Source: a virus
Direction: 5' to 3' (one strand)
Length of the DNA: 40,595 nucleotides
IMG/VR virus record: IMGVR_UViG_3300031162_000774
Location: 1-40,595 of that record
Within the stretch, counting starts at the first letter, position 1; every line of letters starts with the position of its first letter. The position numbers were made by a program, and so were the translations under genes. Below, piece by piece: positions 1-40,595 of the stretch. Below the pieces are notes generated by a model, which was not told the origin of the DNA, ran no database searches, and worked only from the letters and a program-made list of their open reading frames with translations.

Positions 1-87
1 AAAGCTTCCACCTGTTGCAGTAGGTAATTTACATTCAGTATCGGTAGTACCACGAACAACAGCAAGACCGAAGTCAATTGCAGAAGC
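1..87. repeat. Terminal direct repeat: bases 1-87 are identical to 40509-40595 (circular-assembly overlap or short terminal redundancy)
   Basis: Read directly. Both copies spell aaagcttccacctgttgcag...gtcaattgcagaagc with no mismatch. The repeat lies inside a coding region that is intact only when the ends are joined. Confidence 0.95.
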
Positions 88-186
88 CTCAACAGTTCTA
101 GATATTACATTTGTTAATTGTAGATCAGCCATTTGACCTACAAAACCTTCAGCGTGTTTAAAATCATATGCAGTTTGAACAGACAT
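1..186 (-). CDS. N-terminal part of a 156-aa head decoration/cement-like protein; the gene wraps the window ends and continues at 40508 down to 40224
   Basis: ATG at 186-184 overlaps the TAA of the upstream scaffold gene (TAATG). An AAGGTG-like SD lies upstream. The translation MSVQTAYDFKHAEGFVGQMADLQLTNVISRTVEASAIDFGLAVVRGTTDTECKLPTATGGSF continues in frame across the junction (471 nt in total). It sits between the scaffold and major capsid genes. The EGFxGQxAD...IxFGxAV pattern recalls jelly-roll cement proteins of BPP-1-like heads (from memory). Confidence 0.6.
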   Translation of the reverse strand, partial: MSVQTAYDFKHAEGFVGQMADLQLTNVISRTVEASAIDFGLAVVRGTTDTECKLPTATGGSF

Positions 187-1352
187 TATTTCACCTTTTT
201 CTTAATATAAGCAGCACGAGCGTCAGTAGCAACTTTATCGTTACCAACTTTAACATCGTCTCTTTCTTTTTTCATATCGTCAGCTAACTTTTTAACAGAA
301 CTATCAGCAGCAACTTGGTCTTCTTGAACCATGTCATAACGTGCATCTATGTATGCATCTGATTTTCCATCAACTGAGATACCAAAATGTTTTTCAACAA
401 CAGCAGTTTTTATAGCCATTGGACAAATTGTTTCAGGCATTGAGTCACCCATTACAGTTCGCGCAAACGAAACAAGCTCAGCTCTCTCTGTTACTAATTT
501 ATTTAGATCTGCATCACTCATTTTAGAGTCAGTTGCTTTTGAAAGTTTAACTTTTAAAGTATCCACTTTTGCCTGTAAAGCGTCATTAGACTTTTCAAGT
601 TCTTCAACTTTTTCGCCTTCATCTTCAGCTTTCTTTACCACTTCAACCATTTCATCAGTTGAAGCTTTGCGTTCAGCTTCTAAAGCTGCAGCAACCTCTT
701 CAGAAACGTCAAATTCTATTCCATTAATCATAACCTTCACAGGAACTCCTTGTTGTATTTTATTTGCATCGACAATTATACCATGTTTTTTATCATTTGT
801 TATACTACATGACGGCCCACAGCGTCCTTTACTAACAATACTTAGATGATTTGCTATCATATCAACATATTTATATTGATAAGGTGTTCCATTATATACA
901 CCATCTTCTGCAACTAATTTAAAAGCGTAACCTAAAGAAACTTCTACTTTTCCATTTTGTGCTTTTTCTATTAACCCTTGATCAGTTACAACCATTTCAC
1001 CATCTAAATGAATTTCATTGTCTTTAGAATTACTTACATCAATATTAGATACTTGTCCTCTTTGAACAAATTTAATGTTTTCAGTATCAACCCATCTTTC
1101 AGGTGGATGCTCATCTGTTACAACAAGATTTTTATATGTATCTAAACTTTCTTTTTTAACAACTTCTTCAGGAGGTCTTAATACATTAAATATCTTTCCA
1201 GCATCATTACCTGTTAATCCTAATTCACGACCAACATATTCCTGAATACCTGAACGACATAACGTTACTTTAACATGAAGAAAACCAGTATGAGGATCTA
1301 TCTTATTAGATAACAAATTAGAATTATCTGTTGCTATATTTCTTTTTGGCAT
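186..1352 (-). CDS. Head scaffolding / maturation protein (DUF2213-like N-terminal domain plus charged coiled-coil C-terminus)
   Basis: 388-aa ORF. The N-terminus (GFLHVKVTLCRSGIQEYVGRELGL...LRPPEEV...VVTDEHP) matches my recollection of the DUF2213 family found next to capsid genes. The C-terminal half is Ala/Glu/Lys-rich and helical, as in scaffolds. It lies between the MuF-like and capsid genes. Confidence 0.6.
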   Translation of the reverse strand: MPKRNIATDNSNLLSNKIDPHTGFLHVKVTLCRSGIQEYVGRELGLTGNDAGKIFNVLRPPEEVVKKESLDTYKNLVVTDEHPPERWVDTENIKFVQRGQVSNIDVSNSKDNEIHLDGEMVVTDQGLIEKAQNGKVEVSLGYAFKLVAEDGVYNGTPYQYKYVDMIANHLSIVSKGRCGPSCSITNDKKHGIIVDANKIQQGVPVKVMINGIEFDVSEEVAAALEAERKASTDEMVEVVKKAEDEGEKVEELEKSNDALQAKVDTLKVKLSKATDSKMSDADLNKLVTERAELVSFARTVMGDSMPETICPMAIKTAVVEKHFGISVDGKSDAYIDARYDMVQEDQVAADSSVKKLADDMKKERDDVKVGNDKVATDARAAYIKKKVK

Positions 1353-1353
1353 T

Positions 1354-1614
1354 TTAGTTTCCTTTATATCTTCTATAGCTATCTAATTCTTTTAATCTAA
1401 CCATACCTTTTTCATAGTCTTTTCCAGTTACGTTACATTCAACTAACATATTGATTAAATCATTTTTAGCTAATCCAGCATATAATGAAGTTTTTGAACT
1501 CATTAAGTCAAGTTTTACCTTTTTTACATTCTTGGTATATGACTCTATATAATATTGACATTTATTAGCTGATAATGCAACAACTAAACTTAATAACAAT
1601 AAAATTTTTTTCAT
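1354..1614 (-). CDS. Small secreted protein (signal peptide), function unknown
   Basis: 86 aa. The N-terminus MKKILLLLSLVVALSA-NK is a typical Sec signal peptide with an AxA-like cleavage site. The gene is tightly packed between the MuF and scaffold genes. Confidence 0.55.
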   Translation of the reverse strand: MKKILLLLSLVVALSANKCQYYIESYTKNVKKVKLDLMSSKTSLYAGLAKNDLINMLVECNVTGKDYEKGMVRLKELDSYRRYKGN

Positions 1615-1657
1615 GATAATTCCTTTTAACCCGAATTAACGGACTCGGTATTTGATA

Positions 1658-2488
1658 TTATATCTTAATTACTGGAATAGCTACACATCTACAATTAATA
1701 GGTCGACCTGGAGAAGTTTTAACTCCATCAACAACAGGTAGATCATCCCAATCAAATACTTTACCATCTAATTTAGCATGACTTGCTCTTACTCTTTCAT
1801 CTTCAGAAGTTTCCCATCTAAATTGAGTGATACCTAAATTTTCTTGTCTCTTCTTATTTATAGAAGCGTTGAGGTTAGATGTTTCATTTCTAGCAATAAG
1901 TTTTATACGATTTTGAAGCTTACCATTAACTGATGATATATCTTTAATTCCACCAATCTCCCTTGCTATAGCTTCCCAACGTAATCCATTAGCTGTTGCA
2001 TTCATAACAACAGTTTCTATAGACTTAAAATATTCATCTGGTATACTTCTTATAAGAGTAACATTTTTGTTAACTTGAGCTTCAAGAAAATCATTCAATC
2101 CTTCATCAGCTATTATCTCAGTAAGATCAACACCAACAGAACGCTTAACTAATGTATTAAAAGCTTTTTCATTCTTCATAGATACACTAGCAACCATTTT
2201 CTGTGCAGTTGATTTGCCAAATAGATCTGCAATATTCTGATACTTTAAAGTTAATCTTCTAATAAGTTGCGATGTTTGATCAGCATATCCATCAGTTGCA
2301 TAAGAACTTTCTAAAGATTTAAGTAAAGGCATTAATTCTTTTTTAACATCTTCACGCATTGCTTTTGTTAACTTATTAAGTTCTTTAAAGTATTGAACAG
2401 CTTCTATTTTAGGTATAGGCTTTATTGCTATTTCAGCAGTGCCTTTTTTACCATTTTGTTTTGCTATTTCAAGTATATCAATTTTCAT
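1658..2488 (-). CDS. Head morphogenesis protein, Mu F / SPP1 gp7 family
   Basis: 276 aa, immediately downstream of the portal gene. The C-terminal block NETSNLNA...FRWETSEDERVRASHAKLDGKVFDWDD...PGRPINCRCV is the characteristic Mu-F signature. Confidence 0.85.
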   Translation of the reverse strand: MKIDILEIAKQNGKKGTAEIAIKPIPKIEAVQYFKELNKLTKAMREDVKKELMPLLKSLESSYATDGYADQTSQLIRRLTLKYQNIADLFGKSTAQKMVASVSMKNEKAFNTLVKRSVGVDLTEIIADEGLNDFLEAQVNKNVTLIRSIPDEYFKSIETVVMNATANGLRWEAIAREIGGIKDISSVNGKLQNRIKLIARNETSNLNASINKKRQENLGITQFRWETSEDERVRASHAKLDGKVFDWDDLPVVDGVKTSPGRPINCRCVAIPVIKI

Positions 2489-2490
2489 GA

Positions 2491-3846
2491 TTAGTTCTCA
2501 AGATCCTGGAATGTGTCAGTTTCATCTACAGGATCTTCTTCAAATCCACTATTAAATAAATCATCAGATCCATTTATGTCTTCTTCAATATTACCGTATA
2601 CTTGATCAGATGATAATTGTTTTTGTACAGTTTCAACAGATACAATACCTCTATCCACATATACAGCATCACGATCAGCGTTAGTACGCGAAATATTAGC
2701 TTCTTGCTCTTGAGACATTTGCCATAAAGGACAATATTCAAAAGCAACTTCCCTTGGTTTACCAAATGCTGAAGCATGAATTACATTCAATAATGTTTGA
2801 ATTGGATCAGTCATTTCATTTTCTTGACGACCTGAAATATCATCATAATAGTTAGTAAGTGAACTTTGTCCAGTATCACCTAAACCAGCTTCTTGTTTAC
2901 CTAATAATTTTGATGGTGGAACTCTTGAAGCTCCTGATACTTTTAATAAGAATTTATCATCAAGTTCAGCAAGACCTGAAAATGTATTTGATTTTTTTTC
3001 ATACGTATCTTTTGAGTCTAATGCAATACCGTTAATGTAGCTCTTAAGTTGATGTGCAATAGCTAAACGTTTTACTGCAGCAGCTTCACCTTCAGGTCCT
3101 AGAGCAATCATCTCATTTAAACCTTCAATACCATAAACATCTATATTAGCTTCTTTAGTCATAGTAGCAATTTCTAAAGATAATCCTTGACTATTACTAA
3201 CTGGCTGCCAAGTTTTTTCAAATGATGAATATCCCCAATAACCATTTCTTTCAAATTCTTCTATTGATGTAATTTCACCATCAAAACGAAGTACTCTAGA
3301 ATGATGTATTTGTTGTCCATTTCTTGATACAAGGTAATGTTCAGGTAAACCAAAATTTGATGATAGAAGGTTAGTATCTATTGGTCCTACCGTTACTCTC
3401 CAGCGATCTAATACAATAAGGTTCTTAATACCTTTATTTCTGATAGCAGATAGTGTAAGTTCTTCAGACATATCACGACCATCATTAATCATCATAATAA
3501 TAATTGAACCACCATAAGCTGAAGCCCATTTCAATGCTTGATTGATTTTCTTTTTAGCACCTAAACGACTTAATTCTTTCTCAAGAACTTCTTCTTTAGC
3601 TTCGTCCTCATCTAAAATCTCAATCCAATTACGCGTCATATCATCGACTGGAACATTAACAACGGCTGCAGCTAACCAATTTTGTGAATATAATGAAGAT
3701 ATAAATTCTAAATTCTGGCTAAGTAATGTACCCCTTTTAAAATTCATATATGTTTGAGCATCTTTAGAAGTACCCATTCCAGTTATTAGATTTTCAAATC
3801 CATCAACTGCTACGTGTAAATTCTTTTTATTCTTTTTCTTAGCCAT
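2491..3846 (-). CDS. Portal protein
   Basis: 451 aa with an acidic C-terminus, directly upstream of the MuF-like gene (the usual portal-MuF pairing) and downstream of TerL. Resembles the DUF1073-type portal family from memory. Confidence 0.8.
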   Translation of the reverse strand: MAKKKNKKNLHVAVDGFENLITGMGTSKDAQTYMNFKRGTLLSQNLEFISSLYSQNWLAAAVVNVPVDDMTRNWIEILDEDEAKEEVLEKELSRLGAKKKINQALKWASAYGGSIIIMMINDGRDMSEELTLSAIRNKGIKNLIVLDRWRVTVGPIDTNLLSSNFGLPEHYLVSRNGQQIHHSRVLRFDGEITSIEEFERNGYWGYSSFEKTWQPVSNSQGLSLEIATMTKEANIDVYGIEGLNEMIALGPEGEAAAVKRLAIAHQLKSYINGIALDSKDTYEKKSNTFSGLAELDDKFLLKVSGASRVPPSKLLGKQEAGLGDTGQSSLTNYYDDISGRQENEMTDPIQTLLNVIHASAFGKPREVAFEYCPLWQMSQEQEANISRTNADRDAVYVDRGIVSVETVQKQLSSDQVYGNIEEDINGSDDLFNSGFEEDPVDETDTFQDLEN

Positions 3847-3855
3847 TGTAAATCC

Positions 3856-4497
3856 TTAATGTGTATTCTGGAATTTTCTGCTCATTGACTTGTCCATGAA
3901 CCAGAACCCAACAACAGTACTTGTTGTAAATGTCAATAATCTCAACATTGTTTGAATTATATCATATAATTGATCCGCTGTAATTGCTATACCTAGTTCT
4001 TGATACATTCCAAATGCTATATATGTAACATAAGCTGAAAATACAACTGATCCATAAGTAACTAATACTCTTACAAGAGTTCTTGAAATATCAACAATCC
4101 CATGAATTAATGTAATTATAATTGCGATAGGAATAGTCATCCACGCAGTCCATTTATTTTCATTGAACATCATCTTATCGACCATTGAAGATTTAACATA
4201 ATTTTCTGAAAGTTTTAATATAGATTTATTTCTACCTTTACTCTCTTCAATATCAGCTTTACCTTCCATAATGATCTGATCACGTCTAACATTAGCTTCA
4301 ACTTCTTTTATTGTTGCTTCTGTTTCAGCAGTTATCATCGCCAAATTATTAGCATGATCAAGCTTTTTATTCTCAATCTTAAAAGCATTTGCTCTTTCAT
4401 CAGCTTTCATTTTTATCCAGGCTGTACCTAAACCACCTAATATACCAAATAAACCACCACTTAGACCATTGCCTAAAAAACTTAATATAGTATCCAT
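3856..4497 (-). CDS. Holin-like membrane protein (Gly-rich N-terminus, long helix, three C-terminal TM segments; GTA-type 3TM holin-like)
   Basis: 213 aa. Has an N-terminal GNGLSGGLFGILGGLGT, a central charged helix and three hydrophobic segments (WMTIPIAIIITLIHGIV, VTYGSVVFSAYVTYIAFGMY, LLTFTTSTVVGFWF). It is adjacent to a putative cell-wall enzyme. Confidence 0.5.
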   Translation of the reverse strand: MDTILSFLGNGLSGGLFGILGGLGTAWIKMKADERANAFKIENKKLDHANNLAMITAETEATIKEVEANVRRDQIIMEGKADIEESKGRNKSILKLSENYVKSSMVDKMMFNENKWTAWMTIPIAIIITLIHGIVDISRTLVRVLVTYGSVVFSAYVTYIAFGMYQELGIAITADQLYDIIQTMLRLLTFTTSTVVGFWFMDKSMSRKFQNTH

Positions 4498-4499
4498 AA

Positions 4500-4931
4500 C
4501 TATAACTCCTTTATGATTAATTTAAAATCTTCTTTATCCATAAATTCCATAAATTGTCTAACAGCTGTACGACTTGTTAAAACAGCTTTCTGATATTTAC
4601 CAAACTTATTCTTGATCTTACCTCTACCTTTACCTAATGCTATACAACCATTAAGATGGCTTTGCCATCCCTTCTCTGTATCTCCTGCAAAGTTTGCTCC
4701 ATGCATTAGAATATAAGTTCGATCCTCAACATCTGTAACATGAAAGGTAATACCAAATCTAGGAGATTTTCTAATCTTGCATATATACTCTTCGGCTGGA
4801 ATACAGCTTATACTTCTTTGGTTATTTCTATCAGGTAATTCTAAAGTATGCCAATAATCGCCGTTATGAACTATATATCCAAATGTACCTTCATCAGCTG
4901 AAGGCTCTCTGTATAAGTATACTGTTTTCAT
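4500..4931 (-). CDS. Putative peptidoglycan-acting enzyme (DUF5675 / L,D-transpeptidase-fold-like), candidate endolysin
   Basis: 143 aa. The pattern GTFGY...TLELP...NNQRSISCIPAEEY...ILMHGANFAGDT...LNGCIALG matches the DUF5675 phage family as I recall it (His/Cys pair as in the YkuD fold). It is flanked by membrane proteins. Confidence 0.45.
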   Translation of the reverse strand: MKTVYLYREPSADEGTFGYIVHNGDYWHTLELPDRNNQRSISCIPAEEYICKIRKSPRFGITFHVTDVEDRTYILMHGANFAGDTEKGWQSHLNGCIALGKGRGKIKNKFGKYQKAVLTSRTAVRQFMEFMDKEDFKLIIKEL

Positions 4932-4993
4932 TATCTATCTTGTTTGTGGTAATATTGGTCTTGGAGCTGGTCTTGGTTTAGGTGCTACCATTA

Positions 4994-5497
4994 TTAATCC
5001 TTTTTCTTTATGTTATGAATTTCATTAACTAATTTATCAATCTGCATTTCAAGTGTATTTAGCCGCCCTTGCGTTTCGGTTATTTGCTTGGGAAGGTTCT
5101 CAGTGAAAATAATCCATCTGAGAGTTTCTTCGTTGCTACCAACGCTTTTTTCAATACCCGATAGTTCTTTGCTGAGAAGTTGACCTTGGTTAGCGTTTTG
5201 CATTGTATTGCTTTGTATAGAAGATAAGACTTGTGTCATTTGAGCCATCTGTGCAACCATTGGTGCATTTGCTGAATTAGCAATATAGATAACACTACCA
5301 AATAATAAACCAAGTAGTGTTAAGATTGAAACAGTAATTCCTATATAACCAGTAGGTCCAATGGGCTTTGGTTGTGATTTTTCCACATAATCATCAAACT
5401 TTTTAAATAAAGTTTTAACTAATGTATTAAGTGTATGGACTTCAGCTTTGATTTGCCCTAAATCATGAGCTTGTTCCAATTCATCTGTTTCAGCCAT
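4994..5497 (-). CDS. Single-pass membrane protein with periplasmic coiled coil (i-spanin-like or holin accessory)
   Basis: 167 aa. One TM segment (YIGITVSILTLLGLLFGSVIYIA) is followed by Gln/Asn/Leu-rich heptad-like sequence. It is the first gene of the putative lysis cluster. Confidence 0.4.
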   Translation of the reverse strand: MAETDELEQAHDLGQIKAEVHTLNTLVKTLFKKFDDYVEKSQPKPIGPTGYIGITVSILTLLGLLFGSVIYIANSANAPMVAQMAQMTQVLSSIQSNTMQNANQGQLLSKELSGIEKSVGSNEETLRWIIFTENLPKQITETQGRLNTLEMQIDKLVNEIHNIKKKD

Positions 5498-5512
5498 TAT
5501 TTATTCCTATTA

Positions 5513-6037
5513 TTAACTTAATATAATTCCATGACAAGACACTTTAAAATAATCCATAAGCAGCAAATCATCTCTAACAATAATTTTTAAATCTTTATTT
5601 TTAATAACTGGAGCATTGTCATTATATGTTTCTGTAAAATCCCATGTTCCGTATATTGCGGTTTTTTTTGTAGATGCAAATGCAACTGTTTCAAGTTCAA
5701 CATTTGAAGATATAAGAATTGCGTCACCATTTGATTTAATCTCAGCTCGTGCAGTTATTATAGGAGTATCTCCATTAGCACTAAATAAAACTCCATTTGT
5801 TAGAGTTGCTATACTTCCAAATTGTTCTAAATCAACAATTGCATCTGCTCCAATTAAGAATGTTACACGCTGTAATAAGAAGTCAGTATTTGGTAAATCC
5901 TCTAGAGTAAATTCAACAGGTGTAACTGAACCATTAACAGTTAAATCATCACTTCCGGTTTTTTTAAACTTAGTGTAAAATGTATCACTTGTTTGAATTA
6001 AGTTAATATCTTGTTTTGAACCACCATACTTAGCCAT
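5513..6037 (-). CDS. Hypothetical protein (beta-rich), between TerL and the lysis cluster
   Basis: 174-aa ORF with AAGGA-type SD spacing. No motif recognised. Confidence 0.5.
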   Translation of the reverse strand: MAKYGGSKQDINLIQTSDTFYTKFKKTGSDDLTVNGSVTPVEFTLEDLPNTDFLLQRVTFLIGADAIVDLEQFGSIATLTNGVLFSANGDTPIITARAEIKSNGDAILISSNVELETVAFASTKKTAIYGTWDFTETYNDNAPVIKNKDLKIIVRDDLLLMDYFKVSCHGIILS

Positions 6038-6083
6038 AGTAAATCCTTATTGTTATTTTATAATGGACAATTATATCATGTTT

Positions 6084-7454
6084 TTAAGCAAGCATAGCAT
6101 CTACGCCTGAAGATCTTAGATTATAATATGACATAACAAAAGCATCTGCAACATTTGGTGATTTAACTTTACGTTTCTTAAGATCATCTTTTGACTCAAC
6201 TTTAATCTTACCAGACTTAGCAAAATCACGTTTAGGTGTAGATAACTCACTTATTAATTGATTAAGTAGTTTAATATCAGAGCTTATAGAGATAATATCA
6301 CTCTCTTTGAAATCGTCACCTTTTGTAACAGCATTATAAGTTTTCTTACAACGTTCAGCAATATCCCACCAGGCTTGTGCTTTTAGATTTTCGAAATAAT
6401 CTCTATTCTTGATCCCTGTATCTTTATAGTTTCTATCGGGATTTTCAACGACTGCACCTGCATTAAACTTCTTATAAATAAGGTTATGTACTGATCCACC
6501 TGTCTTAATATTGAAGTCTTTAAAGTTACTACCAGCAGAAGCACCAACACCTATTGAGTCATAGACAATTCTTGATCTATCTTTAGAAGCATAATCAAAA
6601 ACTCTTTTAGCACTTCTATTAAGTTCATCTTCAGCAGCTTTCCATTCTTCTATGTATTCACATAATTGACCATGGCGTTTCACTAGTGCATTTTTATCTT
6701 CACCGTCATCTGCAACATCAAATCCAACTACCTTTTGCCCAGAAGGTACAATATTTAATTTCTTATGAGCATCTACGCAAGCTTCTAACCAACTACGTTT
6801 AATGATTGACTCTTCATTATCTTGTCTTGGAATACCTAAGTAAATATGTTCATATTCTTCATAATCTTTTTCTTTCATACGTTTGATCTTTCTAAGCATT
6901 GTTTCAGACAAGAAAGGATTTTTATCATAATTGATTTGAACCACTATTACACCATTATCTGGATCATGATGAAATGTTTCAATAAAATCTTCTTTCATTC
7001 TTGGATTATAACTGATCCAACACTCAGCACCTTCTTTACGTATAGTAGGCTCTATAATTTGCCATTGTTCTTCTGTAAGACCTTCACCTTCTTCAATCCA
7101 ACATACATCAGCACCTTCAAAACCTTTGATCTCTGTAGTATTTTTATTCATACCATAGAAGAAGAATTCTGTACCTGTTACCTTATGTCGTATTGTTGAT
7201 TTAAGGAATTGAAATTGATCTTCTATACCTGCGGCTTCAATCTTTAACTTAAGTACAGCATAAACAGACTCTTGAATTTTATTCTGAAATTGTCTAATAC
7301 ATAAGAACTTTACTTTGAATTTTTGAGCCAGGTATATAGACCATCCAGCAATATCATGGGTCTTAGAAGAAGCACGACCACCTTTGATGATCTTTAAATC
7401 AGCTTTAGTAGTCCATACATATTTAAGATTTGGATTAAGTTTTAATTTGCTCAT
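6084..7454 (-). CDS. Terminase large subunit (PBSX / Terminase_3-like)
   Basis: 456 aa. Walker A-like KGGRASSKTH, Walker B VCWIEEGE, and a C-terminal RNase-H-like nuclease block VGFDVADDGEDKNAL. Confidence 0.93.
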   Translation of the reverse strand: MSKLKLNPNLKYVWTTKADLKIIKGGRASSKTHDIAGWSIYLAQKFKVKFLCIRQFQNKIQESVYAVLKLKIEAAGIEDQFQFLKSTIRHKVTGTEFFFYGMNKNTTEIKGFEGADVCWIEEGEGLTEEQWQIIEPTIRKEGAECWISYNPRMKEDFIETFHHDPDNGVIVVQINYDKNPFLSETMLRKIKRMKEKDYEEYEHIYLGIPRQDNEESIIKRSWLEACVDAHKKLNIVPSGQKVVGFDVADDGEDKNALVKRHGQLCEYIEEWKAAEDELNRSAKRVFDYASKDRSRIVYDSIGVGASAGSNFKDFNIKTGGSVHNLIYKKFNAGAVVENPDRNYKDTGIKNRDYFENLKAQAWWDIAERCKKTYNAVTKGDDFKESDIISISSDIKLLNQLISELSTPKRDFAKSGKIKVESKDDLKKRKVKSPNVADAFVMSYYNLRSSGVDAMLA

Positions 7455-7613
7455 TTACTCTGCTTTTGGAGGGTGTTTAACACTTTGTGCAGGTGGTGTA
7501 AAATTAGGTTTAGGAGTATAACCACCTGTTACATTTGTTTTACATGATCTAGCATTATTTGAATTAGAACTTAAAAAACAACTTAAAATTAAAAATAGTA
7601 TTAGATATTCCAT
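7455..7613 (-). CDS. Small proline-rich lipoprotein (o-spanin-like), 52 aa; not in the ORF track
   Basis: My own translation: MEYLILFLILSCFLSSNSNNARSCKTNVTGGYTPKPNFTPPAQSVKHPPKAE. It has a lipobox-like LILSC, an AAGGA SD 7 nt upstream, and its TAA is immediately followed by the TerL ATG (GAGTAAATG). Confidence 0.6.
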   Translation of the reverse strand: MEYLILFLILSCFLSSNSNNARSCKTNVTGGYTPKPNFTPPAQSVKHPPKAE

Positions 7614-7697
7614 TACTTTTTCCTTTTTCTTCTATTTATAAAGTATGTTCCTCTTATTAATAAATCTCTACTCATTATTTATCCTTGTATAGATCAT

Positions 7698-7883
7698 TTA
7701 ATTAACCGGTAATTCAAACTCTACAAGCTGCTTACATTTACATTCAACATAAACAATTGTAGTATATTCAGGATTATTATTATCATATTGTGTGAATACT
7801 CTATTAGTTTTACCACATACACATTTTTTCTTATATTCAGTCTTTTCATATATAGATGATTTTTTTAGTTCTTTACGGGTCAT
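7698..7883 (-). CDS. Small zinc-ribbon-like protein
   Basis: 61 aa with CVC...(28 aa)...CKC cysteine pairs. Tightly packed after TerS. Confidence 0.45.
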   Translation of the reverse strand: MTRKELKKSSIYEKTEYKKKCVCGKTNRVFTQYDNNNPEYTTIVYVECKCKQLVEFELPVN

Positions 7884-7885
7884 AA

Positions 7886-8341
7886 TTAATCCTTTTTATA
7901 TAGATCATTGAAGTTAAGCTGCTGTGCAATAACGGGCTTCTTCTGATCATTGTCTTTCTCGTATAATCCTTTATGTTTCATAAGAGACTCTAACGCTTGC
8001 TGCTTGTTATGCATTGTAAAATGTGCACCATACTTTGTTTCAGTATATGATTTGATTGCCATACGTTGTTCATCAGTAAGAGACTTAAGAGGTTTAACGT
8101 CTCCTTTAGCGTCATACATTGTTAATGGATCGAACGTAGCTATGGCGTACAATGTTCTAAGTATAGGATCTTTAGGTATTTCAAATTCAGCAGGAACAGG
8201 ACATGCTTGTATATATTCACGGATACGTTTCTTGTTTATGTCAACGTCATATCCAAGTTGCAGCTTAGTGTCTAACTGATTACGGGTCTTGATATATAAC
8301 TTACAAAACTTCTTTTCTTTTTTAGTTAACTTTTTAGACAT
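7886..8341 (-). CDS. Terminase small subunit
   Basis: 151 aa. The N-terminus LTKKEKKFCKLYIKTRNQ...LGYD resembles the Terminase_2 HTH region. It lies upstream of TerL. Confidence 0.6.
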   Translation of the reverse strand: MSKKLTKKEKKFCKLYIKTRNQLDTKLQLGYDVDINKKRIREYIQACPVPAEFEIPKDPILRTLYAIATFDPLTMYDAKGDVKPLKSLTDEQRMAIKSYTETKYGAHFTMHNKQQALESLMKHKGLYEKDNDQKKPVIAQQLNFNDLYKKD

Positions 8342-8410
8342 ATTGTTTTAATATCCTTTTTAAGTTCTTTTAGTTCATAAACACATTTAGCAATACTTAA
8401 TTTGTCTTTA

Positions 8411-8527
8411 ACTATCTGAATTTTTACTTTGTTTATGGACTGTAACATAAAACCAATATCCTTGCAAAATGAAATTACCAACAGATGCAATAGCGCCTAT
8501 TACTAAAATAGAATAAACTACTGTCAT
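8411..8527 (-). CDS. Micro-ORF, 38 aa, single TM segment
   Basis: My own translation: MTVVYSILVIGAIASVGNFILQGYWFYVTVHKQSKNSDS. Its ATG overlaps the TGA of the upstream 56-aa ORF (ATGA). Confidence 0.35.
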
Positions 8528-8694
8528 ATCTCAATTTCCGCTTTACCATTTTTACCCAAATCATGAGCATCTTTAGCAAGTAGCTTTAATATTCTCTTCC
8601 ATTTAGGCTTTTGTTTCTCTGGCATTTTACGCTCATCGACTATTTTATCTAATACCAGATAAAGATCTGTTAAACTTGTAACTTCGATTTTCAT
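8524..8694 (-). CDS. Small hypothetical protein, 56 aa
   Basis: My own translation: MKIEVTSLTDLYLVLDKIVDERKMPEKQKPKWKRILKLLAKDAHDLGKNGKAEIEI. It has ATGA overlaps with both neighbours, which suggests translational coupling. Confidence 0.45.
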   Translation of the reverse strand: MKIEVTSLTDLYLVLDKIVDERKMPEKQKPKWKRILKLLAKDAHDLGKNGKAEIEI

Positions 8695-9200
8695 GATTTA
8701 ATTTGTCCTACTGCATCATATGCTAATAAAAACATATCTCCATTTGTATCGTCAGATACACCAACTTTCATAAGCAATTCAACATCATCAAAGTATAATG
8801 AAGGATCCTCAAATTTCTTATAGACTTCCATCAATACCTTACGATTTTCAAAATTAGCAAATAAGACCCATAGAGCTAACATCTCTAATTGAACTTCTTT
8901 ATGAGATAGTTTCTCAATAACCTTTTTAACTTTAGAAGCTAATTGTTTATTAATCCATATGGACAACGTTCTCATAAGAGGTATAGGAATTTCTTTAACA
9001 GTTTCTTCTATAGTATCTAGAAGACGTTCTAATCGTCTGTCAATACGTTTATTCTCTTTGAAGTTTTTATTGTCTCTGTCACGAGCTATAGTACCTTCTT
9101 CATCTTCTTTTCTCATATCCAAAGCAATATGAATTAATGATTGAGCAAAGAATATAACTAGAAGATCTTTTTTAGCACCTGAGCTGAAGTTATGCTTCAT
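8691..9200 (-). CDS. Hypothetical helical protein (169 aa from the ATG at 9200)
   Basis: The ORF-track entry is 8691-9236. The internal start MKHNFSS at 9200 lies 1 nt after the upstream gene's stop, so I prefer it. No motif recognised. Confidence 0.5.
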   Translation of the reverse strand: MKHNFSSGAKKDLLVIFFAQSLIHIALDMRKEDEEGTIARDRDNKNFKENKRIDRRLERLLDTIEETVKEIPIPLMRTLSIWINKQLASKVKKVIEKLSHKEVQLEMLALWVLFANFENRKVLMEVYKKFEDPSLYFDDVELLMKVGVSDDTNGDMFLLAYDAVGQIKS

Positions 9201-9201
9201 C

Positions 9202-9381
9202 TTAAAGCCAATTCTTAAAGGTTGTAAAACTGTCATATGTTAACCAAAAGCCAAATAACATAAATAAAAATAATATTATTCTAGCTCCCCAACTATGTTG
9301 ATATGGTAAATCAGTGGCAGTTGTAAATGTTATTATTAAACCTATAAAAAATACAATAATAATTCCAATTAATTCATACAT
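9202..9381 (-). CDS. Small membrane protein, two TM segments (59 aa from the ATG at 9381)
   Basis: MYELIGIIIVFFIGLIITF...ARIILFLFMLFGFWLTY. An AAGGA SD lies upstream. This start avoids overlap with the HTH gene that ends at 9383. Confidence 0.5.
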   Translation of the reverse strand: MYELIGIIIVFFIGLIITFTTATDLPYQHSWGARIILFLFMLFGFWLTYDSFTTFKNWL

Positions 9382-9382
9382 T

Positions 9383-9571
9383 TTAAATTTCCTTTTTTGT
9401 CCAATTCGGACCATCGTATCCGAGTTTAACAAGTGTAGTTGTCATTGTATTACGTGCACAACCATACTTTTCTACAAGTCTAGTAATAGTCATACCCTTA
9501 TCGTACAGTTCTTTTATCTCATCTCCATGATCTATTACAAGATCAGCAGATGTTATATGCTTTTTAGCCAT
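9383..9571 (-). CDS. Small helix-turn-helix DNA-binding protein
   Basis: 62 aa. GMTITRLVEKYGCARNTMTTTLVKLG is a classic HTH. It is the first gene after promoter-motif copy 1. Confidence 0.55.
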   Translation of the reverse strand: MAKKHITSADLVIDHGDEIKELYDKGMTITRLVEKYGCARNTMTTTLVKLGYDGPNWTKKEI

Positions 9572-9603
9572 AATCTTTTTCCTTAGTTTTTATCGTTAAT
9601 AGC

Positions 9604-9636
9604 ATTGTATTCAAGTATTGTTTAAAGTTTTATTAA
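9604..9636 (-). promoter_or_regulatory. Copy 1 of the 33-bp conserved promoter-like motif
   Basis: The reverse complement reads TTAATAAAACTTTAAACAATACTTGAATACAAT and ends in a -10-like TACAAT. It is intergenic and upstream of 9383-9571. Confidence 0.6.
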
Positions 9637-9858
9637 TCATAATAATCTGGTAGTGACCAATACTTTGTAATCAAGAACTAACTGTTTACAATAAGCAACA
9701 TTACTATATCTCTCAGTTTTTGAAATAGTTGTATTAGGTCTTTCATGCATTGCACGATTAGTAGCTGTAAAATTTTCTAACTTAGCTTCATGTTTAATAT
9801 TATTTTCAATATCTATTACTTCAATAGTATTATTCTCAGTATCTATTGTTATTTTCAT
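9637..9858 (-). CDS. Hypothetical protein, 73 aa
   Basis: ORF-track entry, packed 3 nt after the upstream gene. No motif recognised. Confidence 0.45.
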   Translation of the reverse strand: MKITIDTENNTIEVIDIENNIKHEAKLENFTATNRAMHERPNTTISKTERYSNVAYCKQLVLDYKVLVTTRLL

Positions 9859-9861
9859 AAT

Positions 9862-10488
9862 TTATTCCTTAATTATATATAATGCAAGTTCTTCTCTAAT
9901 TTCTTTTATGTATTCATCGTATATATCAAATTGCTCAATAAGTTTATCAATAGGTAAAGTGCTAGTACATTCTTTATGTCTCCATGAATTATCTAATAGA
10001 TATTTACTATAGGGTATTTTGTAAAATGACTTTCTACCTCTAATGTTTGAAATATCAAGATAACATGGTGCTTTAGCGTTTGAGCCACTTTTGAAGATAA
10101 CTTTTATCATCTCTTCGTTTCTCTTTTGTGCATTTTTGATAAACTTTTTCTTATCATCAAAATCTGTAATTGTCTCCGCGTCTTCCTCATTTACAAAATC
10201 AGTATATTCTTCTTCTATTTGAATTTTTTTATAATGATTTTCCCATTCATCAATTTCTCTTAATGGCTCAATTTCTCTATCTTCACATTCTTCTATATAC
10301 AATTCATACTCTTCATCAAATTCAATCTGCACACATGAAAAAGTACCATCATTATCTGAATATCCTTGCCCTTCTACACTGCCTGCAATTTCCCTAGCTA
10401 AATCATAGGCTTCATCATCATCTTCTGCTTCTACTTCTATTGTGTAGTTTTCAGTCATTGCAACTACTACTGTAAATCTTCTTTTCAT
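9862..10488 (-). CDS. Highly acidic early protein (candidate DNA mimic), function unknown
   Basis: 208 aa. By my hand count roughly 4 in 10 residues between ~12 and ~112 are Asp/Glu (EAEDDDEAYD, EFDEEYELYIEECEDREIE, EEEYTDFVNEEDAE). It is the first gene after promoter-motif copy 2. Confidence 0.5.
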   Translation of the reverse strand: MKRRFTVVVAMTENYTIEVEAEDDDEAYDLAREIAGSVEGQGYSDNDGTFSCVQIEFDEEYELYIEECEDREIEPLREIDEWENHYKKIQIEEEYTDFVNEEDAETITDFDDKKKFIKNAQKRNEEMIKVIFKSGSNAKAPCYLDISNIRGRKSFYKIPYSKYLLDNSWRHKECTSTLPIDKLIEQFDIYDEYIKEIREELALYIIKE

Positions 10489-10515
10489 TTAAGACTCCTT
10501 ATTTGTTATAACTAT

Positions 10516-10548
10516 ATTGTATTCAAAATTTGTTTAAAGTTTTATTAA
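10516..10548 (-). promoter_or_regulatory. Copy 2 of the 33-bp promoter-like motif
   Basis: The reverse complement reads TTAATAAAACTTTAAACAAATTTTGAATACAAT. Its -10-like end lies 27 bp upstream of the ATG at 10488. Confidence 0.6.
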
Positions 10549-10573
10549 ATGCATTTAAGAGTTCTTATTTAAC

Positions 10574-10701
10574 CTTGTGTCTCTGTGTGTGTATGTCTCT
10601 ATTTTCAATTTCGTAATATATCAATTTGCAGTTATTCAAAAACGTTGATATAGAGCGTGGTGAATTTCAAAAGTTAGACATACACAAACACGAGACACAA
10701 G
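10574..10701. repeat. Long imperfect inverted repeat (about 25-bp TG/CA-rich arms, 77-bp spacer with nested smaller inverted repeats)
   Basis: Left arm CTTGTGTCTCTGTGTGTGTATGTCT (10574-10598) pairs with right arm AGACATACACAAACACGAGACACAAG (10676-10701), with one bulge and one mismatch by hand alignment. The inner pair ATATCAA/TTGATAT lies at ~10617-10651. Confidence 0.8.
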
Positions 10702-10842
10702 ATGTTTAAAGATCGATTAAAGATTGAACGAAGAGGCTTCTATAATTGTAGAAGGTTCTATATAAGGGCCCTTAAAATGAGGCTCCTTTAAATGTAGAGT
10801 TTTAAATTTGTAGGACCCTGTTTAGGAGTGCTCACTATATAA

Positions 10843-13431
10843 TTATAGGGAGCCTAAATCGTCTTTCTTTATTAAAATCCCTGTTTTATCTTTAAAAGCC
10901 TTAATAAATCGACCTTTCTTGAATAATTTCATACGTCCATCATGGCGTCTCACTAACTTAGGATCGGCCATTTCATTAACTCTTCTACTAAATGAAGCTA
11001 CGTTGCCTGCATACTTATCTTTAGAATGTATACTATAAGCTTCAAACATAGCATGAGGATGAACCTCTGTATCAAAGAATTTATTGCCCCAGCTATCACC
11101 TAACATCTTATTACTCATTGAACAGTTATATAACCATTCTTCAAGTTTATTCAGACCTTGCTCTTTCTGCTCAACCAATGCAGTTGTCTCAGGTGCTTTA
11201 TACATCTTATGAGTAATTTCACGCTCCATTAAGAAATGAAGTAATGCTTCACGTCCACCATTATTTAGCCATATTCTGAACTTATCCATATATTCTAGGT
11301 TACCACGATACTTGTCACTCATCTCTAATACTATATAACGCCTTTCATCATCACCTTTTGCTGGCACTACCCAATCAAGGTTTGTAGACATAAAGACTCT
11401 AGAAAAGTTATCTCCTGAGAATGCGTCAATACCTTTTTGTTCATAATGCATTTCGTTTTCAGTGATCAGAGTTTTCAATGCACCTTCAGCAGCATGATTA
11501 CCACTAAAAAAAGCCTCTCCTATATTACATACAACCGAATTCTGAAGATGTATATTAAATCTTCCAGTAATTGAGTCCATGTTATTTACAGTAATATAAT
11601 GACTTCTATCAAATAATGAAGCGAACGCCCCTATCCAAGTATCTTTACCTACACCTTTCTTACCTTTAAGAACACAGGCCATACCTTCTTTCTTTTCAGG
11701 AAACTGTACAATATGAGCAAGATAGTCAAGCATAAACTCAAGCATATCTATATTATCCAGTGATTTACTATCAGCTCCACCTACTACTATATCTCTTGTA
11801 AACTCAATGAATGGTTGAACATCTCCTTCAATAGACTCACAAGCAAAACCTTTCCATAAGTTATAGTAGCCATTGTCCATAATATCTTTAGGATCTTTGC
11901 TTGGATCGAAACGAACTCCACGTATCTTCTTACGATAACCACCTTCTATCCAATCAGTAATAAAATCACTGTCTTTAGTATTGAATTCTTTATAGGTCTC
12001 TCTTAGCTTCATAGGTGTTTGTAAATGTATTGTTCCGTCTTCATCTATTTCTACGTATAATGGATGCTTACCTTCTGTTACGTAGAATGTGTTATCACTT
12101 AGCTGCTTCCATGCACGCTCTTGTTCACTATCTACTTTTTCTTCGTCATTGAAGCCATCATCAGTAACATTTATATCTTTTACTGTACTGTAATCAGACT
12201 CCTTTAAGTACTTTTTTATTGCTCCCTTTGTCTTGTCCATAGTATCAACAAGGATATTGATTGCTTTATCTAACATATAACCTTTGAAGTCACGCTTGAT
12301 AATAGTGAATACGTCTTCTTCGTCCATGTTTTCTACAATGAAAGGAATTGACTTAAGATCACAATGGAAATAGTACATTTGTCCACCATGAACAAAAGAG
12401 TGCATTGCTGGCCTCTTAGTAAGATCAAGACTTTCAAATACTTTTGCCTTATTCATACCTTTCTCAGGTTCAAAAGGATCACGCATAGAAACGTCTACAT
12501 AATTTCCTACTAATATCTCACGAGCTTTAATAGTAGTTCCATCATTTAATATAAGCTTTTCGTTACCATAGATCTGATTAGTACGTTCGATATTTCTTCT
12601 TTTTATATCTTTATGATCTTTACTGGTTGATTTATATGTTTTCTTAAGATTATGTATCATATCATTGACTTTACTCTGATATGTTGTATTGATATTTGTC
12701 TTACGAACTAATCCACCATTTATAACACCGCCTGGATAATAGAGATCATCTCTGACTACACGCTTAAGCTTCTTATGTAATATCGGCAATGCTTCATAAA
12801 TAATACGACTAGGGTCACCTTTGAGTAAAGCAAGATCGACGATACCATTAATATATCCTCTGAAAACTTTCTCATTTACTTTAATCTCACCGAAACCTTC
12901 GTTAAGTCCGTTGTTGAATAATGCTTCAGAATAACTTTTGATGTACATTTCTTTATTTATTCTACAATAAGCATGAACACTTCCATAACCTGTTTCATCT
13001 TTGCCGTTTGTTATACCTGCTGATGATCCATATGTTAAGAACATCTCAGTATTCTCTAATTGAGGATCACATTTAATAAGCATATTTCTGTATTCTTCTA
13101 AAGTTATATCTGTATAATCACGAAGATCGAAGTCAAACATAATAATACCTGACTTATTTTCAAACATGTCTTTAGTTCTTGTAATACCATCTGACTTTAG
13201 ATTACTTCTACTATATATCTTACCTTCGCCACTACCTTCAACAGGTGTTCCTAATATAATTGCTTGATTAGATTTTAACTTCTGTTTCACTATACCTATT
13301 TGTTCTAACGATGATAGTTTGATAACTTTATAATTACCTTCGTATAATTGACTAGATCCATCTTTAGTTAGGTCCTTATTATATGTTTTACACATTTTAC
13401 CTTTGTTATTTGAGACTACAGTGATTTGCAT
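10843..13431 (-). CDS. Bifunctional primase-helicase: N-terminal AEP (prim-pol)-like domain fused to a D5/P4-type SF3 helicase
   Basis: 862 aa. N-terminal IIMFDFDL (DxD) and GYGSVHAYC (sGxGxH) resemble AEP motifs I and II. The C-terminal part has Walker A VLKGKKGVGKD and a P4/D5-family-like region (VVCNIGEA..., DDERRYIVLE). Confidence 0.8.
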   Translation of the reverse strand: MQITVVSNNKGKMCKTYNKDLTKDGSSQLYEGNYKVIKLSSLEQIGIVKQKLKSNQAIILGTPVEGSGEGKIYSRSNLKSDGITRTKDMFENKSGIIMFDFDLRDYTDITLEEYRNMLIKCDPQLENTEMFLTYGSSAGITNGKDETGYGSVHAYCRINKEMYIKSYSEALFNNGLNEGFGEIKVNEKVFRGYINGIVDLALLKGDPSRIIYEALPILHKKLKRVVRDDLYYPGGVINGGLVRKTNINTTYQSKVNDMIHNLKKTYKSTSKDHKDIKRRNIERTNQIYGNEKLILNDGTTIKAREILVGNYVDVSMRDPFEPEKGMNKAKVFESLDLTKRPAMHSFVHGGQMYYFHCDLKSIPFIVENMDEEDVFTIIKRDFKGYMLDKAINILVDTMDKTKGAIKKYLKESDYSTVKDINVTDDGFNDEEKVDSEQERAWKQLSDNTFYVTEGKHPLYVEIDEDGTIHLQTPMKLRETYKEFNTKDSDFITDWIEGGYRKKIRGVRFDPSKDPKDIMDNGYYNLWKGFACESIEGDVQPFIEFTRDIVVGGADSKSLDNIDMLEFMLDYLAHIVQFPEKKEGMACVLKGKKGVGKDTWIGAFASLFDRSHYITVNNMDSITGRFNIHLQNSVVCNIGEAFFSGNHAAEGALKTLITENEMHYEQKGIDAFSGDNFSRVFMSTNLDWVVPAKGDDERRYIVLEMSDKYRGNLEYMDKFRIWLNNGGREALLHFLMEREITHKMYKAPETTALVEQKEQGLNKLEEWLYNCSMSNKMLGDSWGNKFFDTEVHPHAMFEAYSIHSKDKYAGNVASFSRRVNEMADPKLVRRHDGRMKLFKKGRFIKAFKDKTGILIKKDDLGSL

Positions 13432-13571
13432 AATGTCTAACCTTTAAAATTGATTAGTGCTTAATAGAGTTTCCATGGCTCTTTTGAAACACTTAATACG
13501 ACATCATTGGATAGGAGAGCCATGGGAAGTTTGCCTAACCCAGATGATGCCTTATTAAATGCTTGATTTGT

Positions 13572-13604
13572 ATTATAATTAAGTTTTGATTAAAGTTTTA
13601 TTAA
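13572..13604 (-). promoter_or_regulatory. Copy 3 of the 33-bp promoter-like motif
   Basis: The reverse complement reads TTAATAAAACTTTAATCAAAACTTAATTATAAT. It lies upstream of the long leader of the primase-helicase gene. Confidence 0.55.
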
Positions 13605-13673
13605 CTAGGCTATGTCAGACCTAGTTAATAAATAGAGGAAGTTAAACGAGTGCGTTATCGAGGCGCATAAGAA

Positions 13674-13934
13674 TTATATCATAAACTTCTTAGAAAATTC
13701 TTTATATTTATGATTTTTTAAATATTTAAGAATAACTTTTCGATCTTTTTCCTGATACGGATATGGAACTGAACCTATAATATTACATATAATATCTAAA
13801 TGTTTTCTATTATATTTTATACCTGATTGTTCTACCCACCGTATAACGTTGCCTAATACGCTATAATCCTTACTATCTAACCTTTTGAATTTATTACTAA
13901 GCTTCTTTTGAAGCTGCTTGTATGCTTTTTTCAT
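13674..13934 (-). CDS. Hypothetical protein, 86 aa (basic)
   Basis: ORF-track entry, tightly packed in the early minus-strand operon. Confidence 0.45.
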   Translation of the reverse strand: MKKAYKQLQKKLSNKFKRLDSKDYSVLGNVIRWVEQSGIKYNRKHLDIICNIIGSVPYPYQEKDRKVILKYLKNHKYKEFSKKFMI

Positions 13935-13936
13935 AA

Positions 13937-14185
13937 TTAAAATACCAAACTTAAATCATCGTTATTATTTATAATTTCCTGAAGTTGTTCTTTTAATAAT
14001 TCATCTTTTAATAAAGGAGATTTTATCATTCTTTTGACATCTTCTAATTTTATATTTGGACAATCCCAATCTTCATTGTAATAATAGTATTCAATATTCA
14101 AACTTTCCATGATTGAATTAAATTCTTCTCTATTTGATTTGAATAACTTTCCACCACCTGCATTTGTATTTATACTTGTTCCCAT
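13937..14185 (-). CDS. Hypothetical protein, 82 aa
   Basis: ORF-track entry, 3 nt after the upstream gene. Confidence 0.45.
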   Translation of the reverse strand: MGTSINTNAGGGKLFKSNREEFNSIMESLNIEYYYYNEDWDCPNIKLEDVKRMIKSPLLKDELLKEQLQEIINNNDDLSLVF

Positions 14186-14188
14186 TAT

Positions 14189-14665
14189 TTATCCTTTTGC
14201 AACATTTTCTAACTTAGATATTAATTCATTTTTCCATTCCCATGTACTAAATTGAGGTAAATCTATATCACCTGTAGTTTTAACACCATTACGCTCAAAT
14301 CCCAATCTACCTTTCATAAATACAATCTTACCTTTACAAGCAAAATCATGGAACCATTGTGTATCTGTTCTAGATGGTATTAAACAAACACCAATTTTAT
14401 TATGCTTTTTTGATTGATTATAAGCATATTCCAACCATTCAGGTATTGATCTACCATATGGAGGGTTCATCCAAAAATTCTTATCCCATTCTTGAATAAG
14501 GGCGTTATCTTCTTCAGTAAAATACTTTTTACATTTAGATGTTTCTGGATAACAACATACGTCTAATTTTAATTTAGTGTTAAATTTCTTTTTTACTAAA
14601 TCTACAAACCATTGAGGTGTCGCCCAATCTTGATGAATTGAACTCATTACGTTTTTAACGTCCAT
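14189..14665 (-). CDS. Phage Dam-family DNA N6-adenine methyltransferase
   Basis: 158 aa. DWATPQWF ... FWMNPPYGRSIPEWL ... CLIPSRTDTQWF is the signature of the small phage N6-adenine MTase family (NPPY catalytic motif). Confidence 0.8.
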   Translation of the reverse strand: MDVKNVMSSIHQDWATPQWFVDLVKKKFNTKLKLDVCCYPETSKCKKYFTEEDNALIQEWDKNFWMNPPYGRSIPEWLEYAYNQSKKHNKIGVCLIPSRTDTQWFHDFACKGKIVFMKGRLGFERNGVKTTGDIDLPQFSTWEWKNELISKLENVAKG

Positions 14666-14885
14666 TATTTATATCCTTATTATGTTTCCAATTGTAAAAT
14701 CTTCTTATAGTATAACTTCTAATCAAACTTATAATTGTAAAATATAAACCAATTAATAGATTATCATTAAAATCAACCATTATATCAAATAATGGAAATA
14801 TTAATAATTGACTTATTATAGCCACTATATATCCAATCATTATATTTACGAATGTTTCTATTAAACTTTGTATTTTTGTTTGCAT
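14655..14885 (-). CDS. Small membrane protein, two TM segments
   Basis: 76 aa with hydrophobic IMIGYIVAIISQLLIFPLF and LLIGLYFTIISLI. Overlaps both neighbours by a few nt. Confidence 0.45.
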   Translation of the reverse strand: MQTKIQSLIETFVNIMIGYIVAIISQLLIFPLFDIMVDFNDNLLIGLYFTIISLIRSYTIRRFYNWKHNKDINNGR

Positions 14886-16096
14886 TATAATATTACCACC
14901 TTCTTAATAGCTCTCGACAATGCAACATAACATAATCTAGCATACATTTCTTTATCTGGACATTTATTAAGATCTTTTATATCTATATAAACAGTCTTAA
15001 ACTCCTGCCCCTGACTCTTATGAACTGTTGAAGCAAATCTAGATCTAATATCAAATACTAAATCCTTATGGTTCATATAGTTACTCCAGGCACGTCCACG
15101 TTCTTTTACATATTTGGCAGCACGATTAACTTTACACCATTTTGTTAGATCAACCTTATCGTCTAAGTTATTTGCTTTGATAACTAAGTTTTGAAATTTC
15201 TCAACATCTTTTTTAAATCTTTTACTATTCTCATAGTGATTATTATCAACAAAACAAACAAGACCATCTTCAATAACTGTTTGATTATAGTCACTTAGAT
15301 CTATATTGAATTTATTAATGCTTTCTAATATAGCATCAGATGTATCTGGATCATGTCGTATTTTGCCCTTACTCATCATCTTAGGAAATGTATAGTATTG
15401 TCCTGGAGTATTTACAACTTCTGTTTCATGACCATTTAATGTTATTTCATTTGTAGGATCACAATATGTTCTGATCTCTTCATTCATCTGTAAAACTTTA
15501 TTATTAGTATACGCTAAGGCTCTTTCAGTTAATGGATCAAAGCTACTTAGATCACCTTTAGGTAAATTTATCTTAGGAGGTTTACCCTTGCAACCACCTT
15601 TTAAATAACTAACAAACTCCATAAAACAAGCTACAACTTCAGGAGCTTCTGATCTATGTTGTGCAGTTAACTCATGAATATCTTTAGAATACTTCTTAGG
15701 TTTGATCCTCTTTCCACTAACTGGTGGAAGTTGATATGGATCACCAAAAATTGTTACTTCACAATGCTCAGGAATAACTTCAAGCAGCAAATCAAGTATA
15801 TCCGTGTTGATCATGCTAAACTCATCAATGAATATATCGTTTATAAACTGTAGATCAGTATCTCCTACCATCTTTAAACTATTCATCTTTTGACCTTTAC
15901 GGAAATTCTGATTAATAGTAGGAACCAACTTTAAAACACTATGTATAGTATAAGCAATAATACCTTTCTTCATTAACACCTCAGCGGCTTTATGCGTAGG
16001 TGTCACAACCAATGTTTCTTTCGTTGCTCTTGCTGAAAGTTCAGTAGACTTGCCACTTCCAGCAAACCCTGTTACGAATTTAATGTTCTTATTCAT
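14885..16096 (-). CDS. SF1 DNA helicase, Dda/RecD-like
   Basis: 403 aa. Walker A GFAGSGKST, Walker B IFIDEFSM, a PPV motif (GDPYQLPPV) and the C-terminal STVHKSQGQEFKTVYI...YVALSRA. Confidence 0.85.
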   Translation of the reverse strand: MNKNIKFVTGFAGSGKSTELSARATKETLVVTPTHKAAEVLMKKGIIAYTIHSVLKLVPTINQNFRKGQKMNSLKMVGDTDLQFINDIFIDEFSMINTDILDLLLEVIPEHCEVTIFGDPYQLPPVSGKRIKPKKYSKDIHELTAQHRSEAPEVVACFMEFVSYLKGGCKGKPPKINLPKGDLSSFDPLTERALAYTNNKVLQMNEEIRTYCDPTNEITLNGHETEVVNTPGQYYTFPKMMSKGKIRHDPDTSDAILESINKFNIDLSDYNQTVIEDGLVCFVDNNHYENSKRFKKDVEKFQNLVIKANNLDDKVDLTKWCKVNRAAKYVKERGRAWSNYMNHKDLVFDIRSRFASTVHKSQGQEFKTVYIDIKDLNKCPDKEMYARLCYVALSRAIKKVVIL

Positions 16097-16364
16097 GACT
16101 ATATCCCATCGTAAAACTCATAAGTTCTGGACTTGCTTTTAATTTTTTATAATCATTTATATGCATTATTATTTTCCCTTCAACATGAATTGATTTACCT
16201 TCTTTAATAAATCCATTAGCTATCATTTTTGTTAGGTTTCTTTTTCTTTTACCTAATTTATTACCATCTTTTTTACCATTTTTATAAATCTTTGCACGAT
16301 ATACATCAGGTATAATTTCCATACCACCAACCTGGAATGATTGTAATTCACCATAAACTTTCAT
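16089..16364 (-). CDS. Hypothetical protein, 91 aa
   Basis: ORF-track entry. Its ATG overlaps the TGA of the upstream micro-ORF (ATGA). Confidence 0.45.
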   Translation of the reverse strand: MKVYGELQSFQVGGMEIIPDVYRAKIYKNGKKDGNKLGKRKRNLTKMIANGFIKEGKSIHVEGKIIMHINDYKKLKASPELMSFTMGYSHE

Positions 16365-16528
16365 GACTCTTTCCTTAATACTATATCTACTTCCATGCCA
16401 AATCTAAAAATAGCTTTCTCTAAAGCTGCTTCTTCATTTTTAGCTTCAACAAATCCATGCTTAGAACCATTTATATAACAATCATAAATTTTCTTGTCAT
16501 GCATATCTGTAATATAACTCTTTCCCAT
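16361..16528 (-). CDS. Small hypothetical protein, 55 aa; first gene of the minus arm; not in the ORF track
   Basis: My own translation: MGKSYITDMHDKKIYDCYINGSKHGFVEAKNEEAALEKAIFRFGMEVDIVLRKES. Its ATG lies 30 bp downstream of motif copy 4, and it has an ATGA overlap with the next gene. Confidence 0.45.
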   Translation of the reverse strand: MGKSYITDMHDKKIYDCYINGSKHGFVEAKNEEAALEKAIFRFGMEVDIVLRKES

Positions 16529-16558
16529 AACCCATCCTTTTAATTAATGTATATAGGA

Positions 16559-16591
16559 ATTATAATCAAAGTTTGTTTAAAGAATTATTAA
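16559..16591 (-). promoter_or_regulatory. Copy 4 of the 33-bp promoter-like motif (leftward member of the divergent pair)
   Basis: The reverse complement reads TTAATAATTCTTTAAACAAACTTTGATTATAAT. Confidence 0.6.
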
Positions 16592-16618
16592 AGTAGTTTA
16601 TTGTAATTTGATTGTACT

Positions 16619-16651
16619 TTAATAAAACTTTAAACAAACTTATTCTATAAT
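16619..16651 (+). promoter_or_regulatory. Copy 5 of the 33-bp promoter-like motif (rightward member of the divergent pair)
   Basis: TTAATAAAACTTTAAACAAACTTATTCTATAAT on the plus strand, 47 bp upstream of the first plus-strand ATG. Confidence 0.6.
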
Positions 16652-16698
16652 ACTCTCATGCAAACGAATATGTCGCTTGTAAATAATAAAAGTCTCAA

Positions 16699-17244
16699 AT
16701 GAGCAAAGGGCGCCAAATGGCAAAATCAGGATTTAGAACAGTAAAATCAATGGGTAATATTATTAAGTCACGTATGGATTTAATGAAATCATGGGATAAG
16801 AAAGATGCTTTAGCATTAATGTTACCTCAACGTGTTGAAGACAATATACTATATAACTTCAAAAATGATGTTATCGGTGGTTGTGATGGTGAAGATGTTA
16901 TCTTCCATAAAGATGGATCTATTATAGATGAAACAAACCGTATTACAGATAAGTTCTTAAATACATTTTATGCTCCAATGGAAGCTTACTTTAATAGTGC
17001 TTTAGTTGAAGAAGATAAAACTACTTCTGAAGACGAGACTGAAGATACTGCTGATGATGAAGAAGTTACTGAAAAGAAATCTAAAGATGTAATTGCTGAA
17101 GGTCATCCAGAACTTGATGAAATTGCTGCTTACCTTGTAGATGGTAAAATCAAAAAAGCTAAAAAAGTTCTTAAAGGTATGGATGAAGATCATGCTGACT
17201 ATAAAGAAGCTAAAAAACTTATCAAAAAAGCGAAGGGAGAATAG
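16699..17244 (+). CDS. Hypothetical protein with an acidic central tract and Lys-rich C-terminus
   Basis: 181-aa ORF. An alternative start at 16717 (MAKSG) has a better AAGGG SD. Contains the acidic run EEDKTTSEDETEDTADDEEVTE. Confidence 0.5.
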   Translation: MSKGRQMAKSGFRTVKSMGNIIKSRMDLMKSWDKKDALALMLPQRVEDNILYNFKNDVIGGCDGEDVIFHKDGSIIDETNRITDKFLNTFYAPMEAYFNSALVEEDKTTSEDETEDTADDEEVTEKKSKDVIAEGHPELDEIAAYLVDGKIKKAKKVLKGMDEDHADYKEAKKLIKKAKGE

Positions 17245-17246
17245 TT

Positions 17247-17861
17247 ATGTCTGAAGGTATTCATATTAAAAAGAACGACTATGTTACAAGCCCTAAAGGT
17301 TCATTATTATATGTAAACATTACTGGTCAAGGTAAAGAAAACTATGATGGCGACGGTTATGATTATGTTGCAACTGTTGATGTTCCTAAAAAAGAAGCTA
17401 AACAGTTTATGAAAGAGATTGATGCATTCTTAGAAGATAATCAACCTTCTAAATCTCATAAATTGCGTTCACTTCCTTATCGTACACATAAAGATAGTGA
17501 GAAAATTCCTGAAGATATGGTTCGCTTTAACTTCAAAACTCAGACAACTTTTGAGTCAGGTGATACCCGTAAGATTAATTTGTTCAATCACAAAAATGAA
17601 CGTGTTTCACTTCCTGATGGTACAAAAATTGGTAACGGTTCTGTTGGTCTTATCTCTGGTAAGATTACAATCTATACTGGTAAAAAAGATTATGGTGTTA
17701 CGTTATGGTTAAATGGTATTCAGATCCTTAAGTTTGAAGAGTATATTGAAGACTCAGGTTTTGAAGAACAAGATGAAGGTGACTTTGAAAACTTCGATAC
17801 TAATCTTGAACCAGGTGTTGAAGAAAAAAAAGAGAAGAAAAAAAAGAAGAAGAAAAAATAA
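17247..17861 (+). CDS. ssDNA-binding protein, T7 gp2.5-like
   Basis: 204 aa. Colinear pattern matches to T7 gp2.5 as I recall it (TSPKGSLLYVNI.., FNFKTQTTF..., KIGNGSVGLISGKITIY, acidic DEGDFENFD near the C-terminus). Sits upstream of the DNA polymerase. Confidence 0.65.
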   Translation: MSEGIHIKKNDYVTSPKGSLLYVNITGQGKENYDGDGYDYVATVDVPKKEAKQFMKEIDAFLEDNQPSKSHKLRSLPYRTHKDSEKIPEDMVRFNFKTQTTFESGDTRKINLFNHKNERVSLPDGTKIGNGSVGLISGKITIYTGKKDYGVTLWLNGIQILKFEEYIEDSGFEEQDEGDFENFDTNLEPGVEEKKEKKKKKKKK

Positions 17862-17939
17862 ATAGTTCTTCTTTAGTGTGGGGTTAAAATACTACACTAA
17901 CTCTTCGGAAATACCAAATTAAATCTAAAGGAGAAAAGT

Positions 17940-18260
17940 ATGAAAAAAATTATACTTTCTATTTTAATGATTGTTGGCTTAACAAGCTCATTATTTGCTA
18001 TAAACCCAATCGGTTGCGATATGCTTAAAGTTTCACAAACTGTTAATTCAATTCAAGGTGCTGATAGTAAATCTACTGTTCCTTCTGATGTTGCATTTGT
18101 GAAAGCTACACAGACTGCTCCTGCTTCCATACTGTATAGCAAGGGATCCTCTAATGGATTAAGTAAGAAAATTGTTATTTGTAAAAATATTGCAGCTGCT
18201 TCTGAATTACCAGGTATCTCAGGAGGATATATAGCCACTATGGGAGAAGGTGGGGTTTAA
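17940..18260 (+). CDS. Small secreted protein, function unknown
   Basis: 106 aa. Signal peptide MKKIILSILMIVGLTSSLFA-IN and a strong SD (AAAGGAGAAAAGTATG). Flanked by hairpins. Confidence 0.55.
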   Translation: MKKIILSILMIVGLTSSLFAINPIGCDMLKVSQTVNSIQGADSKSTVPSDVAFVKATQTAPASILYSKGSSNGLSKKIVICKNIAAASELPGISGGYIATMGEGGV

Positions 18261-18284
18261 TCCCCTAAAATTTTCATTAGTTAG

Positions 18285-18305
18285 TAAGCCTCTTTGTGAG
18301 GCTTA
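18285..18305 (+). terminator. Perfect 8-bp hairpin after the secreted-protein gene (possible terminator or attenuator)
   Basis: TAAGCCTC-tttgt-GAGGCTTA read directly. No clear downstream T-run, so its function is uncertain. Confidence 0.3.
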
Positions 18306-18595
18306 TCACGGTGATGACGATTAGCAATGAGCCAAGAATGGAACTCATGTCAGCCTTTTTAGATCATACTATTAAGATTATAAGGACGGACGTTATGAAA
18401 TATAAAAGAATAACAGTAACTACTGCACTTAGTGGTGGTTTTAAACCAGAACAATGCATGGAAATTGAAGTTATAATAGAAGATAATATATATAAAGTTA
18501 GTGAAAGAAAAGGTAAACTTCATATTAGAGTTGATGGAGCTATTAATATTACTCCAATAGCAAATAATTGTATATCAATTAATGAAAGTAAATAA
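18296..18595 (+). CDS. Hypothetical protein (start uncertain)
   Basis: The ORF-track entry starts at a GTG inside the hairpin. Alternative ATGs exist at 18314 and 18393; the latter has an AAGGA SD 8 nt upstream. Confidence 0.4.
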   Translation: MRLITVMTISNEPRMELMSAFLDHTIKIIRTDVMKYKRITVTTALSGGFKPEQCMEIEVIIEDNIYKVSERKGKLHIRVDGAINITPIANNCISINESK

Positions 18596-20501
18596 AATGA
18601 ATATCTTTGATATAGAAATCTTTCCAAATTATGCTCTTTTTGCATTTATGAATGAGAAAGGTAAAGTTAAAACATTTGAAACGTTTGATAAATTTAAACC
18701 TAAGCAAATTCAGAAAATAAGAAAAATATTGACTAAATTAGTTGTTGGTTTTAACTCTATCAATTACGATATGCCAATTGTTGAATATGCTTTATCTGGT
18801 GCTAATGTAGAAAATATGTACAAAGCATCTCAAGCTATAATCAAAGATGGCGTTAAACCATATATGCTTTATCGTATGATGAAGATTAAACGTAACTGGG
18901 ATTATGATCATATTGATCTATCAGAACAAGCTCCAGGTGTTCGTGTTGGTCTTAAATTATATGGAACAAGACTTGGATCTGAAAAGTTATGGGAATATGA
19001 ACTTGATTTTGATAAACCCATTAAAAAGAAAGAAGTTGAAAATCTTAAACGTTACTGTATAAATGACCTTATGGTTACTAAAGATTTATATGATGCTACT
19101 AAAGATCGTATTGAACTACGCGAGAAGATGACCAAACAATATGGTCTTGATCTTAGATCTAAATCAGATGCACAAATTGCTGAAGCTGTAATTGTTTCAG
19201 AGTTAGGTGGTAAAGTAGATAATGCACCATCTCAGAAACCATTCAAATATGATGTTCCTAAATATATTAAATTTGAAACTAAGCAGCTTAAAGATCTATT
19301 GAAAATGATCAAGAAGACAACATTTGTACTTGATGGTAAAGGATCTCCTCAAAAACCTGAGACATTTAAACCATTAACAATAGGTAATACTACTTATGAA
19401 ATTGGTATTGGTGGTTTACATTCTCAAGAGAAAAACTTAACTGTTGAAGCTGATGATGAATATGTTGTACGTAACGCGGATTATGCTTCTTATTATCCAT
19501 ATATTATTTTAAATAACAAATTATATCCTAAGCATCTTGGTAAAAAGTTCTTAAAGATCTATAGAAACATTGTTGAAACTCGTATTGCTGCAAAGAAAAG
19601 TGGTGATAAACTTACAGCGGACTCTTTAAAGATTACTATTAATGGTAGCTTCGGTAAATATGGATCTAAATATTCTAAACTATATTCACCTAAGCTGCTA
19701 CTACAAACAACGATTACAGGTCAGCTTACACTTCTTATGCTTATTGAAAAATTTGAGTCTGTGGGTATCTCTGTTGTTTCTGCTAATACAGATGGAATTG
19801 AATATTTATGTCGTAGAAAAGATGTAGATTTAGCTGAAGAAATTATTGCAGAACTTGATGTTGCAACAGGTTATACAATGGAACATGGTGAATATCAAGG
19901 CTTATATGCAAGAGATGTTTCTAATTATATTGCTAAATATGATGGTTATGTAAAATCAAAAGGTGTATTCGGAGAACCAACTTTAGAAAAGAATACACAA
20001 ACACCTATATGTTTTGAAGCTGTTCGTGAGTTTATTAACAAAGGCACACCTTTAGAAAAAACTATTAAGAAGTGTAAAGACATTAAACAATTCTTATCTG
20101 CTAGAAAAGTAACAGGCGGAGCCAAATGGAAAGGTGAGTATCTAGGTAAAGTTGTTCGTTGGTATTATTCAACTGAGGGTGAGAATATATTTTATATTAA
20201 ACCTAACAAAACTGGTACTCATAATAAAGTTCCATTAACTGGTACAGCTAAACCAATGATGGACCTTAGTAAGAAGATACCTAAAGATCTAGATTATAAC
20301 TGGTACATTCAATATGCTAAACGTATGCTTGGAGATTGTAATAACAACTATGCTCTATCTGATCAAGAAATATTTGATGAAGCTGTAGAAATGGCTGGAT
20401 CAATAGAAGATCTTTATATTAAAGAATTAGGATATAAGAAAGTTATGCCTAAACTTAGTGTAGCTTCTATAAACAAAATGAAAAAGTATTTATATGGCTA
20501 G
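18582..20501 (+). CDS. Family B DNA polymerase with N-terminal 3'-5' exonuclease
   Basis: 639 aa. ExoI FDIE at the N-terminus, motif A-like NADYASYYPYIIL, motif B-like KITINGSFGKYG and motif C-like VSANTDGIEY. An alternative start lies at 18597. Confidence 0.85.
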   Translation: MKVNKMNIFDIEIFPNYALFAFMNEKGKVKTFETFDKFKPKQIQKIRKILTKLVVGFNSINYDMPIVEYALSGANVENMYKASQAIIKDGVKPYMLYRMMKIKRNWDYDHIDLSEQAPGVRVGLKLYGTRLGSEKLWEYELDFDKPIKKKEVENLKRYCINDLMVTKDLYDATKDRIELREKMTKQYGLDLRSKSDAQIAEAVIVSELGGKVDNAPSQKPFKYDVPKYIKFETKQLKDLLKMIKKTTFVLDGKGSPQKPETFKPLTIGNTTYEIGIGGLHSQEKNLTVEADDEYVVRNADYASYYPYIILNNKLYPKHLGKKFLKIYRNIVETRIAAKKSGDKLTADSLKITINGSFGKYGSKYSKLYSPKLLLQTTITGQLTLLMLIEKFESVGISVVSANTDGIEYLCRRKDVDLAEEIIAELDVATGYTMEHGEYQGLYARDVSNYIAKYDGYVKSKGVFGEPTLEKNTQTPICFEAVREFINKGTPLEKTIKKCKDIKQFLSARKVTGGAKWKGEYLGKVVRWYYSTEGENIFYIKPNKTGTHNKVPLTGTAKPMMDLSKKIPKDLDYNWYIQYAKRMLGDCNNNYALSDQEIFDEAVEMAGSIEDLYIKELGYKKVMPKLSVASINKMKKYLYG

Positions 20502-20608
20502 TAAACCTAAAACTTCAACAGTACTAGTAATTAAACCAAATGTTATTAAACGTGAGATTATTCCAAGCATATTACCGTGTTCTACAATTCTTAAAATAAG
20601 ACAATGGT

Positions 20609-20641
20609 TTAATAAATCTTTAAACAAACTTTGATTATAAT
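20609..20641 (+). promoter_or_regulatory. Copy 6 of the 33-bp promoter-like motif
   Basis: TTAATAAATCTTTAAACAAACTTTGATTATAAT, intergenic after the polymerase gene. Confidence 0.6.
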
Positions 20642-20659
20642 TGAGTTATCTAAAGAGTC

Positions 20660-20962
20660 ATGGGAGATGATAAGATGAAAAAATTTATAATAGAAACAAT
20701 ACAGGCAAGAACAAAAGACGGTGAAAAATTAATATTTGCTGAAGGCATTAATGATATGTATACATTTGTTCAGCCAATTATACCCATTGAATATTTTTCT
20801 GAAGAAGAAAAGTTAAAAATGGGTAATCCTGAAGCAGGTTATCCTTGGAGAGATATTACAGATCATAAAACTGGTAGTATTAATCTTGGTGAACAAGAAG
20901 CTAAAGATCATTTCGGTGAATATGATTTATTTATATTAGAAATAAAATACATAGAGATTTAA
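20660..20962 (+). CDS. Hypothetical protein, about 95-100 aa
   Basis: ORF-track entry. The ATG at 20675 (MKKFII) is better placed behind GGGAGA. Confidence 0.5.
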   Translation: MGDDKMKKFIIETIQARTKDGEKLIFAEGINDMYTFVQPIIPIEYFSEEEKLKMGNPEAGYPWRDITDHKTGSINLGEQEAKDHFGEYDLFILEIKYIEI

Positions 20963-20965
20963 CAA

Positions 20966-21049
20966 ATGAACTTAGCACCTTTTGTACTAGTTATTCTAGT
21001 GCTGGTAGTTCTTGGAACCCTATGGGTAATGTTTAAGGAGTATTTATGA
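20966..21049 (+). CDS. Micro-ORF, 27 aa, single TM segment
   Basis: My own translation: MNLAPFVLVILVLVVLGTLWVMFKEYL. Starts 3 nt after the upstream stop and has an ATGA overlap with a following 20-aa ORF. Confidence 0.3.
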   Translation: MNLAPFVLVILVLVVLGTLWVMFKEYL

Positions 21050-21104
21050 AGACTTTTATCCGTAAATTAAATATATGTTTTACCAAATTAGCAAGGAGAA
21101 TATT

Positions 21105-21248
21105 TTGAGAAAGAATTTTAGAAAAATTAAGATTGTTGCACAAGATGGCTTTATATCCATAGATGAAGATGGTAATAGATATAATAATAGTGGTAACTGT
21201 TCTAATAAAGGTCGTAATTGGAACTTATATGAAAGGATAAGTAAATGA
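21105..21248 (+). CDS. Small hypothetical protein, 47 aa, TTG start
   Basis: AAGGAG lies 6 nt upstream of the TTG. The stop overlaps the ATG of the FEN gene (ATGA). My own translation: (M)RKNFRKIKIVAQDGFISIDEDGNRYNNSGNCSNKGRNWNLYERISK. Confidence 0.4.
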   Translation: MRKNFRKIKIVAQDGFISIDEDGNRYNNSGNCSNKGRNWNLYERISK

Positions 21249-22006
21249 GTAAAACGCTATATATAGATGCGGACTCACTTTTGTATCTTACAGTATTTTC
21301 AAGATCTAATAATGGAACTGATTTTGACGAACAAGAAGGTGAAGATTTTGGTGTAGTTAAACCAGATATAAAGGCATTAAAAGCACAGTTTAAAGCATTA
21401 GTATGGGATATAGTATCTTCATGCGAGATTGAAAGTGCTATTGGTATAATGACTAAATTTAAAGATCATGTTTTAGTATTTACTGGATCAACTAATTTCC
21501 GTTATGATATTTACCCTGATTATAAAAAACGGCGTAAAGATGATAAGCCAGAAGAATTCTATAAGCTTAAGAAATGGGCTATAAAGAAATTTGGTATAAT
21601 TTCAGATATTGTTGAAGCTGATGATATTGTTAGTTATTACGCTAGAAAAGGTCATCCAATAACAAGTGCTGATAAAGATGTTCTTAAAGGTACACCAGGT
21701 TATCACTATGATACTTACCATAAGAACTTTGTAAAGACATCAAAGAAAGAAGCTATTGCATTCACAGCATTACAAGCATTAATGGGAGACTCTTCAGATG
21801 ATATTCCAGGGCTTCCTCGTGTTGGTGTAAAGACTGCTGAAAAACTTTTAGGTGATGATAAAACTTTAGAAAATGTTATTCAGATCTATATTGATAAAGG
21901 TCTTGAAAAAGATTATGCTTTAACAATGATACGCCTTGTTCACATGGGTCAGATCAAAAAGATTAGTCGTAAAGGTAAAATCAAATTGGAGTTATATAAT
22001 GTTTAA
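21245..22006 (+). CDS. 5'-3' exonuclease / flap endonuclease (RNase H-like, H3TH)
   Basis: 253 aa. LYIDADSLLY, EADDIVSYYA, SADKDVLKG and LMGDSSDDIPGLPRVGVKTAEKLL are canonical FEN/53EXO motifs. Confidence 0.9.
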   Translation: MSKTLYIDADSLLYLTVFSRSNNGTDFDEQEGEDFGVVKPDIKALKAQFKALVWDIVSSCEIESAIGIMTKFKDHVLVFTGSTNFRYDIYPDYKKRRKDDKPEEFYKLKKWAIKKFGIISDIVEADDIVSYYARKGHPITSADKDVLKGTPGYHYDTYHKNFVKTSKKEAIAFTALQALMGDSSDDIPGLPRVGVKTAEKLLGDDKTLENVIQIYIDKGLEKDYALTMIRLVHMGQIKKISRKGKIKLELYNV

Positions 22007-22226
22007 ACCAACAGATGACCAAATAGAATTTGAACTAGATAGACTTAATAATATAACTTATGAAATTGTTTTTAAATATTTTAAAGTTATTCAAGATCGT
22101 ATTGAAAATATTAGAAAGTTAATAACAAAAAATGATTTATTTAATTTACATGATAAATTTAATTTTGTAATAGATAAATTTAATGATCTTTGTAATCAAG
22201 CCAATGGAACACCTCAGAGTTATTAA
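21999..22226 (+). CDS. Hypothetical protein, 75 aa
   Basis: I prefer the ATG at 21999 (GGAG 8 nt upstream) over the ORF-track start at 21936, which overlaps the FEN gene by 71 nt. Confidence 0.45.
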   Translation: MFKPTDDQIEFELDRLNNITYEIVFKYFKVIQDRIENIRKLITKNDLFNLHDKFNFVIDKFNDLCNQANGTPQSY

Positions 22227-23437
22227 TGGAATTATTACCTCATCAGGTTAAAGCCTCTAAAAAGATACAGAAGAAACTAAAAAAGCATGGAGTATGTCTC
22301 CTTGCTGGTCAACCTCGTTCTGGTAAAACTCTTTCATTTATTGATGCTGCTCATAAATTATATAATTGTATTCTTATAATAACTACCAAAAAAGCTATGA
22401 CTGATATTGCTGCAGCTGCAATCAGTTATGGATCTGATAAGTTTACAGTTATAAACTACCACTCATGTCAAAAACTACATCTTGAACAATATGACTGTAT
22501 TATTTTAGATGAGTGTCATAACTATATAACAAGCTATCCTAAAAGATCAGCAATATGGAAAAATATATTTGAATTTACTAAAAAACGTTTACCGATAATT
22601 TACAGCAGCGGAACACCCACACCTGAAGGATATGCTGGACTATTTAATATGTTTGCATTATCTTATTATTCTCCTTGGGTTAGATATAGAAGCTTTGCAG
22701 TATGGCATAAAGATTATGGAATAGCTTATAAAAAGATTATTGGCTATGATGCAGATACTGAAAAGCATAGATATACCCAAGCTTATGATAGAGTTAAAAA
22801 TAAAAAAGTTAAAAAATGTATGAAACCGCTAACTGTTAAGATAACACGTAAAGAAGCTGGCCATAAATTTGAAGCTGAAGATAAACTTCATCATATTCCA
22901 TTATCAAAAGAACAGTCTGAGATTATTGAGATATTGGATCGAGATCGCGTTTATATTAAAAAGAAATCTAAAGGTGTTAAACGTAGAGTTATTCTTGCGG
23001 ATCTTGCAGCTTCACTTCCAAGTAAGAAAAGGCAAGTTGCTGGTGGTGTTATTAAATGTGAGAAAGAAAGATTATTATATATCAAAGATAATCCAAAAAT
23101 TACTTATGTAAAAGAAAACTTTAATCCAGATGAATGTATAATTCTAGCATTTTTTGAAGCAGAACAAAATATGTTATCTGAAATATTTCCAAATGTAGGA
23201 AGTATTACATCGAATGCTGAAGGTGTAGATTATAGTCATTATAAATACATGATTATTTATTCACTAGGGCATGCTTATAAGACATATGATCAAGTACGTG
23301 CAAGACAGTTAAATATGATTAAACGTAAGACAGAGGTCATAATACACTTCTTATTATGTGGTGTAGATCAAGATGTTTATCAAGCAGTAAGTAATAAACA
23401 AAACTTTACAAATTCATGGTATAGGAAAAATAAATGA
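22226..23437 (+). CDS. SF2 helicase, SNF2/DEAD-like
   Basis: 403 aa. LLPHQ (Q/motif Ia-like), Walker A AGQPRSGKT and a DECH box (ILDECHNY). Followed by a VRR-NUC gene, which is a common phage pairing. Confidence 0.75.
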   Translation: MELLPHQVKASKKIQKKLKKHGVCLLAGQPRSGKTLSFIDAAHKLYNCILIITTKKAMTDIAAAAISYGSDKFTVINYHSCQKLHLEQYDCIILDECHNYITSYPKRSAIWKNIFEFTKKRLPIIYSSGTPTPEGYAGLFNMFALSYYSPWVRYRSFAVWHKDYGIAYKKIIGYDADTEKHRYTQAYDRVKNKKVKKCMKPLTVKITRKEAGHKFEAEDKLHHIPLSKEQSEIIEILDRDRVYIKKKSKGVKRRVILADLAASLPSKKRQVAGGVIKCEKERLLYIKDNPKITYVKENFNPDECIILAFFEAEQNMLSEIFPNVGSITSNAEGVDYSHYKYMIIYSLGHAYKTYDQVRARQLNMIKRKTEVIIHFLLCGVDQDVYQAVSNKQNFTNSWYRKNK

Positions 23438-23628
23438 GAGATACAATTTTAAAGATCTTAAGAACTGGTCCAAGACAAACAAGAGTAATTCAACAAATAT
23501 TAGAATATGATTACCAAGATAAATATAATGTTGCACAAGTTAGAATAAGACTAAAGCAAATGGAAAATGAAGGTATAGTGATAAGTACTAAATTATCTCA
23601 AAATCAAATGTCATGGTCGATAGTATGA
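23434..23628 (+). CDS. Small winged-helix-like DNA-binding protein
   Basis: 64 aa. ILKILRTGPRQTRVIQQIL...VAQVRIRLKQMENEGIV resembles a MarR/wHTH core. The call is weak. Confidence 0.35.
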   Translation: MRDTILKILRTGPRQTRVIQQILEYDYQDKYNVAQVRIRLKQMENEGIVISTKLSQNQMSWSIV

Positions 23629-23918
23629 GTGAAAGATTAGAAAGTAGCATACAGGCTGAGATCATTAGAAAACTTAAGAAACGTAAAAAGAGTTTTACAC
23701 ATAAGCATCCAGCTGATCCTCCTGGTTATCCTGATGTTGAACATCTAGAACGTGGTAAACTATTCTTATTTGAAATTAAAAGATCTGCTAAACATAAACC
23801 GGCAGCCTTACAAATATATAAGATGAAAGAGCTTAAAAAAGCAGGTGCAATTGTAAACGTTGTTTGGAATTGGCAACAAGTTGAAGCTATCCTTAATAAA
23901 ACTTTAAACAAACTTTGA
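23625..23918 (+). CDS. VRR-NUC domain nuclease (PD-(D/E)xK)
   Basis: GYPDVEHL...LFLFEIKRSAKHKP...Q...LKKAGAIVNVVW matches the VRR-NUC core. The ATG at 23625 forms an ATGA overlap with the upstream stop. Confidence 0.75.
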   Translation: MSERLESSIQAEIIRKLKKRKKSFTHKHPADPPGYPDVEHLERGKLFLFEIKRSAKHKPAALQIYKMKELKKAGAIVNVVWNWQQVEAILNKTLNKL

Positions 23919-23925
23919 TTATAAT
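23893..23925 (+). promoter_or_regulatory. Copy 7 of the 33-bp promoter-like motif (consensus copy)
   Basis: TTAATAAAACTTTAAACAAACTTTGATTATAAT. It overlaps the last codons and stop of the VRR-NUC gene and lies 31 bp upstream of the next ATG. Confidence 0.6.
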
Positions 23926-23955
23926 TGTTTTATCCAAAAAATTAAAGGAGCTTAA

Positions 23956-24441
23956 ATGGAAGTTAAAGATATATTAGAACAAAGGCAAGAAACGCATGGT
24001 GATTTTGGACAAGGTGCAAAATTTACACAAGAATATAAAAGAGAGATGAGAAGTATTTCTACTTACTGTCAATTAACTTATTCTCAAAAAGAAGCAGCAG
24101 ATATGATTATTCATAAACTTGCTAGAGTTATGGTCGGTGATTTTAAATGGTTAGATAGCTGGTATGATATTATTGGATATTCTCAATTAGTTGTTAATAT
24201 AATGAAAGAAGATATATTACCTGAACCTTTCTTTGCTTTAAATCCTGCTATTATTTATGAAACTATTAATGGTGTATTAATTGAACGTTATCAATTAGCT
24301 ATATCTACACAGATTGTTTCAATGGTATCAATAGCAATTGCTAATCCAGCATCAGTTAAACCATGGAAAGATATTATTAAACTTGCTCAATATATTATTG
24401 ATGATCTTGAAAGTAAAGGAGAAAAGCGTGTACAACGTTAG
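23956..24441 (+). CDS. All-alpha NTP pyrophosphohydrolase-like protein (MazG/MazZ N-terminal-domain-like)
   Basis: 161 aa. RQETHGDFGQGAKF...AADMIIHKLARVMVGD resembles the R...(Y/H)G(D)....K..R pattern of the phage dNTP diphosphohydrolase N-terminal domain (DUF6378-like), from memory only. Confidence 0.4.
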   Translation: MEVKDILEQRQETHGDFGQGAKFTQEYKREMRSISTYCQLTYSQKEAADMIIHKLARVMVGDFKWLDSWYDIIGYSQLVVNIMKEDILPEPFFALNPAIIYETINGVLIERYQLAISTQIVSMVSIAIANPASVKPWKDIIKLAQYIIDDLESKGEKRVQR

Positions 24442-25078
24442 TGATATTCGCCACCTCCTTGGTGGAAAATTATTCGATGAAGAATTTGTTGAAGATAAAT
24501 CAGGTGTTAAACTTATAGAAATTATAGGTGAGTCTTTTATTTGTGATGAACCTACTATATTTGGTACAAGAAATGAAGAATATATTGCTAAAGAAATTAA
24601 GTGGTATGAGTCTCAATCATTAAATATTTATGATATGAAATGTCCTCCTAAAATTTGGTGTGATATTGCTGACAGTAATGGTTATATAAATTCAAACTAT
24701 GGTTGGATGATATTCTCAACTACTAATGGTAATCAATATAATCGTGTTCTAAATGAACTTCGTGAAAATCCAACATCAAGACGTGCTGAAATGATCTATA
24801 CAAGACCATCTATGCATACAGATTATCGTTTAGATGGTATGAGTGACTTCTGCTGCACATTAGGAGTTGATTATTTTATACGTAAAAATAAACTTCATGC
24901 AATTGTAAAGATGAGATCTAATGATGCTATTTTTGGTTTTAAAAATGATTATGCTTGGCAAAGACATATATTGTTACGTTTAGCAAATGAGCTAATGGTC
25001 GCATGTGGTGATATTATTTGGCAAGCTTCTAGCTTACATGTATATGAAAGACATTTTCATTTGGTTAAAGGAGAATAA
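24428..25078 (+). CDS. Deoxycytidylate (dCMP) 5-hydroxymethylase, T4 gp42-like
   Basis: Blocks VKLIEIIGESF, INSNYGW, NPTSRRAEMIYTRPSM, DGMSDFCCT, KMRSNDAIFGFKNDYAWQ and SSLHVYERHF are colinear with T4 gp42 as I recall it. Residues at the positions of Cys148 and Asp179 appear conserved. GTG start at 24428 with AAGGAG 6 nt upstream; the ORF-track ATG at 24338 would overlap the upstream gene by 104 nt. Confidence 0.85.
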   Translation: MYNVSDIRHLLGGKLFDEEFVEDKSGVKLIEIIGESFICDEPTIFGTRNEEYIAKEIKWYESQSLNIYDMKCPPKIWCDIADSNGYINSNYGWMIFSTTNGNQYNRVLNELRENPTSRRAEMIYTRPSMHTDYRLDGMSDFCCTLGVDYFIRKNKLHAIVKMRSNDAIFGFKNDYAWQRHILLRLANELMVACGDIIWQASSLHVYERHFHLVKGE

Positions 25079-25079
25079 A

Positions 25080-25550
25080 ATGAGTAAACAATTAAAATTT
25101 GATGCCGCTATGATGATCACTGCAGCTGCATTTGGTAAATTAAGTCACGCTAAGCGTGGCAAAGTTGGATGTGTCATAGCTAAGGATAACAGAATTATAG
25201 CTAATGGCTACAATGGAACATTACCTGGATTATCTAATGAATGTGAAGAAGAATGCCCAGATTGTCACGGTTTGGGTCTTGGCTGTAACACTTGTCAGAA
25301 TAAAGGTTATGTAACTTCTGAATTCGTTTTACATGCTGAACAAAATGCAATCTCTTATTGTGCAAGAAATGGAATACCTCTTGAAGGTACTACGTTATAT
25401 TTAACATTAAGTCCTTGTAAGACATGTGCAAAACTTATTGCTTCATGTGGTATTGAAAGAGTTGTATATGAAGATATATATCGTGACGACGGTGGTATTG
25501 AATACCTAGAAAAATGTAAAATTAAAGTGGAGAAACATAATGAAAAATAA
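25080..25550 (+). CDS. dCMP deaminase (CMP/dCMP-type zinc deaminase)
   Basis: HAEQNAI and SPCKTCAKLI catalytic zinc motifs plus GYNGTLPG. A Cys-rich insert CEEECPDCHGLGLGCNTCQNKG lies at the position of the structural second zinc site. The ATG at 25080 lies 1 nt after the upstream stop. Confidence 0.88.
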   Translation: MSKQLKFDAAMMITAAAFGKLSHAKRGKVGCVIAKDNRIIANGYNGTLPGLSNECEEECPDCHGLGLGCNTCQNKGYVTSEFVLHAEQNAISYCARNGIPLEGTTLYLTLSPCKTCAKLIASCGIERVVYEDIYRDDGGIEYLEKCKIKVEKHNEK

Positions 25551-26433
25551 AGATACAGTTTACGTGCTAAATAAAAAGCAACAACAAAAGAAAACTAAGG
25601 TTACAAAGATAGACGGTGATCAAGTATGGGTTAAATGTTCTGATAAACCATATCCAATGTCTGAAGTTATGACTGAGAAAAAAGTTGATCTAAAAGCTAA
25701 ACCTTATAACAATACTCAGTTAGATCCTGATAAAGCATTTGAACGTCATATCTTTCATCGCGATCAATTCGCTCATTACTTCAGATGGACACATGTTCTT
25801 AAGTTAGCTAAAATCGGTGGTAAAGTTTTAGACTTTGGTTCAGGTAGTGGTAATCTTGTTGAGGTCTTATATCGCAACCAGTTCAAACAATCACAATATC
25901 TAGGTCTTGAATACAAGCAAGGTACTGTTGATAAAGCAAATGAAAAATACGCTAAAGTTCCTTGGATTGATTTTAAACAAGCTGATCTTGTTAATGATGT
26001 AGATCATGGAAATGACTGGGATATTATCTGTAGTTTTGAAGTAATTGAACATGTAGGTGTTGACAATGGTAAAAAGTATCTTAAAAATCTTAGAGCTCAT
26101 TGTAACGATAATACAACGGTTCTTATATCAACTCCTGTTTATGATCATAATACTGCTGCAGCTGGTAACCATGTTGTTGACGGTGAAGTAAATGAGTATA
26201 CGTATGAAGAGATGGAGAAACTTATTACCAAATCAGGTTTTGAAATTGAACAAACTTATGGTACTTTTGCTTCAATGAAAGATTATAAATCTGAAATGAA
26301 TGAACATCAGAAGTATGTATTTGATGAGTTAAATAAATACTATGATAGTAATGTTACATCAATCTTGATGGCACCAATGTTTCCTAAGCAGTCACGTAAT
26401 GTCATTTGGAAATTAAAAAAGGCAGGTAAATAA
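25540..26433 (+). CDS. Class I SAM-dependent methyltransferase (small-molecule/UbiG-like type, not a recognisable DNA MTase), substrate unknown
   Basis: 297 aa. Motif I VLDFGSGSGNL, post-I YLGLE and IICSFEVIEHV typical of Methyltransf_11/23-like enzymes. No (D/N)PPY or PCQ DNA-MTase motif. An N-terminal extension of ~90 residues is present. Confidence 0.7.
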   Translation: MKNKDTVYVLNKKQQQKKTKVTKIDGDQVWVKCSDKPYPMSEVMTEKKVDLKAKPYNNTQLDPDKAFERHIFHRDQFAHYFRWTHVLKLAKIGGKVLDFGSGSGNLVEVLYRNQFKQSQYLGLEYKQGTVDKANEKYAKVPWIDFKQADLVNDVDHGNDWDIICSFEVIEHVGVDNGKKYLKNLRAHCNDNTTVLISTPVYDHNTAAAGNHVVDGEVNEYTYEEMEKLITKSGFEIEQTYGTFASMKDYKSEMNEHQKYVFDELNKYYDSNVTSILMAPMFPKQSRNVIWKLKKAGK

Positions 26434-26435
26434 AG

Positions 26436-26609
26436 ATGTCAAGCACAGTTACAATAACTACAAAAGATAATGATACTAAACTTGAGAATGTAAAATTCTA
26501 TGCATTTGAAAGAAACTTTGTTAATGTCGTTTTAGAAAATGGTAATAAATCATATTTTAAAACATCTACGATATTAAAATTGGAAGAGGTTAAAGATGAA
26601 AAAAACTAA
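26436..26609 (+). CDS. Small hypothetical protein, 57 aa; not in the ORF track
   Basis: My own translation: MSSTVTITTKDNDTKLENVKFYAFERNFVNVVLENGNKSYFKTSTILKLEEVKDEKN. Starts 2 nt after the MTase stop and overlaps the next gene by 14 nt. Confidence 0.4.
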   Translation: MSSTVTITTKDNDTKLENVKFYAFERNFVNVVLENGNKSYFKTSTILKLEEVKDEKN

Positions 26610-27069
26610 CAAACCAGAAAACCAATGTGCACATTTAGAAGTACCTGAAGAGAATTTCTCTTTTCAGGATATGCTAGATCTTCAACACAATTTACAAATA
26701 GACTTGGCTCAGAGATTACCTCTAAGCAATATTGATCCAACTATGATAGAAACCAAAGGAGAGTTAAAAGAATGGTTTAGAGATAACAGAGATGCTATTT
26801 CTGATGAGTTTACAGAACTTATTGAAGCTATTGGTGGTAATGACTCAGCTATTTGGAAAAAGTGGAAAGCAAATCATGCTGCTTTAGGTCAAGAAAAATG
26901 GCAAGATCTATCTGAAGATGAGATGCTTGAACTTAAATATGAAGCAATCGATATTATGCACTTTATCAATAATATTTTTATTGCTCTTAGAATGGATGCT
27001 GCTGAAATTGGTAGAATGTATGCTGCAAAGAATGCAGAAAATTTACGTAGATATAAAACACAGTATTAG
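26596..27069 (+). CDS. Dimeric dUTPase / MazG-like all-alpha dNTP pyrophosphatase (candidate dCTPase/dUTPase)
   Basis: 157 aa. SDEFTELIEAIGG...WKKWK...ELKYEAIDIMHFINNIF matches the E..E...(W)K.W...E..D..HF pattern of dimeric dUTPase / dCTP pyrophosphatase families. Confidence 0.6.
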   Translation: MKKTNKPENQCAHLEVPEENFSFQDMLDLQHNLQIDLAQRLPLSNIDPTMIETKGELKEWFRDNRDAISDEFTELIEAIGGNDSAIWKKWKANHAALGQEKWQDLSEDEMLELKYEAIDIMHFINNIFIALRMDAAEIGRMYAAKNAENLRRYKTQY

Positions 27070-27086
27070 GGGGATTATTCCCCTAA
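27066..27086. terminator. Hairpin at the convergence point of the two transcription arms (candidate bidirectional terminator)
   Basis: TTAGGGG-gattatt-CCCCTAA (7-bp stem) overlaps the stop codons of both convergent genes (TAG 27067-27069 and TAA 27075-27077 on the minus strand). No strong U-run on either side. Confidence 0.4.
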
Positions 27087-27314
27087 ACTCTTCAAACAAT
27101 GCTTAGACTCAATCTTCTTTAAAACCCAACATACCTTATTATCAAACCAATTAGCTTTATCTTCTGATTGTCTTCTATGTATATGTGAGCTTATTGTCTC
27201 ATCTTGAGAGCCATTCCACAATAATACATTAAACATCTGATCCAATACTAAAAGAAACCGCATTAAGCGACTTCTCTTTTTAACGTCATTATCAAACTTT
27301 TCATAAAGTTGCAT
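27075..27314 (-). CDS. Conserved small phage protein, function unknown
   Basis: 79 aa. LVLDQMFNVLLWNGSQDETISSH...KHC resembles a widespread small phage family (LDQ..N.L..G..DETxS...HC) that I recall but cannot name. Confidence 0.45.
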   Translation of the reverse strand: MQLYEKFDNDVKKRSRLMRFLLVLDQMFNVLLWNGSQDETISSHIHRRQSEDKANWFDNKVCWVLKKIESKHCLKSLGE

Positions 27315-27322
27315 AATCTATC

Positions 27323-27694
27323 CTATAAAAAGAATGAATTTCGCTTGGTTACAAACCATAAAGCGAACGCTTGAAAGTCTGCAGCAACTATTGGCATTAC
27401 AGTTCCATTACTAAAATGGATATTTGTGTCTGCTATACCCATTGTAAATGCCACATTAACTTGCATTAAGCCGTTCGCATCTTCTGATGTAAATGGCACC
27501 TTATAGATAGTTCCGTTTAAATCATAATCTTTACCATTAGCTTTTTGTTGTGAAAGTATTTGCTCTGGAGTTAATTCAACTTTAGTTAATAACTTCATTT
27601 CATCCTCTGTAATTGAGTTTAATTCTTCTGGTACACCATCAAAATCATCATCAAATCCGAATACCTCATTATTATTATCTTTATAGTATTTCAT
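27323..27694 (-). CDS. Tail fibre assembly / chaperone-like protein (DUF4376-like C-terminus)
   Basis: 123 aa, immediately after the fibre gene. The N-terminus MKYYKDNNNEVFGFDDD is typical of Tfa-like proteins. Confidence 0.45.
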   Translation of the reverse strand: MKYYKDNNNEVFGFDDDFDGVPEELNSITEDEMKLLTKVELTPEQILSQQKANGKDYDLNGTIYKVPFTSEDANGLMQVNVAFTMGIADTNIHFSNGTVMPIVAADFQAFALWFVTKRNSFFL

Positions 27695-27703
27695 ATTTTT
27701 TCC

Positions 27704-28528
27704 TTATCTTAATTCTAGCCACTGATTAAAGAAATCAGTTCTGTATGTACTTCCATTAAGAACAACAAACGTATTTATTAAATTACCACCACCTGCTGAA
27801 CTAGCTGTCATATTAATACCATCAATCTGAATATTTCTCACACTACCATCTGTATGTATCATTATATATATAGGTCGTCCTGTAGTGTTTGTATATGTTG
27901 TATTTATTACTCTACTACCTGTAACATCTTGCAAGGACTGCTGACTATCACTACCTAGCATTGTTTCATGTAATTTCAAAGGACTTATTGCTGTTGTATT
28001 ATCTGTTCCAGCTTGTGCTTGTATTGTTGTTGATATATCTAGTCCAGTTATATCAACCGCTTCAATTACATTTGTCCCATCACAAACTAACCATACTTTA
28101 GTGCCCACATCGACTGCAATACCAGTTCCAGCACTTGTTTTAACTGTTAATATTTGAGCTGTATCATTTTGGAATATAAATGACCTCTCACTTGTATCAA
28201 CAATGATGTTTCTAGCAGTTGTGAGTATAACACCGCTATCTGTGATAATCACTTTACCATATGTGTTCTGGTCTGCTGTTAAGCTATAGTCACTATCAAC
28301 TGTTATATTATGAGAAACTTTTTGATTTTGCCATAGACGCCTTGCTTCATTTGTGAAATAAGTAACCCATTTATAAACATTATTCATCCAATGATTAAAC
28401 GTTTCAAATGGTGGCTTCTCTGGTATTCCACCTGGTGCTAACCATCCCTCTTGCTCGTGATCCGTATCTGGTGCAACTGAGTTAACCTCTGTTTCATCCC
28501 ATACTGGTTCTGTTCCTGGTATTGCCAT
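27704..28528 (-). CDS. Tail fibre protein
   Basis: 274 aa, last large gene of the baseplate cluster. Has a conserved fibre N-terminus (GWLAPGGIPEKPPFETFNHWMNNVYKWVTYF) and a Thr/Gly/Ile-rich beta C-terminus. Confidence 0.65.
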   Translation of the reverse strand: MAIPGTEPVWDETEVNSVAPDTDHEQEGWLAPGGIPEKPPFETFNHWMNNVYKWVTYFTNEARRLWQNQKVSHNITVDSDYSLTADQNTYGKVIITDSGVILTTARNIIVDTSERSFIFQNDTAQILTVKTSAGTGIAVDVGTKVWLVCDGTNVIEAVDITGLDISTTIQAQAGTDNTTAISPLKLHETMLGSDSQQSLQDVTGSRVINTTYTNTTGRPIYIMIHTDGSVRNIQIDGINMTASSAGGGNLINTFVVLNGSTYRTDFFNQWLELR

Positions 28529-28540
28529 CTTATTTTCCTT

Positions 28541-29215
28541 TTATATAAATTTAGCGAAATTCCCACCGATATTTGCATCAGCAAGAGTTCCAAATCCTAG
28601 AGATGTATCATCAAGTGAAAATCCAAATGGGGTTTCATTATGCATGACCTTATAATCGGCTTCGTCTATTCCTATCATGACTGGTATTAATGGAAGTATA
28701 ACATCCATTTCAAATTGAGTAAGTATCTTACCAATCTCATATGTTGGTTTTGTATTAGTAATTAATATGTATCTTACTAAAATTCCATTAAACGCAAATG
28801 ATATTATATCAATAACGTCTTCATTTGTCATTGCTGTTTTATTAGCTTTAATTTTAACTCTAAGTAATGTTCTATATAAATCATCACCTATTGGTTGTGA
28901 TGCTGTACCAAGACTTACAAAGTTACCACCAAGATCTGGATCACTAAGTTTGCTAAAACCTTGAGCTGTTGGATCGTCTAAAAATCCAAAAACACCAACT
29001 AACTCAACTGGAGCTACTGGTCTTACAAGACCTACTATTTCACCAATACCATCTAACTGAACACCTTGTGCAGTATCTAAATATCTATCTGATAATAAAT
29101 CGTCTAATGATAACGATATATCTTCAAAGTCTAAAAGATGCACCGATAATAAACCTTTAAGATTTTCACTATCTGAAAATTGAAAAGCCAATCGATCAAG
29201 GTACTGTTCTATCAT
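28541..29215 (-). CDS. Baseplate protein (DUF2612 / gpI-like), follows the baseplate J gene
   Basis: 224 aa. YLDTAQGVQLDGIGEIVGLVRP matches the DUF2612 pattern as recalled. Overlaps the J gene by 4 nt. Confidence 0.5.
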   Translation of the reverse strand: MIEQYLDRLAFQFSDSENLKGLLSVHLLDFEDISLSLDDLLSDRYLDTAQGVQLDGIGEIVGLVRPVAPVELVGVFGFLDDPTAQGFSKLSDPDLGGNFVSLGTASQPIGDDLYRTLLRVKIKANKTAMTNEDVIDIISFAFNGILVRYILITNTKPTYEIGKILTQFEMDVILPLIPVMIGIDEADYKVMHNETPFGFSLDDTSLGFGTLADANIGGNFAKFI

Positions 29216-30366
29216 GATACTATCATCTCTACTCTAGTTGTATCATATTTAGATATTTCTTCTAAACCAATAGCTAAGTTTGCAGTTCCTGTTGGACTTG
29301 CTGATAATCCAATTCTAAGATCTATAGAAATAATTCCTGGAACAGTATTTATTGCTGTATAGAATTGACTTAATATAACATCATCACTTATTCCAAAATT
29401 ACTATTTCCATAATTTGCTATTGCTGCTTGAACATCTACATCACCACTTATAGAATATAGTGCTGGATCCGTTACTATAGTAACTTTAAAATATATATCT
29501 ATTTCAGCAGGTCTACTATATTTTATATCTTGAGTAAATCCTTGTGAGTCAATGATCGCTTCAGTTGAAGCTCCATGTGAAGCTATTCCTTGTGGAGTAT
29601 TTAACCATATAGTATTTGCTATTTCTTCAACATCTCCACCTTCTACAACTGTTAAAAATTGATGAGGTGGAATTCCATCAACTATTCCATCTGTACCATT
29701 TGAAATAACTAAAACATCTGTAACATTATCTAAATTTGATATTTGACCAAATAAACTATCAACTAAATTCTGCCCTAGTGCTTGAGTCGATAAAGTTCTT
29801 CTATCACGAAGTTCAGCGTCTGTCTCTTCATCTTGACCTAGTTCAGCATCATTAGAATTATTAGCAGCTTCCCATCCAAATATAGGAGTATCTATCACTG
29901 TCAATGTTCCAGCTACTGCTTCAATTGCTCCATCGTTAACTGACTCAAAAGCTATTGAAGTTGTTCCTGCGGCAATAGTTCCTTCCGTGATACTTACAAA
30001 TTGTTCTTTTGTATCTGATGTTGAAACAATAGATCCTATTGGTATGATTGTTCCATTTGCACCTGTACATGTAATTGTTGCAGTTGACTTTGTAGCCTCT
30101 TGTCTTACAATACCATTAAGTGTAACTACATTTGAAAGTTGAACACCTTGAGCAGTTGAAGGATAAAATGCATTATAGATAAATTCTGCTTGTTCCCATA
30201 AATCTGCTTCACGTTCTGAATGAATACCTATGATCTGACCAAATACACTCTGTGGAGATACATCTATATTATCTCCAAATATAAGTTTATATGAAGCTTC
30301 TAATTCACTTTTAATATCCGATAATCGTTTTCTATTAAATCCGTCTGGTGATAATCCAAAAGCCAT
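29212..30366 (-). CDS. Baseplate J-like protein
   Basis: 384 aa, between the gpW/gp25-like and gpI-like genes. The N-terminal region (RLSDIKSELEASYKLIFGDNIDVSPQSVFGQIIG) and DAELRDRR are typical of the Baseplate_J family. Confidence 0.75.
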   Translation of the reverse strand: MAFGLSPDGFNRKRLSDIKSELEASYKLIFGDNIDVSPQSVFGQIIGIHSEREADLWEQAEFIYNAFYPSTAQGVQLSNVVTLNGIVRQEATKSTATITCTGANGTIIPIGSIVSTSDTKEQFVSITEGTIAAGTTSIAFESVNDGAIEAVAGTLTVIDTPIFGWEAANNSNDAELGQDEETDAELRDRRTLSTQALGQNLVDSLFGQISNLDNVTDVLVISNGTDGIVDGIPPHQFLTVVEGGDVEEIANTIWLNTPQGIASHGASTEAIIDSQGFTQDIKYSRPAEIDIYFKVTIVTDPALYSISGDVDVQAAIANYGNSNFGISDDVILSQFYTAINTVPGIISIDLRIGLSASPTGTANLAIGLEEISKYDTTRVEMIVS

Positions 30367-30367
30367 T

Positions 30368-30727
30368 TTAAACCTCTATTATTATTTGTTCTGACATAAC
30401 TATATCATTATCTTGTTTAATTGTAAAATCAACTTGTAAACTACGTTCATCATTATCTGGAGTTAGCGTTAATGAAATAACTTCAAGTACTCCTACCGTA
30501 TTTAGAATTTCATTACGATATAATCTATATATTGTAGAAATATTTGTGCCACGTTCAAAAATAACTGTTGGATATGGTAATCCAGCAAAGGTGTCTAGAA
30601 ACCATTCATTAAGAATAAACTGTAATCTAATACGTAAAGATTGAACAATAAAATTATCATTGGTGGTCAAAACTAAGTCAGATTTATCTACAAAAATATC
30701 ATGTTCTGAATTTAGAGCAATATCCAT
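30368..30727 (-). CDS. Baseplate wedge protein (gpW / gp25 / XkdS-like)
   Basis: 119 aa. IVQSLRIRLQFILNEWFLDTFAGLPY fits the family pattern. Lies directly upstream of the J gene. Confidence 0.55.
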   Translation of the reverse strand: MDIALNSEHDIFVDKSDLVLTTNDNFIVQSLRIRLQFILNEWFLDTFAGLPYPTVIFERGTNISTIYRLYRNEILNTVGVLEVISLTLTPDNDERSLQVDFTIKQDNDIVMSEQIIIEV

Positions 30728-30770
30728 AATAAATCCTCCTTAAAAACTATGTAAGTATTATATCACAAAA

Positions 30771-31421
30771 TTATGCTAAAGGTGATGTATTACCTGAACC
30801 AGGTTGAACACCACCATGAGTATGGCCTTTAACCTCTGTTCCTGAGATTGTTAAACTACTTGCAGCTTGTATTGTAGGAGCTGTAATTTTTCCTAGAACA
30901 TCAAGATCACCTGTTACAGTTGTTTTAGCTGCAGTGATAATAACTTCACCTGATGGTTTAATTGTTATCTTAGTATCATTTGCAGTATTTCTTATTTCCA
31001 TATTTGCTGGATCAAAATCTGCAAGTACTTCTTTTTGTGAATAAAGAACAGGTACAGCATAAGCATCTGACAAATCAAATTTTCTTGTGTCATTAGGTGA
31101 CTGTATTCCACCTTGTAATAGCCAATTATCTATTGAACGTTCGATAAAATATAATGAAACCTCATCACCTGCAACAAGTGGAAACGTTATTGTAAACGCT
31201 TTTGACTTCATAAATCTAACAGGAACTTTTGCAAGTACTGGAAGGTTAATCAATTTATCTCCAACTTTCCTTTTTAGTAATGGTTGAATATCCGCTAATT
31301 GTGTTGCTGGATCAAAACTAATGATCTGACCAGGTAACTTTGTATGAACATCTTTTAATTGAGTTTGTATTGCTGTAGATATTACACTCTCAATACTTGC
31401 TCTTCTATCTCCATCACCCAT
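30771..31421 (-). CDS. Baseplate central spike (Gp138-N / gpV-like)
   Basis: 216 aa. KLPGQIISFDPATQLADIQP (Gp138 N-terminal OB pattern) and a C-terminal GHTHGGVQPGSGNTSP apex-like motif. Confidence 0.7.
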   Translation of the reverse strand: MGDGDRRASIESVISTAIQTQLKDVHTKLPGQIISFDPATQLADIQPLLKRKVGDKLINLPVLAKVPVRFMKSKAFTITFPLVAGDEVSLYFIERSIDNWLLQGGIQSPNDTRKFDLSDAYAVPVLYSQKEVLADFDPANMEIRNTANDTKITIKPSGEVIITAAKTTVTGDLDVLGKITAPTIQAASSLTISGTEVKGHTHGGVQPGSGNTSPLA

Positions 31422-32293
31422 TAGAAATTCCTTGCTTCAATTTCACTAAACCAATCATTTTCTCTAGTATCACCCACATGTGTAATTTTATCTATTCTAT
31501 ATACACCTACACCTAATGTTGGTGGAACTTTACGAAATATTAAGTTTCCAATATTAATCTTACTACTTATAGATTTGATCTCTATACGTCTTCCAAGCTT
31601 CAGTTGAGGTAATAATAACGATTTAACTTTTAAACCCACCTCTGTAAGCTCTGGACTTCCTATCATACCAGTTTCTTGAGATATAATAACAACTGGTTCA
31701 TCGTTTAATGGTTTACCCTTAACTGTTGTCTCAAGTACATCGTTATTAATTGAATAATCAAATCCACAATTCTGTGATAATTTAGTAAGCCAATCTTTAA
31801 TATTGCCTGATAGGACTAAACCTCTAAGTAATGATCTTTTTTTAGTAAGACAATCTTTAAGACCTTCAGTTACACCTTTAGTAACGCCATCCATTCCAGC
31901 AACCAGTTCATCAAGTATACTTTCAGTTGTTGCACCAGGTGGAAGAGTCTTGCTTATAGTTGATTGATTAATAGATTTTAAAGCATCACCGCAAAACAAT
32001 GTTGTGATCCAATCAGGTCCAGATTTCTCATGTGTAACATTAACAATATTTCCACTAAAGATCAATGATGTATTTCCTTGATAACCAGCGTATAAAAATA
32101 TCTTAGTAAACTCTTCTTTTATTTTATTACGGCTTGATTGTTTTAAATTATACACTTTAATATTACCCATATTTGGATAACCAACTAATGATAATTCTAT
32201 GGTAAAAGAAAATCTAAGATCTTTAATTTCAAGACCACCTGTTTCAGGATCACCAACAACAAGGCTGACTTCTCTCATAAAGAACTTAGCCAT
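31421..32293 (-). CDS. Baseplate hub protein (XkdQ / gpD-like)
   Basis: 290 aa. LEIKDLRFSFTIE...NIKVYNL...FLYAGYQGNTSLIFSGNI matches the hub-family pattern as recalled. Lies between the tape measure and spike genes. Confidence 0.5.
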   Translation of the reverse strand: MAKFFMREVSLVVGDPETGGLEIKDLRFSFTIELSLVGYPNMGNIKVYNLKQSSRNKIKEEFTKIFLYAGYQGNTSLIFSGNIVNVTHEKSGPDWITTLFCGDALKSINQSTISKTLPPGATTESILDELVAGMDGVTKGVTEGLKDCLTKKRSLLRGLVLSGNIKDWLTKLSQNCGFDYSINNDVLETTVKGKPLNDEPVVIISQETGMIGSPELTEVGLKVKSLLLPQLKLGRRIEIKSISSKINIGNLIFRKVPPTLGVGVYRIDKITHVGDTRENDWFSEIEARNF

Positions 32294-32573
32294 TGTTTTT
32301 CTCTAAAATTTCTAATTCAAATTCATTAAGATTATTACGGCTAGGATCATTTAATCTCTCACTTCTTAAATCAAATGGAATATCTGGATGCATTTCTAAT
32401 AAGTTAGTTTTTGCAAGTAATTTCACACCATATATATAAGGTGTTCCAGTTATATTTACAATATCTAATGTCCAAAATCCTAACGTACTCCATTTTTGTT
32501 TAAATTTATAAACCTCACCATTAACATTATAGTTAAAGCTTTCTGATGGATTAGTTGTAAGTGGTAAAATCAT
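32286..32573 (-). CDS. Small tail/baseplate protein
   Basis: 95 aa, overlapping both neighbours within the tail operon. Confidence 0.4.
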   Translation of the reverse strand: MILPLTTNPSESFNYNVNGEVYKFKQKWSTLGFWTLDIVNITGTPYIYGVKLLAKTNLLEMHPDIPFDLRSERLNDPSRNNLNEFELEILEKNNG

Positions 32574-33106
32574 TGTTTAAGTCCTCCATCAATATTTGGT
32601 ACTGCCTTATCAGCAGTTGTTGCATTATCAAATTGTTCAGCAGTTAATTCTTTAGGTCCTACAAAAATGATCTCTCTCATATTTGCTGTGAAATTTAAAG
32701 AATTTGATGAGTCTTTATTTTGACTTGTACTTAAATTTTCTATAACAACGTTCCCATAATCTTTTAAATTTGTAACTAACGTAAAAGGTATTCTTTCTGC
32801 TTGTAATTCTAACAAACTTTCCCATGCATCTTTCGATGGTGTGTCATCTTTTGTAAATGCATTACCTGAAGCAATTTGTGTAAATGTACCAAACCCACCA
32901 AGTATTTGAACTTTAGTATCTGATACAATTCCAGTTATACTGAATGTCATTGGATTAATAATAATGTGATCATTAACATCTGCACCATTTTCAACTGGAT
33001 TAGATGTTATTGTAGAACTTGATTGAGCTGACTCTTCAACTATTACATCAAGTTTGATCTCACCTATTAAGTTATCTTTTCTAAAAAATAATTGTGCTAT
33101 ACCCAT
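32570..33106 (-). CDS. Tail/baseplate protein following the tape measure gene
   Basis: 178 aa. The ITSNPVENGADVNDHII pattern is common in tail-tip/baseplate proteins. Its start overlaps the tape measure stop. Confidence 0.4.
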   Translation of the reverse strand: MGIAQLFFRKDNLIGEIKLDVIVEESAQSSSTITSNPVENGADVNDHIIINPMTFSITGIVSDTKVQILGGFGTFTQIASGNAFTKDDTPSKDAWESLLELQAERIPFTLVTNLKDYGNVVIENLSTSQNKDSSNSLNFTANMREIIFVGPKELTAEQFDNATTADKAVPNIDGGLKQ

Positions 33107-34557
33107 TAAAAACTCACTTCTGTACCGAGATTTTGTTCAGCTGCTTTCATGTCAGCACCAAGAGCTTCACTTACTGCTTGCTTAACTGCTTCTGTATCTC
33201 CACCATTAATGTGAACAGTAACTTTATTACTAGTTGTAGAACTACTTGATACAGATCCAACAGCACCGCCTGAAAAAGCATTTAATGCTCCAGTTGTTTG
33301 TGCTTGTTCAATAGTTCCTATATCAACACCAGGTAAATTATTCAATAATTCTATTGCTTTATTTAATGGCATAATCATAGAATTAAAAATAGTAGTACCT
33401 ATATCCTTAATTAAAAGTATTAAACTATCTAATACAACTTCACCTTGAGTAAATATAAGGTTCCAGCCTTCTCCAACCATTGCCATAACTTCAACAAGAC
33501 TTTCTAATGCTATTCTAAACGTATCTGATTTTTTAGCAAGAGCACCAAGTTGGCTATCTGCACCGTTTGCAAAAGCAACTAGATCTTCTATTAATAGAAA
33601 TATAGCTGCACCTGCTGCAAGTATTAATGCTGGTATCAATAATATTCTTATATTCATTGCCAACAATGCTGCAGATACTACTCCTATTGCATTAGCCCAT
33701 CCACCAAATGCTTGAGCAACTGTATCAATGACATTTACTATTCTTCTTATTATATTAAAAACAACAGTTATCGTTTTTGTTAATGTCTCAAAGAATGAAT
33801 TTAAGTTTTGTTTAATTAATTCTTTATTTGCTTTAAACCATGCTACAAATGCTTTTATCATTGGTTGGATTTGTTTCATTAGTTTTGTACCAATAGCAGA
33901 AGATACACCTTTAACTACTGTTCCAATGCGTAACATTTCATCATTAAATTTAGCAGCAGCTTGTGTTGCATCTTTATCTAATACAAAACCTAATTCTGCA
34001 ACTTCTTTTCTTTGTGCAAGAATAGCAGCTCTACCTTGTTCAAGTGTAAGAAGTAATGAAGAGTCAATACCGAGTTTATTTAGCAATTCTAATTTCTGTG
34101 ATTGTGAACTTAATTGTGCTACAGCATCTGCAACATCTAACAGAAGATCATCAGTTTGCTTGATTTCACCATTAGCATTAGTTACACTAATTCCAAGTAA
34201 TCCGAATGCTTCTACACCAGCTCCTGTACCTCTAGCAGCCTCACTTGCAGTTCTAGAAAGATTTTCAAGTGATGAACTCATAGAATTTATTGAACCACCA
34301 TTGAGCTGTGCTACAAATCCAAGTTCATTTATTGTTTGAGCAGCTAGTCCAATACGTTCAGCAAGTTTACCTATCTCATCATTTTGTTCAGCAATTTTAG
34401 AAGTAAAAGCGAATACAGCAGTACCAGCGGCAACAGCAGCCGTTGCAACACCGGCAACAATTTTACCTGCTTGTTCCATACCTTCATTAAATTCGTTTAA
34501 TGCTTTATCATCAAAATCAAAAGAAAGTTTGGCAACTAAACTATCAATAACTGGCAT
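33106..34557 (-). CDS. Tail tape measure protein
   Basis: 483 aa. Ala/Gly/Leu-rich and helical with internal hydrophobic segments (ALLAMNIRILLIPALILAAGAAIFLLI). Lies directly after the frameshifted chaperone pair. Confidence 0.8.
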   Translation of the reverse strand: MPVIDSLVAKLSFDFDDKALNEFNEGMEQAGKIVAGVATAAVAAGTAVFAFTSKIAEQNDEIGKLAERIGLAAQTINELGFVAQLNGGSINSMSSSLENLSRTASEAARGTGAGVEAFGLLGISVTNANGEIKQTDDLLLDVADAVAQLSSQSQKLELLNKLGIDSSLLLTLEQGRAAILAQRKEVAELGFVLDKDATQAAAKFNDEMLRIGTVVKGVSSAIGTKLMKQIQPMIKAFVAWFKANKELIKQNLNSFFETLTKTITVVFNIIRRIVNVIDTVAQAFGGWANAIGVVSAALLAMNIRILLIPALILAAGAAIFLLIEDLVAFANGADSQLGALAKKSDTFRIALESLVEVMAMVGEGWNLIFTQGEVVLDSLILLIKDIGTTIFNSMIMPLNKAIELLNNLPGVDIGTIEQAQTTGALNAFSGGAVGSVSSSSTTSNKVTVHINGGDTEAVKQAVSEALGADMKAAEQNLGTEVSF

Positions 34558-34581
34558 ATTAATTCCTTTGACCTAATTATA

Positions 34582-35156
34582 TCACTTTTTCTTACTATTT
34601 AAGTATTCAGTTTCCAATTTTAAATTTAGAACTTCATGAAAATCATGTAGATCTGATAAACTATAAACCGTCCTTAACTCATTAAGTGTACACATATTTT
34701 CCATGATCGGTCTGTATATAAATAAATTTATATTTAACTTTCGATCTTCTGTTCGACCTCTTGGAAGATGGAATTTAACCCGAGCTTTCCCAGCACATCA
34801 CTAAAATTGGTTTGAATAATGAACATTGCAACTAACCACATATCTCCTGTCTTACCTGCAAAATAACTGTTAAAATCTATTGGAATATCTACTGCTACAC
34901 CATCTGTAACTTTATTATAGAATACACCTTTTTCAAATAGCTTAGTTACTAATGAAACAACATTATGATCATCAATATTATCTGTAAGTTTAGCTATTGC
35001 CTTACTAATACTTTCTTTATTAGCACCACTTGTTAATTCACTAAATGAACCACCTAATAATTTAAGTAGCTTTGCTTGTACACTTAATGCAGTTAATGCG
35101 TCCATCGTTGTAACCTTATAAGTTACTCCATTTATTACTTTTGTTTCTTGTTTCAT
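34582..35156 (-). CDS. Tail assembly chaperone, -1 frameshift-extended form (about 190 aa)
   Basis: The -1 frame is open from just upstream of the slippery site to TGA at 34582-34584. The extension reads ARVKFHLPRGRTEDRKLNINLFIYRPIMENMCTLNELRTVYSLSDLHDFHEVLNLKLETEYLNSKKK. Confidence 0.6.
34734..35156 (-). CDS. Tail assembly chaperone, short (zero-frame) form
   Basis: 140 aa, between the tube and tape measure genes. Contains a GGGAAAG slippery heptamer 16 codons before its stop. Confidence 0.7.
   Translation of the reverse strand: MKQETKVINGVTYKVTTMDALTALSVQAKLLKLLGGSFSELTSGANKESISKAIAKLTDNIDDHNVVSLVTKLFEKGVFYNKVTDGVAVDIPIDFNSYFAGKTGDMWLVAMFIIQTNFSDVLGKLGLNSIFQEVEQKIES
34785..34791 (-). other. 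Programmed -1 ribosomal frameshift slippery heptamer G GGA AAG
   Basis: The plus strand reads CTTTCCC. On the minus strand GGGAAAG is in X XXY YYZ phase with the chaperone ORF (35156-34790 is divisible by 3). This is the same heptamer used by lambda G/GT. Confidence 0.65.
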
Positions 35157-35210
35157 GTTCGTCCTTTAATTTTAATATAGACTAATGAAGGGGTACATCT
35201 AAGGACGAAC
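35157..35210 (-). promoter_or_regulatory. 10-bp perfect inverted repeat that would sequester the chaperone gene's Shine-Dalgarno sequence
   Basis: GTTCGTCCTT (35157-35166) pairs with AAGGACGAAC (35201-35210). On the mRNA the 3' arm AAGGACGAAC contains the SD and abuts the ATG at 35156. Confidence 0.45.
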
Positions 35211-35233
35211 TCAAAATATACACCCACATTAAC

Positions 35234-35259
35234 CTACTAAGAGCCGAAGCTCTAGGTAG
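35234..35259 (-). terminator. Stem-loop with UUCG tetraloop immediately after the tube gene (attenuator or mRNA stabiliser)
   Basis: The minus strand reads CTACCTAGAGC-TTCG-GCTCTTAGTAG: a 5-bp GC-rich stem, a 2x2 internal loop and a 4-bp stem. It starts 3 nt after the tube stop. Confidence 0.45.
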
Positions 35260-35261
35260 TA

Positions 35262-35684
35262 TTATATTATAACCATTGTTCCAAAATCAGTAGCGAATAT
35301 AAACTCTACCGCATTGGCATTTTGCCCTCTCACAATGGGTGGAACTTTTACAATCCATGAGTTATTTCCCACAAATGTTTCACCGGTCTCTTTGTTAATA
35401 ACTGTTAGAGGTGCTACACCTGCCCCAGTCTCACGATCAATATTATACAAATTCATAAGTGTTTTGTAGCTTTTTGATGTCTGTAATAACTTAATTGTAA
35501 TCAACGCACTATTATCATTAGTTTGTGTTCTAGTTGCATCGCCCTTTGCACCAACAACTAATGTAAACTGATCACTATTAAAATTAATATTTACTACGTC
35601 ATCACCTTCAGCGAACCCTTGTATCTCTTCGATACCAAATATTGCATTTACATTTGTGAATGAATAATTTCCAAAATCTGCCAT
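35262..35684 (-). CDS. Tail tube protein
   Basis: 140 aa, directly after the sheath gene and before the chaperone/tape-measure genes. Beta-rich. Confidence 0.65.
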   Translation of the reverse strand: MADFGNYSFTNVNAIFGIEEIQGFAEGDDVVNINFNSDQFTLVVGAKGDATRTQTNDNSALITIKLLQTSKSYKTLMNLYNIDRETGAGVAPLTVINKETGETFVGNNSWIVKVPPIVRGQNANAVEFIFATDFGTMVII

Positions 35685-35698
35685 TTTTTATTCCTTTA

Positions 35699-37183
35699 TT
35701 AAATTGATAATGTACCGCGAACAATTACAGTATTAATTGCTCCGGATAGGTCAGCTGTAAATGTTCCAAGTGGTAATTTACGATCATCACGATCAGCTTG
35801 ACTTACTTCAGAACGTTTAGGAAATGAAGTAACAACTGTACCATCAACTAGAATTCCTTGAACTACACCATATGTTTGTAAAAGATTTTTAAGTCTTGTC
35901 TCAACAATTGTAATACCACCATCAGTGAATGGAATAATATCTTTCTCTAATAAAAGACTCATTAAACCTTCTTCTACACGCGCTTGTAAAAAATCAATAT
36001 TAATGATGATATCAATAAACTCACCTTCTTTATCAATATTTTTACCACCAGCCATTGTACCAAAGTAAATAAAACTTGCACCTAATGTAGTTGTATAAAC
36101 ATTTGCGTTTACATCTTCAGCAGCATCGATCTCTGTCTGTGTGATTGTAGAAGGTTCAATATTTTGTGAAGCTCCTTCTGCAATACCTGCTAATGTTTTA
36201 TATGACCAGTTAGTTGAACCAACATCTTTTGGAAGTTGTTGTCCCATCCATGACCAATCAGGATAAACATTTTCATTATCATGATAAACTAAGGATGTGC
36301 GTTTGTAATTTTTAGCTTTTAATTTAGCTGCAAGTGAAGCTGCTGAACCAAGAACTAACGTATTAGGATCATTAGTAACAGTAATCATAATGTTACGATT
36401 AGACTCTAAAGCATCAGATAAATCTTCAGTAAATTGAATATCTCTTAAAGCTTTAATTAAACCTAAAGCATACCAAGAGTTATTTGCATTTTTTACAGCA
36501 GTCAACATATCAGCAGCATCTTCTGCAATTTGACCTTGAGATAATAGTGAACCACCTGGATTAGTAGGAGATTGAATAACACCACCATCTAAGAAATCAG
36601 CGCCACTTATATCAGTACCTGCTGGAGCAGCAACCATCTGAAGCAGCGTAATAGTTGAAGCTGCACCAGTTGTATCACTTGTAAATACAAAACGATTGAT
36701 TACATAAGCAACACTAGCACCAGCTGTTCCAAGTGAAATAACACTTGCTACATCATCAAGACTTGTAACACTTGAAAAATCTAAACCTGTTACATCAACA
36801 AGTCCACCATCAATAGTTACACCAAACTCACCATCAGTAATAAGTTTCCATGCTTCAAAATCAGTCTCAGGTTCTTCACCCGCTTCCAATACTGCTGCAA
36901 TTGGTGCATCAACATATCGACCTATTAATAGTTCTTCTGGTTGATTTTCATTAAAAGGATCCTGGCTAAAGTAAGCATCAGCTGCTTTCCACTCCTCTGT
37001 TGTATCTGGAAACAATGTTTCAACTCCAGCTAAAGTAGTAAATCTCTTTACTCTTTGAGCTGTTGTGATTACGTTGCTGTTACTAATTAGAATTGGTATT
37101 CCAAAAGACGCAGCTGATACACTTGGAGTATCTTTTTTAATCTCAACGTCTACAAAACGTTTGATTGCTCTTTTCTCTGCCAT
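35699..37183 (-). CDS. Contractile tail sheath protein (DUF3383-like)
   Basis: 494 aa, the largest protein of the tail-proximal block, followed by the tube, chaperone and tape measure genes in the canonical order. Confidence 0.7.
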   Translation of the reverse strand: MAEKRAIKRFVDVEIKKDTPSVSAASFGIPILISNSNVITTAQRVKRFTTLAGVETLFPDTTEEWKAADAYFSQDPFNENQPEELLIGRYVDAPIAAVLEAGEEPETDFEAWKLITDGEFGVTIDGGLVDVTGLDFSSVTSLDDVASVISLGTAGASVAYVINRFVFTSDTTGAASTITLLQMVAAPAGTDISGADFLDGGVIQSPTNPGGSLLSQGQIAEDAADMLTAVKNANNSWYALGLIKALRDIQFTEDLSDALESNRNIMITVTNDPNTLVLGSAASLAAKLKAKNYKRTSLVYHDNENVYPDWSWMGQQLPKDVGSTNWSYKTLAGIAEGASQNIEPSTITQTEIDAAEDVNANVYTTTLGASFIYFGTMAGGKNIDKEGEFIDIIINIDFLQARVEEGLMSLLLEKDIIPFTDGGITIVETRLKNLLQTYGVVQGILVDGTVVTSFPKRSEVSQADRDDRKLPLGTFTADLSGAINTVIVRGTLSI

Positions 37184-37214
37184 TTTAAACTCCTATTTTG
37201 ATTTGCTAATTATA

Positions 37215-37724
37215 TCATGTTATAATGATTGTTTCACCATTTATCTCATTTGTTACTTCAATTTGCTTAATTTCACCTATATCTGGATCATTTTGAATAG
37301 TAGGTAAGTAATGAAAAAAGAAATCACATTGAGATCTATCTTCCCAATCTTTGCCTATAAGTTCTGGAATATGATTTACATTTGATGAATTAATTATGCC
37401 TATATCTAGATCATTAAAATAATCTTGAGTTAGTATTCTTGATAGTGATGATCTCAAATCTACCATCTCAGTCATTACATCACCTCTGTAAACATTAACA
37501 GATGCCATAACTTTTCTAATACCTTGATAATCAGCTTGAATTGCACCACTTACTAATCGTGTTTCAGTTCTAACATCATTTATGAGTTTTTCAACAGATA
37601 CTATATTTAATAAAGCATATTGATCTAACGGACGTGGTCCAAGAGCAGGTGCAAAAATAACTTCCATATTTAAAGTATCAGCTACCCATGTTCTAATGTG
37701 TTGCTTTAGTTCTGGAAAAGTCAT
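37215..37724 (-). CDS. Neck/tail completion protein (tail terminator-like)
   Basis: 169 aa, immediately upstream of the sheath gene and overlapping the upstream gene by 4 nt. Confidence 0.4.
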   Translation of the reverse strand: MTFPELKQHIRTWVADTLNMEVIFAPALGPRPLDQYALLNIVSVEKLINDVRTETRLVSGAIQADYQGIRKVMASVNVYRGDVMTEMVDLRSSLSRILTQDYFNDLDIGIINSSNVNHIPELIGKDWEDRSQCDFFFHYLPTIQNDPDIGEIKQIEVTNEINGETIIIT

Positions 37725-38077
37725 GTTTTAATCCTTATAGCTATTGCTTTATAATAATTTCCAATTTTACGATTAGCAACATCAAATATTTTATATCTAG
37801 ATCCATCATAATCAAACTGATCAGCTTCTGTTTCACCAACTTCTGAAACTGTTTTAACTTCTGAAACTGTATGAATTTTTACACTCTCACTTGATCTACT
37901 ACCTTCAGGAAGTAATATCAAATCATCAGCATTAGCATTCTGAACAACAGCTTTAATAGGAACACTAATATCTGCTCCATCAACCCAATCACCGTTAACA
38001 TATGAACCAACATCTTTGCGAATAATATTAACCGGCTCTAACCATCTAGTTAGTGCTTTGCTTACGTCATTTTTCAT
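37721..38077 (-). CDS. Head-tail joining protein (unclassified)
   Basis: 118 aa within the overlapping neck gene block. Confidence 0.35.
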   Translation of the reverse strand: MKNDVSKALTRWLEPVNIIRKDVGSYVNGDWVDGADISVPIKAVVQNANADDLILLPEGSRSSESVKIHTVSEVKTVSEVGETEADQFDYDGSRYKIFDVANRKIGNYYKAIAIRIKT

Positions 38078-38523
38078 GCGTTAACCTTCCATGATATTGA
38101 TTGTCTTAATTGCCCGGTATCTACAAGAGGTCTTGAACTACCTTTAGCATTTATAGTAGATTGAGTATTATCTGGCCAATCATTACTTGTAAATGTTTGT
38201 TGAATTAACCCAGCAGTAAATGCACCAAGAATTCCTAAACCTTTTTCGTTGGTTGTTTCACCGTTTAAAACTAATTTATATTGTGCAGCTGCTACTTTCT
38301 TGATCTCTTTAGATTTACCATTAATAGTAGATCTTATGAAACTTCTTTCAGGTATAGTAGATGTTCCAAATTCATTATAGAAACCTACCTCAGCGACACT
38401 TAAATCACTATCTTCATGTTTACCTTCACCTACAAGAATTCCAACATCAACGCTACCTTTCTCTAACCGATCGAAAAGTTTTTTTATACCTTTTCCATTG
38501 GTTGAATTAACTGTAACTTTCAT
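38074..38523 (-). CDS. Head-tail joining protein, HK97 gp10-like
   Basis: 149 aa. YNEFGTSTIPERSFIRST matches the E(F/Y)G(T)...P.RPF pattern of the HK97 gp10 family. Confidence 0.55.
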   Translation of the reverse strand: MKVTVNSTNGKGIKKLFDRLEKGSVDVGILVGEGKHEDSDLSVAEVGFYNEFGTSTIPERSFIRSTINGKSKEIKKVAAAQYKLVLNGETTNEKGLGILGAFTAGLIQQTFTSNDWPDNTQSTINAKGSSRPLVDTGQLRQSISWKVNA

Positions 38524-38525
38524 GA

Positions 38526-38894
38526 TTAAACCGTTGCCGCACCTACACCTAGTGATCTTATAAGAGAATAAAATCTCTGACCATAAGACGTAGAATTATA
38601 AAATGCTTGTGAAGCACTGCTCATTACTGGATTATTAAAACTAATTGAAGTTCCATCAACAGCTTGTGAAGCTACATTTCCAACACTACCACTATCTCCA
38701 TTTGAAGATTGCTCTGCTAATGCTAAATAATGTGCAGTCAGATAACAAACTGCTAAAGAATATAGTGTGCCCCATGTTGCTTCAACAATAAGCAATGTTG
38801 AGTCATCTATAAATATTTGGATGCGAGGATCTGTAATGGTACTGAATTCTGGGAAACGTGTTTTGAATTCTGTTGGTCCACAATTTAATGCCAT
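38526..38894 (-). CDS. Head-tail connector/adaptor (DUF4054-like)
   Basis: 122 aa. FKTRFPEF...WG...AVCYLTAHYLAL matches the DUF4054 pattern. Confidence 0.5.
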   Translation of the reverse strand: MALNCGPTEFKTRFPEFSTITDPRIQIFIDDSTLLIVEATWGTLYSLAVCYLTAHYLALAEQSSNGDSGSVGNVASQAVDGTSISFNNPVMSSASQAFYNSTSYGQRFYSLIRSLGVGAATV

Positions 38895-38930
38895 AGTAAG
38901 TCCTTTATGATTGTAACCAGAGAGAAATCT

Positions 38931-39239
38931 CTAGTTATTGTTTGCAGCTTCTTTTGCTGCATGGATAGCAACTTTAAGTTTTTTAACGCTTAATGTACCA
39001 GCATCTTCAATACCAAGCTCAATTGCTTCAGCTGTAAGAAGTTCTTTTTCACTTGGACCTTTAGATGATCCACCAACTTCTTTAAAAGCTTCAGTTTCAA
39101 GATAATGATCAAAGATTTTATCTTTACCCTTAAGCTTGTCAAGAGATTTGTTATCAGTGATAACACCTGGAAGAACGTCTACACGTCCTTCCTTAGTTTG
39201 GATACAAATTAAACGCTTTGTTTTATTTATGATTTTCAT
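38931..39239 (-). CDS. Small head-associated protein with a C-terminal HeH/Rho_N-like motif
   Basis: 102 aa. EAIELGIEDAGTLSVKKLKVAIHAAK resembles the HeH motif common in phage head-module proteins. Confidence 0.4.
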   Translation of the reverse strand: MKIINKTKRLICIQTKEGRVDVLPGVITDNKSLDKLKGKDKIFDHYLETEAFKEVGGSSKGPSEKELLTAEAIELGIEDAGTLSVKKLKVAIHAAKEAANNN

Positions 39240-39259
39240 TTTTCGTCCTTATTTAAAAT

Positions 39260-40213
39260 TTAGATACCGTCCGCATAAGCAGCAGACAACGGATAACGGA
39301 ATTCAACACCTGATAGTTTATAAACTGCAGGAACTTCCCAACCAAGTGTTTTACGAACAGGTTGCTCAATACGGAAAGGCATTGGAATATGAAAAACAAC
39401 TTTATCAATATTCTTAGTATAAACCATCATACGATCAGTTGCAGCTGCACCCTTACCAACAAGTTCAGGAAGCGGAATAATGTCATCAACTGAATTAATG
39501 TAAGTACTGTTTTGTACAAGATACATTAATATTGTTGTATCACTATTATCACTTCTTGGAGTGTTAGCAATATATGAATATTGTGCAGTTGGAAGAGCAA
39601 GAGTATCAGGCTTTTCAACTTGTTTAGTTGTTTCAAAAACTTGACCAAATAAAGCATTTACATCAAATAAGATTTGTGCAGCAGTTTTATTTACCCATTC
39701 AGTACCTGAACCAGGATTAACAACAGAAGCAGCAGGTACATTAGAATTATCTAAGAAACCTTCAAGACCTTTTGTAGCGTCACCATTAAGACATACATCT
39801 TGAGCATGTTCTTCATATCCACGCATTGTAAGGTTTGCTTTCATTTGTGGTAATGGACGATTAAGCATTGCAGCTTGGCGAAGTTCTTCATCAGAATACT
39901 TATAACCAACAGCACCAAGTTCCACAGGAACAATAGATTGTTTAGTTGAAATATCAGATAATGGAACATCGATTGCATTTGATCCAATAAATTTACCCAT
40001 TGTAGCACCATCAACAGAGTAATATGTTACAGATGTAGCACCTTCTCCTGCTTCGTTTGATACTGGAACAACGTCTTGATAAACAATATGACGATATTCA
40101 GTTTCATAAACTTTAGCTTCTACGTGTGTTAGAGTTGACTCAACGAACCCTAAACCAGCATCAGCATCATTAGTAATTTTTACGCCTTCCGGCATTGCAT
40201 GAATTTTAGCCAT
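39260..40213 (-). CDS. Major capsid protein (DUF2184-like, HK97 fold)
   Basis: 317 aa with a strong SD (AAGGAG). Lies between the decoration-like gene and the connector genes, paired with a DUF2213-like scaffold as in related head modules. Confidence 0.75.
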   Translation of the reverse strand: MAKIHAMPEGVKITNDADAGLGFVESTLTHVEAKVYETEYRHIVYQDVVPVSNEAGEGATSVTYYSVDGATMGKFIGSNAIDVPLSDISTKQSIVPVELGAVGYKYSDEELRQAAMLNRPLPQMKANLTMRGYEEHAQDVCLNGDATKGLEGFLDNSNVPAASVVNPGSGTEWVNKTAAQILFDVNALFGQVFETTKQVEKPDTLALPTAQYSYIANTPRSDNSDTTILMYLVQNSTYINSVDDIIPLPELVGKGAAATDRMMVYTKNIDKVVFHIPMPFRIEQPVRKTLGWEVPAVYKLSGVEFRYPLSAAYADGI

Positions 40214-40223
40214 TTAAGACTCC

Positions 40224-40595
40224 TTATTTGAATTTAACTCTACCGATTTCACCGGCAGCAGTAGTTGTATCCCAAACAGCGTTTGCGATTACATCAGTTT
40301 CTGAAGCAACAGGAGTAGTAACAAGACCACCAAGTTGGCCAGTTCCAGCAACATAACGAAATGATACAGGATCACCTTGTGTACAACCATCTTCACAAAT
40401 AGCGTAAATTACACCTTCATCAAGAATATTTGCAGACTCATCGATCTGATATTTACGATCACCAGCTGTATCAGCAGTTCCAGCGATTGTACGAACAGTA
40501 AGACCTACAAAGCTTCCACCTGTTGCAGTAGGTAATTTACATTCAGTATCGGTAGTACCACGAACAACAGCAAGACCGAAGTCAATTGCAGAAGC
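40224..40595 (-). CDS. C-terminal part of the 156-aa head decoration/cement-like protein (continuation of 1-186; the last 87 nt duplicate 1-87)
   Basis: Open frame with stop TAA at 40224-40226. The translation ends ...VWDTTTAAGEIGRVKFK. The frame matches the ATG at 186 once the 87-bp overlap is collapsed. Confidence 0.6.
   Translation of the reverse strand, partial: ASAIDFGLAVVRGTTDTECKLPTATGGSFVGLTVRTIAGTADTAGDRKYQIDESANILDEGVIYAICEDGCTQGDPVSFRYVAGTGQLGGLVTTPVASETDVIANAVWDTTTAAGEIGRVKFK
40509..40595. repeat. Second copy of the 87-bp terminal direct repeat
   Basis: Identical to 1-87 by direct reading. Confidence 0.95.

Follow-up and report, generated by a model that had tools for sequence, protein, structure and literature searches.

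The open reading frame at positions 24428 to 25078 (+ strand) can be assigned, on solid sequence grounds, as a deoxycytidylate (dCMP) 5-hydroxymethyltransferase of the T4 gp42 type. It lies in an operon that holds the majority of the tools with which T4 replaces cytosine (C) by 5-hydroxymethylcytosine (hmC), and we consider it likely that it encodes a functional hydroxymethylase within a T4-like, pre-replicative cytosine-replacement pathway. The presence of a gp42 relative together with an adjoining dCTPase, deaminase, and methyltransferase (MTase) suggests that the phage DNA probably holds a modified cytosine, perhaps a methylated form that has not yet been described.

The window analysed here is the whole 40,595-nucleotide stretch of IMG/VR record IMGVR_UViG_3300031162_000774. 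Its ends share an exact overlap of 87 bp, pointing to an assembly that closes into a circle of about 40,508 bp. The original prediction described the source as a ~40-kb non-T4 myovirus, and in agreement with this, a sheath, a tube-like protein, a tape measure, a baseplate hub and wedge, a major capsid protein, a portal, and a large terminase were identified. No tRNA genes, and hence no host clue of that kind, were found in the window. Megablast of the 8 kb around the hydroxymethylase gene against 50,697 phage records returned no match, and thus no near-identical cultured phage.

The hydroxymethylase gene codes for 216 aa and runs from a GTG at 24428 to its stop codon. The GTG is preceded, at a distance of 7 nt, by a Shine-Dalgarno sequence (AAGGAG) and was also picked as the start by an independent gene caller; an alternative in-frame ATG at 24401 would add nine residues. 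All six peptide blocks on which the original prediction drew are present in the + strand translation ending at 25078, and the T4 strings that it cited are those of T4 gp42 in PDB 1b49 as aligned.

Residues 3–213 of the window protein aligned with residues 7–225 of T4 gp42 (PDB 1b49; phmmer E = 2.1e-73) at ~55% identity over the full length, and a thymidylate synthase (TS) fold was recognized by Pfam Thymidylat_synt (PF00303, 1.7e-17). Catalytic columns were set by the mutant PDB entries 6a9a (C148S/D179N) and 6l18 (D179N). Cys143 of the window protein sits in the column of the nucleophile (T4 C148, ThyA C146) and Asp174 in that of the cytosine-selecting residue (T4 D179, ThyA N177). Both residues had been read as conserved beforehand, with an alignment to T4 gp42 proposed as a check; in that alignment the two positions do correspond and fall in the mutant-marked columns. 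Asp140 occupies the position of the water-activating Asp (T4 D145, ThyA L143), Ser89 and Tyr91 correspond to T4 Ser94 and Tyr96, which position the hydrating water, and Asp166 occupies the ThyA D169 position. A ternary-complex study of the T4 enzyme (PMC6400193) defines 22 residues as catalytic or ligand-binding. Twenty of these are identical in the window protein, including T4 Glu60, Ser94, Tyr96, Arg123/124, Asp145, Cys148, Asp171, Asp179, Tyr218, and Arg220, and the other two are Arg-to-Lys changes.

Diagnostic residue rules for the products of TS homologues have been described (PMC13326640). At the ThyA L143/C146/D169/N177 positions, the window protein reads D-C-D-D, as does T4 gp42, compared to L-C-D-N in Escherichia coli ThyA and E-C-N-D in the RB69 gp48-type homologue. 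The D-C-D-D signature sets hydroxymethylases apart from thymidylate synthases, dCMP methylases, and 5-hydroxy-dCMP synthases and, together with the full-length homology and the 20 shared active-site residues, upholds the gp42-type assignment made in the original prediction. The only Pfam and PHROG labels for the hydroxymethylase are ‘thymidylate synthase’, and JGI gives its homologues the same name. Nevertheless, we attach almost no probability to an ordinary thymidylate synthase or to a flavin-dependent 5-hydroxy-dCMP synthase of the RB69 gp48 type. NCBIfam ThyA equivalogs scored only 30–50 bits against cutoffs of 108–405 (49.9 bits for the best model, with a cutoff of 327), and the ThyA N177 and L143 positions are both Asp in the window protein. 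Asp166, at the ThyA D169 position, takes the place of the diagnostic Asn of 5-hydroxy-dCMP synthases, which is present in the RB69 gp48-type homologue of phage phiR1-RT. The phiR1-RT protein is only ~25% identical to the window protein, which the 5-hydroxy-dCMP synthase criterion places outside the RB69 gp48 / DLP3 gp80 type.

An Asp at the ThyA N177 position does not by itself discriminate between 5-methylcytosine (5mC) and 5hmC products, and several metavirome N177D enzymes encoded beside deaminases made 5mdC (10.1101/2024.12.05.627091). The enzyme might accordingly be a dCMP methyltransferase of the XP12 type that generates 5-methyl-dCMP and DNA with 5mC. This is very improbable, however, given that Asp140 stands at the ThyA L143 position, as D145 does in T4, where a hydrophobic, water-excluding residue would be expected of an XP12-type enzyme. 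Ser89 and Tyr91 are likewise conserved, and the 55% identity to T4 gp42 extends over the full length. The T4 mutants D145N, S94A, and Y96F are deficient (PMC6400193; PMC13326640). Since the L143 rule is correlative (PMC13326640), the criterion that separates the XP12 type is not absolute.

The genes surrounding that of the gp42-type hydroxymethylase overlap by 11–14 nt or stand 1–2 nt apart and so form one operon. The first gene of the cassette (23956–24441, + strand) overlaps the hydroxymethylase gene by 14 nt and codes for a helical protein of 161 aa with a weak N-terminal match to Pfam DUF6378 (E = 3e-4, under the curated cutoff). Only eight homologues of it were found, all within this phage clade, and the gene is kept at the same position in loci L002, L003, and L005. 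A PDB sequence search with this protein gave no match, nor did a Foldseek search with its AF2 model (pLDDT 75.8, all-helical). In the relative P0008, a dGTP_diPhyd_N domain (PF18909) occupies the slot of this gene as a fusion with the hydroxymethylase; hhalign of the 161-aa protein against that domain gave a probability of 0.5%, with no homology detected. With a sub-threshold DUF6378 match and no match in PDB, Foldseek, or PF18909 comparisons, the protein was rejected as a candidate for a second pyrophosphatase or the missing kinase.

Downstream of the hydroxymethylase gene lies that of a putative dCMP deaminase (25080–25550, + strand; 156 aa) with a Cys-rich insertion and intact HAE and PCxxC zinc motifs. 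It matched Pfam dCMP_cyt_deam_1 (8.7e-22), PHROG 174 (1.9e-51), a cyanophage dCMP deaminase (PDB 4p9c, 2.4e-25), and T4 cd (1vq2, 2.3e-19). This is followed by a UbiG/Hen1-like, class I SAM-dependent MTase (25540–26433, + strand; 297 aa; Pfam Methyltransf_23/12/25/11) and by an ORF of 57 aa (26436–26609, + strand) without Pfam or PHROG match. The 57-aa ORF is probably not part of the core, since locus L001 has it but L002, L004, and L005 lack it at the corresponding place. The last gene (26596–27069, + strand) encodes a T4 gp56-type dCTP/dUTP pyrophosphatase of 157 aa, an all-alpha NTP pyrophosphohydrolase that matched PHROG 173 (1.2e-17) and, weakly, Pfam dUTPase_2. Homologues of this protein were detected by tblastn in 1423 phage records, nearly all T4-like, at 36–48% identity over 86–100% of its length, and are annotated as gp56 dCTPase or dCTP pyrophosphatase. 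Four further myovirus contigs of ~40 kb have a conserved cassette of this kind, with hydroxymethylases that are 67–83% identical. A phage DNA polymerase (18582–20501, + strand; 639 aa; PHROG 1252 DNA polymerase, E = 2.7e-177) is encoded elsewhere in the window and would have to accept modified dCTP.

According to the original prediction, hmC or one of its derivatives is probably present in the DNA, a proposal that is strengthened because a gp56-type dCTPase and a dCMP deaminase share the operon. Co-localization of TS homologues and deaminases is observed in 70% of cytosine-modified metavirome contigs versus 6% of unmodified ones (bioRxiv 10.1101/2024.12.05.627091). In the pathway that we propose, the gp56-like pyrophosphatase would hydrolyse dCTP, and probably dUTP as well, to the monophosphate, which would both starve the polymerase of dCTP and supply dCMP to the hydroxymethylase. 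Cys143 would attack C6 of dCMP while Asp174 reads and protonates the cytosine ring; a methylene group would be taken from 5,10-methylene-THF, and water activated by Asp140/Ser89 would add to the exocyclic methylene to yield 5-hydroxymethyl-dCMP (hm-dCMP). The deaminase would convert part of the dCMP to dUMP, from which host ThyA would supply dTTP; the A+T content of the genome is 69%. These three steps are predicted from homology to characterized enzymes. Beyond them, we infer that hm-dCMP may be phosphorylated by a host kinase, or by an unrecognized phage kinase, and then incorporated by the phage polymerase. The SAM MTase would probably act on the hydroxymethylated product, as a nucleotide or in DNA, and tailor it much as other phages do by means of glucosyl-, arabinosyl-, or carbamoyl-transferases. 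Some TS-adjacent deaminases prefer 5-substituted dCTP (10.1101/2024.12.05.627091), and the role assumed here for the deaminase may therefore be wrong. Four-base palindromes, used as a proxy for restriction pressure, showed no strong avoidance.

T4 requires gp1 for the phosphorylation of hm-dCMP. No dNMP kinase was detected in the window by jackhmmer with T4 gp1 and four Tmk-like kinases of related modules, and a Walker-A pattern search of the window returned only helicases and primase. Many other MTase-TS modules do encode a kinase. If phosphorylation is poor without a dedicated kinase, hm-dCMP could be made while the DNA stays canonical or is only partly modified, or the module could serve mainly to manipulate the nucleotide pool by depleting dCTP and supplying dTTP; when TS homologues were expressed in the absence of their kinase, only trace amounts of modified base appeared in DNA (PMC13326640). 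We regard this as unlikely, however, since there would be little reason to encode a gp56-type dCTPase if dCTP were not to be excluded, and the cassette is both conserved and tightly coupled across the clade. With regard to glycosyltransferases, no family match was obtained among the ORFs scanned with Pfam and PHROG. These comprised nearly every ORF > 200 aa and part of the shorter ones; one further ORF above that length is a tail-block gene, the positional counterpart of which in relatives matches PF18352.

The deaminase could also act on hm-dCMP or hm-dCTP, in which case 5-hydroxymethyluracil (5-hmU), or a methylated derivative of it, would replace some T in the DNA. The translational coupling of the deaminase to the hydroxymethylase would fit such a role, and phage deaminases encoded beside N177D TS homologues deaminate 5mdCTP and 5hmdCTP and gave 5hmdU in vivo (10.1101/2024.12.05.627091). 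Moreover, the lack of a phage kinase would be accounted for if 5-substituted dUMP were accepted by host thymidylate kinase, as it might be. Several observations nevertheless make a 5-hmU outcome distinctly unlikely. The DNA of phage AXL3, which has an analogous module, is cut at A/T-only sites and blocked at all G/C-containing sites (PMC7504290). The gp56-type dCTPase suggests that C rather than T is excluded, and the enzyme employed by known hmU phages is specific for dUMP (Asn177).

Of the elements of this locus, the conserved MTase, absent from the original prediction, is of greatest interest. Invariant residues of the MTase are H73, R74, D75, H79, R82, E167, E170, H171, N210, and H211. It carries an extra N-terminal beta domain of ~55 aa, and its NCBIfam matches to UbiG (2.9e-11) and Hen1 (6.9e-7) are both far below cutoff. 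Foldseek searches of PDB and BFVD with its AF2 model (pLDDT 91.6) returned generic class I small-molecule or cap MTases at TM ~0.5 and one uncultured-phage homologue; no characterized close relative was found among them. A CmoA-like identity was ruled out by NCBIfam, and an E-x-x-E-H motif common to the MTase, Hen1, and UbiG was set aside as too widespread to be diagnostic.

Among 80 IMG/VR viral loci fetched through the MTase, 79 have a TS homologue with the D-C-D-D signature encoded on the same strand no more than ~3 kb away; in the remaining locus, the contig stops about 400 bp past the MTase. Clustering of these TS homologues at 60% identity gave at least 15 groups. The MTase-hydroxymethylase core occurs in phages sampled from gut, marine, and soil habitats that represent at least 15 divergent lineages, among them the cultured Stenotrophomonas phage AXL3 and Pseudoxanthomonas phage PW916. 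Conversely, the MTase is rare among the closest gp42 relatives (3 of 84 loci) and is thus dispensable for hydroxymethylase function. The linkage of MTase and TS homologue is genetic and does not prove a shared pathway. We tentatively raise the possibility that the MTase is a dedicated hmC-tailoring enzyme that marks these lineages, with 5-methoxymethylcytosine, formed via the oxygen of the 5-CH2OH group, as its simplest product. No report of 5-methoxymethylcytosine in natural DNA was found in the literature searched.

The original prediction regarded global cytosine modification as unusual for a small phage with this head and tail architecture. This holds for cultured phages, where all hydroxymethylase homologues of > 50% identity are T4-like, but not for metaviromes, where gp42-signature enzymes are common in phages of 28–55 kb. 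The top tblastn match, Acinetobacter phage AB1I1P (11.4 kb), was rejected as a non-T4 carrier, since the record covers only part of a T4-like phage of 168 kb, which encodes a beta-glucosyltransferase. If our interpretation is correct, T4-style cytosine replacement is not limited to large Straboviridae, and a compact operon of ~3 kb suffices to carry it in a 40-kb myovirus. In many lineages, an uncharacterized MTase family is paired almost obligately with gp42-signature hydroxymethylases, which further points to a possible new cytosine derivative. DNA modifications of this kind decide whether phages escape restriction, CRISPR, and modification-dependent nucleases, and the enzymes behind them have repeatedly been turned into epigenetic sequencing tools.

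Compared to known systems, the closest counterpart of the enzyme is T4 gp42 (EC 2.1.2.8; PDB 1b49, 1b5e, 6a9b), with ~55% identity and full-length homology. The two share the catalytic Cys, the cytosine-selecting Asp, the water-activating Asp/Ser/Tyr, the phosphate-binding Arg pair, and the folate-contacting residues. The window hydroxymethylase is shorter (216 versus 246 aa), lacking the 7-residue insertion of T4 (~196–202) and its C-terminal ~20 residues, and unlike the T4 gene it is carried by a 40.5-kb myovirus unrelated to Straboviridae. The hmC pathway of T4 comprises the gp56 dCTPase, gp42, the gp1 dNMP kinase, the cd dCMP deaminase, and alpha- and beta-glucosyltransferases. Homologues of gp56, gp42, and cd are all present in the window, where they form one operon, whereas they are dispersed in T4. 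In place of a detected gp1 kinase or glucosyltransferase, the window encodes a SAM MTase.

A second point of comparison is the module that gp31–gp27 form in Stenotrophomonas phage AXL3 (MTase / NTP-PPase / kinase / TS homologue / dCMP deaminase), similar modules being found in the metagenomic phages MW202510 and IMG/VR loci L016–L095. These modules share with the window an MTase of the same family (26–63% identity) together with a TS homologue of D-C-D-D signature and an NTP pyrophosphatase; a deaminase is often encoded as well, and all these genes lie on one strand within a few kb. They differ in that the TS homologue of the window belongs to the T4 gp42 clade and its pyrophosphatase is gp56-type rather than of the MazG/PRA-PH or trimeric dUTPase type. 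In addition, the window has another gene order, no kinase, and an MTase with an extra N-terminal domain. Just 2 of 37 enzymes tested cut AXL3 DNA, both with A/T-only sites (PMC7504290), and no chemical identification of the AXL3 modification was found in the literature searched. Finally, the 5hmC carbamoyltransferase systems recovered in metavirome screens (eLife 2021, PMC8670742) also combine a TS-homologue hydroxymethylase with a pyrophosphohydrolase and a deaminase. There, as here, a group-transfer enzyme co-occurs specifically with the hydroxymethylase, a carbamoyltransferase in those systems and, in a putative role, a SAM MTase in the window.

The ORF at 24428–25078 (+ strand; 216 aa), identified in the original prediction as a T4 gp42-type dCMP hydroxymethylase, contains every peptide block quoted there. 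Its GTG start at 24428 is preceded by AAGGAG with a 7-nt spacing and was also chosen when an identical Logan contig was gene-called independently; translation could alternatively begin at an in-frame ATG (24401). A phmmer search of all PDB sequences returned the T4 deoxycytidylate hydroxymethylase as the best match (1b49; E = 2.1e-73), with window residues 3–213 of 216 aligned to T4 residues 7–225, while thymidylate synthases ranked next at only ~1e-11. At the sequence level, the likeness to gp42 is confirmed, far beyond chance. The sole label from Pfam and PHROGs was ‘thymidylate synthase’, and the NCBIfam ThyA equivalog models scored 30–50 bits (cutoffs of 108–405).

A study of the T4 ternary complex assigned cofactor activation to Glu60, the nucleophile to Cys148, phosphate binding to Arg123/Arg124, and cytosine recognition and N3 protonation to Asp179, with Ser94, Tyr96, and Asp145 positioning and activating the water that yields a hydroxymethyl rather than a methyl product; several folate contacts were also named (PMC6400193). 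Among the T4 residues named in that study, 20 of 22 are identical in the window enzyme and the remaining two are Arg to Lys substitutions. The predicted conservation of the nucleophile and the cytosine-selecting residue holds, with Cys143 and Asp174 occupying the T4 C148 and D179 columns, as marked by the mutant PDB entries 6a9a (C148S/D179N) and 6l18 (D179N). Leu versus Asp/Glu at ThyA position 143 correlates with a methyl versus hydroxymethyl product, and an Asn in place of ThyA Asp169 is the diagnostic mark of the RB69 and DLP3 enzymes, which are flavin-dependent 5-hydroxy-dCMP synthases (Lee et al., 2026; PMC13326640). When aligned with T4 gp42, E. coli ThyA, and one RB69 gp48-type protein, the window enzyme reads D-C-D-D at the positions matching ThyA 143/146/169/177, a signature shared with T4 gp42 and not with ThyA (L-C-D-N) or the RB69 protein (E-C-N-D). 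Based on this signature and the 20 identical T4 residues, the protein was filed as a gp42-type enzyme. It is very probably a dCMP hydroxymethylase, newly added to a known family.

Between 23956 and 27069, neighboring genes overlap by 11–14 nt or lie 1–2 nt apart. Three recognizable enzymes are encoded downstream of the hydroxymethylase: a dCMP deaminase (25080–25550, +), a class I SAM methyltransferase (MTase; 25540–26433, +; 297 aa), and a gp56-like dCTPase (26596–27069, +). The best PDB matches of the deaminase, which has intact HAE and PCxxC motifs, were the cyanophage S-TIM5 enzyme (4p9c; 2.4e-25) and T4 cd (2.3e-19). The 157-aa dCTPase is homologous to T4 gp56 (36–48% identity over 86–100% of length), and its matches span 1423 records, nearly all T4-like. 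Judged by homology, the window carries counterparts of three T4 enzymes, for dCTP depletion, dCMP hydroxymethylation, and dUMP supply. The corresponding genes are dispersed in T4, whereas they form a single cassette in the window phage. Four further metagenomic contigs from this type of myovirus carry the cassette, with hydroxymethylases 67–83% identical to the window enzyme. In the related locus L004, a protein (P0008; 10001–10945) with a PF18909 ‘dATP/dGTP diphosphohydrolase’ N-terminal domain (E = 1.4e-26) fused to the hydroxymethylase takes the place of the separate 156–161 aa upstream gene, which suggests that nucleotide hydrolysis and hydroxymethylation are physically coupled. Family, PDB, profile-profile, and fold searches provided no characterization of the 161-aa first cassette gene. 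In another close relative (L002), a gene for the ribonucleotide reductase small subunit (8464–9486) immediately precedes the cassette; the window lacks this gene.

PHROG scans identified genes for head and packaging (large and small terminase, portal, head-morphogenesis protein, protease/scaffold, and major capsid protein), tail (sheath, tube-like protein, tail chaperone, tape measure, and baseplate hub and wedge), and replication (DNA polymerase, primase, Dda-like helicase, 5'-3' exonuclease, and SNF2-like helicase). The window begins and ends with the same 87 bp (1–87 and 40509–40595; an exact direct repeat), a sign that the assembly is circular or terminally redundant and the genome complete at ~40,508 bp. 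G+C content is ~31%, no tRNA genes were detected in the window, and a DNA-level search with the 8 kb around the hydroxymethylase gene matched no phage record. Across 50,697 phage records, every gp42 homolog with >50% identity was in a T4-like phage; AB1I1P, considered as a non-T4 carrier, was rejected because its sequence is only part of a 168-kb T4-like Acinetobacter phage. The structural genes, genome size, and phage-record comparison therefore bear out the description as a non-T4 myovirus of ~40 kb. The DNA polymerase (18582–20501, +; PHROG 1252, E = 2.7e-177) and its relatives have no Pfam family on record; it represents a divergent family and would have to accept modified dCTP. A short way upstream lies the gene for a 204-aa protein (17247–17861, +) without a family match; its C-terminal segment is acidic and aromatic and leads into a run of ten lysines, and the protein looks like a single-stranded DNA-binding protein. 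A 106-aa ORF inside the replication block (17940–18260, +) has an N-terminal hydrophobic signal-like segment (MKKIILSILMIVGLTSSLFA...) and may encode a protein that is secreted or resides in a membrane. A further, independent DNA modification is suggested by a Dam-family N6-adenine DNA methyltransferase (14189–14665, −; PF05869, E = 4e-27); GATC was not avoided in the window genome (observed/expected of 1.17).

The nearest sequence families of the MTase are O-methyltransferases (UbiG, 2.9e-11, and the Hen1 MTase domain), with all scores far below family cutoffs. Its confident AF2 model (pLDDT 91.6) matched only generic small-molecule methyltransferases (TM ~0.5), such as RebM, MitM, StiD O-MT, and phosphoethanolamine N-MT, and the viral structure library held one specific match, from an uncultured phage. 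Relatives comprised 713 metagenomic sequences, whereas cultured phages gave only five matches, all weak.

On three unrelated contigs (a 19-kb contig with ERF recombinase, a 172-kb contig with PolA, and a marine contig with an integrase), the MTase adjoins a thymidylate synthase (TS) homolog and a dUTPase-like protein, often with a kinase and deaminase. Among 80 IMG/VR loci fetched via the MTase alone, 79 encode a TS homolog on the same strand within ~3 kb, the sole exception being a contig that ends ~400 bp past the MTase. All 79 of these TS homologs read D-C-D-D, and they form at least 15 clusters at 60% identity and range from <30 to 83% identity to the window enzyme. The converse fails: of 84 loci fetched via close gp42 relatives, 70 encode a deaminase and only 3 the MTase, and these three belong to the clade of the window. 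By this asymmetric linkage, the MTase behaves like an optional tailoring enzyme occurring only with a dCMP hydroxymethylase, as do glucosyl-, arabinosyl-, and carbamoyl-transferases. Roughly 50 MTase-bearing loci (within L041–L095) come from a single sample series (IMG/VR sample 3300045988 and others), on contigs of ~50 kb with the gene order SNF2 helicase, MTase, two unknown genes, trimeric dUTPase/DCD-like, N4 gp49-like, one unknown, and TS homolog; they represent an abundant phage group, which probably carries the same modification.

T4 requires gp1 for phosphorylation of hm-dCMP. No kinase was detected in the window by jackhmmer with T4 gp1 or with four thymidylate-kinase-like proteins from related modules, by Walker-A pattern scans, or by family scans of unassigned ORFs, and no glycosyltransferase was found among its scanned ORFs. 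In contrast to the window's clade, the modules of L010 (6989–7489), L011 (6765–7304), L015 (6494–7057), and L014 (6358–7341) have a P-loop thymidylate-kinase-like gene between or beside the MTase and TS genes. The cultured Stenotrophomonas phage AXL3 encodes the MTase (gp31), an NTP pyrophosphohydrolase (gp30), a thymidylate-kinase-like protein (gp29), a TS homolog reading D-C-D-D (gp28), and a dCMP deaminase (gp27), as well as a separate ThyX; the module also occurs in a Manatee Spring podovirus, where the DNA polymerase gene comes after it. AXL3 DNA was cut by only 2 of 37 restriction enzymes, both with A/T-only sites, and the authors did not identify the modification (PMC7504290). Our literature search turned up neither a paper identifying the product nor any reference to methoxymethylcytosine in DNA.

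By homology to characterized enzymes, the gp56-like protein would convert dCTP to dCMP, the hydroxymethylase dCMP to hm-dCMP, and the deaminase dCMP to dUMP. The later steps are inferred: a host or unrecognized kinase would phosphorylate the hydroxymethylated nucleotide, the phage polymerase would incorporate it, and the MTase would methylate the hydroxymethylated product. Modified DNA is supported because, in published metavirome screens, a deaminase lay within 3 kb of a TS homolog in 70% of cytosine-modified contigs versus 6% of unmodified contigs; as a caution from those screens, 5-substituted dCTP is the preferred substrate of some TS-adjacent deaminases, and certain Asp177 enzymes produce 5-methyl-dCMP (10.1101/2024.12.05.627091). 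The virion DNA is likely to carry 5-hydroxymethylcytosine or a derivative; that the derivative is a methylated form made by the linked MTase is a tentative proposal, and rather doubtful. Metavirome work has already revealed enzymes with the gp42 signature in small uncultured phages, and specialist interest would lie in the methyltransferase family, directly testable in AXL3. As read from its genes, the window encodes a compact variant of the T4 pathway, without the kinase and glycosyltransferase, that includes a methyltransferase family lacking a known product.

Follow-up and report, generated by a model that had tools for sequence, protein, structure and literature searches.

The gene studied here lies among nucleotide-metabolism genes in a window of 40,595 nucleotides, by which we mean the whole stretch of viral DNA that was analysed (IMG/VR record IMGVR_UViG_3300031162_000774). 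The features to which we refer are the following:

14189-14665, a Dam-type DNA methyltransferase, encoded as a separate gene
23956..24441, plus strand, a DUF6378-containing protein directly 5' of the hydroxymethylase gene (DUF6378 3e-4; phrog_17775 6e-21)
24401..25078, plus strand, dCMP hydroxymethylase, homologue of T4 gp42 (PDB 1B49/1B5E, E 2.6e-73; phrog_160 1.2e-50)
25080..25550, plus strand, dCMP deaminase (Pfam dCMP_cyt_deam_1 8.7e-22; phrog_174 1.9e-51)
25540..26433, plus strand, SAM-dependent class I methyltransferase (MTase) of 297 aa, a member of a phage-specific Hen1-like family (from Pfam, AlphaFold2 and homologue clusters)
25540..25704, plus strand, N-terminal extension of the MTase (residues 1-55), a putative basic, lineage-specific small beta-barrel of SH3/KOW/Tudor type
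26436..26609, plus strand, a 57-aa ORF between the MTase and NTP pyrophosphatase genes
26596..27069, plus strand, a MazG/dimeric-dUTPase-like NTP pyrophosphohydrolase (phrog_173 1.2e-17; phrog_18650 1.5e-11)

The MTase ORF runs from an ATG, with GGAG located 7 nt 5' of it, to a TAA stop codon. It is a real gene, because it matches Pfam Methyltransf_23 (E 1.8e-16) and 713 clusters homologous to it were found; five generic Pfam MTase models exceed their own cut-offs on the ORF. Motif I VLDFGSGSGNL (residues 96-106), GLE (122-124, within LGLE 121-124) and FEVIEHV (166-172), all noticed in the first-pass annotation of this locus, can be read from the translation, which, as also stated there, contains neither (D/N)PPY nor PCQ. 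A search of the translation for the broader DNA-MTase patterns (D/N/S)PP(Y/F/W) and PCQ/ENV was likewise negative, no DNA-MTase Pfam model matched, and PADLOC returned only a generic MTase-domain match to mad2. The AlphaFold2 model (pLDDT 90.6) consists of alternating beta and alpha elements, and this fold, LDFGSGSG (97-104), LGLE and the Pfam models together mark a class I SAM-dependent MTase. Foldseek retrieved 1237 PDB matches at E <= 0.001, and every MTase-named protein among the top 50 matches listed is a class I MTase. The structure prediction and Foldseek search proposed in the first-pass annotation thus yielded a class I fold, but only generic neighbours and no clue to the substrate: against PDB and BFVD, the full model resembles generic class I MTases (TleD, MitM, PfPMT, RebM, ToxA, capping enzymes), the top ones being a mixture of O-, N- and C-methyltransferases at a TM of about 0.5. 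The sole true viral relative retrieved, A0A6J5RQB1, is unannotated.

About 95 residues precede motif I, in line with the extension of ~90 residues described earlier, but they fall into two separate parts. Residues 1-55 (pI 9.7) form three strands in the full model (pLDDT 85-96) and an SH3/KOW/Tudor-like barrel when modelled alone (pLDDT 75), for which every Foldseek match had an E-value above 0.09. This domain is present in only two of the 14 MTase lineages (lineages 3 and 6), and its modelled SH3-like fold and basic character hint at nucleic-acid binding in the lineage of the window. Residues 56-92, in contrast, belong to the enzyme core and form a segment conserved throughout the family (YNxTQL...HRDQFAHYLRW); a C-terminal segment, GTFAS...YYD...SRNxxW, is invariant and also the family's own. 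With a pI of 6.2 (family median 6.8), the core is close to neutral, and it contains numerous invariant Arg, His and Asp positions apart from the SAM motifs, which would suit a polar nucleotide as ligand.

The upstream partner of the MTase in the window is, as judged from its sequence, clearly a true dCMP hydroxymethylase, because it matches T4 gp42 with an E-value of 2.6e-73 and has equivalents of the catalytic Cys148 (in MSDFCCT) and of the cytosine-specifying Asp179 (in FKNDYAWQ). Its ORF opens with a TTG at 24338, and the ATG at 24401 is the probable start. The window therefore holds an Asp-type ThyA homologue with the catalytic Cys, as expected of a phage 5-hydroxymethylcytosine (hmC) module, which bears out the pyrimidine-modification cluster proposed at first. 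The deaminase gene ends at 25550 and the MTase gene starts at 25540, and the two share the 11 nt noted previously (ATGAAAAATAA); this start/stop overlap, like the close packing of the genes, is suggestive of an operon. A dUTPase/dCTPase-like gene had been placed directly behind the MTase gene; a MazG/dUTPase_2-like gene does follow, but the 57-aa ORF stands between the two. This ORF had no match in Pfam, PHROG, NCBIfam or PADLOC and was not detected in the close relatives L009-L011. The pyrophosphohydrolase, which scores 0.002 with Pfam dUTPase_2 (below the cut-off) and found no match in a PDB sequence search, is a candidate dCTPase/dUTPase of the module. DUF6378-like ORFs also adjoin the MTase gene in lineages 0, 4, 5, 8 and 11 and at locus L007. 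In the window, no glycosyltransferase was detected, and no dNMP kinase was found with P-loop regexes or with tblastn (queried with the kinase-like ORFs of L001, L005, AXL3 and MW202510 and with an approximate T4 gp1 sequence), which leaves the window without a complete path from the monophosphate to the triphosphate. Kinase-like ORFs do occur in the MTase module of other loci. The MTase had been called an orphan, which holds in that it has no partner restriction enzyme, but it belongs to a large conserved module.

Clustered at 50% identity, the MTase family amounts to 257 clusters, and the IMG/VR pattern matches include 427 relatives. Across 185,579 species representatives only 12 matches were found, all on MAG contigs, and the family was absent from the isolate genomes among the representatives searched. 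It is thus phage-restricted, occurring almost only in phages. The samples that yielded carriers are marine, freshwater, soil and probably human-associated, and one of the phages reads TGA as glycine. A putative gut-phage lineage had no megablast match among GenBank phages. Two carriers have been cultured, Stenotrophomonas phage AXL3 and Pseudoxanthomonas phage PW916, and the DNA of the former withstood all 35 tested restriction enzymes that have G/C in their recognition sites (PMC7504290).

Given this distribution, it is highly improbable that the MTase is an auxiliary metabolic enzyme that methylates an unrelated small molecule such as a quinone, a lipid or another metabolite. The source annotations 'UbiG-like' and 'CFA-synthase-like', weak matches to UbiG, CFA synthase, BioC and others, and a fold of the small-molecule type would agree with such a role. 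UbiG is the top NCBIfam match (2.9e-11), and the O-methyltransferases UbiG/Coq3, RebM, AtmM and StiD share with the MTase a Foldseek TM of about 0.5 and an acidic/His motif after beta4. However, the MTase is only 11-20% identical to these enzymes, is phage-restricted and stays below every family cut-off (UbiG, 43.1 bits versus 102.95; CFA synthase, 26.9 bits versus 400 and 26.6 versus 600). The matches are generic, and the clear homology to quinone or lipid enzymes that the first-pass annotation had named as evidence against an hmC role was not observed. The invariant residues are furthermore polar or charged, with no hydrophobic pocket, and the gene is tied to Asp-type ThyA.

The tie to ThyA emerged when all neighbours were clustered at 91 loci, where ThyA is the only neighbour family found in all 14 MTase lineages; a homologue is present at 90 of the 91 loci. 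Among the first 88 loci, a ThyA-like gene was located no more than about 4 kb from the MTase gene in 87, the exception being a sequence that ends 400 bp after the MTase gene, and the specificity motif, as read in 74 distinct ThyA-like partners, has Asp in every case. Gene order is shuffled across the 14 divergent lineages. The association extends to members that are only 26-30% identical (phage AXL3, in which gp31 is the MTase, and MW202510) and to six of the seven MAG contigs that have flanks, whereas no ThyA lies within 6 kb of homologue L099. In P0138, the MTase is fused to a thymidylate-kinase-like domain, and the fusion gene is flanked by genes for a dUTPase and an Asp-type ThyA. Other long members (P0178, P0158, P0226, P0269 and others) had no recognisable Pfam domain in their extra regions. 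The C-terminus of AXL3 gp29 and the N-terminus of P0248 were considered as UDG-like domains, for which Pfam, PDB and BLAST gave no support. The association is asymmetric: the MTase is present at only one of 80 gp42-like loci, and pelagiphage HTVC200P encodes an Asp-type ThyA without it, which fits an optional downstream tailoring enzyme.

Pairwise identities of MTase and ThyA are correlated (Spearman 0.57). Such co-inheritance could mirror a physical partnership in which the MTase methylates a protein, e.g., the hydroxymethylase or a further enzyme of replication or nucleotide metabolism, or regulates the module while the DNA chemistry stays unchanged, and there are weak matches to the protein MTases PCMT and PrmC. 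We give this explanation very little weight. The PCMT and PrmC matches are marginal, the ThyA partners are diverse (median identity 32%) while the MTase is conserved (median 54%), which disfavours a co-evolving target, and a nucleotide substrate is indicated both by the fusion to a kinase-like domain and by the putative Hen1-like site for hydroxyl activation described below.

The best PDB profile match of the MTase is the MTase core of Hen1 (bacterial Hen1 domains, E 4.7e-10), and hhalign assigns the pair a probability of 97.7-97.8%. E167, E170, H171, N210, H211 and E219 are invariant, as scored for E167, E170 and H171 over 55 sequences that include members only 26-35% identical. In the model, E167-x-x-E170-H171 lies at a short helix (169-172) after beta4 and aligns to EVIEH of Hen1, and a second short helix (209-211), which follows beta5, holds N210-H211. 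The metal ligands of HEN1 (E796, E799, H800 and H860) are situated in short helices after the same two strands, with the fourth ligand, a His, being H860 in plant HEN1 and H181 in human HENMT1 (PMC10781085). The E-x-x-E-H metal-ligand motif that characterizes Hen1 is thus present in the MTase. The fourth-ligand region, however, was not confidently aligned by HMMER or hhalign, the latter positioning the His of Hen1, with low confidence, six residues C-terminal to H211. All that is left of the motif in distant members is A-A-N-H-x-x-E, whose spacing equals that of D-H-R-F-E in Hen1. Compared with Hen1/HENMT1, the MTase shares the class I SAM fold, an identical E-V-I-E-H after beta4, S-T-P on beta5 and, as a candidate counterpart, (D/N)-H-x-x-E in the short helix after beta5, but it lacks the RNA-binding domains and has its own invariant N- and C-terminal segments. 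From sequence and model, the MTase may well be a Hen1-like, probably divalent-metal-dependent O-methyltransferase.

Conservation of the apparent Hen1 metal ligands, bacterial Hen1 domains as best sequence relatives in the PDB, and a basic SH3/KOW-like N-terminal domain that could bind RNA would also be compatible with a true Hen1 analogue. Such an enzyme would 2'-O-methylate the 3'-terminal ribose of RNA or a free ribonucleotide, e.g., for RNA protection or repair during infection, and the nucleotide genes would only be operon neighbours. This is unlikely, as near-obligate company of an Asp-type ThyA in 14 lineages is not readily accounted for if the enzyme acts on RNA, and the family includes a fusion to a dNMP-kinase-like domain. 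Moreover, the core protein is not basic, no FXPP RNA-binding motif was found in the MTase sequence, and the bacterial Hen1 model NCBIfam TIGR04074 scores 28.1 bits against a cut-off of 340 bits. Its genomic partner is a dCMP hydroxymethylase rather than RNA-repair genes, and neither Pnkp nor RNA ligase was found among the neighbours in the window or at related loci.

Linkage to Asp-type ThyA in all 14 lineages, restriction to phages, the fusion with a kinase-like domain and a Hen1-like signature together suggest that the MTase very likely belongs to the cytosine-modification pathway, which strengthens the pathway role that had been proposed in the first-pass annotation. The linkage indicates dependence on C5-modified cytosine but not which atom is methylated. 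The enzyme could instead methylate a nitrogen (e.g., N4) or a different site in dC, 5m-dC or hm-dC, as nucleotides or in DNA, giving a doubly modified cytosine. Its structural neighbours include the N-methyltransferases PfPMT, MitM and ToxA, and in several lineages the ThyA homologue that accompanies the MTase shares no more than 19-35% identity with gp42. These distant homologues, to which AXL3 gp28 and the FCND type of lineage 0 belong, could, on sequence grounds, be dCMP methylases rather than hydroxymethylases and yield 5-methyl-dCMP, in which case no hydroxyl would be left for the MTase to methylate. We consider this alternative chemistry improbable because the invariant E-x-x-E-H and N-H-x-x-E match the metal site of an O-methyltransferase, Hen1, the top NCBIfam match UbiG is an O-methyltransferase too, and the partner in the window is clearly a hydroxymethylase.

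The MTase probably puts a methyl group on 5-hydroxymethylcytosine and may thereby give rise to a hitherto undescribed DNA base; in the literature, we found no report that joins methoxymethyl, bacteriophage and hydroxymethylcytosine, none of such a base, and no paper that joins a dCMP hydroxymethylase with a SAM-dependent methyltransferase. The methylated atom, the metal dependence and the nucleotide-level substrate are what we infer from this combination of features. With some reservation, we favour metal-assisted O-methylation of hm-dC nucleotides to 5-methoxymethyl-dC and, with an equal degree of caution, a role as dedicated tailoring enzyme of the phage cytosine-replacement pathway. The resistance of AXL3 DNA to restriction agrees with this reading. 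Briefly, the MazG-like pyrophosphatase would convert dCTP to dCMP, from which the gp42-type enzyme would form 5-hydroxymethyl-dCMP, while the dCMP deaminase would divert part of the dCMP towards dTMP. The MTase would then transfer the SAM methyl group to the hydroxymethyl oxygen, yielding 5-methoxymethyl-dC; the mononucleotide is the most likely substrate, and hmC that is already part of DNA a less likely one. The modified nucleotide would be phosphorylated and incorporated by the phage polymerase, and virion DNA with capped hmC would escape restriction enzymes and possibly hmC-specific nucleases. The Hen1 metal binds the ribose 2',3'-diol, and hm-dC has no such diol; the geometry of hm-dCMP at the putative Hen1-like metal site is speculative.

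The T4-type hmC pathway consists of the dCMP hydroxymethylase gp42, the dCTPase gp56, the kinase gp1 and alpha- and beta-glucosyltransferases. The window resembles it in having a gp42 homologue, a dCMP deaminase, an NTP pyrophosphatase and an adjacent gene for a putative tailoring enzyme. However, a SAM methyltransferase takes the place of the glucosyltransferase, the pyrophosphatase resembles MazG and not gp56, neither dNMP kinase nor glycosyltransferase was detected, and the genome of 40.6 kb is not T4-like. In other phages, a cassette of ThyA-like, PRA-PH/MazG and dCMP deaminase genes carries a 5hmC carbamoyltransferase, which was experimentally tested and acts on hm-dCTP and DNA (PMC8670742, MetaGPA). 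The logic of that cassette is the same, with one enzyme that caps (putatively so for the MTase) the hydroxymethyl oxygen. The two enzymes differ in superfamily and donor, carbamoyl phosphate/ATP versus SAM, and in product, a carbamate versus what is predicted from the MTase sequence to be an ether (methoxymethyl).

Hypermodifications of phage DNA drive the arms race between phages and host defences such as restriction, and hmC, glucosyl-hmC and the respective enzymes serve as reagents for epigenetic sequencing. It is tempting, although slightly more doubtful than the enzymatic step as such, to propose that widespread phages swap cytosine for 5-methoxymethylcytosine, made by a Hen1-derived O-methyltransferase acting on hm-dCMP. 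The cultured carriers AXL3 and PW916 make the function of the MTase immediately testable. If true, a SAM-dependent hmC cap would be a new and chemically minimal modification that could evade classical restriction as well as type IV enzymes directed at hmC or glucosyl-hmC. It would also block the labelling of hmC by T4 beta-glucosyltransferase and, the family being common, affect sequencing, digestion and detection of metagenomic phage DNA. A Hen1-type catalytic core would then work outside RNA biology, the scaffold of a small-RNA 2'-O-methyltransferase having been recruited to the chemistry of DNA precursors.

The SAM methyltransferase (MTase) encoded in the window is likely a dedicated component of a pathway for C5-modified cytosine. 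The window comprises an entire 40,595-bp contig of a tailed phage that encodes terminase, portal, protease and major head protein, DNA polymerase A, primase and a Dda-like helicase, as well as baseplate/tail-like ORFs identified by reading translations. The MTase lies inside a densely packed plus-strand gene run that extends from a DUF6378 gene to a MazG-like gene:

23956-24441, plus strand, DUF6378 protein
24401-25078, plus strand, ThyA-like gene matching T4 dCMP hydroxymethylase
25080-25550, plus strand, dCMP deaminase
25540-26433, plus strand, MTase
26436-26609, plus strand, orf57 (57 aa)
26596-27069, plus strand, MazG-like NTP pyrophosphatase

Over its full length, the ThyA-like protein aligns with T4 dCMP hydroxymethylase (gp42), an enzyme of solved structure (E 2.6e-73), and keeps both the Cys (MSDFCCT) and the Asp (FKNDYAWQ). 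According to the work cited in PMC8670742 (Graves et al. 1992; Hardy & Nalivaika 1992), this Cys is catalytic and the Asp, replacing the Asn of thymidylate synthases, specifies cytosine. Judged by this gp42-type match with both residues kept, the phage very probably makes hm-dCMP. Searches of the window revealed neither a glycosyltransferase nor a dNMP kinase or any further P-loop nucleotide kinase; other carriers (loci L005 and L184, phage AXL3 and MW202510) have a kinase-like ORF inside the module. A small helical DUF6378-type protein adjoins the MTase/hydroxymethylase module in five clustered lineages, the window (23956-24441, plus strand) and locus L007 (5103-5366), with further copies at L015 4006-4338, L033 499-789 and L061 7729-7995, and may be a further module component. 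Elsewhere in the window, a Dam-type N6-adenine methyltransferase (14189-14665, minus strand; PF05869 4e-27, phrog_111) gives the phage a bona fide DNA MTase as well, distinct from the enzyme studied here. GC skew and AT skew change sign at ~17000 and ~27000, matching the coding-strand switches (minus 1-16.4 kb, plus 16.7-27.1 kb, minus 27.1-40.2 kb).

The first-pass annotation described the MTase gene correctly in most respects. The ORF starts with ATG, encodes 297 aa and shares its first 11 nt with the end of the dCMP deaminase gene, stop codon included (ATGAAAAATAA), with GGAG 7 nt 5' of the ATG; VLDFGSGSGNL (residues 96-106), GLE (122-124) and FEVIEHV (166-172) are present, and the DNA-MTase motifs (D/N)PPY and PCQ are absent from the translation. 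Several generic class I MTase Pfam models score above cut-off (top Methyltransf_23, 1.8e-16) and a metagenome protein collection holds 713 homologous clusters at 90% identity, by which measure the gene is real. The dUTPase/dCTPase-like gene said to follow it corresponds to the MazG/dUTPase_2-like gene at 26596-27069, but orf57 intervenes. This ORF has no database matches and seems either spurious or recently inserted, as it was not detected in the close relatives L009-L011, where the MazG-like gene begins ~25 nt or less from the MTase stop. Likewise, the proposed N-terminal extension exists (~95 residues precede motif I) but consists of two distinct parts. Residues 56-92 form an invariant, family-defining segment, and residues 1-55 (25540-25704, plus strand) are a basic (pI 9.7), lysine-rich, predicted SH3/KOW/Tudor-like beta-barrel, for which a fold search gave no significant match and which may bind nucleic acid. 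The barrel occurs in only 2 of the 14 MTase lineages (the window's and that of L007), plus the homologue P0008.

Homologues, mostly ~245 aa long and 50-60% identical, come from metagenomes of marine (Tara), freshwater and other origin. Among 1.84 billion cluster representatives, a profile search returned 257 clusters at E <= 1e-30, and an IMG/VR scan 427 relatives among the pattern matches. In 185,579 GTDB species representatives just 12 hits were obtained; isolate genomes gave none, and every hit lies on a MAG contig, in most cases of phage size. Only five GenBank phage records contain a relative (26-30% identity), among them the cultured Stenotrophomonas phage AXL3 and Pseudoxanthomonas phage PW916. 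By this distribution, the family is essentially phage-restricted, and it is uncharacterised; the sole true BFVD relative is named just 'AdoMet_MTases domain containing protein', and we found no report on the function of the family in the literature.

Gene neighbourhood provides the decisive evidence. A ThyA-like gene was located within ~4 kb of the MTase in 87 of the first 88 loci, the lone exception being a contig that stops 400 bp past the MTase, and all 74 distinct ThyA-like proteins of these loci have Asp at the specificity position (motif RSNDxxxGxxxD). When every ORF <=5 kb from the MTase was clustered for 91 loci representing 14 MTase lineages (75% identity), ThyA was the sole other family present in 14/14 lineages (90/91 loci), followed by dCMP deaminase (9/14), MazG/PRA-PH (6/14), trimeric dUTPase (5/14) and DUF6378-like proteins (5/14). 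Phage backbones and gene order vary widely, from a 28-kb integrase-bearing phage to ~50-kb contigs, some with apparent Human Microbiome Project sample ids, and a 172-kb contig; the linkage is thus not due to one conserved genome. It still holds at 26-30% MTase identity in AXL3 and MW202510, where MTase, NTP-PPase, kinase-like ORF, ThyA (PYD, Asp type) and dCMP deaminase stand in a row, and in 6/7 MAG loci with flanks. Pairwise identities of MTase and ThyA correlate across lineages (Spearman 0.57), the MTase being better conserved (median 54% vs 32%). Conversely, among the 80 IMG/VR loci with the ThyA proteins most similar to the window's (one relative at 83% identity, the others at 50-58%), only 1 has the MTase, namely the window's own relative, and pelagiphage HTVC200P (L183) encodes an Asp-type ThyA without it. 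Such one-way linkage, the MTase nearly always with ThyA and ThyA rarely with the MTase, is the pattern expected of an optional enzyme that would act on the hydroxymethylase product.

L099, a 305-kb MAG contig, has the sole flanked homologue (5926-6876) that lacks a ThyA-like gene within 6 kb. Its neighbours there are genes for an HNH endonuclease, a kinase of AAA_33/zeta-toxin type, an HD-domain protein and a thioredoxin-like protein; this locus may represent a jumbo phage or another use of the enzyme. In some carriers of the Asp-type ThyA gene, with or without MTase, an integrase adjoins that gene (L001-L004, 28-kb contigs, L001 ~8262-8993; HTVC200P), so these possibly temperate phages may switch to modified cytosine upon induction. 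The module-carrying ~51-kb contig L034 (lineage 0), from related sample ids probably a gut phage, encodes a response-regulator-like protein (13381-14103; Response_reg and Trans_reg_C), which is unusual for a phage.

A confident AlphaFold2 model of the MTase (pLDDT 90.6) allowed the Foldseek comparison suggested at first pass, which returned generic small-molecule MTases only. By sequence profile, bacterial Hen1 MTase domains are the closest proteins of known structure (E 4.7e-10; hhalign probability to the Hen1 core 97.7-97.8%), followed by phosphoethanolamine N-MTases and CFA synthases. Membership in the Hen1, UbiG or CFA synthase families is ruled out by scores below every curated cut-off (28 bits vs 340, 43 vs 103 and 27 vs 400, respectively). 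Nevertheless, the family appears to share features typical of Hen1. HEN1 activates the ribose hydroxyl with a metal that it binds through E796, E799 and H800, on a short helix between beta4 and alphaD, and through H860 on a short helix following beta5 (PMC10781085). The MTase has E167, E170 and H171, conserved without exception in 55 sequences, the most distant members among them, with a short helix at 169-172, an invariant S-T-P on beta5 like that of Hen1, and an invariant N210-H211 with a short helix at 209-211. In distant members the loop after N-H is shorter and the motif A-A-N-H-x-x-E has the spacing of Hen1's D-H-R-F-E; hhalign did not confirm the equivalence of H211 to the fourth ligand. 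True Hen1-like 2'-O-methylation of RNA or a ribonucleotide would agree with this putative metal site, and the missed Hen1 cut-off and the neighbouring cytosine-type ThyA make it an improbable reading. Further invariant residues are polar or charged (H73, R74, D75, H79, R82, Y267, D269, R286, N287, W290) and the core has a pI close to neutral (6.2; family median 6.8). A polar nucleotide would fit such a protein better than would a lipid, a quinone or, presumably, long duplex DNA. An unrelated small-molecule function, to which the generic structural matches might point, is hence very improbable beside the ThyA linkage.

In homologue P0138 (469 aa; L184 3542-4951), the gene of which is flanked on one side by a dUTPase gene and on the other by that of an Asp-type ThyA (FQYD), an N-terminal domain is fused to the MTase. 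The 21 in-frame TGA codons of this gene fall in many cases on conserved MTase glycines (motif I DFGCGKGN, GLD, GTFAS), indicating that TGA is read as Gly in L184; we take this to be genetic code 25, which implies a host among Gracilibacteria/Absconditabacteria. Translated in this way, the N-terminus (MRIIIDGCDGTGKTTLANII) has a P-loop of thymidylate-kinase type and weak matches to SPbeta YorR and thymidylate kinases (E 0.005-0.02). The putative dNMP-kinase/MTase fusion argues that the MTase acts on nucleotides, beside a phosphorylation step. A protein target seems most unlikely next to such a fusion.

As the most likely function, we tentatively propose that the MTase is an O-methyltransferase that would methylate the hydroxymethyl oxygen of hm-dC, probably on the mononucleotide, and so yield 5-methoxymethyl-dC. 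Methylation of a different atom in the same pathway would agree equally with the ThyA linkage; set beside the Hen1-like site for hydroxyl activation, we consider it rather unlikely. Weak points of the O-methylation proposal are that the Hen1 metal binds a ribose diol, whereas hm-dC has no such diol; that the products of distant partner ThyA enzymes are less certain than that of the window's; that no kinase to phosphorylate hm-dCMP was found in the window; and the ThyA-less neighbourhood on L099. In other phages, the same cassette houses a 5hmC carbamoyltransferase demonstrated by experiment (PMC8670742), and the only mention of O-methyltransferases that we found concerns uncharacterised genes beside phage 5mYOX dioxygenases (PMC13229309). 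DNA of AXL3, which carries the MTase module, resisted 35/35 restriction enzymes with G/C in their site; of the 37 enzymes used, just 2 cut it, and these recognise A/T-only sites. The AXL3 study concluded that G/C carries an unknown modification (PMC7504290); the paper on PW916 reports no restriction digests. We found no report of natural methoxymethyl-cytosine in the literature. AXL3 and PW916 allow the proposal to be tested directly. The hmC pathway itself is already known, so this is not a categorically new system; if the proposal is right, the MTase would add a new tailoring chemistry to that pathway and, with it, a new DNA base.
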